From Gammaproteobacteria bacterium RIFCSPLOWO2_02_FULL_38_11 (GTDB lineage Bacteria; Pseudomonadota; Gammaproteobacteria; HIGHO2-12-38-15): a DNA stretch of 36,903 bases. The stretch is taken from positions 558 to 37,460 of the forward strand of contig MGYM01000013.1 in NCBI GenBank assembly GCA_001801745.1, given 5' to 3'. The number at the start of each line of letters is the position of its first letter. The first letter of the stretch is position 1. Made by a program: the position numbers and the translations under genes. The notes beneath the pieces were generated by a model. The model worked only from the letters and a program-made list of their open reading frames with translations. It was not told the origin of the DNA and searched no databases. Of the stretch, positions 1-36,903 are shown one piece after another.

Positions 1-861
1 GAAATTTTTTAATCCTGTGTAATGCTCTCGCCAAAGCGCCGGGATTGCAGTAGGGCCAATTTTAACGTCATGATAAACATTTAAAGTAAAATGTACGCCC
101 AAAAAAGGATTTTTTAAGTTGGGAACAGGGTAAATATGTGTGCGTAATACCAGAGCTGATTTATTTCCGTAAAGATATAAACCTTTGAAAGGGAGTATTT
201 CATAATTTTTTGAAAATCCAAATTGTTTTGCAATTTTATCTGCATATAATCCACTGGCATTAATAAAAAAACCCACATCATAATAATTTTTGTTGGTTTG
301 AATAATGTTTTTTTTGTTTTTTAAAAAAATTTCATTGGTTTGGAGTTGAATACCTGCTTGATGTAAATCTTTCGTTAATTCTTTTATGATTAAGCTTGAG
401 TCAACAGATGATGTGTGTGGTGAAAATAAAGCTTTTTGATACGTTTTAACCTGAGGTTCAATTTCTTTTGCTTGTTGTTCATCAAGTAGGTACAACTCAA
501 TTTTATTTTCTTTGCCACGTTGCAATAAGGTGTGGAGTCCGGCTAGGTCTTCTTCGTTACGCGTAACCACCAGTTTTCCACATTGATTAATCGGTAATTT
601 CTTTTCTAAACAATACTGGGTCAATGCAATATTGCCTTCTTTGCAAAACCTTGCTTTTAAACTTTCAGGCGTGTAATAAAAACCGGCGTGGAGTACGCCA
701 CTGTTGCGACCACTGGCGTGTAATCCGGGCGCAGATTCTTTTTCAATTAAAATAATATGTGATTCAGGGTGTTTGCGTTTGAGTGCCAATGCGGTGGTGA
801 TGCCAAGAATACCTGCGCCAACAATGAAAAAATCACAGGGGGTGGGGTGGTGATGACTCAT
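1..861 (-). CDS. lhgO: FAD-dependent L-2-hydroxyglutarate oxidase/dehydrogenase, 3' end cut by the window edge
   Basis: Not in the supplied track because it is edge-truncated. My own translation from ATG (complement of 859-861) stays open to position 1: MSHHHPTPCDFFIVGAGILGITTALALKRKHPESHIILIEKESAPGLHASGRNSGVLHAGFYYTPESLKARFC... It has a GxGxxG FAD fold and is collinear with E. coli LhgO/YgaF (EKESAP..H.SG.NSGV.HAG.YYTP.SLKA.FC). Its ATG overlaps the upstream gene's TGA (ATGA at 858-861). Confidence 0.8.
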   Translation of the reverse strand, partial: MSHHHPTPCDFFIVGAGILGITTALALKRKHPESHIILIEKESAPGLHASGRNSGVLHAGFYYTPESLKARFCKEGNIALTQYCLEKKLPINQCGKLVVTRNEEDLAGLHTLLQRGKENKIELYLLDEQQAKEIEPQVKTYQKALFSPHTSSVDSSLIIKELTKDLHQAGIQLQTNEIFLKNKKNIIQTNKNYYDVGFFINASGLYADKIAKQFGFSKNYEILPFKGLYLYGNKSALVLRTHIYPVPNLKNPFLGVHFTLNVYHDVKIGPTAIPALWREHYTGLKNF

Positions 862-2567
862 ATCTTTGTTCGAGCTCGTCCAAGGCTTGCCATCTTTTCC
901 TGCGATGCAGGGGAAGACCTATGTGCAGCAAGTATTTCTTGATGAATTAATTTGAAACTTCTTACGTGAGGATGTAAAGATTTTAAATTTTCTGGTAATG
1001 ATTTTATTTCAGCACGTGCAGTTTCATAGTCAGAATAAATGCCTTTAGTTAATATGAACCAGGGTTTGTTGTTTTGTAATGTGCGATAAACATGACTGCC
1101 CCTTTCTAAATGATATTGTTTTTTGAAAGCGTCAATTTCATTTTGTGTGTGTGCTGCAAAATATTGTAAAGCATAATTGTTTTCACCTAATTTCATTAAA
1201 TAAGTTTCATCATAAGTGTAGGTTTTAAATGGGCTTATTACTGTTTTTTTAGATTTTGCTGCAGGCGTTGGTGTTGCTTTTGCTTTGGGTTTTTCTGTGG
1301 GTAAGGTATGCGCTTTTGCGAGAGAAGGCAGGGGTGTCAATGCTTCAGATAAAGCAGTACGTACTGCTAAATTGCTTGTTTGAACGGTTTTTTCTGTTTT
1401 GGCAGCAATAACAGGTTTAGAAATTTCTGAAGGTTTTGTGTTTTTGATTTGCTTTAAAGGTTCAAGTGCCTCAGGGTTGGGGGTGGGTTTGATTTCTTCT
1501 TCAATGATAACGCCAGCAGGAGGAAGCGGATCTGTCCCATTTAAAAAGTAAGCCAGGATAAAGATGCTTGATAAAAAGAGTAATCCGCCAATTAATTTGG
1601 TTTGGCTAGGACGAAATTTTTCGAAATAATGGAGTGCAGCATATTCTGTTTTTTGATTGATGTTGGAAAGCAAAAGGCGAGGCGCAATCCTGTTAATTTT
1701 GGCAGGCATGCCTTCTGATAATCGGTAGATTGTTTCAAGCGTGGAAGAAGCTAAATGCCCTGTTGTTGCAAAAATATTATTTTTAATTTGCTGTTCAAGA
1801 TAATTTTTTGTTTCTTCTAAACTGAAAGGAGTGAGAGGCAAAGTAAGAATTAAGCCGGTGTTTAAAGGATCTTGGGCTAATATGTTTAAATTGGTTTGTA
1901 ATGTCGGTGAACCAAATAAAATAACATGGAAATTTGATGGTAAAGCTTGATGTTGACTAATTAAAGAGAGTAAACAAACAAGGGTTTTGATTGGTAAATT
2001 TTCTGCGTTATCAATGAGTAAAACGCAGAGTTGCGGCGCATTTTCTAAAGTTTCAACTTGTGTATGCAGTTTTCTATCGATGGTTTCTTCAATTGTCGCA
2101 TTGTAATTTAAGATGTCGTCAATGACAGGGGTGATTCTGCCTGCTTGTTGTAAAGGTATGGACGGGAGGTGAAATCCTTCTGTTAATAAAGTCAGTAGTT
2201 GTTGTTTGTCTAAAGTGGGCTGCGCGAAGATTTGGCATGTTTGAGCTTGTTCGCTCGTGCATACGTGAATATGACTTGATAATAAAGAAGAATGGGTCAT
2301 GGAGTGTGTCAATTCGCCATTGTGAATGACATCGATAAATTGACACATCAAGGTTGTTTTGCCTGCGCCTGTGGGTGCAGTCACAGTCACTAAAACATTG
2401 CGATGATAACACAAGTCTTGCAGTAAATCTAAGTAATGTTCCCAAGAAGCGGGAAGATAAGGCGCGTCTTCCTGCGTTAAGAGATTTTCAATGCTCTCTT
2501 GCTCTTCTTTATGCTGACGGCGATTTAGTAATTCTGCAGAGGTGATGTCCTTTTCAAGATCAAGCAT
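858..2567 (-). CDS. ExeA-like AAA ATPase - single TM - DamX-type SPOR domain protein
   Basis: Track ORF 858..2582. Walker A is TAPTGAGKTT and a Walker B-like segment is VLLIDNAENL. There is one hydrophobic span (LIGGLLFLSSIFILAYFL) and a P/K/T/A-rich linker. The C-terminal SPOR (NYALQYFAAH...KPWFILTKGIYSDYETARAEIKSLPENLKSLHPHVRSF) closely resembles the E. coli DamX C-terminus. I moved the start to ATG 2567 (MLDLEKD), which has AGGAG 6 nt upstream and lies 1 nt after the pmbA stop. Confidence 0.75.
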   Translation of the reverse strand: MLDLEKDITSAELLNRRQHKEEQESIENLLTQEDAPYLPASWEHYLDLLQDLCYHRNVLVTVTAPTGAGKTTLMCQFIDVIHNGELTHSMTHSSLLSSHIHVCTSEQAQTCQIFAQPTLDKQQLLTLLTEGFHLPSIPLQQAGRITPVIDDILNYNATIEETIDRKLHTQVETLENAPQLCVLLIDNAENLPIKTLVCLLSLISQHQALPSNFHVILFGSPTLQTNLNILAQDPLNTGLILTLPLTPFSLEETKNYLEQQIKNNIFATTGHLASSTLETIYRLSEGMPAKINRIAPRLLLSNINQKTEYAALHYFEKFRPSQTKLIGGLLFLSSIFILAYFLNGTDPLPPAGVIIEEEIKPTPNPEALEPLKQIKNTKPSEISKPVIAAKTEKTVQTSNLAVRTALSEALTPLPSLAKAHTLPTEKPKAKATPTPAAKSKKTVISPFKTYTYDETYLMKLGENNYALQYFAAHTQNEIDAFKKQYHLERGSHVYRTLQNNKPWFILTKGIYSDYETARAEIKSLPENLKSLHPHVRSFKLIHQEILAAHRSSPASQEKMASLGRARTKI

Positions 2568-2568
2568 G

Positions 2569-3912
2569 TTACTCTCCTGCAATAGTCATCTCATCAATTA
2601 AAATAGACCCGGTTTGAATCGAACTTCTTTTTTCAATATCAGTGCCAATGGCAAGGATACCCATGAACATATTTTTTAAATTACCTGCAATTGTGATTTC
2701 TTCGACAGGGTATTGTATCTCACCTTTTTCAACCCAAAAACCCGTGGCACCGCGGGAGTAATCACCGTTAACAAGATTAATGCCTTGCCCCATGAGCTCT
2801 GTGATCACTAAACCCGTGTCCATTTTTTTTAATAATTCTTCAAAAGTGTCAGCACTGTGTGAGACGAGTATGTTGTGTATTCCGCCCGCATTTCCTGTGG
2901 GTTCCATGCCTAGTTTTCTTGCGGTGTAACTATTTAAAAAATAACTTTTTAAAATGCCTTGGTGAATTAAATCACGCGGTCTGGGGGTTGCACCTTCATC
3001 ATCAAAAGGTGCACTTGCCAACCCTTTTATAATAAAGGGTTCTTCACGAATTTGAATATGTGAGGGAAAAACAGGTTTTTCAAGATAATCACACAAAAAA
3101 GAAGATTTTCGATATAAATTACTGCCACGAATTGCCGCTAAAAAATGAGAAATTAAAGCAGGGCTCACATTAGAAGAGAAAATAACAGGTGTTTTTCGTG
3201 TTGAAAGTTTTTTTGCGCCGAGTCGACGCAAAACTTTTGTTGCCGCTTCTTTTGCAATTTCTTTTGCAGAGAAAAGTTCAAGCGGGTCGCGTGCAATACT
3301 ATAACCATAATCGCGTTGCATGCGATCATTTTCATTTGCAATTAAAGTACAATTTAAATTATAGAAACTTGAAGAGTAGTGCCCACAAAAACCTATACTG
3401 TTAGCGTAAACAAAATGATTTTCGTGCGTTGAAAGTGTTGCGCCTTCTGAGTTTGAAATTCGTTTGTCATAAGCGCGCCCTATGTTTTCAACTTCTTTGG
3501 CAAGTTCAATGCCTTGTTCTGGCGTGATAGACCAAGGATAAAATAATTTTAAATCGGGATAGTTGAAAGCAAGAAATTTTTTTTCTATGAGACCCGCGCA
3601 GTTGTCTTCAGAGGTGTATTTAGCAATGTGACATGCTGCAGAGACTGCTTCATTTAAGGCGGTTTCTTCAATGGCAGAAAGAGAGGTGGTCCCTTTTTTT
3701 TGTCCGAAATAAACAGTAATGCCAATGCCTTTGCTGCGGTGATACTCCAGCGTTTCAACTTCTCCTAGTCGTACTTGTGTTGTGAATCCAAGACCATTTG
3801 AAATAGAAACTTCGGCGTCAGTGGCGCCTTGCTTTTTTGAAAAATCTAAAATATGGTGTGCAATATTTTTTAATTTTTCAAAAGATAAAGGTGTTTTTTC
3901 TTGAGTTGACAT
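2569..3912 (-). CDS. pmbA: Metalloprotease PmbA (TldE)
   Basis: A 447-aa ORF that is full-length collinear with the PmbA/TldD family. It has the typical N-terminus (...DAEVSISNGLGFTTQVRLGEVETLEY) and C-terminus (GDYSRGATGFWVEKGEIQYPVEEITIAGNL). Confidence 0.9.
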   Translation of the reverse strand: MSTQEKTPLSFEKLKNIAHHILDFSKKQGATDAEVSISNGLGFTTQVRLGEVETLEYHRSKGIGITVYFGQKKGTTSLSAIEETALNEAVSAACHIAKYTSEDNCAGLIEKKFLAFNYPDLKLFYPWSITPEQGIELAKEVENIGRAYDKRISNSEGATLSTHENHFVYANSIGFCGHYSSSFYNLNCTLIANENDRMQRDYGYSIARDPLELFSAKEIAKEAATKVLRRLGAKKLSTRKTPVIFSSNVSPALISHFLAAIRGSNLYRKSSFLCDYLEKPVFPSHIQIREEPFIIKGLASAPFDDEGATPRPRDLIHQGILKSYFLNSYTARKLGMEPTGNAGGIHNILVSHSADTFEELLKKMDTGLVITELMGQGINLVNGDYSRGATGFWVEKGEIQYPVEEITIAGNLKNMFMGILAIGTDIEKRSSIQTGSILIDEMTIAGE

Positions 3913-3977
3913 GTAGGAAAAACTTATTTAAAAAAATACGAAGGCTATAAGATAGAGTAAGACACAGGAAGATACAA

Positions 3978-4718
3978 GTGCAGATTCCGCGAATTTTTCA
4001 AAATCGATCATTGCAATTGCAAGCGTGCTTTTTTTTAACTGAAGAAGCAAGTCATCATGTTAAACATGTATTACGGATGAAAAAAGATGATTTACTTTCC
4101 GTATTCAATGGGCAAGGCGGGGAATTTAAAGCCGTGATCACTCAAGTAAATAAAACAGTGGAAGTTTGTTTGCAATCCTTTGAAAACGGGTTCGCTGCTT
4201 CGCCATTAAAAATTATTTTAGCGCAAGCCATTTCCCGCGGGGATAAAATGGATTTTACTTTGCAAAAAGCCGTGGAGTTGGGTGTCCATACTATTATTCC
4301 TTTAATAACAGAGCGCGTTAATGTGAGGTTAGATGAAGCTCGACAAGCGAAACGACTTCTTCATTGGCGAAAAGTCATGGAGAGTGCTACAGAGCAATCA
4401 GGCCGTTGTGATCTGCCCATATTAAGCCCTATCAACGAATTTTCTCCTTGGCTTGAAACGATTTCTTGTGATTTTAAAGTTGTGTTGGACCCTCATGCAA
4501 AAAAAGAAAAAAAAGAAAAAATCCCCTTAAAAGAGCTGCTTTTATTGGTCGGGCCAGAAGGGGGGTTGTCTGAAAAAGAATATAAAGAGGCGTATGAGGC
4601 AGGTTTTGTGGGTTGGCGCCTGGGTCCTCGTATCCTCAGAACAGAGACGGCCGGGATGAGTGCTATAGCCATTTTGCAGTTTTTAGGAGGGGATTTTCAT
4701 CCGGGATCGCTCCTATGA
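3978..4718 (+). CDS. rsmE: 16S rRNA (uracil1498-N3)-methyltransferase RsmE
   Basis: GTG start. The N-terminus MQIPRIF...HHVKHVLRMKKDDLLSVFNG parallels E. coli RsmE (MRIPRIY...NHIGRVLRM). The C-terminal SPOUT motif is LLLVGPEGGLSEKE...LGPRILRTETA. Confidence 0.9.
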   Translation: MQIPRIFQNRSLQLQACFFLTEEASHHVKHVLRMKKDDLLSVFNGQGGEFKAVITQVNKTVEVCLQSFENGFAASPLKIILAQAISRGDKMDFTLQKAVELGVHTIIPLITERVNVRLDEARQAKRLLHWRKVMESATEQSGRCDLPILSPINEFSPWLETISCDFKVVLDPHAKKEKKEKIPLKELLLLVGPEGGLSEKEYKEAYEAGFVGWRLGPRILRTETAGMSAIAILQFLGGDFHPGSLL

Positions 4719-4788
4719 GCGTTTGCATTAGGTTTTTCACTGGCCTATGATTAGCCCCATTATTTAATAAAGAGAATTCAGGTTATTT

Positions 4789-5982
4789 ATGGACTTTATG
4801 TCCGGTATCCGTGAAGCGTTAAGTAATCTCTTTGCCTCGAAATTACGTTCCTTGCTCGCCTTATTAGGGGTGGTGGTGGGGACTGCCTCTGTGGTTGCCA
4901 TGGTGTCCTGCGGTGAACTTGCGACAAATCAAGCATTAAAACAATTTGAGAGTTTAGGCATGGATTTATTGTCCGTTTCATTTTATGCCGGGGACTCAGA
5001 ATCAAGAACCTCACAAACCCTGCGCCTTTCTTTTGATGTTTTGCAAGAGATCAAAAATCTTTCGCCTGCTATCCTGGGCGTCTCACCTTATGGCACGGCC
5101 TATTCATCTTTGAGTTTTGAAGGGAAGGCTTTAAAAGGAAATATTATCGGTGCTTCTGAAGTATTGCAGCGTGTCATCAACATCAAATTGCAACGCGGGC
5201 GCTTTATTTCAGATTTGGATAATTATGCGCATTATTGTGTTTTAGGATCCCTGTTAGCTGAACAACTAAATCAATTTGTTGAAAGTGATTTAATAGGGTT
5301 ACAAATTAGCTTGGGAAATCATATTTTCACCGTGATGGGTGTTGCACAAGCGTGGCCGGAGAGTGCTTTTTTTAATGAAGATGTTAATCAGTCTGTCATC
5401 ATACCTCACAAAACATTAGAATTTTTAGAAAAAGAAAGTTCAATTAATAATTTAGTCATGATTTTAAAAAAAGGAACTGAAGTTGATTCAATAGAAGCAG
5501 CAGTCAGCTATTTTTTAGAAAGTAAGGTGAAAAATTTAAATGTTTTTTTTCGTAGTGCAAAACAGTTAGTTCGTAGTATGCAAGCGCAAAGTCGAATTTT
5601 TACTTTAATGTTAGGATTAATTGGGAGTATTTCTTTGTTGGTGGGTGGGATTGGCATCATGAATATTATGCTTGTATCTGTGACAGAGCGACGAAAAGAA
5701 ATTGGTATTCGCATGGCATGTGGTGCAAGCAGAAGAGACATCCAATCTCTTTTTTTAATTGAATCTGTCATGCTTTCATTGTTGGGAGGAGTGGTGGGTG
5801 TTTTCTTAGGCATGGTGACATCTTATGTCATTGCAAAACTAACTCACTGGGATTTTGTTATTTTAATGACGCCATCGGGAGTAGGATTTATTGTTTCAGT
5901 TATGGTGGGTGTTTTTTTTGGTTTTTACCCTGCGTATAAAGCTTCACGCTTAGATCCTATTCAAACACTGCGTTCGGAGTAG
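4789..5982 (+). CDS. ABC transporter permease, MacB/FtsX family (no fused ATPase)
   Basis: A 397-aa ORF. It has an N-terminal TM helix (LRSLLALLGVVVGTASVVAMV), a ~200-aa periplasmic MacB-like domain and a C-terminal FtsX 3-TM module (ERRKEIGIRMACGASRRDIQSLFLIESV...YPAYKASRLDPIQTLR). Confidence 0.8.
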   Translation: MDFMSGIREALSNLFASKLRSLLALLGVVVGTASVVAMVSCGELATNQALKQFESLGMDLLSVSFYAGDSESRTSQTLRLSFDVLQEIKNLSPAILGVSPYGTAYSSLSFEGKALKGNIIGASEVLQRVINIKLQRGRFISDLDNYAHYCVLGSLLAEQLNQFVESDLIGLQISLGNHIFTVMGVAQAWPESAFFNEDVNQSVIIPHKTLEFLEKESSINNLVMILKKGTEVDSIEAAVSYFLESKVKNLNVFFRSAKQLVRSMQAQSRIFTLMLGLIGSISLLVGGIGIMNIMLVSVTERRKEIGIRMACGASRRDIQSLFLIESVMLSLLGGVVGVFLGMVTSYVIAKLTHWDFVILMTPSGVGFIVSVMVGVFFGFYPAYKASRLDPIQTLRSE

Positions 5983-5997
5983 AGTAGAGGAGAGGAA

Positions 5998-6477
5998 ATG
6001 AAAAAATTATTTTTAGTGCGACATGCTAAAGCCAGTTTAGAAGATCCTGATGTGCTTGATGTGCAGCGGAAAATCACAGAAGAAGGTAAACTGCAAGTTA
6101 TTGAATTTATAAAATATTTAAAGCAGGAGAATATTACACCCGATTTAATTGTATGTAGTAATGCAGTCCGTGCACGACAAACAGCACAGCTGATCGCAAA
6201 AGGTTTGGAACTTCCAGAAAATGGTGTTTACATTGAACCGCGAATATATGAAGAAAATGTTACATTTTTAATGGAAACTATCAATGAGGTATCTGATTTG
6301 GTTCAAGGTTTAATGATCGTGGGACACAATCCTACCTTAAGTTGGTTTGCTTCGTATTTAAGTAATAATCCAGCCATAAATTTGGCAACCTGCGGTATGT
6401 TTGCGATTGAATTCGATATTCAGTCATGGCCTCAAATTGTTGAAGCGCAAGGGAAAGAAATCTTTAATCATGCTTAA
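5998..6477 (+). CDS. sixA: Phosphohistidine phosphatase SixA-like (histidine phosphatase superfamily)
   Basis: A 159-aa ORF with the RHG-type catalytic start LFLVRHAKA and later VRARQTA...IVGHNP, matching SixA in size and architecture. Confidence 0.75.
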   Translation: MKKLFLVRHAKASLEDPDVLDVQRKITEEGKLQVIEFIKYLKQENITPDLIVCSNAVRARQTAQLIAKGLELPENGVYIEPRIYEENVTFLMETINEVSDLVQGLMIVGHNPTLSWFASYLSNNPAINLATCGMFAIEFDIQSWPQIVEAQGKEIFNHA

Positions 6478-7378
6478 TTTAGAAAAACCAGTTGATCAAA
6501 TAAAAGAATTTTTAACATCTTTTCAATTTCAATTGTGTGATGCACTGGAAGAACAAGAAGAGGGTGGGAAATTTAAAGAAGAAAGCTGGAAAAATGTTTT
6601 GGGTGAGGGTTGTACTTGCGTATTAGAAGCGGGAAAACACTTAGAGCGAGCGGGGGTGAATGTTTCTCATATTTTGGGAGAGCGTTTGCCGGCCGCGGCT
6701 ACGACGAAGCATCCTGATTTAACAGGCTGTCGATTTGAGGCCTTGGGGCTTTCTTCTGTTATTCATCCGCGTAACCCTTATGTGCCCACGACGCATTTGA
6801 ATGTCCGGTTTTTTGTAGCGTATCAAGAAGAGAAAGTGGTCGGGTGGTTTGGTGGAGGCTTTGATTTAACGCCTTATTATGGGTTTGAAGAGGATTGCAA
6901 GCTCTGGCATCAACATGCATTGAAAGCTTGTGAGACCTTGGGCGAGGGGTATTATAAAAAATTTAAATCTGCCTGTGATGATTATTTTTTTTTGAAAGCG
7001 AGAAACGAACCACGTGGTATCGGTGGTATTTTTTATGATGATTTAAGTGAACCAGAATTTCCTCGTTGTTTTGAATTCATGAAAAATGTTGCTTCGCATT
7101 TTCTTGTTGCATACATTACGATTTTGAAAAAAAGAAAAAATTATCCTTATGGAGAAAAAGAGCGTGATTTTCAATTATATCGGCGTGGTCGTTATGTTGA
7201 ATTTAATTTACTTTATGATCGTGGCACTTTGTTTGGGCTACAATCTCAAGGGAGAATCGAATCTATTTTAATTTCTATGCCGCCTGAAGTGAGTTGGCGA
7301 TATCAATGGGAGCCTCAACCGAATTCACTTGAAGCCAAGCTTTATCAGGATTTTTTAATAAAGAGAGAGTGGGTGTAA
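6470..7378 (+). CDS. hemF: Oxygen-dependent coproporphyrinogen III oxidase
   Basis: Strongly collinear with E. coli HemF (HPRNPYVPTTHLNVRFF, WFGGGFDLTPYYGFEED, NEPRGIGGIFYDDL, YRRGRYVEFNLLYDRGTLFGLQ). I moved the start to ATG 6470 (MLNLEKPVDQIKEF), which overlaps the sixA end by 8 nt. The track start at 6401 lies inside sixA. Confidence 0.92.
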   Translation: MLNLEKPVDQIKEFLTSFQFQLCDALEEQEEGGKFKEESWKNVLGEGCTCVLEAGKHLERAGVNVSHILGERLPAAATTKHPDLTGCRFEALGLSSVIHPRNPYVPTTHLNVRFFVAYQEEKVVGWFGGGFDLTPYYGFEEDCKLWHQHALKACETLGEGYYKKFKSACDDYFFLKARNEPRGIGGIFYDDLSEPEFPRCFEFMKNVASHFLVAYITILKKRKNYPYGEKERDFQLYRRGRYVEFNLLYDRGTLFGLQSQGRIESILISMPPEVSWRYQWEPQPNSLEAKLYQDFLIKREWV

Positions 7379-7436
7379 CACAGCGGTATACTTGTCACAG
7401 ATGAAATTTCTGGTTTTCCGTCAACAAAAAGAGCGT

Positions 7437-7631
7437 GTCATCCCGAGAAAAGCACTCCACGATATTAAATAAAGAAGTACAGAGTTCCATGTGTTTTTTG
7501 AGGGATCCAGTGTTGATCTTTCTTAGTTGAACCCGATATTTTAAACCAGTAAGAAAGATTGATTCTGGATCCTGAAAAAAACACATAGACTTTTTTAAAA
7601 AATTGAAGGATATGTTTTTTCCAGGATGACG
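7437..7631. repeat. Nested palindromic repeat element, copy 1 (~195 bp)
   Basis: The outer inverted arms are GTCATCCCGAGAAAAG (7437-7452) and TTTTTTCCAGGATGACG (7615-7631). An inner ~35-bp imperfect hairpin pairs 7491-7525 with 7550-7584. The left half aligns at ~70% by eye with the element at 34506-34580 (GTCATyyCGAGAAAA.CAC.CC...AAGAAG...TGTGTTTTT.GA.G.ATCCAG). Confidence 0.7.
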
Positions 7632-7655
7632 TAGGTCAAGGAAAAATAGGGATTT

Positions 7656-8324
7656 TCATTCGGGATACCTATAGTTTCTATATTTTTCTTTTAAAGTTTC
7701 ATATTGTTTTTGAGAAGTGATATTTTCCCACAAGCCTTCGTAGAGTTCGCCTGTCACATTACCTGCTTTAATTTCAGGTAATAAAACATCTATTAATTTA
7801 AAAGCGTGTGGCGTATGCGAGGCAAATAAACGAGGGTGATATAAACCTATGTTTCCGTAAGTATATTTTGGCATACCGCTTGTTTTAATTTGATTACCTT
7901 CTAAGTGAAAATCAGGATGACAATCTGGGTGAGATGACAAAACAAGATGTGCTGATTTTTTTAAAGAAAAAAGCAAATTTGAAAAATGAAAATCAGTGAA
8001 AATATCCCCACTTATCACAAGAAAAGGCTCGTTTCCAAGTAAAGGCAGCGCTTGTGTAATGCCACCACCTGTTTCAAGGGCGGTGGGTTCGTAAGAATAA
8101 ACAAGATGAGCGCCCCACTGTTTCCCATCACCTAAATAATTCGTGATTTGTTTTGCATGATGTGAAACATTAATCACAATATCCGTGATGCCTATGCTCA
8201 CCAGCCGTTTAATGTGATGTACGATCAACGGTTCACCGGCTAAAGATAATAAAGGCTTGGGAATGCTGTCTGTGAGTGGGCGTAGTCTTTCTCCTTTTCC
8301 AGCCGCTAAAAGAAAAGCTCTCAT
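7656..8324 (-). CDS. murU: N-acetylmuramate alpha-1-phosphate uridylyltransferase (MurU-type nucleotidyltransferase)
   Basis: N-terminal sugar-nucleotidyltransferase signature MRAFLLAAGKGERLRPLTDSIPKPLL, a ~222-aa size, and a position immediately downstream of the amgK-like kinase as in Pseudomonas. I moved the start to ATG 8324, which forms an ATGA overlap with the amgK stop. Confidence 0.75.
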   Translation of the reverse strand: MRAFLLAAGKGERLRPLTDSIPKPLLSLAGEPLIVHHIKRLVSIGITDIVINVSHHAKQITNYLGDGKQWGAHLVYSYEPTALETGGGITQALPLLGNEPFLVISGDIFTDFHFSNLLFSLKKSAHLVLSSHPDCHPDFHLEGNQIKTSGMPKYTYGNIGLYHPRLFASHTPHAFKLIDVLLPEIKAGNVTGELYEGLWENITSQKQYETLKEKYRNYRYPE

Positions 8325-9364
8325 GCTTGTTTGCTCATTACAGCGTCTTCTAACCAATGATAAAAGGAATTTAATTGTGAGTGATTTTTTGAAATAGTAT
8401 GCACGTAATTTAATGTCCTAGGAATATCATTCAAATACATCGATTTATTATCACGGTAATTTAAACGACTAAAAATGCCTATGGCTTTCAAATGGCGCTG
8501 TATGCCCATCCAGTCTGCCCAACATAAAAAAAGCTCTTGTGATGTTTCTTTTAATTTTTTTCTTTCAAGGGCTTCTTTCTGAAAGTCTACAATCCATTGT
8601 TCTACTTTTTGATCGGGCCAGGCGATATAGCAATCACGGGTCAAAGAAATAAGATCATAAGTAATAGGGCCTAGAACGGCGTCTTGAAAATCTAATACCC
8701 CCACTTGATCATTAGATAGAAGCAATAAATTTCGAGAATGATAATCACGGTGTACGAAAACTTGAGGTTGTTCCAAAGCAGCGTTAATTAGGAAAGAAAA
8801 CGTCTTTTCTATAATTTTTTTTTCGCTGGATGAGAGTCTTAATTCAAGATGTTTTTCTAAAAACCACTCTACAAACAAGGATAATTCCCGTAAAATCATT
8901 TCCTCGTTAAATAAGGGTAGGGTCTGTTTTTCAAGAGAACAACTTTGAATTTGATGCAGGGTTGTGAAAGCAAGTTTATAGAGATGGTGTACAGTGCCTG
9001 CAGTAAGTGTTTGCAGGAATAAATTATCTCCGAGATCAGAAAGAAGCAAGAAACCGTGTTCTAAGTTGCGTTCGAGAATACGAGGTGTCAGCACCTGATG
9101 TTTTTCTAATATCTCTGCAATTTTGATAAAAGATGAAAGGTCCTCCTTTGAAGGTGGGGCGTCCATTGCAACAAAGCTTTGATTGTTGTGGGCAATGCGA
9201 AAATAGCGTCTGAAACTTGCATCACCTGAAAGAAGAGTGAGAGTGAAGTTGGAGTGTAATTTGCTTGCAAGCCATGCTTGCAATTCAAGATATCGCTTGT
9301 CCATTGAAGGAAGAGGTCGATTACGGAAAGCTGGGATTGTACCGTTAAAAAGGTAATCTGTCAT
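8321..9364 (-). CDS. amgK: Anomeric MurNAc/GlcNAc kinase (AmgK-type, aminoglycoside-phosphotransferase fold)
   Basis: The APH/kinase catalytic motifs are HRDYHSRNLL (HxDxxxxN) and LDFQDA. The gene is paired with murU and divergent from lptD, the synteny known from Pseudomonas. The start is uncertain. The 9364 ATG lies 1 nt from the lptD GTG, and the internal ATG at 9304 (MDKRYLELQAWL) is equally plausible. Confidence 0.75.
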   Translation of the reverse strand: MTDYLFNGTIPAFRNRPLPSMDKRYLELQAWLASKLHSNFTLTLLSGDASFRRYFRIAHNNQSFVAMDAPPSKEDLSSFIKIAEILEKHQVLTPRILERNLEHGFLLLSDLGDNLFLQTLTAGTVHHLYKLAFTTLHQIQSCSLEKQTLPLFNEEMILRELSLFVEWFLEKHLELRLSSSEKKIIEKTFSFLINAALEQPQVFVHRDYHSRNLLLLSNDQVGVLDFQDAVLGPITYDLISLTRDCYIAWPDQKVEQWIVDFQKEALERKKLKETSQELFLCWADWMGIQRHLKAIGIFSRLNYRDNKSMYLNDIPRTLNYVHTISKNHSQLNSFYHWLEDAVMSKQA

Positions 9365-9365
9365 T

Positions 9366-11909
9366 GTGAGTCTATTAAAATTTTTTCGATTAGCTATTTA
9401 CCTTGGGGTGATATTCACTCCCTTTGTTTTTGCAGAAGAGCAACAAACACCCCCGACTTCTTTGGCTAAGGAATTAGGTTGGATTATTGATTCGGCCAGC
9501 CCCAATTGTTGTTTTGGTTATTATTACGATCCTTTTGTTAAAATAAAATTAATGCCATTAGAAGATGCGCCTGTGACAGTGGCAGCAGACGGCGGTGTTT
9601 TTCGTCAACAAGGAGGCTCGGTCTTAACGGGTCATGTTGTGATTTCTCAACCGGGAAGGGAAATTACAGCGACGACTGCGACCTTAAATCGAGACACAGA
9701 AAAAGCATCAAATCAAGAAGAGAGTGTCAGCTTAGAAGGGAATGTAACAGTACGTGAACCCGGTAAATTTATATTAGCAAAAACGGGTATTGTCGATTTA
9801 AAAACAAAAATTATACGAATGCAAGAAGCTTATTACCGCATTGCTTTTGGTCGGCAGTTTGAATCAGAAAAAATAACTGGCACCGTGGCATGGGGCAAGG
9901 CTTCGAGTTTTGAACGACAAGCCGATAACATTTTTAATCTTAAAAATGCAAGCTACACAACATGCTCGCCTTTGAATCCAACATGGGTATTGCGTTCTGA
10001 ATCCATTTCTTTAAATCCCAATGTGGGACGAGGTGTGGCAAAAAATGTGATACTTGACGTAAAAAATATTCCTATTTTTTATTTTCCTTATTTTGATTTC
10101 CCTTTAGATAGACGACGACAATCTGGATTTTTATTTCCGACGATAGGCACATCTAATCAACAAGGTTTTAGTTTTATTCAACCTTATTATTGGAATATCG
10201 CGCCAAATTACGATGATACGATCACACCTGCATTTTATGGGAATCGCGGTGTACAACTGAGAAATGATTTTCGTTATTTAACGACAGGCAGTCGAGGTGA
10301 ATTTTATTTTGCGTTTTTGCCAAATGACACAGAATTTGACGAATTTAAAGCGCAAGCTCCCAGTAATTATGCCAACAGTCCTAGTCGTGCAAGCTTGCAG
10401 GCCTTAGAATCAACCAGTAATAATCGTTTCGGATTATCGTTTCAGCATGAAACGAGATTTGATGATCATTGGAATGCGGACATTAATTATAATTATGTGA
10501 ACGATGATTATTATCTTCAAGACTTTGGTTTTATGAAAGGGGTTGTGACACCGAATCAATTATTAAGAGAAGGAGAAATCGTTTATCAGGGAGAGATTTG
10601 GAATTTTAAAGGCTTATTGCAAAATTATTTAACCTTACACCCTGTAAATGAAACGCCGACGCAAAACCAATATAGCCGCATGCCAGAGTTGGATTTGACG
10701 GGTGATTTTCCTACGCGAAAATCCCAATTAAATTTTAATTGGGATTCCCAATTTGTTCATTTTCGAGAAGATACAAATCCCGGTGCAACATTAACATCGC
10801 CGACAGGTGAGCGTTTGAATCTTGTGCCTGCTTTTGATATTCCGTTTGTGAGTATAGGGGGGTATTTTATTCCTTCTGTTCAATATGAATTTACACAATA
10901 TGTTATTAATGGTGAAGTTGCAGCGAACGGTGAAATTTTTACGCCAAATACTATCAATCGTGAATTACCCATCATCGACGTGGACAGTGGAATGTATTTT
11001 GAAAAATCCATGAAATTTAAAAATAAAAAATATACGCAAACCTTAGAACCTCGCTTGTTTTATTTATATGTTCCTTATAAAAATCAAAATGATATTCCTG
11101 AATTTGATACAAGCTTGCAACCGTTTGGATACAATCAATTGTTTTTAACTAACCGATTTAGTGGCATTGACCGTATTGGAGATGCAAATCAATTATCATT
11201 GGGTATGACTTCGCGTTTATTAGATAAATCATCCAATCAAGAGAGAATAAGTTTTAGTTTAGGGGAGGTTTTCTATTTTCAAGATAGAAAAGTAACTTTA
11301 TGCACGGCGCCGGGATGCCATGACATTGATTCTTCCCCAGGTGCAACCTCTGCCACTGCCAGCATATCTCCCTTGGCGGGATTAGTGACTGTGGCATTAA
11401 CCCCTTCTTGGAAGATCAATGGCGGTATTGCTTGGGGGTTTGCAAATTATAAAACGAATAATGCAGAGTTAGGCTTATCTTATCATGGTGTAAATAATCG
11501 TGTTTTTAATATAGGTTATAATTTTTTAACGTTAGGCGATGAAATTCAAACCAATCCTTCTACACCCTCGAGCAGCGCTATCAATAATTTAAATCAAGCT
11601 TTAGTTTCTTTTGCCTGGCCTATCAAAGAACGCTGGCGTATTTTTACAAGTTTAACTTACAATATAAGCCACGTTCATGCCCAAAATTATCTTTATGGAT
11701 TTGAGTACAGCAGTTGTTGTTGGGCTGTGCGTATGGTGGCGGGAAGAGTATTTCAGTCATTGAATCAAAACAATAATCCTGTGTTTAATAATTCTGTTTT
11801 TTTGCAAGTACAGTTAAAAGGCTTAGGTAATTTTGGTACGAGTGACCCAGGGTCATTTTTGTCAAACAATATTGCGGGATACCATGATAATTTTGGAAAA
11901 ACAGTATGA
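9366..11909 (+). CDS. lptD: LPS-assembly outer-membrane protein LptD
   Basis: An 847-aa ORF with a GTG start and a signal peptide (MSLLKFFRLAIYLGVIFTPFVFA/EEQ). It has an OstA-like N-domain and a large beta-barrel C-domain, and sits upstream of surA with an ATGA overlap. Confidence 0.92.
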   Translation: MSLLKFFRLAIYLGVIFTPFVFAEEQQTPPTSLAKELGWIIDSASPNCCFGYYYDPFVKIKLMPLEDAPVTVAADGGVFRQQGGSVLTGHVVISQPGREITATTATLNRDTEKASNQEESVSLEGNVTVREPGKFILAKTGIVDLKTKIIRMQEAYYRIAFGRQFESEKITGTVAWGKASSFERQADNIFNLKNASYTTCSPLNPTWVLRSESISLNPNVGRGVAKNVILDVKNIPIFYFPYFDFPLDRRRQSGFLFPTIGTSNQQGFSFIQPYYWNIAPNYDDTITPAFYGNRGVQLRNDFRYLTTGSRGEFYFAFLPNDTEFDEFKAQAPSNYANSPSRASLQALESTSNNRFGLSFQHETRFDDHWNADINYNYVNDDYYLQDFGFMKGVVTPNQLLREGEIVYQGEIWNFKGLLQNYLTLHPVNETPTQNQYSRMPELDLTGDFPTRKSQLNFNWDSQFVHFREDTNPGATLTSPTGERLNLVPAFDIPFVSIGGYFIPSVQYEFTQYVINGEVAANGEIFTPNTINRELPIIDVDSGMYFEKSMKFKNKKYTQTLEPRLFYLYVPYKNQNDIPEFDTSLQPFGYNQLFLTNRFSGIDRIGDANQLSLGMTSRLLDKSSNQERISFSLGEVFYFQDRKVTLCTAPGCHDIDSSPGATSATASISPLAGLVTVALTPSWKINGGIAWGFANYKTNNAELGLSYHGVNNRVFNIGYNFLTLGDEIQTNPSTPSSSAINNLNQALVSFAWPIKERWRIFTSLTYNISHVHAQNYLYGFEYSSCCWAVRMVAGRVFQSLNQNNNPVFNNSVFLQVQLKGLGNFGTSDPGSFLSNNIAGYHDNFGKTV

Positions 11910-13147
11910 AATTAATAGTTAATTTTATTTTTCTTTTTATTTTTTTATCTCCTTGTTTTGCACAGAGCAAGCCGGTTGATGGTGTTGTTGCGATTGTCAA
12001 TGAAGATGTGATCACGGAAGGTGAGTTGCGCGAACGAATTGAAAACATAAAAAAATCGTTACCTCCTGATGCGGTTTTGCCACCGCAAGCCGAGTTAAGG
12101 GAAAAAGTTTTAAATGAACAGATCAATGCGGTATTGGAATTACAAATTGCGAAAAAAGCGAATATTGCTGTAACAGATGAGCAAACAGAAAACGCGATAG
12201 CCATGGTCGCAAAAAATAATAATATTTCTGCTGCAGAATTGAAACAAAGAATTCAAGAAACAGGCATCCCTTATGATCAATATTTCCAAGAAATTCACGA
12301 TCAATTGGTGATCCATAAGTTACAAGAACAAGAACTTTTGCCTTTAATAAGAATCAGCAATCAAGAAATACAAGATTATTTAAAGTATGCGCCTGAAAAA
12401 ATAAAACCCGCTGAAGATTATCACGTGATAGATTATCTAATTTCGATTCCCGAAGTGCTTACGCCGGAGCAAGAAACGCAATTTCAGATGCAAGCAAATC
12501 AAATATCGCTTTTATTAAAAGCTAATAAATCGATTGCTGATATTTCATCGGTAGAAAAAACAGATTTAGGGTGGCGGCATTTAAATGAATTACCCACCTT
12601 ATTTCAGCCTGTTATTTTAAAGATGCATTTAAATCAAGTAAGCATCGTGAGAGCACCGAATGGATTTCATATTTTGCAATTAGTGGAATGGAAAGGGATG
12701 CCACAAAAGTTAATGCAAGAAATGCATCTTAAGAAAATTTATTTAAAAGAAGATGCCTTGAACGATGCACAGCGTATTAAAAATCGTTTAGTGCAAATAC
12801 GTGCACAAATTGCATCAGGTGGAGATTTCTCTGTGATTGCAAGTCAAATTTCACAAGACCCTGAAAGTCGAATTGAGGGAGGCGATTTAGGTTGGTTAAA
12901 GCCGGGAAGCTACGAACCAGATATTGAAGCCGCGATACGGAATTTAAAACCAGGAGAAGTAAGTCAACCGGTAAAAGTGCAACAAGGCTGGGTTTTAGTA
13001 CAAGTTGTAGGTCGTAGGGATTTACAAAATAAACAAAGTATAAGAGAGGCAGAGGCGCGAGAAGCAATTTTTCAGAGGAAGATCACAGAAAAATTGCAAG
13101 ATTGGCTGAAACAAGCACGAGCACAAGCTTATATTTCTATATTTTAG
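11906..13147 (+). CDS. surA: Periplasmic chaperone / PPIase SurA
   Basis: A signal peptide (MKLIVNFIFLFIFLSPCFA), an N-terminal SurA chaperone domain (DGVVAIVNEDVITEGEL) and two parvulin-like segments (..TDLGWRHL.., ..GGDLGWLKPG..QPVKVQQGWVLVQV). It lies in the lptD-surA-pdxA-rsmA synteny. Confidence 0.9.
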   Translation: MKLIVNFIFLFIFLSPCFAQSKPVDGVVAIVNEDVITEGELRERIENIKKSLPPDAVLPPQAELREKVLNEQINAVLELQIAKKANIAVTDEQTENAIAMVAKNNNISAAELKQRIQETGIPYDQYFQEIHDQLVIHKLQEQELLPLIRISNQEIQDYLKYAPEKIKPAEDYHVIDYLISIPEVLTPEQETQFQMQANQISLLLKANKSIADISSVEKTDLGWRHLNELPTLFQPVILKMHLNQVSIVRAPNGFHILQLVEWKGMPQKLMQEMHLKKIYLKEDALNDAQRIKNRLVQIRAQIASGGDFSVIASQISQDPESRIEGGDLGWLKPGSYEPDIEAAIRNLKPGEVSQPVKVQQGWVLVQVVGRRDLQNKQSIREAEAREAIFQRKITEKLQDWLKQARAQAYISIF

Positions 13148-13315
13148 ATGCGCTTTTCGTACGGTAATGATTCACGACGTGTATTCGAATTCAAGTGAAC
13201 GCGCTTTGCTGTAGGGTGAGTTATTACATGAGATGAGCTTCTCGTAGGTTTTCTCCTAGGCCCATAGCAACTTACTCACAAAAACTGTGGATAAATCTGT
13301 GGAGGACTTGAAAAA

Positions 13316-13465
13316 ATGTTTAAAAAGATGGGTTTTTCATATGGTTTTCCAGAAATGAGCTTGTTTAAAGCTAATAAAACTCATAAAAATCATATACTTA
13401 AAAAAAAGTCCTCGTTTTTGCTTGAAATGTACTGTTCTTCAACGGTTTTTAAAGAGATGGATTGA
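13316..13465 (+). CDS. Candidate 49-aa small ORF (unannotated, hypothetical)
   Basis: My own translation is MFKKMGFSYGFPEMSLFKANKTHKNHILKKKSSFLLEMYCSSTVFKEMD*. GGAGGA at 13301-13306 lies 9 nt upstream of the ATG. The TGA stop shares its A with the pdxA ATG (TGATG at 13463-13467). It is below the ORF track length cut-off and I recognised no homology. Confidence 0.3.
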   Translation: MFKKMGFSYGFPEMSLFKANKTHKNHILKKKSSFLLEMYCSSTVFKEMD

Positions 13466-14439
13466 TGTCTATTGCGATTACATTAGGTGAGCCGGCGGGT
13501 ATAGGGGCAGATATTCTTATACAGCTAGTACAGCGTGCCTGGCCTACGCCCTTGATTGTTTTGGGAGATCCTGATGTTTTATCAGCGCGTGCCAAACTAT
13601 TGGGTTTACCTTTGCAGATTAAAGAGACGGAAGGTTCAGAGCAAACACCCTTGGCGGCAGAAGAAATGTATTGCAAACCTTTTAGTTTTCCTCACCCGGT
13701 GACCCCTGGTGTGCTCAATGCTGCGAATGTGCCTGTATTGCTTGAAATATTGCGTTATGCAGGACAAGCCTGTTTAGAAAAGAAATTTGATGCCGTTGTG
13801 ACAGCGCCGGTTCACAAAAGCATTATCAACGATGCGGGTTTTTATTTTTGTGGACACACTGAGTTTTTTGCAAAACTTGCAAAGGTTAATCGTGTCGTGA
13901 TGTTGCTCATGAACGCGCGATTTAAAATGGCATTAGTAACAACGCATTTACCTTTAAAAAAAGTAGTGGATGCGATCACGCAAGATATGTTGACTGAAAC
14001 GATTGAAATTTTAAATAACGATTTAAAAAAATATTTTAAATTAAAACGGCCACGTATCGCAGTATGTGGCTTAAATCCACACGCAGGTGAAGGAGGTTAT
14101 TTAGGAGATGAAGAAAAAAAAATTATTTCACCTGTTCTGACGGCATTAAAAGAAAAAGGCTTAGACTTACAAGGTCCTTTGTCTGCGGATACGATTTTTA
14201 TGGAAAATGCAGATGTTATTTTAGCAATGTACCATGATCAAGGATTACCTTTATTAAAATTGAGTGATTTTCATCATGCCGTGAATTTAACCTTAGGTTT
14301 ACCGTTTATCCGTGCTTCAGTAGATCATGGCACCGCTTTGAATCTGGCGGGCACAGGACGGGCAGATGCACGGAGTTTGATATCAGCAGTGAAATTGGCA
14401 ATAGAATTAATACATGCTGTAAAGGAAGACAAGCAATGA
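13465..14439 (+). CDS. pdxA: 4-hydroxythreonine-4-phosphate dehydrogenase PdxA
   Basis: PdxA motifs are ITLGEPAGIG, GHTEFFA, CGLNPHAGEGG, MYHDQGL and SVDHGTALNLAG. I chose the ATG at 13465 rather than the track's TTG at 13462. Confidence 0.92.
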   Translation: MSIAITLGEPAGIGADILIQLVQRAWPTPLIVLGDPDVLSARAKLLGLPLQIKETEGSEQTPLAAEEMYCKPFSFPHPVTPGVLNAANVPVLLEILRYAGQACLEKKFDAVVTAPVHKSIINDAGFYFCGHTEFFAKLAKVNRVVMLLMNARFKMALVTTHLPLKKVVDAITQDMLTETIEILNNDLKKYFKLKRPRIAVCGLNPHAGEGGYLGDEEKKIISPVLTALKEKGLDLQGPLSADTIFMENADVILAMYHDQGLPLLKLSDFHHAVNLTLGLPFIRASVDHGTALNLAGTGRADARSLISAVKLAIELIHAVKEDKQ

Positions 14440-15233
14440 TGAAGTTAAATTTTTTACACGGCGCAAAAAAGCGATTTGGGCAGCATTTCATAGTTGAATC
14501 TTCAATAATAGAAACGCTTGTAAAATTTATTATGCCGCAAGCAGAAGACATTATGATTGAAATTGGTCCTGGCCTAGGGGCTTTAACTTTTGCAATATTG
14601 CCCTATGTTAATCATTTGCAAGCCATTGAGTTAGATCGTGATTTGGCGATGCATTTGACACTGTCTAAAGATCCTAAATTAACGATTCATCAACTAGATG
14701 CCTTACGATATGATTTTAAAAAAGGGGTAGATAAAAATAAAAAAATCCGTGTTATTGGAAATTTACCTTATAATATTTCTACGCCTTTATTATTTCACTT
14801 GCTTTCTTTTTCAGAATACATTCAAGACATGCATTTTATGTTACAAAAAGAAGTAGCAGAACGGCTTGTTGGCAAGTGTAGTACAAAAGCCTATGGCCGT
14901 CTGAGTGTCATGGTGGGTTATGTCAGTCAGGTAGCGCTGCTTTCTCTCATACCCCCGACTGCTTTTCATCCCAGTCCTAAAGTGACATCGGCATTCGTTA
15001 GAATAGTGCCTTACACAACGCTACCTTTTGTCGCTTCAGATTTTTCTTTATTTTCTAAAATTGTGCAGCAAGCCTTTAATCAACGTCGAAAAACGTTAAA
15101 AAACAGCTTGCATGCCATCGTAACCCCAGCGCATTTTGAAAAAGCAGAGATTGATTCACAACTCCGCGCAGAAAATCTAGACGTAGAAGGTTTTGTGAAG
15201 CTAACAAATATTTGCAGTCAAGATTCTTTTTAA
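14436..15233 (+). CDS. rsmA: 16S rRNA (adenine1518/1519-N6)-dimethyltransferase RsmA/KsgA
   Basis: Motifs are KKRFGQHFI, the SAM motif EIGPGLGALT, and GNLPYNISTPL. It has an ATGA overlap with the pdxA stop. Confidence 0.92.
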   Translation: MMKLNFLHGAKKRFGQHFIVESSIIETLVKFIMPQAEDIMIEIGPGLGALTFAILPYVNHLQAIELDRDLAMHLTLSKDPKLTIHQLDALRYDFKKGVDKNKKIRVIGNLPYNISTPLLFHLLSFSEYIQDMHFMLQKEVAERLVGKCSTKAYGRLSVMVGYVSQVALLSLIPPTAFHPSPKVTSAFVRIVPYTTLPFVASDFSLFSKIVQQAFNQRRKTLKNSLHAIVTPAHFEKAEIDSQLRAENLDVEGFVKLTNICSQDSF

Positions 15234-16004
15234 TTCTTGCAGTGAGTTTTCAATATTTTCTTTGAATTTCCAGGGTGGGTTAATTAAAAAGATGCCCGAA
15301 CCATTTAAACGTTGTGAAACATCTTTTGAAAAAAGACAAAATTCAATATTTTCTTTTTTATTAAAAGGAAGTTCTTGAAAGGAGCGATAAAATTTTTTAA
15401 GAAGAGGATCGTTTTTAATAGGATACCAGATGGCTGTTGTTCCAAACGCCCATTTTTTATGGATAATAGTGCAAGCTTGAAGGATATGCTCCCATTCGTC
15501 TGATTCATAAGGAGGGTCGATGAAGAGTAAGCCTCTTTTTGTTTTAGGTGGTAACAAAGAAGTAAGTAATTTGTAACCGTCTTCATGGTAAAGATGGGCA
15601 GTGCGGGGAAGATGTGTTTTTAAGTGATGGATAGCGGTTTCATTTTTATCGCATAAATAAAGTGGATTTTTTCGAGTAAGTAACTGATTCGCTATCCAAG
15701 CGGAGCCAGGATAATAACGCAGTGTTGTTGTGTCGTGAGTTAAGTTTAGTTTTTTTATGACATCGAAAAATTGTTTTAGCTTGGTTTGAGGTTGTGCCTG
15801 CCATAAAAGAGAGATACCTGTTTGATAGCTTTGGGTTTTTTGAGAAGGCAGCGCTTTTAAATCATAATAAGCAAACCCAGCATGTGTTTCTAGGTAAGCA
15901 AGGGGTTTCTTTTTTTCTAAAAGAGCTTTTAATAATTCAAACAAAACAAAATGTTTGAAGAGATCAGCGGCTTGGCCCGCGTGATAAGCATGTAAATAAT
16001 TCAT
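15201..16004 (-). CDS. rlmJ: 23S rRNA (adenine2030-N6)-methyltransferase RlmJ
   Basis: MNYLHAYHAGQAADLFKHFVL matches the RlmJ N-terminus, and the catalytic motif is LFIDPPYE. I moved the start to ATG 16004. The 3' end overlaps the convergent rsmA by 33 nt. Confidence 0.85.
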   Translation of the reverse strand: MNYLHAYHAGQAADLFKHFVLFELLKALLEKKKPLAYLETHAGFAYYDLKALPSQKTQSYQTGISLLWQAQPQTKLKQFFDVIKKLNLTHDTTTLRYYPGSAWIANQLLTRKNPLYLCDKNETAIHHLKTHLPRTAHLYHEDGYKLLTSLLPPKTKRGLLFIDPPYESDEWEHILQACTIIHKKWAFGTTAIWYPIKNDPLLKKFYRSFQELPFNKKENIEFCLFSKDVSQRLNGSGIFLINPPWKFKENIENSLQELKRILTANIC

Positions 16005-16015
16005 AGGAATAAAAA

Positions 16016-16561
16016 ATGTCGAATGTAAAACCTTTATGTGTGGATTTGGATGGTACCTTGATTTTCGATGATATGGTACCAAAATCGATATATTTATTAT
16101 TGAAAAAAAACATATTTTATATTTTTCTATTTCCGTTTTGGATGTTCAAGGGATTTGCTTATGTTAAACGACAGGTGGCCAAACGTGTTGAGTTTGATCC
16201 GGCTTCTTTGCCTTATAATCAAACTCTTCTTGGTTTTATAAACCAACAGCGCCAATTAAAAAGAAAAGTGCTTTTGGTAACGGCTTCAGACCAATTAATT
16301 GCAGAAAAAATCGCGAATTTTTTAGGGATTTTTGATGAGGTGATCGGTAGTGATGCAGTGGTGAGCTATTCTGGGGTTCGAAAATTAAAAAAACTTCAGG
16401 AAAAATTTGGTGTAGAAGGATTTGATTATGCGGGGAATGCCTATGTAGATTTAAAAGTTTGGGCGGGATCGCATGAAATTATTATTGTAAGTGATGATGC
16501 TTGTTTAATAAAAAAAGCAGAGAAATTAAATAAGAGAGTCACGGTGTTTAAAGGCATTTGA
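16016..16561 (+). CDS. HAD-superfamily hydrolase (stand-alone, HAD-IB-like)
   Basis: HAD motif I is CVDLDGTLIFDD, followed by LLVTASDQ (motif II-like) and YAGNAYVDLKVW (motif III/IV-like). The protein is 181 aa. Confidence 0.7.
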   Translation: MSNVKPLCVDLDGTLIFDDMVPKSIYLLLKKNIFYIFLFPFWMFKGFAYVKRQVAKRVEFDPASLPYNQTLLGFINQQRQLKRKVLLVTASDQLIAEKIANFLGIFDEVIGSDAVVSYSGVRKLKKLQEKFGVEGFDYAGNAYVDLKVWAGSHEIIIVSDDACLIKKAEKLNKRVTVFKGI

Positions 16562-16580
16562 TGATGAAGAAATTTTTGAT

Positions 16581-18287
<1,707 letters not shown>

Positions 18288-18299
18288 CTAGTATTAAAA

Positions 18300-18328
18300 T
18301 TCGCATTTTTACAAAAATATTGTATGAT
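18300..18328 (+). promoter_or_regulatory. Candidate sigma70 promoter for tRNA-Leu/queA
   Basis: TTCGCA (18300-18305), a 17-nt spacer, then TATGAT (18323-18328), ending 11 nt before the tRNA 5' end. This is a motif match only. Confidence 0.35.
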
Positions 18329-18339
18329 GTTGTCCTTTG

Positions 18340-18426
18340 GCCGGGATGGCGGAACTGGTAGACGCGCCGGACTCAAAATCCGGTGGTGGCAACACCGTGT
18401 CGGTTCGATTCCGACTCTCGGTACCA
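18340..18426 (+). tRNA. tRNA-Leu (anticodon CAA), class II with long variable arm, CCA encoded
   Basis: GCCGGGATGGCGGAACTGGTAGACGCGCCGGACTCAAAATCCGGTGGTGGCAACACCGTGTCGGTTCGATTCCGACTCTCGGTACCA. The acceptor stem GCCGGGA/TCTCGGT has two G-U pairs. The anticodon stem is CCGGA/TCCGG with loop CTCAAAA. It has a T-arm GGTTCGATTCC and a long variable arm typical of Leu. Confidence 0.9.
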
Positions 18427-18448
18427 AAGAAATGAAAGGTGTGACGCA

Positions 18449-19468
18449 TTGCAAATTTCTGATTTTCATTATTTGCTCCCTTCGGAGCTTATCGCTCAAT
18501 TTCCCACAAAAACACGCACTGAAAGTAAACTGCTTTTTTTAAATAAAAAAACAGGTGAAACCCAAGATTTACTGTTCCCCGCCTTGATTGATTTATTAGA
18601 GCCTTCTGATTTGCTTGTTTTTAATAATACACACGTCATCCCTGCGCGGCTTTATGGAAAAAAGAAAACAGGGGGAAAAATTGAAATTTTAATAGAACGA
18701 ATACTTTCTGAAAAAGAAGCTTTAGTTCATGTAAAGTCAAACAAAAAATGCAAAATTCCAATGGAAATTCAATTTGATGAAAATATCAATGCGACTCTTT
18801 TTGAGAAAGATGAAGATTTTTTTAAAATTAAATTTGATATGACTTGTTCTTTATTGAATTTATTGGACGAGCGTGGTCACGTGCCTTTACCGCCTTATAT
18901 TCATCGTTCCGATACGAAGGATGATCAACTACGTTATCAAACGATCTATGCAAAAATCCCGGGAGCGATTGCTGCCCCCACGGCAGGATTGCATTTTGAT
19001 GAATCTTTTTTTTCGATGTTAAAAGCCAAGAAAATTCAGACTGCATTTGTGACCTTGCACGTAGGTTCGGGGACATTTAAACCTGTGAAATGTGAAAATA
19101 TCAAAGATCATAAAATGCATCGAGAATGGATGTGTATTGATGAGGATACTTGCCGATTGGTTTTAGAAACAAAAAAGAAGGGCGGGAGAGTCATTGCGGT
19201 GGGAACAACATCCGTACGCTGTCTCGAAGCTGTAGCCAGGCAAGGAGAGCTACGTGCTTTTTCAGGAGAGACAGATCTTTTTATTTATCCTGGGTTTAAA
19301 TTTAATATCGTTGATGGCTTGGTGACAAATTTTCATTTACCGTGTTCAACATTGCTCATGCTTGTGTGTGCTTTTGCGAGCAGAGAGGATGTTTTACGGG
19401 CTTATCAACATGCTGTACAGCATCGCTATCATTTTTTTAGTTATGGGGAGGCGATGTGTATTTTCTAA
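18449..19468 (+). CDS. queA: S-adenosylmethionine:tRNA ribosyltransferase-isomerase QueA
   Basis: (M)QISDFHYLLPSELIAQFP matches the QueA N-terminus. Other motifs are PLPPYI, AAPTAGLHF and VGTTSVR. The track ORF start at 18383 runs through the tRNA gene. I propose TTG 18449, with AAAGG ~10 nt upstream; this start is moderately certain. Confidence 0.88.
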   Translation: MQISDFHYLLPSELIAQFPTKTRTESKLLFLNKKTGETQDLLFPALIDLLEPSDLLVFNNTHVIPARLYGKKKTGGKIEILIERILSEKEALVHVKSNKKCKIPMEIQFDENINATLFEKDEDFFKIKFDMTCSLLNLLDERGHVPLPPYIHRSDTKDDQLRYQTIYAKIPGAIAAPTAGLHFDESFFSMLKAKKIQTAFVTLHVGSGTFKPVKCENIKDHKMHREWMCIDEDTCRLVLETKKKGGRVIAVGTTSVRCLEAVARQGELRAFSGETDLFIYPGFKFNIVDGLVTNFHLPCSTLLMLVCAFASREDVLRAYQHAVQHRYHFFSYGEAMCIF

Positions 19469-19534
19469 ATAATTTGATTGTCAAGACGAATTTGGGTAGA
19501 TTGGGCAGCTTTAATTGAATTGGAGGGAAGAACG

Positions 19535-19885
19535 ATGAGTCTGAGTTTTATTTCTGTGGCCCATGCGGCCGGCGCCCCGGCCAGTGGGCAAGCAATGTCG
19601 GGATCAGGTATGAGTTCGATGATCATGTTAGTTGCGTTTTTCGCTATTTTTTATTTTTTATTATGGCGTCCGCAAGCGCGTCGTGCGAAAGAGCATCGTA
19701 CTTTGTTGTCATCACTGGTGCTGGGAGATGAAGTTGTTACCAGTAGTGGTTTGATAGGGCGTATCACTAAATTAAATGAAAATTTTATATCGTTAAGTGT
19801 GGGTAATGGTGTAGAACTCATGTTTCAACGAAGTGCCATCGCTTCTTCACTCCCCAAAGGGACAATAAAAAATGGTACTGAATAA
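19535..19885 (+). CDS. yajC: Preprotein translocase subunit YajC
   Basis: A single TM helix (MIMLVAFFAIFYFLLWRPQ) followed by the RRAKEH..L..L..GDEVVT.GL.G.I core. The ATG at 19535 is preceded by GGAGGG, and the gene sits upstream of secDF. Confidence 0.88.
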   Translation: MSLSFISVAHAAGAPASGQAMSGSGMSSMIMLVAFFAIFYFLLWRPQARRAKEHRTLLSSLVLGDEVVTSSGLIGRITKLNENFISLSVGNGVELMFQRSAIASSLPKGTIKNGTE

Positions 19886-21734
19886 ATATCCATTATGGAA
19901 AAATAGTTTAATTTTTTTTATTGTCTTATTTTCATTTATTTATTCTTTGCCCAATTTTTATGGAGAAAATCCTGCAATACAAATTTCTGCAGTGGGTAAT
20001 AACACTTTAAGTCCGGAGCTTATTCAAAAAATCAAATCGTTTGTGGAGAAAAATCATTTTCCTATTAAATCGTTGGAAGAAGAAAAAAACCATACGATTT
20101 TGATTCGTACTAATGATGTGGATGTTCAGTTAGCGTTAAAAGAAGCACTGAGGTTTTTTCTAGGAGATAACTACACGGTTGCATTAAACCTTGCTTCTGC
20201 CAGCCCCGCTTGGCTTACTTTCTTAGGTGCAACGCCAATGAAATTAGGCTTAGATTTGCGTGGTGGTGTTCATTTTACATTACAAGTGGACACAGCATCG
20301 GTGATAAAGCAGTACTTAGAAGGCACTATTCGAAGTATAGAAACAAACTTAAGAGAAACCAATATCCGTTACACTCACTTGTTGTCAGGGCAATCAAATG
20401 AAATTGATTTGGTTTTCCGAGATCAAGAAAATTTTGTAAAAGCATTGGATCACTTACCCGGTGATTTTCCTCAATTTGATTTTGCACGTGATCAAAAAAA
20501 TCAATTTATCATTACGGCAACATTAAAATCTTCTGAGATAACAACACTTCGGCAACATGCCATTGAACAAACCATGACGACATTAAGGAATCGCGTGAAC
20601 GAACTAGGGGTGTCTGAGGCAATGGTACAGCAACAAGGCTTAGACAGAATTGCCGTTGATTTACCTGGTATCCAAGATACTGCGCGTGCTAAAGAAGTCT
20701 TAGGGGGAACGGCGACATTAGAATTTAAAATGGTGGATGTGGATCACGATGTGCGTTCTGCTTTGTCAGGATCTTTGATTTCCGGCTCAAGACTTTATCA
20801 TTATGATAATCGTCCAGTTATATTAAAAAATCAAATCATTTTAACAGGGAATTCTATTACAGATGCTTCTTCAGGTTTTGGTGAAGAGGGTCGTCCTGCG
20901 GTGAATATTCGTTTGGGAGGGGGAGGCGAAGGTTTATTTCATCGTGTTACTGCGCAGAACATTGGGAAACCCATGGCGATTGTATTTGTCGAAACAAAGT
21001 TTGCGACAAAAATAGAAGAAGGAAAATCGGTTCGCGTAGCTTATAAAAAGGAACGTGTCATCAGTGTTGCGACAATTCGCTCAGCCTTACCGAATCATTT
21101 TCAAATTACGGGATTAAGCAGCAGTAATGAGTCGCGTGATTTATCTTTGATGTTAAGGGCAGGCGCCTTGCCTGCAGCCATTGATATCGTGGAAGAGCGT
21201 ACGATTGGTCCGCAATTAGGTGCTGAAAACGTGAAGTTAGGGGTTCAAGCCTTATTGATTGGTATGGGTATTATCATGATTTTCATGGTTTTTTATTATG
21301 GATTATTTGGGTTTATTTCAGATTTAGCGATCTTCGCCAATTTATTATTGTTGATTGCTTTATTATCTGTGTTAGGTGCGACGCTGACCTTGCCGGGGAT
21401 TGCTGGCATTGTTTTGAATGTTGGGATGGCAGTGGATGCAAATGTTTTAATTTTTGAAAGGATTCGAGAAGAATGGCGTAATGGTGTCAGCCTACAGAAA
21501 TCTATTCACGCGGGTTACGAGCGTGCTTTTTCAACTATTTTAGATGCTAATGTGACAACCTTGATTGTTTCTTTTGTTTTATTTGGCGTAGGTACAGGCG
21601 CCATTAAAGGTTTTGCGATTACCTTGTCTTTAGGCATTTTAACTTCGATGTTCGCAAGTATTTTATTTGCAAGAGCCATCGTGAATAAAGTGTATGGCCA
21701 GCGTGTCGTGAAAAGTTTATCGATCGGAGTGTAA
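19872..21734 (+). CDS. secD: Protein translocase subunit SecD
   Basis: A 620-aa ORF. MVLNKYPLWKN parallels the E. coli SecD start. It has a LGLDLRGG motif and a C-terminal 6-TM RND-like domain. Confidence 0.93.
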   Translation: MVLNKYPLWKNSLIFFIVLFSFIYSLPNFYGENPAIQISAVGNNTLSPELIQKIKSFVEKNHFPIKSLEEEKNHTILIRTNDVDVQLALKEALRFFLGDNYTVALNLASASPAWLTFLGATPMKLGLDLRGGVHFTLQVDTASVIKQYLEGTIRSIETNLRETNIRYTHLLSGQSNEIDLVFRDQENFVKALDHLPGDFPQFDFARDQKNQFIITATLKSSEITTLRQHAIEQTMTTLRNRVNELGVSEAMVQQQGLDRIAVDLPGIQDTARAKEVLGGTATLEFKMVDVDHDVRSALSGSLISGSRLYHYDNRPVILKNQIILTGNSITDASSGFGEEGRPAVNIRLGGGGEGLFHRVTAQNIGKPMAIVFVETKFATKIEEGKSVRVAYKKERVISVATIRSALPNHFQITGLSSSNESRDLSLMLRAGALPAAIDIVEERTIGPQLGAENVKLGVQALLIGMGIIMIFMVFYYGLFGFISDLAIFANLLLLIALLSVLGATLTLPGIAGIVLNVGMAVDANVLIFERIREEWRNGVSLQKSIHAGYERAFSTILDANVTTLIVSFVLFGVGTGAIKGFAITLSLGILTSMFASILFARAIVNKVYGQRVVKSLSIGV

Positions 21735-21736
21735 GA

Positions 21737-22654
21737 GTGGAATTTTTCAAACATAAAACAAATATTGATTTTATGGGGTTACGCAAATGGACAGCCATCC
21801 TGTCTTTTTTTCTTTTTGCTGCCTCGTTGTTATCGCTGATTATTTTTAAATTAAATTTTGGATTGGATTTTACGGGAGGCACACAAATACAGCTTGCATT
21901 TCCCAATGCAATCCCTGTGGAAGAAGTGCGACAACAATTAATGAAAAACAATTTTCCCGAAGCGGTCGTTCAAAATTATGGGACATCGAATGAAGTGTTA
22001 ATTAGCTTAAATGCGCTTACATTGGATCAAGTTCATTTGGTACAAATGTTTAATAAATTATTTCCTGATGCCAAAATAAAACAAATTGAATTTGTGGGTT
22101 CGCAAGTAGGAGCAGAGTTAGCGGCCAAAGGAGCCTTGGCTATCTTGATCGCCTTGCTTTGTATCATGGGCTATATTGCCTTTCGCTTTGAATATCGTTT
22201 TGCAATTGGAGCGGCGATTGCATTGATTCATGATCCTGTTTTGATTTTAGGGCTTTTTTCTTTTTTTCATCTGGAATTTAATTTAACGGTATTGGCGGCC
22301 ATTTTGGCTGTGATAGGTTATTCCTTAAATGACACGATAGTGATTTTTGATCGTGTACGAGAAAATTTCAGAAAACTTCGAAAAGGCACGCCTTTAGAGA
22401 TCATGAATTTATCGATCAATCAAACTTTATCGCGGACTATCATGACATCTGTGATGACGTTTTCGGTGGTTTTTATCTTATATATTTTTGGTCCCACGAT
22501 GATTCATTTATTCGCGTTGGCCTTAATGATTGGTATTGTAGTCGGGACTTACTCTTCAATTTATGTTGCGGGAGCTTTGGCGGTAGCGATGGGTTTGACG
22601 CGACATGACTTAGCGAAGAAGTTACAACCTCAAGTTTTTGACGATCTTCCTTGA
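21737..22654 (+). CDS. secF: Protein translocase subunit SecF
   Basis: GTG start 3 nt after the secD stop. Motifs are IDFMGLRKW...FGLDFTGG and [15 protein letters not shown]. Confidence 0.92.
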
Positions 22655-22719
22655 ATGTAACCGCTTCATCAGTTAAAATTTCGGGTTTTCTTAAAACAGA
22701 TAAAATTGGAGTTAAAGGC

Positions 22720-23169
22720 ATGGTTACCTTAAGTGCAAAGCCTGCAGAAGTGCAGCATGATTGGTATGTTCTTGATGCGACTGATCAAGTGTTAGGGCGC
22801 ATGGCTTCTGAGGTAGCGCGGCGTTTACGTGGAAAGCACAAACCTCAGTACACCCCTCATGTAGACACGGGGGATTATATTATTATTATTAATGCTGAAA
22901 AAGTACGAGTGACAGGCAAAAAAGCCGATCAAAAAATATATTATCGTCACACAGGTTATCCTGGGGGCATTAAAACTGAAAGTTTTGAAAAATTAAATAA
23001 GCGTAAGCCTGAAAAAATCATTGAGCTTGCGGTGAAAGGTATGTTACCCAAAGGACCGTTGGGTTTTGCCATGTTAAAGAAATTAAAAGTATATGCAGGT
23101 TCAGTACACCAACATGCTTCACAGCAACCGCAAGTATTGGAAATTTTTAAAAGTGAGTCAGTGAAATGA
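22720..23169 (+). CDS. rplM: 50S ribosomal protein L13
   Basis: [29 protein letters not shown] parallels E. coli [29 protein letters not shown]. The ATG at 22720 follows GGAG. The track start at 22651 overlaps secF and is rejected. Confidence 0.95.
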
Positions 23170-23615
23170 AAAAGAAAGCAAAGGTAAACAGTAAAGTGGC
23201 AAGCTATGTTACAACGGGACGACGAAAATCTTCCAGCGCACGTATTATTTTAAAACCGGGTTCTGGCAATATCCAAGTGAACGGCAAGGCTTTAGATGAT
23301 TATTTTGGGCGGGCGACGTCTCGTATGTTAGTAAAGCAGCCTTTAGTTTTATTGAAGCTTGAAAATAAATTTGATATTTACGTTGTTGTTACGGGTGGTG
23401 GTAATTCAGGGCAAGCGGGTGCCATTCGTCACGGTATTAGTCGTGCATTACTCGCCTATGATACAGATGTCTCCGATGGTTCTACTGAAAATGCATTAGG
23501 TATGAAATCCACCTTACGTAAAGCCGGTTATATTACGCGGGATTCGCGTCGTGTGGAGCGTAAGAAAGTCGCTCATAAGAAGGCGCGCAAGAGCGAGCAG
23601 TATTCCAAACGATAA
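23166..23615 (+). CDS. rpsI: 30S ribosomal protein S9
   Basis: Motifs are [30 protein letters not shown] and the C-terminal [28 protein letters not shown]. It has an ATGA overlap with the rplM stop. An internal GTG at 23196 would give a canonical-length N-terminus. Confidence 0.93.
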
Positions 23616-23630
23616 TATTTTTAATTGTTA

Positions 23631-23667
23631 CCCCACCTTCGGGGCACTGCCTGCCCTTAAGGTGGGG
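23631..23667. terminator. GC-rich hairpin between convergent rpsI and serS (putative bidirectional terminator or RNA-stability element)
   Basis: CCCCACCTTCGGGGCA-ctgcc-TGCCCTTAAGGTGGGG forms a 16-bp stem with 2 mismatches. There is no clear U-tract on either strand, so the terminator function is inferred from position only. Confidence 0.4.
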
Positions 23668-23717
23668 CTGGACCTTGTTGCCAGGTCTTCGCCTAATACA
23701 GTTTTCAGAAGAAAAGA

Positions 23718-24989
23718 TTAAGTTATTATTTTTATTCCCCCCATATACGACCACAAAGCGGAAGGCAGATGAATATGGCCGTCTGCATCTTGAAAATTTT
23801 CCATGATGGCGACCAGCGTTCGGCCCACCGCAAGTGCTGAACCATTTAAGGTGTGCAATAACTCAGGTTTGTTTGTTCCTTGGCGAAAACGTGCTTGCAT
23901 GCGTCGTGCTTGAAAGGCTTCAAAATTACTGCAAGAAGAAATTTCACGATAACAATTTTGGCTAGGTAACCACACTTCTAAATCATAGGTTTTTGCAGCA
24001 GAGAATCCAAGATCAGCTGTGCATAAGGCAACAACACGATAAGGTAATGCTAGGCGTTGTAAAATAATTTCAGCATGCTGTGTGAGCGCTTCATGTAATT
24101 CATAGGAGCTTTCTGGTAAACAAAACTGAACTAATTCTACTTTTTCAAATTGATGTTGACGAATCATGCCGCGCGTGTCTTTTCCATAAGATCCTGCTTC
24201 GCTGCGAAAACAAGGAGAATGACAAACATATTTTAAAGGTAGTTTCTTTGCATCAATGATTTCATTACGTAATACATTAGTGACAGAGACTTCTGCTGTG
24301 GGTAGCAAGTAATAAGGATGTTCGCCTTTTAATGCAAATTGATCTTCTTCGAATTTGGGCAGTTGGCCTGTCCCTAATAAACTATCTCGGTGTACGATAT
24401 AAGGTGTGTAAATTTCTTGATAACTGTGTTCCTTGGTATGAATGTCCAGCATGAATTGAATCAGTGCGCGTTGCAAGCGTGCAAGTTGTCCTTGTAATAC
24501 CACGAAGCGAGCGCCTGTGATTTTACTGGCTAAATCAAAATTCATGGCATTGTTTTTTGAACCTAATGCAACGTGATCTTGTGGGGTAAAAGAAAATGAA
24601 GGCACTGTGCCTACAGTGCGTATCGTCACATTCTCTTTTTCTGAAGTACCCAGGGGGACAGTTGTCTGAGGTAAATTGGGGATTTGTAAGTAAAGCTCAT
24701 GAAGTTGATTTTGAATAGTTGTTAATTGTTCTTCTGTTGTTTTTAATTCTTCATTTAATGTGTTAGCTTCTTCAAGTAGTGTTTTGACATCTTGGTTTTT
24801 TGCTTTTGCTTCACCGATCGTTTTTGAAGATAGGTTTCGTTTATTTTGTAAGTCTTGTGTTTTAATTTGTAATTGACGGCGTTCCTTTTCAAGTATTTCA
24901 AAATGGGCGACATCCAAAGAAAATCCGCGCGTCGCAAGACGTTCGGCAAGATGTTTTGAATTTTCACGCAAGAGTTTAGGGTCGAGCAT
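23718..24989 (-). CDS. serS: Seryl-tRNA synthetase
   Basis: A 423-aa ORF with an N-terminal coiled-coil ([10 protein letters not shown]...) and class II motifs ([25 protein letters not shown]; [16 protein letters not shown]). AGGAGA lies upstream of the ATG. Confidence 0.95.
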
Positions 24990-25035
24990 GGTGATCTCCT
25001 ATTTGGTAATTCACACAGCGAGTTACAACTTACAT

Positions 25036-25500
25036 TTAGTTAAGCAATAGGTTATAAATTTTTTTAAATAAAGTTTCAATGTTTTTCGTTGTTTTGGGTG
25101 CAACGAAGATAGTATCATCACCTGCAACAGTGCCAAGGATGTCTAAATTTTTGGTTAAATCTAAGAGGCGTGCAACGACCTGGCCTGAACCAGACACAGT
25201 TTGAATGACAACAAGAGATTCATTGTGAGTGATGCGTGAGATTAATTTTTTTAAGATTTCTTTTGGAACAAAATATTTTTCTGCGTCAGAAGGTAGGCGA
25301 TAGACAATCTTGCCGTCTTCATTCATTTTGATGGCGCCCAGTTTATGTAATATTCTGGAGACGCGCACTTGGTTGACTGGGATGCCTTTTTTAAGAAGGG
25401 CGTCACGAATTTCTTCCTGTGTGCCTACAGCCTTTTTTTCCAGCAAACCTTGTATTGATGCGCTTAAATCTGTAGACGAGTAGTGTTTCTTTCTAGGCAT
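25036..25500 (-). CDS. argR: Arginine repressor ArgR
   Basis: A 154-aa protein from ATG 25500. It has an N-terminal winged helix (GTQEEIRDALLKKGIPVNQVRVSRILHKLG) and a C-terminal arginine-binding/oligomerisation motif (ILGTVAGDDTIFV). The track's 68-aa N-terminal extension crosses the promoter region and is rejected. Confidence 0.9.
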   Translation of the reverse strand: MPRKKHYSSTDLSASIQGLLEKKAVGTQEEIRDALLKKGIPVNQVRVSRILHKLGAIKMNEDGKIVYRLPSDAEKYFVPKEILKKLISRITHNESLVVIQTVSGSGQVVARLLDLTKNLDILGTVAGDDTIFVAPKTTKNIETLFKKIYNLLLN

Positions 25501-25539
25501 AAAGAGTACCCTCTTTAAGTGGAGTAAATCCTTGCAGTG

Positions 25540-25573
25540 TGTATAATAATACATTATATTGTATAAATATACA
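25540..25573. promoter_or_regulatory. Two tandem ARG-box-like palindromes (putative ArgR operator) overlapping divergent -10 elements
   Basis: TGTAT-AATA-ATACA lies at 25540-25553 and TGTAT-AAAT-ATACA at 25560-25573, 20 bp centre to centre. The architecture matches the E. coli ARG box core TGAAT-W4-ATTCA. TATAAT on the + strand at 25542-25547 is inside box 1. TATAAT on the - strand at 25553-25558 lies between the boxes. Confidence 0.6.
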
Positions 25574-25594
25574 AACCGATTTAGAAGGTATTTT

Positions 25595-26704
25595 ATGGGT
25601 AAGTGTGTCAATCCTGGAGTCCTCGTATTAGCAGATGGTCTTATTTTTGAAGGCCTTAGCGTAGGTAGCCTGGGTGCTGTCTGCGGGGAAGTCGTATTTA
25701 ACACGGCACAAACAGGTTACCAAGAGATATTAACCGACCCTTCCTATGCTTCTCAAATTATTACTTTTACGCAGCCTCACATTGGTAATGTGGGTGTTAA
25801 CGCTTTGGATATGGAATCAGAGCATGTTTTTGCTAAAGGCGTGATCATGCGAAGCTTTTCTGATATCACGAGTAATTGGAGAGCACAAACGAGTTTAAAA
25901 AATTTTTTTGAAAAGCAGAAATTAATTGCGATCAGTGAAATTGATACGCGCGCTTTGACTCATCATTTAAGAGAAAAGGGCAGTCAATCTGCTTGTTTGA
26001 TGTCAGGAAAAATTAATATTTCAGAAGCTTTGAGATTAGCAAAAAATTTTCCGGGATTAGAAGGGAAAGATTTAGCAAAAGAAGTGACGACGAGTAAAAA
26101 TTATAGTTGGAATAAAAAAGAAGAAGGTGCGCCCTGCATTGTTGTTTACGATTTTGGTGTGAAGTACAGTATTTTACGCATGCTTTCTGAAAGTGATTAC
26201 TCCGTGATTGTTGTTCCTGCGACGACATCGCCAGAAGAAGTATTGTCGCTTCATCCCAAAGGCATCGTATTATCTAATGGGCCGGGAGATCCTGCTGCTT
26301 GTGATTATGCTATTAAAGCAATAAAGATTTTTTTAAAAAAACAAATTCCTTTAATGGGCATTTGTTTAGGTCATCAACTTTTAGCATTAGCATGTGGTGC
26401 GCAAACAAAAAAGATGAAGCGAGGTCATCATGGCGCTAATCATCCCGTTCAATGTTTAAAAACGAAATGTGTGTTTATCAGCTCACAAAATCATGGATTT
26501 GTGGTGGATGAAGACAGTTTGCCAGACAACTTATATGTAACACACCGTTCTTTATTTGATGGCACTATTGCAGGTATTGAACGTCAAGATCTGCCTGCTT
26601 TTGGTTTTCAAGGACATCCGGAAAGTAGCCCTGGTCCAACAGAATTAAATAATTTATTTGATCGTTTCTTCTCATTGATTAAGACACATGCCAAAACGAA
26701 CTGA
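25595..26704 (+). CDS. carA: Carbamoyl-phosphate synthase small (glutaminase) subunit
   Basis: [43 protein letters not shown] parallels E. coli CarA. The triad region is GICLGHQ...HGANHP...GFQGHPE. The ATG at 25595 follows AGAAGG. Confidence 0.93.
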
Positions 26705-29700
26705 TATCCATAGCATTTTAATCATCGGTGCAGGGCCTATTATCATAGGGCAGGCCTGCGAGTTTGATTATGCGGGAACACAAGCATGCAAAGCCCTAAA
26801 AGAAGAGGGTTATCGTATAATTTTAGTGAATTCCAATCCTGCCACGATGATGACAGATCCCGACATGGCTGATGCCACTTACATTGAGCCGTTAACGGTG
26901 GAGTCCCTTGAGAAAATCATTATTAAAGAACGTCCCCAAGTTTTACTGCCCACCCTCGGAGGGCAGACCGCATTAAATTGCGCGCTTGCCCTTGCAAAAC
27001 AAGGGATTTTAGAGCGATATCACATTGAGTTAATTGGCGCATCCATTAAAGCCATTGAATTAGCAGAAAATCGCAGCTTATTTCATGACTTGATGAAAAA
27101 AATTAATTTAGAAACGCCCGCTTCTTTTAAAATAAAAAATATTGAAGAATCAAAAAATATTTTGAAAATGATTTCTTTCCCCGTGATCATTCGTCCTTCT
27201 TTTGCGTTGGGAGGGACAGGTGCGGGCTTGGCATATGACGAAAAAGAATTTTTAAATTTATGTGAAAATGCCTTTGCTGTTTCAGATTTGCAAGAAATTA
27301 CGATAGATGAAGCCTTAATCGGCTGGAAAGAATTTGAATTAGAAGTGATTCGTGATCGTTTCGATAATTGCATCATCGTTTGTGGGGTTGAAAATCTTGA
27401 TCCTTTGGGTGTTCATACGGGCGACTCTATCACTGTCGCGCCGATTCAAACGCTCACAGACAAAGAATATCAAGCGATGCGACAAGATGCATTCTCAATT
27501 TTACGTGCGGTGGGTGTGGACACGGGAGGCAGTAATGTGCAGTTCGCTGTGCATCCTACAACAGGAAGACGTGTTGTCATTGAAATGAATCCGCGTGTTT
27601 CACGTTCTTCTGCTTTGGTATCTAAAGCCAGTGGGTTTCCCATTGCAAAAATAGCCGCCAAACTTGCAGTTGGGTACACCTTAGATGAATTGAGAAATGA
27701 TATCACGGGTGATCAACTGCCTTCTTCTTTTGAACCAAGCTTAGATTATGTTGTGGTAAAAATCCCAAGATTCAATTTTGAAAAATTCCCTCAACAAGAA
27801 AATAAAAAAGGCCCTCAAATGCGTTCAGTGGGTGAGGTGATGGGAATTGGACGTACTTTTGAAGAAGCACTACAAAAAGCCCTGGCAAGTTTAGAGAATA
27901 AAAACAGCGGATTTTCAACTATTTTTGAAAATTTAACTTGGGATGACTTGAAAAATAAGATTAAAGAAAATGGTTCAGAACAACTGGAGGCTATTGCAGA
28001 AGCGTTTCGTCAAGATAAAACGCCAAGAGAATTATTTGAATTAACGTATATCGATCCTTGGTTTTTGGAAAAAATAAATTCTTTAATTCAAATAGAAAAA
28101 AATATTAAAAAAAATAAAATAGATGATTTAACGCTGGATGTTTTAAAGTCGTATAAAAGACAAGGATTTTCTGATGCACACATTGCAGCTTGCGTAAATT
28201 CCTCTGAAGAAGATATTCGTCAATTAAGGTATGCGATGTTGCTTCATCCTGTGTACAAACGTGTTGATAGTTGTGCCGGTGAATTCTTTACACCAACGGC
28301 CTATCTTTATAGTACTTACGAACGAATATGTGAAGCAGCGCCTAGTCAAAAAGAAAAAATATTAATTATTGGTAGTGGTCCCAATCGTATTGGTCAAGGG
28401 ATTGAGTTTGATTATTGTTGTGTGCATGCCGTGAAAGCTTTGAAAAAAAGGGATTATGAAACGATTATGGTGAATTGTAATCCTGAAACTGTGTCAACGG
28501 ATTATGATATTGCTGATCGGCTTTATTTTTCTCCTTTAACCTTAGAAGAAGTTTTAGAAATAATTCGTCTAGAAAAACCTAAAGGTGTGTTTTTGCAATG
28601 GGGAGGGCAGACGCCTTTAAAATTAGCGGAAGATTTGGCGAAAGTGGGTATCAATCTATTAGGTCTTGATATGCAGGCTGTGCACAAAACAGAAGATCGT
28701 TATGCCTTCCAACAATTGCTTCATACCTTAAAATTAAAACAGCCTGAAAATCATTGTGTTTCTACGATACAAGAGGGTGAGAAGACTGCTAAGCAAATGG
28801 GGTTCCCCTTGATTATTCGCCCTTCTTTTGTATTAGGGGGGGCAGCGATGTCAATTATCAATGAGATGGAAAAATTAAAAATTTATTTAGAAAAAGCATT
28901 TGCGATGGATGATCGTTATCCTGTCTTAATAGAAAAGTTTTTGGAAGAAGCGCTTGAAGTGGACGTGGATGTGATCACTGACGGCGAAGAGGTGTTCATT
29001 CCTGCTTTTTTAGAACATATTGAGTTGGCAGGTGTGCACTCAGGTGATTCAGCGTGTATTACACCGATGCTTAATTTAAATAAAGAAATTCAAGAAAATT
29101 TAAAAGAACAAATTCAAAAAATTGCAAATCATTTAAATTTAAAAGGTATTTTCAATGTACAATTTGCAATTCAAAACCAAACGATTTACATCATTGAAGT
29201 TAATCCTCGTGCTTCCCGAACTTTGCCTTTTGTTTGTAAAGCCACCGGTATCCCTTTGGTGGAGCTTGCTGTTTATTGTGCGTTAGGTGAAAAATTACAA
29301 ACACAATCATTTTCTTCAATACAAAGCTTACCTTATTATTGTGTTAAAGAGGCGGTATTGCCTTTTTCGAAATTTTCAAAATCTCCTGTTTTTTTAGGAC
29401 CAGAAATGAAATCGACGGGAGAGGTGATGGGGATAGGTAGCACACCTTCTGAAGCTTATGCGAAAGCGCAGATTGCGTCAGGGAACCCTCTACCAAAACC
29501 AGGTTTGGCTTATATTGTGGCTTCATTACAAGATAAAAAATTTTTTTCAGAAAAATTAAAACAGTTAGGATTTAAAATTACGTCTAAGTTATCTTCTGAT
29601 TGTGCATTGATCATCGCAATCAATGCATTTTTTGATCCTCATGAAGAAGCGTTAAAAGCCGCTCGTTTTGCTGTTGACAAAGAGATTTGTTATGTCACCT

Positions 29701-30704
29701 CACATCGTGCTGCCTTAATGTTAATAGGTGCTTTAGATTATTACTTGAAAGAATCTTTTCAGGTGACTTCATTGCAAAATTTATATAAGCGTCAAATAAA
29801 GCATTTTTTAACAGGAGAAGAGTTAAGCCCGGATGAATTGAAAAAGATTTTAAATACCGCTTTGATATTAAAAAAGGATCGTTTTAAAAAAAATGAAAAA
29901 TTAATTTTAGAAAAAAAACAATTGGCGCTACTGTTTGACAAGCCTTCCTTGCGCACACGTTTTAGTTTTACAGTTGCCATGAGAGAGTTGGGGGGTGATG
30001 TTATTGAAAGTATTCAAACTACACGTAAAGAAGAAACGCCTGAAGATCAAGCGCGGGTGCTGAGTGCTTATTGTAGCGGCATTGTTGTTCGTACATTTGA
30101 TGATGAATATCTTAAAAAAATGTCGAGTATGAGCACGGTCCCTGTGATTAATGGCTTATCTGACTTGCATCATCCCTGCCAAATTTTAGCTGATCTTTTA
30201 ACATTGCTCGAACATTTTAGTTCTTTCCAGAATGTTACTTTATGTTATATCGGCGATGGAAATAACATTTTGCATAGCCTGTTATTACTTGCGCCGCAAA
30301 TGGGCGTGACCTTACATTATTGCTGCCCTGCAAAAAGACAGCCTCATTCTGAAATTTTGAAAAGAAGTTTAGAAAAATTAAATTCATTGACGGGAAAAAT
30401 TATTTCTTTTACAAGCCCTGAAGCTGCCATCAAACATGCCAATGCGGTTTATACGGATGTGTGGACAAGCATGGGCTTTGAAGAAAAAGCAGAAGAGTCT
30501 TTATTTCAAGGATTTCAAATCAATGAGGCATTAATGCAAAAAGCCATGCCGCATGCCATTTTAATGCATTGTCTTCCAATGCAGCGTGGAAAAGAAATCA
30601 GTGAAACCTTGCCTGAGAAAGCCGAATCTGTGATTTTTCAACAAAGTGAAAATCGATTGCATGTTCAAAAATCATTGTTATTAATGTTATTAAAGGGGAA
30701 ATAA
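26688..30704 (+). CDS. carB: Fusion protein: carbamoyl-phosphate synthase large subunit (aa 1-~1036) + ornithine carbamoyltransferase (aa ~1038-1338)
   Basis: One uninterrupted 1338-codon frame. The CarB halves are [23 protein letters not shown]... and [23 protein letters not shown]..., each with an ATP-grasp domain. The OTC part runs from nt 29799 and has KHFL..., [50 protein letters not shown] and [11 protein letters not shown]. The start overlaps the carA end by 17 nt. Confidence 0.9.
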
Positions 30705-30707
30705 AAT

Positions 30708-31916
30708 ATGGCTGAAAAAATTATATTAGCTTATTCAGGAGGGCTTGACACCTCCTGTTCAATCAAATGGTTAAACGAAAAATATGGTTATGATGTTATT
30801 GCGATGGTCGTGGATGTGGGGGAGGGGAAAGTATTAGAACCCATTCGTGATAAAGCACTGAAAGTGGGTGCGAAGCAATGTTATGTTATGCCTTTACAAA
30901 CGATGTTTTCAGAAGAATTTTTAGTGCCTGCATTACAAGCCAATTGTTTGTATGAAGGTGTTTACCCTTTAATTTCTGCCTTGTCTCGTCCTTTGATTGC
31001 ACGCAGTTTGGTAGAAATTGCAAAAAAAGAAAATGCGGTGGCTGTTGCACATGGTTGTACGGGCAAGGGCAATGACCAAGTACGTTTTGATGTAGCGATA
31101 CATTCTTTGGCGCCACATTTAAAAATCGTTGCGCCTGCCAGAGAAAATCCCATGCCGCGTGAAGAAGCGATTTTGTATGCGAAAAAACATAATATCCCTT
31201 TGCCGATCGATTTAAATAATCCATTTAGCATTGATCAAAATTTATGGGGACGTAGTTGTGAATGTGGTGTATTAGAAGACCCTTGGGTACCGCCACCTGA
31301 AGAAGCTTACGCCTTAACTTCTTCTGTTTTACAATGTCCTGATTTAGCAGAAGAAGTGATCATTGGATTTGAGTCAGGTATTCCAAAGAGTTTAGATGGG
31401 CATCAAAAATTATTACCTGAATTGATTCAAGAACTTAATCAAATAGCAGGAAAGCACGGGGTAGGGCGTATTGATCATGTTGAAAACCGTTTGATTGGTA
31501 TTAAATCCAGAGAGGTATATGAAGCGCCTGCTGCGATGACCTTGATTGCAGCGCATCGTGCATTGGAAGCTTTGACCTTGGTCCGTGAAGTTGCGCATTT
31601 CAAGCCGCTGATTGAAAATGAATTTTCAAATTTAATTTATGAAGGATTATGGTTTTCATCTTTAAGAGAAGCCCTGTATGCATTTATTCAAAAAACGCAA
31701 GAACGAGTGACAGGAAAAGTACGTATAAGATTGCATAAAGGTCAAGCTATTGTTGTGGGACGAAGCTCGCCTTATTCTTTATACATCAAGTCGTTAGCGA
31801 CCTATGCCGAGGAAGATCAATTTGATCATCATGCGGCAGAAGGATTTATTAAATTGTGGGGCTTGCCCACGAAAACAGATCGTAATATTGCTTTCTTAGG
31901 ACAAACGGATGAGTAA
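30708..31916 (+). CDS. argG: Argininosuccinate synthase
   Basis: It has the ATP-binding motif AYSGGLDTS, then [12 protein letters not shown] and [10 protein letters not shown]. The protein is 402 aa and starts 3 nt after the fusion-gene stop. Confidence 0.95.
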
Positions 31917-33330
31917 AAAATTGTGGGGTGGTCGTTTCAAAAAGAAGATGCATCCGATTGTTGAGCGTTACACAGCATCAATTATGTTTGATAAAGTGCT
32001 TGTTTTTGAAGATATTTTAGGGAGTTTGGCGCATACAAATATGTTATCTCATTGTGGCATTATCACAAAAAAAGAAGGTGAACTTTTAAAAAAAGGGTTG
32101 GAAAAAATTGCAAGCTTGGTTTCTGAAAATAAAATTAAATTTTTTATAGAAGACGAAGATATTCATATGAATATAGAACGTCTTCTGCATAAGTATATAG
32201 GTCCGACAGCGGGGAAATTACATACGGCACGTAGTCGAAATGATCAAGTGGCTTTAGATTTACATTTATATTTAAGAAAAAAAATATTAAGCATTTTAGA
32301 CTTATTGGTTTTGTTACAAAATAATTTTTTAAAGATAGCAGAAGAAAATGAAGATGTTATTTTGCCGGGTTATACCCATTTACAGCGCGCGCAGCCATTA
32401 CGTTTTTCTCAATATTGTTTTGCTTATATTTCGATGTTTGCCCGTGATATTGAAAATTTAAAATCTTTATGGCCTGCGGTTAATACCTCGCCCTTGGGTG
32501 CATGTGCGCTTTCCGGAACGATTTTACCGACGAATAAAGAATATGTTGCGAAATTGTTGGGATTTGATGCTGTTTATGCGAGTAGCTTAGATGCGGTCAG
32601 TGATCGTGATTTTGTTATTTCATTTTTAGCAGCAGCCAGTCTTATCATGATGCATATTTCAAGATTAAGTGAGGAATGGATTTTGTGGTCCACTCAAGAA
32701 TTTAATTTTATTTCTTTTGACGATGCGTTTTGCACGGGCAGTAGTATGATGCCGCAGAAAAAAAATCCGGACGTGGCGGAATTAGGGCGAGGGAAAACGG
32801 GGCGTGTTTATGGTTCGCTGATATCGCTTTTAAGCATCATGAAAAGCTTGCCTTTGGCTTACAATAAAGATTTGCAAGAAGACAAAGAGCCCTTATTTGA
32901 CACAATAAAAACATTAGAAGACACATTATCGATTTATTCTTTATTATTATCTTCATTGAAAATAAATAAAGAAACGATGAAGAAAGCTTTGGAAAAAGGA
33001 TTTTTAAACGCAACAGTTTTTGCAGAATATTTAGTAAAAAAAGGTTTAGCATTTCGACAAGCGCATGAAGTGGTAGGTCAAATGGTAGCGGTGTGTATTC
33101 ATAAAGAATGTGCATTAGAATTGCTTACTTTAAAAGAGATGCAATCATTTTGTAAATTGATTAAAAATGATGTTTATCGTGTTATTTCTCCTTTGTGCAT
33201 TGAAAAAACCTCTAAAAGAACAATTCAATTTTACCGTGAAAAAATTAAAAAGAATCAACAATGGCTTACTCAAAAAAGTAAATCTATTAAAAAAATATAT
33301 GACCATGCCGGCTTGCCTTTTATCCCATAA
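31909..33330 (+). CDS. argH: Argininosuccinate lyase
   Basis: [10 protein letters not shown] start, TARSRNDQV, and the fumarate-lyase signature [12 protein letters not shown]. It overlaps the argG end by 8 nt. Confidence 0.95.
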
Positions 33331-33342
33331 CACCACTGGCAT

Positions 33343-33387
33343 ATTGGGTGTAATTGGGTATAATTGGGTGTGTGGGTATATCTGGGA
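33343..33387. repeat. 10-bp phased tandem repeat (ATTGGGTRTA x3 plus degenerate units)
   Basis: The units are ATTGGGTGTA, ATTGGGTATA, ATTGGGTGTG, TGGGTATATC and TGGGA. TGGG recurs at 33345, 33355, 33365, 33373 and 33383. A TATAAT at 33359-33364 is embedded, with CTGGCA 17 nt upstream (33336-33341). The repeat lies directly upstream of the fic ATG. Confidence 0.75.
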
Positions 33388-33395
33388 ATGGTTTA

Positions 33396-34484
33396 ATGAG
33401 ACGGCCTTCTGAGGGAAAAATCATAGAAATTAAGCCTATCCGTTTAAATCCTCAAATGCTTAATTTAATTTCTGAAATAGATAGATTTCAGTGTATTTGG
33501 GTGGAGATAAAGGAATTACACCCTGAGCGTTTAGCACAATTACGCAAGGTGGCGACAATTGAGAGCATCGGTTCTTCGACCCGTATTGAAGGTTCTAGAT
33601 TATCAGACAAGGAAGTAGAAAAGTTATTATTAAATATTGAAATCCAGTCTTTTCGTTCACGTGACGAAGAAGAAATAGCGGGTTATGCAGAAGGAATAGA
33701 AGAAATATTCCAGAGTTACGATACCATTCCGCTTACAGAAAATTACATAAAGCAATTGCATTCGATATTATTAAAATACAGTTCTAAAGATGTGCGTCAT
33801 CGGGGAAAATATAAAAAATTTCCCAATCATGTAGAGGCCTTTAATAATCAAGGAAAGAGCGTAGGTATTGTTTTTGAAACAGCAAAGCCGTTCGATACTC
33901 CTTTTTTGATGAAAGAAATAATCCATTGGACCAATGAAGCTTTGCTAAAAAAGACATTACATCCTTTGGTAGTTGTAGGTATTTTTATTGTATGGTTTTT
34001 AGCGATTCATCCTTTTCAAGATGGGAATGGTCGCTTATCACGCGTCTTAACGATTTTGTTATTATTAAGGTTGGGGTATAGCTATGTCCCCTATAGTTCT
34101 TTAGAGAGCATTATCGAAGAAAATAAAAAAAATTATTATCTAGCATTAAGACGAACGCAAGCAACATTAAATAAATCCAATCCTAACTGGACAAGTTGGC
34201 TTAGATTTTTTCTTTCTGTTCTGAAAAAACAGAAGGATAATTTAAATCGAAAATTAAAAAAAGACAGTGTATTAATTGGAAAATTGAATCCATTAGAATT
34301 AGAAATAATGAATCATGTGAAATCCTATTCTCAAGTTACAATCAGCCAACTTGAAAATTTAACAAAAATAAATCGTAATACCTTAAAGAGTTTGCTAAGA
34401 GGATTAGTCAAAAAGAAATATTTGATATTATGTGGAAAGGGGCGTTCTGCGTGGTATGTGCTTGATCTACCTACTATGGATTAG
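33396..34484 (+). CDS. Fic-family protein (class II, N-terminal inhibitory helix; C-terminal winged-helix domain)
   Basis: The Fic motif HPFQDGNGRLSR lies at nt 34008-34043. The inhibitory motif [ST]xxxE[GN] is S-T-R-I-E-G at nt 33576-33593, upstream of the Fic core. The C-terminal ~70 aa are wHTH-like (LELEIMNHVKSYSQVTISQLENLTKINRNTLKSLLRGLVKKKYL). I chose the ATG at 33396. The track's TTG at 33354 would translate the tandem repeat. Confidence 0.85.
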   Translation: MRRPSEGKIIEIKPIRLNPQMLNLISEIDRFQCIWVEIKELHPERLAQLRKVATIESIGSSTRIEGSRLSDKEVEKLLLNIEIQSFRSRDEEEIAGYAEGIEEIFQSYDTIPLTENYIKQLHSILLKYSSKDVRHRGKYKKFPNHVEAFNNQGKSVGIVFETAKPFDTPFLMKEIIHWTNEALLKKTLHPLVVVGIFIVWFLAIHPFQDGNGRLSRVLTILLLLRLGYSYVPYSSLESIIEENKKNYYLALRRTQATLNKSNPNWTSWLRFFLSVLKKQKDNLNRKLKKDSVLIGKLNPLELEIMNHVKSYSQVTISQLENLTKINRNTLKSLLRGLVKKKYLILCGKGRSAWYVLDLPTMD

Positions 34485-34505
34485 TCGTTTATAAAAAACA
34501 TTTTA

Positions 34506-34699
34506 CGTCATTGCGAGAAAAACACGCCCCTTGTTTTAAAAAGAAGAAAAATCTTCCCTGTGTTTTTCGAAGCAATCCAGGACGGAGTTCTTTTTTTTAC
34601 GATTTTTTTAAAAAAGAGTTGATCTGGATTGCTTCAAAAAATGCGTGAATCCTTCTGCTTTTTTTCAAAATCATAAGACGCATTTTTTTCGCAATGACG
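34506..34699. repeat. Nested palindromic repeat element, copy 2 (~194 bp)
   Basis: The outer arms are CGTCATTGCGAGAAAAA (34506-34522) and TTTTTTTCGCAATGACG (34683-34699), with 1 mismatch. The inner arms GAAGCAATCCAG (34569-34580) and CTGGATTGCTTC (34624-34635) are a perfect 12-bp match. It is homologous to the element at 7437-7631. Confidence 0.75.
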
Positions 34700-34826
34700 A
34701 AAATCGCGTTTTCCCAAGGCCTCGTTGAAAATTTTCTGCAAGATTTTTTAATTGTCGCGCCTGAACTCTTTTAAATTAAGAAGTTTTTTTGTTTTAAACT
34801 CCCTATTCATTTTCGCGTGCGATGGA

Positions 34827-35549
34827 TTAATTTTGAAAATACTGTGCTTTCTCCCATTCTTCCTGCGTGTTAATTTCCATTGTTTTTTCATGTGTTAAAT
34901 TGACTTTGATTTTATAGCCATGTTCTAAAACACGTAATTGTTCGAGATTTTCAGCTTTGCCAAGTGGTGTTTCAGGAAGCTCACAATAGATTTTTAGAAA
35001 ATCTTTACGGAAAGCGTAGACACCAAGATGGTGATAGGCAGGCACTTCTTGAATTGTTTCACGAAAATAAGGGATTGGGGCGCGAGAAAAATAAAGTGCG
35101 TTATGGTGTTGATCTGTGACGACTTTTACGATGCTAGGGTTATTAAGATCTTCGGGTAATAAAGGGCAGGCCAGGGTTGTCATCTCAGGCATATCGCCTT
35201 GTAAATAAGAGGAAACGAGTGCTTCCAGCATCTTGGGTTTCATGAAGGGTTCATCCCCTTGTAAATTTATGATAACGTTCATGTCGGGGAAATGTTCTGC
35301 AATGATTGCTGTGCGGTGGGAACCTGAGGGAATAGCAGAATCGGTCATGATAGCCTTGCCGCCCTGACTTTGAATGAGATCAAAAATTTCTTCACTGTCT
35401 GTTGCGACTAAGACTTCTGTCAATAGTGCACACTTGCGAGCATTTTCGTAAACGTGTTGGATCATGGGTTTGCCTTGAATGGGCAACAGAGGTTTGCGAG
35501 CAAGCCGGGTAGAACCGATGCGGCTGGGGATGACACATAAGATTTTCAT
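34827..35549 (-). CDS. kdsB: 3-deoxy-manno-octulosonate cytidylyltransferase (CMP-KDO synthetase)
   Basis: MKILCVIPSRIGSTRLARKPLLPIQGKPMIQHV matches the KdsB N-terminus. Other motifs are NLQGDEP and LEQLRVLE.G. The protein is 240 aa. Confidence 0.92.
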   Translation of the reverse strand: MKILCVIPSRIGSTRLARKPLLPIQGKPMIQHVYENARKCALLTEVLVATDSEEIFDLIQSQGGKAIMTDSAIPSGSHRTAIIAEHFPDMNVIINLQGDEPFMKPKMLEALVSSYLQGDMPEMTTLACPLLPEDLNNPSIVKVVTDQHHNALYFSRAPIPYFRETIQEVPAYHHLGVYAFRKDFLKIYCELPETPLGKAENLEQLRVLEHGYKIKVNLTHEKTMEINTQEEWEKAQYFQN

Positions 35550-35609
35550 GTTTGTTCCTGTGAATCTGAAATTTTAATTTTCTTAAGTATACTTATTTTT
35601 GAGGATAAT

Positions 35610-36632
35610 ATGAATGAAGAAGAAAAGATAAATCAAGTTTGTCAGGCTGTAAAACATCACCCTGATTTTTTTCATAGTATTGTTCTTTTCTATATCCGAT
35701 TAGAATTAGAGAAAAAAGAGCTGGTCCTGACTTCGCGACAGGGGATCATTATCTGTTTTAAACTTTTTTTAGATAAATTACTCCGAGAGTGTAATGAGGC
35801 AGAAGATCAAATGGGTGTCTTTTGTTTGGGGCAAGCGCTTTCTTCTTTTTCTGAAGCTGAGCCAAGTTATCTTCGTCAGTTTTTGCGGTGTTATTCGAAT
35901 GTATTAGAGTATTTATATCTTAATATAATTGAAGATGAAAAATTTATAAAAAAAATTTCGGACTGGGAAAAGTCCCGTGGTTCTATTAGTCATTTGTCCA
36001 TTCAATCTCTTTCTTTGATTGAGGCTGTGAGAAGAAATGATTTTCCTTCACTACGATTATTTTTGAGAAAAAATCGTCAGCTCTGTATAGATTTAAATGA
36101 TAAGATGACTGTTTTAAAAAGGACATTAAAAAAATCCGACAGTTATCTTTATTCTTATCCCGAGATTACTGATGTTGCTAAATCATACGCATTCTCTGTT
36201 ATTAATGTCCCCGATCTTTCGGGTCGTACTGCGATAGATCACGCTGTGGATGGGGTTGTGAAGGGTGATGATAAATACTATGAGGCTTTAGTAGCGTATT
36301 TTGGATTTAAATATATTAACTGCCCAGAGCCAATCTTGGATTCAAGCGAGCTTAATTTCATTCAGCGTTTGTTTGATGCGGGGTATTTGTCAAAAAAAAT
36401 AAAGGAGACGACTGATCTTGAGTACCTCTCTGAGTTTTGTGCTTTTTACTATAATGCTTTGGATCCAAACAGGCGAGAGGCGTTTCTAAAAGTTTATATT
36501 CCACGATGTAATCGTTTTTTATCCCCGTTATGCTCTAGCAAGAGAGTGCATGCAGGGATAAAAGACCAAGAAACAGAATATGATGAGCCAATAGTGCCAA
36601 TGCAGGCGAGTAGTTCTATGTCTTATTCCTGA
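35610..36632 (+). CDS. Hypothetical protein with degenerate ankyrin-like repeats (orphan; effector candidate)
   Basis: A 340-aa ORF with GAGGA 4 nt upstream of the ATG. I recognised no catalytic motif. Two segments resemble ankyrin repeats by eye: LIEAVRRNDFPSLRLFLRKNRQLCIDLND and DLSGRTAIDHAVDGVVKG. The C-terminal tail is acidic and Ser-rich (KDQETEYDEPIVPMQASSSMSYS). Confidence 0.6.
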   Translation: MNEEEKINQVCQAVKHHPDFFHSIVLFYIRLELEKKELVLTSRQGIIICFKLFLDKLLRECNEAEDQMGVFCLGQALSSFSEAEPSYLRQFLRCYSNVLEYLYLNIIEDEKFIKKISDWEKSRGSISHLSIQSLSLIEAVRRNDFPSLRLFLRKNRQLCIDLNDKMTVLKRTLKKSDSYLYSYPEITDVAKSYAFSVINVPDLSGRTAIDHAVDGVVKGDDKYYEALVAYFGFKYINCPEPILDSSELNFIQRLFDAGYLSKKIKETTDLEYLSEFCAFYYNALDPNRREAFLKVYIPRCNRFLSPLCSSKRVHAGIKDQETEYDEPIVPMQASSSMSYS

Positions 36633-36650
36633 AACCTTGTACTTGAAGTC

Positions 36651-36783
36651 GTCCGTGAAAAACGTCCTTTTTGCTTTATTTCTTTGTTGCGCGAATTTTT
36701 TAAATGCTCATTTACGCTATGTAAACTGCGCTTTAAAAAATTCACGCGCCTCGAACTAAAGCAAAATGAGACGTTTTCCGGAC
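36651..36783. repeat. Short diverged member of the palindromic element family, copy 3 (~133 bp)
   Basis: The outer arms are GTCCGTGAAAAACGTC (36651-36666) and GACGTTTTCCGGAC (36770-36783). The inner arms are GCGCGAATTTTTTAAA (36689-36704) and TTTAAAAAATTCACGCGC (36732-36749). The terminal sequences align with copy 2 (CGTC..CG.GAAAAAC / GCAA..TGA). It is followed by a ~100-nt tail homologous to 34705-34804. Confidence 0.6.
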
Positions 36784-36903
36784 ACCTGCTTTCAAAATAT
36801 TTTGCAAGATTTTGAAAGAGTCACACGTGAAATCTTGAAAATTAGAGAGCTTGGTTTTTAACTTAAACTCCTTTTTTTATCGCACCATCATACTTTTTCA
36901 CGT

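What the first reader, a model, noticed from the sequence alone, without database searches (positions are those of the whole stretch)
26688..30704. Covalent fusion of CarB (carbamoyl-phosphate synthase large subunit) to ornithine carbamoyltransferase in one 1338-aa polypeptide
**What the sequence shows.**
- A single uninterrupted reading frame runs from a complete CarB into a complete OTC.
- CarB has both ATP-grasp halves plus oligomerisation and carbamoyl-phosphate domains.
- The OTC has KHFL..., [28 protein letters not shown] and SENRLHVQK.
- The junction reads ...[19 protein letters not shown]... at nt ~29790-29830. I see no stop, no internal Shine-Dalgarno/start and no frameshift there.

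**Established background.**
- In characterised bacteria, carB and argF/argI are separate genes.
- The well-known covalent CPSase-transcarbamylase fusion is eukaryotic CAD/URA2, which joins CPSase to aspartate transcarbamylase in the pyrimidine branch.
- Non-covalent CP channelling to OTC has been described in hyperthermophiles.
- I am not aware of a characterised CPS-OTC fusion.

**Inference.**
- The fusion would channel labile carbamoyl phosphate directly into citrulline/arginine synthesis.
- It raises the question of how the pyrimidine branch obtains carbamoyl phosphate if this is the only CPSase.
Basis: partly seen in the sequence, partly recalled or inferred. Interest (0 to 1): 0.78.

Follow-up and report, generated by a model that had tools for sequence, protein, structure and literature searches.

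The report
Carbamoyl-phosphate synthase fused to ornithine carbamoyltransferase
A single bacterial gene really does join the enzyme that makes carbamoyl phosphate to the enzyme that uses it for arginine synthesis; this fusion is conserved across Legionella-type bacteria but no published description was found, making it an arginine-pathway counterpart of the well-known eukaryotic CAD fusion.

Summary
The 1338-aa ORF at 26688..30704 is real. It encodes a CarB large subunit joined in frame to a complete anabolic-type ornithine carbamoyltransferase (OTC). It is not an assembly artefact. The junction DNA is identical in independent assemblies, and about 30 protein clusters at 53-66% identity share the architecture, including cultured Legionella drozanskii, feeleii, donaldsonii and massiliensis.

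The allosteric domain lacks the segment that binds UMP/IMP in E. coli, while the ornithine-site residues are kept. The join is about 7 residues and is predicted to be flexible.

The gene sits in an argR | carA, carB::argF, argG, argH cluster behind tandem ARG-box-like palindromes. Close relatives have separate, overlapping carB and argF, and most Legionella species keep only the OTC part.

Best reading: an arginine-dedicated, ArgR-controlled synthase tethered to OTC so that carbamoyl phosphate goes to citrulline. Activity, channelling and oligomeric state are inferred. Whether a second housekeeping carAB exists in this genome was not testable. No paper describing the fusion was found. I rate it a new variant of a known kind, of moderate to high interest.

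The parts
25036..25500 (-). argR (arginine repressor, 154 aa as called), divergent from the operon
   Evidence: Pfam Arg_repressor and Arg_repressor_C. Called gene in L005 8349-8813, which equals window 25036-25500.
25540..25573 (.). Two ARG-box-like 14-bp palindromes, TGTATAATAATACA (25540-25553) and TGTATAAATATACA (25560-25573), 20 bp start to start, 22 bp upstream of the carA ATG. Putative ArgR operator.
   Evidence: These are the only 2 matches in the window; 0.10 expected from shuffles. Equivalent 20-bp-spaced pairs lie upstream of carA in the fused operons L089 (TGAATAATAATTCA / TGAATAATTATTCA) and L090, and one copy lies upstream of carA in the unfused sister L001.
25595..26704 (+). carA, glutamine amidotransferase small subunit of CPSase (369 aa as called). 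It overlaps the fusion gene start by 17 nt.
   Evidence: Pfam CPSase_sm_chain and GATase. TIGR01368 453 bits against a cutoff of 307. Called gene.
26688..28343 (+). Fusion gene, aa 1-552: first ATP-grasp half (carboxyphosphate synthesis) plus oligomerisation domain
   Evidence: CPSase_L_D1 7-124, CPSase_L_D2 129-334, CPSase_L_D3 424-502. Catalytic columns are invariant across fused and canonical CarBs.
28344..29486 (+). Fusion gene, aa 553-933: second ATP-grasp half (carbamate phosphorylation, the site where carbamoyl phosphate is made)
   Evidence: Second CPSase_L_D1/D2 copies. The AlphaFold model superposes on E. coli CarB 1bxr_A (E 2.3e-47, 45% identity). Residues equivalent to E. coli E783, D791 and E892 (window E779, D787, E888) are invariant.
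29496..29777 (+). Fusion gene, aa 937-1030: reduced allosteric-domain remnant. It lacks the 30-45 residue segment that carries the UMP/IMP phosphate-binding residues in E. coli CarB. It ends in the conserved CarB C-terminal 'LQ'.
   Evidence: No PF02142 (MGS) hit. NF003671 match ends at 966/1058. The E. coli CarB alignment ends at residue 972. The gap relative to canonical CarBs is visible in the alignment. The model shows a b-a-b-b-a-b-a unit with block-mean pLDDT of about 79-95.
29778..29798 (+). Junction, aa 1031-1037 (NLYKRQI): about 7 residues between the CarB 'LQ' and the OTC N-terminal K-H-F-L-T-G. This is the shortest linker in the family.
   Evidence: Linker length varies from about 6 to about 19 residues among fused homologues but is always in frame. 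Model residues 475-482 have pLDDT below 50. The junction DNA is identical in L005 and L006.
29799..30704 (+). Fusion gene, aa 1038-1338 plus stop: complete ornithine carbamoyltransferase domain
   Evidence: This segment alone scores 319.2 bits on TIGR00658 (cutoff 280.85) and 343.8 on NF001986 (cutoff 306). K-P-S-x-R-T-R, HPCQ, DVW-x-SMG and HC(L/M)P are invariant or conservatively varied in the 33 aligned fused sequences. Foldseek target TM-score to anabolic OTCs is 0.90-0.94.
30708..31916 (+). argG (argininosuccinate synthase), 3 nt after the fusion gene
   Evidence: Pfam Arginosuc_synth and Arginosuc_syn_C.
31909..33330 (+). argH (argininosuccinate lyase), overlapping argG by 8 nt
   Evidence: Pfam Lyase_1 and ASL_C2.

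Best explanation
The ORF is a genuine, evolutionarily conserved bifunctional gene, carB::argF. Together with the CarA encoded just upstream, it forms a glutamine-dependent carbamoyl-phosphate synthetase whose large subunit carries a complete anabolic OTC at its C-terminus.

Shown:
- The two enzymes are joined almost end to start, by about 7 residues predicted to be flexible.
- The CarB allosteric domain has lost the stretch that binds UMP/IMP in E. coli CarB, but keeps the residues of the ornithine site.
- The gene lies in an argR | carA, carB::argF, argG, argH cluster behind tandem ARG-box-like palindromes.
- The architecture is shared by a whole clade of Legionellales-type gammaproteobacteria, and it has been split or trimmed back to OTC alone in several lineages.

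Inferred:
- This is an arginine-dedicated CPSase. It is repressed by ArgR, is no longer under pyrimidine-nucleotide feedback, and may still be activated by ornithine.
- OTC needs to trimerise to build its active sites, so the OTC domains probably form a trimeric core that carries three CarA-CarB units.
- Carbamoyl phosphate made in the second ATP-grasp half is released close to an OTC active site and converted to citrulline. This is proximity channelling; a sealed tunnel is not required.
- argG and argH then finish arginine synthesis.
- The early arginine genes (argC/J/B/D) are not next to any fused operon examined, so the module may run on imported or otherwise supplied ornithine.
For: ORF and architecture.

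Not an artefact: near-identical 1338-aa proteins in ENA, Logan and two NCBI records (EKD75803.1, OGT75627.1), and a close variant on 12 contigs. The junction DNA is identical in L005 and L006. About 30 clusters at 53-66% identity share the same architecture and have variable in-frame linkers. Isolate genomes of L. drozanskii, L. feeleii, L. donaldsonii and L. massiliensis carry it.

Both halves under purifying selection: CarB catalytic columns and OTC motifs are invariant.

OTC identity: passes the TIGR00658 cutoff and fails the ATCase, PTCase and AOTCase cutoffs. The best solved relatives are anabolic OTCs.

Allosteric truncation. Window E779, D787 and E888 are invariant and T1005 is nearly invariant. 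By alignment these correspond to E. coli E783, D791, E892 and T1042; their roles as ornithine-site residues are from my knowledge of the E. coli CPS structures.

Arginine operon and operator.

Distinct paralogue-like clade: 100% bootstrap on a long stem away from ordinary CarBs.

Separate housekeeping CPSase locus in the genus: L. pneumophila carA lpg2023 and pyrB lpg0588, far from argR-argGHF at lpg0490-0496.

Likely precursor or derivative state: unfused relatives have carA, carB, argF, argG, argH with the carB stop overlapping the argF start by 11 nt (L001) or 7 nt (L009).
Against: - There are no experimental data of any kind. Activity, oligomeric state and channelling are all inferred.
- The AlphaFold model gives no defined CarB-OTC interface (pTM 0.61, linker pLDDT below 50). 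A structured tunnel is therefore unsupported.
- The fusion has been undone or reduced to OTC alone repeatedly: P0031-34, L009, and most Legionella including L. pneumophila. Any advantage is evidently dispensable.
- A second, housekeeping carAB was not demonstrated in this organism or in any fusion-bearing genome.
- The ARG boxes are sequence matches only. The Legionella fused operons (L007, L091) do not show the same palindrome.
- A possible symmetry mismatch between a trimeric OTC and E. coli-type CPSase oligomers is unresolved.
Confidence: 0.72

Rival explanations
1. Assembly or sequencing artefact: carB and argF are adjacent, separate genes, and a 1-2 nt indel in the assembly merged them.
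For: The closest unfused relatives differ from a fusion by just one frame offset in the linker: the L001 carB stop overlaps the argF ATG by 11 nt. A T6 run lies at 29804-29809, just after the junction.
Against: The junction DNA is identical in independently assembled ENA and Logan contigs. Near-identical 1338-aa proteins appear in two further NCBI records. About 30 diverged clusters (53-66% identity) are all in frame with different linker lengths, including isolate genomes. There is no start codon or Shine-Dalgarno sequence for a separate argF. The T6 run encodes the conserved H-F-L of the OTC N-terminus.
Confidence: 0.02
2. The fusion enzyme is the organism's only CPSase and supplies both arginine and pyrimidine synthesis. 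Carbamoyl phosphate would leak from the complex to ATCase, or pyrimidines would be salvaged from a host.
For: No other CPSase or transcarbamylase is present in the 36.9-kb window. A second carAB was not demonstrated in any fusion-bearing genome. Many relatives are host-associated, reduced-genome bacteria. The linker is flexible, so leakage is plausible.
Against: The window covers only a small part of the genome. The enzyme has lost the UMP/IMP-binding segment expected of a shared CPSase. It sits in an ArgR-type operon, which would starve pyrimidine synthesis under arginine repression. L. pneumophila has carA and pyrB at other loci, and Berkiella (Legionellales) is reported to have carA, carB and pyrB-F (PMC9803151). 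The fused clade sits on a long, separate branch typical of a specialised paralogue.
Confidence: 0.2
3. One of the two halves is a non-catalytic, scaffolding pseudo-domain, like the inactive DHOase-like domain of yeast URA2. The protein would then be effectively monofunctional.
For: The CarB allosteric domain is degraded. The carbamoyl-phosphate motif of the OTC domain reads S-L-R-T-R instead of the textbook S-T-R-T-R. Some relatives show decay: L003 keeps only a 106-aa OTCace_N fragment.
Against: Both halves exceed the curated equivalog cutoffs. All catalytic motifs are invariant across the 33 aligned fused sequences. S-[LF]-R-T-R is common in stand-alone OTCs of many phyla and in the unfused sister's ArgF. 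The OTC model superposes on active OTCs at target TM-score 0.90-0.94.
Confidence: 0.05
4. The fusion is a selectively near-neutral by-product of overlapping, translationally coupled genes (loss of a stop codon) with no kinetic benefit. It only ensures 1:1 stoichiometry.
For: The ancestral-type operon has carB and argF overlapping by 7-11 nt. Fused and split states interconvert through a 1-nt change. Fission or loss has occurred repeatedly. There is no predicted interface.
Against: The fused state persists across both deep subclades, at 53-66% identity. It is accompanied by a clade-wide remodelling of the adjacent allosteric domain. In relatives, linker length stays short rather than drifting. 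These points argue for some constraint, but they do not prove a kinetic benefit.
Confidence: 0.25

Closest known systems
CAD (animals) and URA2 (fungi): GATase-CPSase-(DHOase)-ATCase multienzyme polypeptide
   Same: A CPSase large-subunit module is covalently followed on the same chain by a trimer-forming transcarbamylase of the OTCace/ATCase fold. The textbook rationale is the same: partitioning and partial channelling of labile carbamoyl phosphate into one branch.
   Different: Here the acceptor enzyme is OTC (arginine branch), not ATCase. The glutaminase (carA) is a separate gene. There is no DHOase or DHOase-like spacer: the join is about 7 residues. The organism is bacterial. The allosteric domain is truncated rather than rewired to UTP/PRPP control.
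Arginine-specific CPSases that coexist with a pyrimidine-specific one (Bacillus CarAB vs PyrAA/PyrAB; fungal CPA1/CPA2). Basis: my own knowledge, plus PMC6022934 for fungi.
   Same: The enzyme is encoded in an arginine gene cluster and appears to be under arginine-repressor control. The nucleotide-binding part of the allosteric domain is lost. It forms a separate, fast-evolving clade relative to ordinary CarBs.
   Different: Those enzymes are not fused to OTC. Coexistence with a second CPSase is documented for them but was not shown here.
Non-covalent CPS/carbamate-kinase-OTC channelling complexes of hyperthermophiles (Pyrococcus), and mitochondrial CPS1-OTC clustering. Basis: my own knowledge; the topic is reviewed in PMC6022934.
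   Same: The same pair of reactions, with the same proposed benefit: carbamoyl phosphate is handed directly to OTC.
   Different: Those are associations between separate proteins, and in Pyrococcus the synthetase has a carbamate-kinase fold. Here there is one polypeptide with an ATP-grasp CPSase.
CarB-ATCase fusion found here (P0158, 1396 aa)
   Same: CarB is followed on the same chain by a transcarbamylase.
   Different: P0158 keeps an intact MGS-like allosteric domain. Its C-terminal domain passes the ATCase equivalog TIGR00670 (347 bits) and not the OTC one. It is only about 35% identical to the query and belongs to a separate lineage.

Membership tests
CarB, glutamine-dependent CPSase large subunit (TIGR01369 / NF003671) | Whole-protein score above the curated equivalog cutoff | tested here: met
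   NF003671 1454.7 bits (cutoff 599); TIGR01369 1377.1 bits (cutoff 1027).
CarB, glutamine-dependent CPSase large subunit (TIGR01369 / NF003671) | Two tandem ATP-grasp synthetase halves plus an oligomerisation domain | tested here: met
   CPSase_L_D1 x2, CPSase_L_D2 x2, CPSase_L_D3. The model superposes on 1bxr_A.
CarB, glutamine-dependent CPSase large subunit (TIGR01369 / NF003671) | C-terminal MGS-like allosteric domain with a UMP/IMP site | tested here: not met
   No PF02142 hit, whereas ordinary CarBs in the same search have one. The model match ends at 966/1058. A 30-45 residue deletion covers the segment aligned to E. coli residues from about 973 on. A reduced remnant fold remains.
CarB, glutamine-dependent CPSase large subunit (TIGR01369 / NF003671) | Partner CarA glutaminase subunit encoded alongside | tested here: met
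   carA at 25595-26704 overlaps the fusion start. TIGR01368 453 bits (cutoff 307).
Anabolic ornithine carbamoyltransferase (ArgF/ArgI, TIGR00658) | Score above the OTC equivalog cutoff and below the cutoffs of sister transcarbamylases | tested here: met
   TIGR00658 314-319 bits (cutoff 280.85). Putrescine CTase 216-221 (cutoff 500), ATCase 138-142 (cutoff 237), AOTCase 132-137 (cutoff 288).
Anabolic ornithine carbamoyltransferase (ArgF/ArgI, TIGR00658) | Catalytic motifs S-x-R-T-R, H-P-x-Q, D-x-x-x-S-M-G, H-C-L-P | tested here: met
   SLRTR 1087, HPCQ 1162, DVWTSMG 1257, HCLP 1294. These are invariant or conservatively varied in the 33 aligned fused sequences.
Anabolic ornithine carbamoyltransferase (ArgF/ArgI, TIGR00658) | Homotrimer with active sites shared between subunits | not testable with these tools
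   Only a monomer model was made. Trimerisation is inferred from the family.
Anabolic ornithine carbamoyltransferase (ArgF/ArgI, TIGR00658) | Biosynthetic rather than catabolic (arc operon) genomic context | tested here: met
   Flanked by carA, argG, argH and argR. No arcA or arcC nearby.
CAD/URA2-type CPSase-transcarbamylase multienzyme | CPSase and a transcarbamylase on one polypeptide | tested here: met
CAD/URA2-type CPSase-transcarbamylase multienzyme | The transcarbamylase is aspartate carbamoyltransferase (pyrimidine branch) | tested here: not met
   The C-terminal domain is OTC, not ATCase.
CAD/URA2-type CPSase-transcarbamylase multienzyme | GATase fused N-terminally, and a DHOase or DHOase-like domain between CPSase and the transcarbamylase | tested here: not met
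   carA is a separate ORF. The inter-domain join is about 7 residues.
CAD/URA2-type CPSase-transcarbamylase multienzyme | Kinetic channelling of carbamoyl phosphate | not testable with these tools
   Requires enzyme assays. The model gives no fixed interface.
Arginine-specific CPSase paralogue | Encoded in, and co-regulated with, an arginine biosynthesis operon | tested here: met
   argR | carA, carB::argF, argG, argH. Tandem ARG-box-like palindromes upstream of carA here and in L089, L090 and L001. ArgR binding itself was not tested.
Arginine-specific CPSase paralogue | Insensitive to pyrimidine nucleotides | tested here: inconclusive
   The segment carrying the nucleotide phosphate-binding residues is deleted. 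Effector response cannot be measured in silico.
Arginine-specific CPSase paralogue | Coexists with a second, pyrimidine or housekeeping CPSase in the same genome | not tested
   Only 37-46 kb of this genome is available. Indirect evidence: L. pneumophila has carA lpg2023 and pyrB lpg0588 away from the arg cluster.

The most novel reading that the evidence does not exclude
The fused enzyme is a true carbamoyl-phosphate-channelling machine, the arginine-branch counterpart of CAD. The deletion in the CarB allosteric domain created the docking surface for the OTC domain. An OTC trimer organises three CarA-CarB units, so that ammonia, carbamate and carbamoyl phosphate pass through four active sites without equilibrating with the cytosol. 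In some reduced genomes this would commit the cell's CPSase entirely to turning host-derived ornithine into arginine.
Probability: 0.2. Interest if true: 0.75.

Novelty: new variant of a known kind. Interest (0 to 1): 0.58.

Why it matters
Carbamoyl phosphate is a labile branch-point metabolite. How cells partition it between arginine and pyrimidines is a classic problem, solved differently in E. coli (one enzyme with dual allosteric and transcriptional control), in Bacillus and fungi (two enzymes) and in animals (CAD).

A natural, covalently linked bacterial CPSase-OTC would be a compact two-gene system for testing channelling into the arginine branch directly, by comparing fused with split forms. 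Natural split relatives (L001, L009) and OTC-only relatives (most Legionella) are available as controls. It also shows what happens to the CarB allosteric domain when the enzyme is dedicated to one branch.

For Legionella biology, it clarifies the patchy arginine module. Fusion-bearing species appear able to make arginine from ornithine with their own dedicated CP supply. L. pneumophila and many others have lost the CPSase part.

For annotation, these proteins are currently named after only one of their two activities.

Tried and rejected
(1) I tested whether the 55-75 residue N-terminal extensions of stand-alone Legionella ArgFs (conserved 'TNTFVINLQQAIF') are vestiges of the CarB allosteric remnant. 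An HMM of the fused region scored the real extensions at 3.9 bits or less, against up to 9.9 bits for shuffled controls. Rejected. Only the N-terminus of Legionella sp. CNM-1927-20 ArgF is a clear fused-type CarB tail plus linker.

It returned mostly stand-alone OTCs from many phyla that share F[DE]KPS[FL]RTR. It did show that S-[LF]-R-T-R is not unusual, so I dropped the idea that the T-to-L change marks an altered active site.

(3) The NJ tree of OTC domains, built to prove that stand-alone Legionella ArgFs nest inside fused lineages, has deep nodes supported at only 13-48%. It is not used as evidence of nesting.

(4) Literature searches for any description of a CPS-OTC or carB-argF fusion found nothing. 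Searches for a canonical Legionella carB gave only carA lpg2023 and pyrB lpg0588, from a truncated supplementary table.

(5) I first described the two ARG boxes as separated by 3 bp. The 14-mers start 20 bp apart, so 18-bp boxes are separated by 2 bp.

(6) The AlphaFold model did not give a confident inter-domain arrangement (pTM 0.61), so I make no structural claim about a tunnel.

Full report
OBSERVATION. The window has a single ATG-initiated ORF at 26688..30704 (+) of 1338 codons with no internal stop. Pfam finds two CPSase pre-ATP-grasp and two ATP-binding domains, the CPSase oligomerisation domain (aa 424-502), then OTCace_N (1038-1175) and OTCace (1181-1333). NCBIfam places the N-terminal part above the CarB equivalog cutoffs: NF003671 at 1454.7 bits against 599, and TIGR01369 at 1377.1 against 1027. 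The C-terminal part is above the OTC equivalog cutoff, TIGR00658 at 314-319 bits against 280.85. It is far below the cutoffs for putrescine, aspartate and N-acetylornithine carbamoyltransferases. The junction reads ...[19 protein letters not shown]....

IS IT AN ARTEFACT? No, on four grounds.
- The 200 nt around the junction are identical in an ENA metagenome scaffold (L005) and in a contig assembled independently from run SRR2090156 (L006). Over the whole gene these differ from the window at one nucleotide.
- The 90% cluster also contains 1338-aa members from two further NCBI records (EKD75803.1 and OGT75627.1) and a variant seen on 12 contigs.
- About 30 protein clusters of 1258-1372 aa share the architecture at 53-66% identity. 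Their linkers differ in length, from about 6 to about 19 residues between the conserved CarB 'LQ' and the OTC 'K/R-H-x-L-T-G', yet all stay in frame.
- Isolate genomes carry the fusion: Legionella drozanskii LLAP-1, L. feeleii, L. donaldsonii and L. massiliensis. L. tunisiensis shows it as two pieces on one contig.
An exhaustive HMMER pass over 1.84 billion 50%-identity representatives found this family as one full-length representative (P0013) plus two shorter entries spanning the junction. No other CPS-OTC lineage appeared among the top 150.

ANATOMY.
- The CarB catalytic core is intact. Catalytic columns are invariant across fused and ordinary CarBs. An AlphaFold2 model of aa 553-1338 (mean pLDDT 84.5) superposes on E. 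coli CarB (1bxr_A, E 2.3e-47).
- The allosteric domain is not intact. There is no MGS (PF02142) hit, although ordinary CarBs in the same search have one. The CarB model match ends at position 966 of 1058. The match to E. coli CarB ends at residue 972.
- The alignment shows that all fused proteins lack 30-45 residues that canonical CarBs have ('ATRGTA...VNKV.EGRPHIVD'). From my knowledge of the E. coli structures, this segment carries T974, T977 and K993 of the UMP/IMP site.
- Window residues E779, D787 and E888 are invariant and T1005 is nearly invariant. By alignment these correspond to the E. coli ornithine-site residues E783, D791, E892 and T1042.
- What remains (aa about 937-1030) is predicted to be a small b-a-b-b-a-b-a unit.
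- The join to OTC is essentially end to start: seven residues (NLYKRQI) in the window, the shortest in the family. It is predicted to be flexible (pLDDT below 50), and pTM of 0.61 gives no defined inter-domain geometry.
- The OTC domain is complete. K-P-S-x-R-T-R, HPCQ, DVW-x-SMG and HC(L/M)P are invariant or conservatively varied across the 33 aligned fused sequences. The model matches anabolic OTCs at target TM-score 0.90-0.94.
- The S-L-R-T-R variant of the usual S-T-R-T-R is not peculiar. It occurs in the unfused sister's ArgF and in stand-alone OTCs of many phyla.

CONTEXT AND REGULATION.
- The gene order is argR (-), carA, carB::argF, argG, argH, with 17-nt and 8-nt overlaps and a 3-nt gap.
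- Between argR and carA lie two 14-bp palindromes, TGTATAATAATACA and TGTATAAATATACA, starting 20 bp apart. They are the only matches in the window, with 0.10 expected by chance.
- The same arrangement recurs upstream of carA in other fused operons. L089 has two perfect E. coli-type TGAAT-N4-ATTCA boxes, L090 has two one-mismatch copies, and the unfused sister L001 has a single copy. This matches the classic tandem ARG-box operator (my knowledge). ArgR binding itself is untested.
- In Legionella the order is argR (-), three ABC-transporter genes, argG, argH, carA, carB::argF.
- None of the fused operons examined has argC/J/B/D alongside. The unfused relatives L001 and L009 do.
- The rest of the window is ordinary chromosomal housekeeping with no other CPSase or transcarbamylase.

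EVOLUTION.
- On the CarB catalytic part, the fused proteins plus four unfused ones (P0031-34) form a clade with 100% bootstrap support, on a long stem away from ordinary CarBs. It has two subclades (99% and 100%), each containing fused members. The unfused ones sit inside the window's subclade, although the internal nodes are weak. I take one old fusion with later splits to be the most economical reading.
- In L001 the split form differs from a fusion by one frame offset. carB ends ...LQKRYSYDN*, and argF starts at an ATG 11 nt before that stop, behind an AAGAGG. L009 is similar, with a 7-nt overlap. L003 keeps only a 106-aa OTC fragment.
- Most named Legionella species have a stand-alone ArgF that is 64-69% identical to the fused OTC domain. 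These include L. pneumophila, L. longbeachae and L. bozemanae.
- L. pneumophila has argR lpg0490, an ABC transporter at lpg0491-0493, argG, argH and argF at lpg0494-0496. This is the L. massiliensis order minus carA and the carB part.
- In L. resiliens, L. anisa and L. parisiensis only the OTC remains, in the syntenic position between the solute-binding gene and corA.
- One stand-alone ArgF (Legionella sp. CNM-1927-20) still begins with the fused-type CarB tail and linker, LLEPLQELHGQIKHPNKTKH. This is direct evidence of descent from a fusion.
- The conserved N-terminal extension of the L. pneumophila-type ArgFs is not detectably CarB-derived. The OTC tree is too weakly supported at depth to count events.

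HOW IT MOST LIKELY WORKS.
Shown: a two-gene unit (carA plus carB::argF) that encodes all the catalytic equipment needed to go from glutamine, bicarbonate, ATP and ornithine to citrulline. It is followed by the two enzymes that finish arginine synthesis, and it sits behind an arginine-repressor-type operator.
Inferred:
- This is an arginine-dedicated CPSase. It has given up pyrimidine-nucleotide control and may keep ornithine activation.
- OTC active sites are built between subunits of a trimer (established for the family). The OTC domains therefore probably form a trimeric core that holds three CarA-CarB units.
- The domain that makes carbamoyl phosphate (aa 553-933) is next to the allosteric remnant, whose C-terminus leads within about 7 residues into OTC. 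The product is therefore released close to an OTC site, which amounts to proximity channelling.
- A sealed tunnel is not supported by the model.
- L. pneumophila has a carA (lpg2023) and a pyrB (lpg0588) at other loci, and Berkiella is reported to have carA, carB and pyrB-F (PMC9803151). This makes it plausible that fusion-bearing species also have a housekeeping CPSase. I could not test this directly.

COMPARISON WITH WHAT IS KNOWN.
- The nearest concept is CAD/URA2, which also has a CPSase and a transcarbamylase on one chain. It differs in the acceptor enzyme (ATCase), in having a fused glutaminase, and in having a DHOase-type spacer.
- The nearest functional analogue is the arginine-specific CPSase of Bacillus and fungi, which is not fused to OTC.
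- CPS-OTC coupling is known only as a non-covalent association, in Pyrococcus and for mitochondrial CPS1-OTC.
- The 2018 review of carbamoyl phosphate enzymes lists the glutaminase-synthetase and CAD-type fusions but no CPS-OTC fusion (PMC6022934).
- Six full-text searches found no paper describing one.
- The sequences themselves are public but are named after only one activity.

VERDICT. It is a new variant of a known kind, a CPSase-transcarbamylase fusion in the arginine branch. It is undescribed in the literature I could search and is directly testable. Interest 0.58.

Noticed in passing
L012 9818-10894, L015 9818-10894, L013 (match at 10004-10885): In Legionella resiliens, L. parisiensis and L. 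anisa, the locus syntenic to the L. massiliensis fusion holds only the OTC domain. For L012 and L015 this is a 358-aa ORF with intact catalytic motifs, lying between the solute-binding-protein gene and corA. No CarB remnant is found by tblastn. argG, argH, carA and the carB part appear to have been deleted.
   Followed up: yes
P0313, P0318, P0326, P0312, P0302 and others (stand-alone Legionella ArgF, 355-371 aa): Stand-alone ArgFs of L. pneumophila, L. longbeachae, L. bozemanae and others carry a 55-75 residue N-terminal extension with a strongly conserved motif, TNTFVINLQQAIF. It has no detectable similarity to the CarB remnant. Its function is unknown.
   Followed up: partly
P0158 (1396 aa): A separate CarB-transcarbamylase fusion. 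It is a full CarB with an intact MGS-like domain, followed by a domain that passes the aspartate carbamoyltransferase equivalog (TIGR00670, 347 bits). This is a CAD-like CarB-PyrB fusion of unknown taxon.
   Followed up: partly
P0157 (1349 aa): CarB with an MGS domain fused to a complete diaminopimelate epimerase (two DAP_epimerase domains). I did not check whether this is a real fusion or a gene-calling or assembly artefact.
   Followed up: no
L003 11166-11486 (locus of P0032): In this 2.0-Mb contig, the arginine-cluster carB (1052 aa) is followed by only a 106-aa OTCace_N fragment before argG. An amino-acid ABC transporter is inserted between argG and argH. This looks like a decayed argF.
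   Followed up: no
P0131 (832 aa) and P0293 (478 aa), same 27,353-bp contig of Legionella tunisiensis: In this draft genome the fusion gene appears as two ORFs, annotated separately as CarB and as OTC. P0293 begins inside the CarB carbamate-phosphorylation half. This is probably a frameshift in the draft assembly or a recent pseudogene.
   Followed up: partly
window 33354-34484 (+): A Fic/DOC-domain protein (376-aa ORF; 362 aa as called) lies directly downstream of argH. It matches the protein adenylyltransferase Fic model only weakly (59.7 bits against a cutoff of 550).
   Followed up: no
window 35610-36632 (+): A 340-aa ORF, also called as a gene in the ENA record, has no Pfam or NCBIfam family hit.
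   Followed up: no
L007 4128-4249 and L091 4308-4377: The argR-operon intergenic regions of L. massiliensis and L. donaldsonii lack the TGNAT-N4-ATNCA palindromes seen in the window's subclade. Instead they share a different conserved stretch (AAAATGGATATA..TTGGAT), which may be a diverged operator.
   Followed up: no

Follow-up and report, generated by a model that had tools for sequence, protein, structure and literature searches.

The closest described repeats are the CGTC-tagged REPs, families CGTC-1 to -4 (Di Nocera, De Gregorio and Rocco 2013, BMC Genomics 14:522, PMC3733652). Members include Neisseria dRS3 and the Rickettsia conorii elements RPE-6 (CGTC-1) and RPE-4 (CGTC-4), and the class is also reported in Coxiella burnetii. 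The units show an unpaired terminal tag, CGTC or the variants TGTC and CCTC, a stem of 8–9 bp starting with A-T/T-A, a loop of 4–5 nt, and a 3-nt CCA tail. They are found mostly as inverted pairs, with unidirectional or convergent ORFs on either side and only seldom divergent ones. The survey equates RPE-4/-6 of the Rickettsia palindromic elements (RPEs; Ogata et al. 2000, 2002; PMC3767692; review PMC10969869) with CGTC-tagged REPs (PMC3733652), and ATGAC is a hallmark of RPE-4/-6/-7 (PMC3767692). Across many phyla, the CGTC/RPE class is represented by small palindromic repeats.

The DNA analysed here, termed the window, is a 36,903-nt stretch of contig MGYM01000013.1 from Gammaproteobacteria bacterium RIFCSPLOWO2_02_FULL_38_11. 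It carries two related elements, c1 (34506–34699) and c2 (7437–7631). These are probably non-autonomous, hairpin-forming repeats that belong to the same class as CGTC-tagged REPs and Rickettsia RPE-4/-6, residing in a divergent aquifer gammaproteobacterium. The family is the already described class in an enlarged form, in which the loop of 4–5 nt is replaced by a structured insert.

The paired module and its copies

The ~195-bp palindromes c1 and c2, first picked out by a sequence-only reading, are genuine and mutually related long hairpins. The 17-bp terminal inverted repeats of c1 match at 16 of 17 positions, and its inner 12-bp repeat is perfect, as described earlier (Table 1). The alignment of c1 with c2, originally drawn along the left half, extends across the entire c2. 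Folded as single strands, c1 gives −65.4 kcal/mol (z −7.1) and c2 −72.8 kcal/mol (z −10.3), and in neither case is any of 200 dinucleotide shuffles as good.

Table 1. Positions of repeat features in the window
Feature	Positions	Strand	Description
c1 direct repeat, left copy	34476–34483	.	ATGGATTA; holds last fic codons and part of fic stop codon
c1 outer-left layer	34484–34505	+	GTCGTTTATAAAAAACATTTTA; degenerate c3-type terminus; matches GTCRYNNNKRRAAAA
c1 left terminus	34506–34522		CGTCATTGCGAGAAAAA
c1 A arm	34506–34580	+	~75-nt module
c1 A arm, foot	34506–34509; 34510–34514		tag CGTC; P1 ATTGC; then GAG
c1 A arm, inner helix	34518–34525; 34560–34567		AAAAACAC with GTGTTTTT
c1 A arm, 3′ part	34572–34576; 34577–34580		CGAA, then P1′ GCAAT; tail CCAG
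c1 inner 12-bp repeat	34569–34580; 34624–34635		GAAGCAATCCAG / CTGGATTGCTTC
c1 inter-arm spacer	34581–34623	.	A/T-rich; T8/T9 length polymorphism near 34590
c1 B arm	34624–34699	-	inverted; minus-strand reading GTCATTGCGAAAAAAATGCGT...ACGCATTTTTTGAAGCAATCCAG
c1 right terminus	34683–34699		TTTTTTTCGCAATGACG; inverted repeat of left terminus, one mismatch
c1 outer-right layer and tail	34700–34821	+	GAAAATCGCGTTTTCC..., then ~100-nt tail ending ...TTTTCGCGTGCG
c1 direct repeat, right copy	34822–34829	.	ATGGATTA; holds kdsB stop codon (TTA 34827–34829, plus strand)
c2 outer-left layer	7394–7435	+	GTCACAGATGAAATTTCTGGTTTTCCGTCAAC...; inverted partner of 7632–7664
c2 core pair	7436/7437–7631	+	family-profile match, E 1.2e-25
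c2 A arm			tag TGTC; P1 ATCCC/GGGAT
c2 B arm			tag CGTC; P1 ATCCTG/CAGGAT
c2 outer-right layer	7632–7664	-	overlaps last codons and stop (7656–7658) of murU-like gene
c3	36648/36651–36783	.	long hairpin; termini GTCGTCCGTGAAAAAC / GACGTTTTCCGGAC; different core; no GTCAT module
Tail unit after c3	36784–36903	+	continues to ~36907, past window end; ends TTTTTCACGTGTGAC, inverse of GTCACACGTGAAAAA

Each arm is a self-folding module that reads CGTC/TGTC tag, ATTGC (or ATCCC), GAG, a 57-nt inner hairpin, CGAA, GCAAT (or GGGAT), and CCAG. The tag is unpaired and the foot helix of 5–6 bp starts with A-T/T-A. Beyond the foot are a conserved small internal loop (GA / GWR) and a 9–10-bp A/T-run helix, which closes a ~37-nt distal part, and the CCAG tail ends the module. 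Two different versions of this one module, A and B, are joined in inverted orientation to make the unit, and all full copies are pairs. The foot bases differ between c1 and c2 with pairing preserved, and GTCAT is kept in 22 of 22 aligned copies.

The pattern GTCATYSYGRRAAAAN{30,60}TTTTTN{5,9}ATCCAG matches four times in the window, at exactly the four arms, where shuffles expect 0.00 matches; the c1/c2 similarity is therefore no low-complexity effect. This pattern, with no chance matches in the window, was run against contigs of the same aquifer population. It was found in 34 stretches of metagenome contigs, of which ~28 are family members, and removal of duplicates leaves 23 further distinct sites, or 25 with the two in the window. 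The family profile gives E-values from 1e-25 to 1e-54 for at least 30 copies. In the same metagenomes the arms have a summed contig depth 20–47x that of the flanks (160–265 versus 9 at 85% likeness or better; 273–3200 versus 7–78, ~40-fold, at 88% or better). The suggestion of a dispersed, MITE/REP-like repeat family is thus borne out by the 25 sites and the arm depth. One of the other contigs, L215, has depths of 9.7, 22.5, 78.5 and 7.1 in four runs versus ~10, 24–26, 70–83 and 8.9 for the window and, given this equal depth, belongs to the same population. The sibling assembly GCA_001801895.1, which carries a copy, is not listed as a species of its own in the genome-contig collection.

The search of Rfam that had been recommended gave the family no match: at the gathering score only a tRNA is found in the window, and in E-value mode only long-hairpin miRNA models appear, far under their thresholds, along with Wolbachia WsnRNA46 at 23.5 bits versus the 65.3 needed. 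Six-frame ORFs of the elements show no NCBIfam match, and neither does a Rickettsia control. A literature search for the literal motifs yielded primer coincidences only. A kdsB-based search for orthologous spacers gave best matches of only 46% identity in unrelated phyla, with no usable synteny.

The nested palindrome was originally taken as the key structure, but covariation supports two separate arm hairpins instead of a single long one. In the copy alignment 93.3% of cells pair under the per-arm fold, with 99% in arm helices 1 and 4, versus 83.8% under the long-hairpin fold. Changes on both sides of a pair occur in 19 of 45 pairs of the per-arm fold (shuffles give 6.1 +/- 1.6, and none of 500 attains 19), but in 12 of 72 pairs of the long-hairpin fold, where shuffles give 12.3 and 320 of 500 reach 12. 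Differences between the A and B arms are paired transitions, which keep each arm's own hairpin and weaken arm-to-arm pairing. Thus the conserved structure is two adjacent hairpins, either a DNA cruciform or two single-strand hairpins, and not one long hairpin. Neither the strand asymmetry of the folding energies nor the G-U versus A-C counts showed a consistent bias, the count being biased by the way the structure was derived.

Comparison with described systems

The modules share with CGTC-tagged REPs the unpaired CGTC/TGTC tag (CGTC on both arms of c1; in c2, TGTC on the left arm but CGTC on the right one) and the A-T/T-A stem start with a CCA tail, each foot here being followed by CCAG. As in the survey, the units are inverted pairs, often heterodimers, that can fold one by one or jointly into a single long stem-loop and may lie within outer palindromes, as in H. 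neapolitanus; sites are between unidirectional or convergent ORFs with no adjacent transposase (PMC3733652). The differences are the 5–6-bp foot, the conserved internal loop and a structured insert of 57–58 nt, so that the unit is ~75 nt here versus ~30 nt in the CGTC REPs described there. Here the tags point outward and the tails face each other, whereas the head-to-head arrangement is reported to predominate in the survey. The host here is an uncultured gammaproteobacterium, and a polymorphic composite with a direct repeat is unreported in the survey (PMC3733652).

With RPE-4/-6/-7 the family shares GTCAT...ATGAC termini, and the motifs CGTCATTGCGAG, CGAAGCAATCCAG and CTGGATTGC are present in Rickettsia copies (L089:4464-4583, L165:564-683). 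The architecture of a palindromic pair, 100–150 bp in RPEs, with no known transposase is also alike. Among the matches listed, GTCATTGCGAG...GCAATCCAG modules are found as inverted pairs in several Rickettsia species, and the modules occur in about 10 phyla. These Rickettsia modules and the RPE literature (PMC3767692; PMC3733652) agree with a likeness to repeats of intracellular bacteria that the sequence-only reading had pointed to. An exact 16-mer scan of contigs gave mostly chance matches, yet it exposed the cross-phylum module (among the matches listed). The family profile, run with nhmmer against 773 kb holding several Rickettsia copies, found none at E below 0.01; the RPE link thus rests on ~25 conserved nt per module and the shared architecture. 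The family differs from RPEs in having no full-length sequence similarity to them, a host outside Rickettsiales, greater length (171–202 bp), and an intergenic location, not in frame within genes.

REPINs with RAYT transposases were reportedly described by Bertels and Rainey (2011) and Nunvar et al. (2010). The elements resemble REPINs as inverted doublets of short hairpins with a tag beside the foot, dispersed tens of times in intergenic regions. They differ in the tag (CGTC versus GTAG), in the flanking direct repeat at the one datable site, and in showing no known or observed link to a RAYT.

QMITE2 of Coxiella burnetii (Wachter et al. 2018, PMC5896051) is similar to the family and is found in a related host group (Legionellales/Coxiellales). 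It is 150–190 bp long with a very stable hairpin, ~50 copies and direct repeats of 7–11 nt of variable sequence, and its copies are chiefly in 3′ UTRs or intergenic regions and slightly overlap the 3′ ends of some ORFs, among them a Fic-family gene (PMC5896051). QMITE2, compared here by description only, differs in being built on a GTAG REP and in serving as an IS1111 target (PMC5896051).

Composites, gene context and the fic-kdsB polymorphism

The 195-bp c1 core is the centre of a ~338-bp composite consisting of an outer palindrome with c3-type termini, the core, and a hairpin tail, and this composite occupies the whole fic-kdsB spacer. The repeated or mobile unit exceeds 195 bp. Pairs are situated centrally in an outer palindrome, with one more small hairpin unit after them, giving mosaics. 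The terminal motif GTCRYNNNKRRAAAA has 7 matches in the window versus 0.38 expected. The outer-left layer of c1 is also found outside c1-type cores in L200, L206, L209 and L215, and a flank similar to that of c2 adjoins a c2-type copy in L201. The ~100-nt tail is common to c1, c3, L200 and L215, forms a small hairpin unit in the better-preserved copies, and has a depth 9–16x that of the flank. The tail unit after c3 shows 90% identity to L215:4953-5067. c3 is a strong hairpin (z −7.75), and its terminus GTCGTCCGTGAAAAAC matches the outer layer surrounding c1-type cores at other sites. The description of c3 as a shorter relative of c1 and c2 holds for the termini only; the family profile gives no match at c3.

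Pfam identifies the flanking genes of c1 and c2 as Coprogen_oxidas (hemF), NTP_transferase (murU-like), Fic, and CTP_transf_3 (kdsB). c3 lies downstream of a coding region as stated earlier, and the neighbour then unseen beyond the window edge is a minus-strand isocitrate dehydrogenase gene (stop ~36908–36910), which places c3, too, between convergent 3′ ends. The insertion-site preference that had been put forward for checking is for 3′ ends, with 13 convergent, 8 tandem and 1 divergent sites by crude ORF calls (stop to stop, at least 100 aa); the mosaics are almost exclusively downstream of genes. No stem plus T-run terminators are found in 34300–34950 or 7250–7800, nor promoters in either spacer. 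The idea of a mobile structured terminator is not supported on this point, as a G+C-rich stem with a T run is absent from both spacers.

The fic-kdsB site is polymorphic, in keeping with a check for presence/absence variation proposed earlier: filled and empty forms of this one copy segregate in the natural population. In runs X5, X6 and X7 an empty-site contig joins 34421–34485 directly to 34831 onward, the junction 34485/34831 being read from assembly-graph contigs. The empty form has depths of 4.1, 23.2 and 10.9 and the filled form 8, 51 and 16.7, which together add up to the depth of the flanks. The whole spacer is thus missing in 31–39% of the population in the three metagenomes. ATGGATTA is the sole direct repeat of at least 8 nt that brackets the spacer. 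Being flanked by this 8-bp repeat and absent from 31–39% of the population, the mosaic at this one site entered, or left, recently. No empty sites are seen at c2, c3 or L215 in the runs examined.

A target-site duplication was part of the same proposal, and here the result is divided: the 8-bp direct repeat is present at c1, but no direct repeat of at least 8 bp is found at the four other composites (L200, L206, L209, L215). In the empty form fic and kdsB overlap, so that only an event that duplicates the overlap leaves both genes intact; the 8-bp repeat may therefore stem from selection and not from the usual mechanism. In addition, the flanks of the empty haplotype carry differences at 4 of 65 bases, and the source of this haplotype may be recombination from a diverged strain and not recent transposition or excision in situ.

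Mode of movement and alternative explanations

The family displays features of MITEs: terminal repeats, one direct repeat with an empty site, a length of 171–338 bp, and 25 sites. In 436 kb (redundant) of population sequence there is no transposase-like gene bracketed by family termini and no candidate autonomous element between inverted termini, and no protein family recurs near the modules among 38 loci from many phyla. An enzyme acting in trans would recognise the tag and the foot of the hairpin, and the unit would insert via a short staggered cut. Insertions would persist where promoters and reading frames are undisturbed. Once inserted, the hairpins are probably transcribed as the 3′ ends of convergent genes, and any putative effect on RNA stability or read-through would be secondary. 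That such pairs are still moving in the aquifer population, as ~340-bp composites with a staggered cut of ~8 bp, is a tentative and rather unlikely extension of this scheme; if true, the enzyme involved would be expected to be of the DDE type, or another that generates duplications, and not a RAYT. On the same reading the enlarged 57-nt "loop" could be added structured cargo and not drift.

The elements could instead be kept for an RNA function, with spread being secondary: hairpins at the 3′ ends of convergent genes would stop read-through, block 3′ exonucleases or provide RNase III sites. The 3′-end bias (13 convergent and 8 tandem versus 1 divergent), the very stable hairpins of c1, c2 and c3, and the fixation of c2 and c3 in all runs examined are consistent with this. 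REPs are also reported as mostly transcribed and downstream of ORFs (PMC3733652), and small RNAs arise from Coxiella MITE hairpins (PMC5896051). However, both spacers are without a terminator and a promoter, and a third of the population lacks the whole fic-kdsB spacer. The A-to-B orientation in tandem contexts is sense in 4 and antisense in 3 cases, which argues against a strand-specific RNA. A search for RNA runs of the organism found none, and only DNA metagenomes contain it. Maintenance by RNA function is possible but doubtful.

Strict REPINs, in which a single-copy RAYT (IS200/IS605 Y1 type) encoded elsewhere in the genome moves REP doublets in the form of single-stranded hairpins, would also account for a hairpin doublet with a conserved unpaired tetranucleotide beside the foot. 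Selection acts on the hairpin of each arm rather than on the long hairpin, as expected for a protein that reads a folded single strand. Y1 transposases are not known to make target duplications, and the 8-bp direct repeat at the polymorphic site would speak against them there, with no repeat of at least 8 bp at the four other composites. No RAYT is seen in 436 kb of this population and no neighbouring protein family recurs at the 38 module loci. The survey, covering >80 species, associates no RAYT with CGTC REPs but leaves their mobilisation by RAYTs open (PMC3733652). This explanation is improbable. The last alternative, chance or low-complexity similarity of unrelated spacers, draws on the A/T-rich composition of the elements, their many A and T runs, and the failure of the family profile at c3. 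It is refuted by the arm pattern, the profile E-values, the compensatory changes in the arms and the arm depth, and its probability is practically nil.

For the CGTC/RPE class in general, the assignment preferred here adds an enlarged form whose arms retain their own hairpins through compensatory change, a layered build of outer palindrome, inner pair and tail unit, and a natural population polymorphic for one composite with a flanking direct repeat. In annotations of this lineage the elements account for several long spacers devoid of genes and for spurious short ORFs. For at least one gene, the murU-like one, the last codons and the stop may come from element sequence. Direct evidence that members of the class have recently been gained or lost is rare; the fic-kdsB polymorphism provides it and narrows down which types of enzyme may be involved. 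No mobilising enzyme for CGTC/RPE-type pairs has been known since RPEs were described in 2000; if the pairs are indeed still moving, this organism would be a place to identify it.

Arm structure of the window elements

The element in the fic-kdsB spacer (c1) displays the terminal inverted repeats CGTCATTGCGAGAAAAA and TTTTTTTCGCAATGACG, identical at 16 of 17 positions, and a perfect inner 12-mer pair, GAAGCAATCCAG and CTGGATTGCTTC, as the sequence-only reading had described. The copy in the hemF-murU spacer (c2), likened to c1 in that reading, can be aligned to it over its entire length. The flanking genes named there are supported by Pfam, with Fic and KdsB beside c1 and coproporphyrinogen oxidase and NTP-transferase beside c2. 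Convergent 3′ ends flank the third element, c3, as well; the neighbouring gene beyond the window encodes isocitrate dehydrogenase. Compared with dinucleotide-preserving shuffles, the folds give z = −7.1 (c1), −10.3 (c2) and −7.75 (c3), with 0 of 200 shuffles equally good in each case. The pattern GTCATYSYGRRAAAAN{30,60}TTTTTN{5,9}ATCCAG, derived from four arms, matches only those four, with 0.00 matches expected by chance; thus the similarity of c1 and c2 is not an effect of A/T runs. A search of Rfam with the elements matched no family. The sole Rfam match in the window at gathering score is a tRNA gene (RF00005, 56.5 bits), which mechanical ORFs overlap.

Features of the window
Feature	Positions	Remark
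c1	34506-34699	fic-kdsB spacer
c1 outer layer	34484; 34700	GTCGTTTATAAAAAAC; GAAAATCGCGTTTTCC
c1 T run	34588-34596	apical spacer
Inserted unit	~34484-34821	
Direct repeats	34476-34483; 34822-34829	ATGGATTA
c2	7437-7631	hemF-murU spacer
c2 outer layer	7394-7435; 7632-7664	
c3	36651-36783	
Segment like the L215 tail	36789-36903	90% identity
Extra terminal-motif match	16886-16900 (minus)	GTCATCTAGAAAAAA
561-aa ORF	16581-18266	contains extra match
tRNA gene	18340-18423	RF00005
carB ORF	26688-30704	1338 aa
kdsB	34827-35549	
340-aa ORF	35610-36632	between c1 and c3 composites

Each arm is a self-folding module, 5′-(C/T)GTC [ATTGC] GA [G...inner hairpin...C] G(A/T)(A/G) [GCAAT] CCAG, and all copies found combine an A arm, whose inner helix is AAAAACAC/GTGTTTTT, with a B arm in inverted orientation, whose inner helix is AAAAATGCG/CGCATTTTT. 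The foot helices of c2, ATCCC/GGGAT (left arm) and ATCCTG/CAGGAT (right arm), so preserve pairing within an arm through changes on both sides. Two structures were compared against 500 shuffles in an alignment of 22 distinct copies. With the two arms folding separately, 93.3% of cells are paired and 19 of 45 pairs carry double-sided changes, a number reached by 0/500 shuffles (6.1 ± 1.6). With a single long hairpin, 83.8% of cells are paired and 12 of 72 pairs carry such changes; the shuffles give 12.3 and 320/500 reach the observed number, thus the long hairpin has no excess of double changes. The double changes come mostly from three divergent copies (c2 and the fetched loci L201 and L241) and so represent few independent events. 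The A and B arms differ by paired transitions, which preserve the helix of each arm and spoil arm-to-arm pairing. Separate-arm covariation and these transitions argue that the conserved objects are two adjacent hairpins, an arrangement called a "heterodimer" in the terms of Di Nocera et al. (PMC3733652).

Outer layers and the segregating fic-kdsB site

What is repeated is larger than the 195-bp pair, which forms its centre. In four other fetched loci (L206, L209, L200 and L215) the pair is enclosed by an outer palindrome bounded by GTCATCCGTAAAAAAC and GTCGTCCGTAAAAAAC, termini that c3 shares (GTCGTCCGTGAAAAAC); c1 carries a degenerate form of this layer. A tail of ~100 nt follows the outer palindrome in c1, c3, L200 and L215, and in better-preserved copies it forms an additional small hairpin unit whose ends are GTCACACGTGAAA... 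and ...TTTCACGTGYGAC. The window contains 7 occurrences of the shared terminal motif GTCRYNNNKRRAAAA versus 0.38 expected; an extra match within the 561-aa ORF is probably due to chance. Thus c3, previously taken as a shorter relative, is related through its outer-layer termini, not through the core, and is not detected by the family profile. As read from the sequence, the outer layer of c2 appears to overlap the last codons and stop of the murU-like gene. The 340-aa ORF adjoins kdsB and has no Pfam match; the two are flanked by inverted family termini (34484, 36908), probably a coincidence.

In seven near-identical assemblies c1 is always present and the sole difference is in the T run of the spacer, a hairpin-tip length polymorphism with T8 in the window and two assemblies and T9 in the five others and several metagenome runs. 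Assembly-graph contigs of three aquifer metagenome runs (X5, X6, X7) include a minor contig consisting of 34421-34485, with 4 differences, followed directly by TTTTGAAATACTGTGCTTTTTCCCATTCTT (the window from 34831). The X5 contig, 115 nt, has 65 matching nt and a 50-nt continuation with no sequence between. Depths of this empty form and the filled form are 4.1 and 8 in X5 (sum 12.1; flank ~9-11), 23.2 and 51 in X6 (74.2; 71-83), and 10.9 and 16.7 in X7 (27.6; ~26). Since the two add up to flank depth, 31-39% of the population in these runs is without the entire 345-bp spacer. In a further run, X1, only the filled form was seen.

Without the spacer, the stop codons of fic and kdsB overlap. The filled form carries an 8-bp direct repeat, the only flanking one of at least 8 bp, which restores the ends of both genes, and the inserted unit starts precisely at the outer-layer terminus. 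The presence/absence check proposed earlier yields a configuration that is the signature of insertion with target duplication, or of precise loss. This evidence of movement is limited to a single site, where the empty haplotype is ~5% diverged locally; no empty form was found at c2, c3 or L215, and no clear direct repeat at four other composites. Any event duplicating the fic/kdsB overlap would be favoured by selection, which limits this evidence further.

Dispersal, host and gene context

Copies were sought by sequence-pattern scans, including one metagenome scan that gave 34 stretches with ~28 family members, on contigs that have a G+C content of 33-40% and stem from the same aquifer project. 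A profile from 19 copies recovers the scan copies with E = 1e-22 to 1e-54 (c1, 8.5e-47; c2, 1.2e-25). With identical loci merged there are 25 distinct sites, the window's two included, in agreement with the dispersed MITE/REP-like family first proposed. The contigs belong to the window's population, on the basis of flank depths in four runs (L215, 9.7/22.5/78.5/7.1; window, ~10/24-26/70-83/8.9). One site is in NCBI assembly GCA_001801895.1, sibling of the window's GCA_001801435.1; the sibling was not found as a separate species in the species-level genome contig collection. At ≥85% likeness the c1 arms have a summed contig depth of 160-265 versus ~9, and the consensus-like A arm of L215 ~40x its flank. 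These depths point to some 20-40 arms for each genome equivalent, a figure not to be read as a copy number.

Subfamilies are c1-like (190-199 bp), c2-like with an ATCC foot (196-204 bp) and short-spacer (171-177 bp), the last sitting within longer conserved mosaics with small G+C hairpins (CAGGCCTTCGGCCTG). Mosaic flanks of ~172-bp copies (L203, L204, L205, L207, L210, L212, L217, L218, L222, L223, L226) show ~50 nt on the A side (...TTGAGATTGAAAATTAAAATTTGATTTCATCATAAAATTGCGATTACA) and small G+C hairpins on the B side (CAGGCCGAAGGCCTG), at times on both sides, inverted, a BIME/NIME-like organisation.

CarB shares 61% identity with two uncultured Gammaproteobacteria MAGs and 55% with a Coxiellales MAG; the host is a divergent groundwater gammaproteobacterium, probably Legionellales/Coxiellales-like. 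The carB ORF is ~270 aa above the usual length, and only two uncultured Gammaproteobacteria MAGs match it in full (residues 1-1329/1335), matches to remaining relatives ending near residue 966-1039. KdsB has its best matches in Clostridia (Acutalibacteraceae, 44-46% identity), not Proteobacteria, in a species-representative collection, which may be an artefact of word-based search or reflect an unusual gene origin.

By crude ORF calls, 22 sites have ORFs on both sides; the arrangement is convergent at 13, tandem at 8 and divergent at 1. A-to-B orientation in tandem contexts is sense in 4 and antisense in 3, and no canonical terminator or promoter was found in the c1 and c2 spacers. The sequencing runs in which the organism was found are all DNA metagenomes. 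By analogy with what is put forward for REPs generally, a role as 3′-end RNA hairpins is possible, but is not needed to account for the site pattern, since selection would remove insertions in promoters or genes.

Relation to CGTC-tagged REPs

CGTC-tagged REPs combine a tag that stays unpaired (CGTC, or TGTC/CCTC) with 8-9-bp stems beginning A-T and T-A, 4-5-nt loops and a CCA tail; they occur mainly as inverted pairs, often heterodimers, folding separately or jointly, at times inside outer palindromes (Di Nocera et al. 2013, PMC3733652). They lie between unidirectional or convergent ORFs in 5 phyla, without a dedicated transposase, and are also reported in Coxiella burnetii; Neisseria dRS3 and the RPE-6 of R. 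conorii are assigned to CGTC-1, RPE-4 to CGTC-4 (PMC3733652). The window family is alike in tag, stem start, tail, pairing and location, but differs in stem and loop dimensions because its loop is a 57-nt structured insert.

Among the matches listed for a 16-mer, 111 loci in all, 38 carry modules of the form GTCATTGCGAG-[hairpin]-CG(A/T)(A/G)GCAATCC, with no recurrent neighbouring gene. Hosts include several species of Rickettsia (where the modules form ~120-nt pairs), Mucispirillaceae, Desulfovibrionaceae, Helicobacter, Campylobacter, Melainabacteria, Omnitrophota and Bacteroidota, and full pairs are found in two more proteobacterial MAGs (L241, L243). The likeness to repeats of intracellular bacteria, put forward in the sequence-only reading, is thereby upheld at the level of modules and of ATGAC, the mark of RPE-4/-6/-7 (PMC3767692), while full-length similarity to the Rickettsia copies is absent. 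Gut MAGs, one of Mucispirillaceae (L092, L122, L163, L173, L180) and several of Desulfovibrionaceae, contain single GTCATTGCGAG...CGTGGCAATCC modules in great abundance (Desulfovibrionaceae loci L118, L129, L143, L146, L160, L169, L170, L182); those of Desulfovibrionaceae have a 57-nt inner hairpin, like c1, and match the family profile weakly (E = 1e-5 to 6e-3).

The module scans agree with the published CGTC REP/RPE picture, and the family is an enlarged form of this already described class. Most useful among what is new are the covariation within each arm, the layering of the composite, and a site that segregates in filled and empty forms and has an 8-bp direct repeat.
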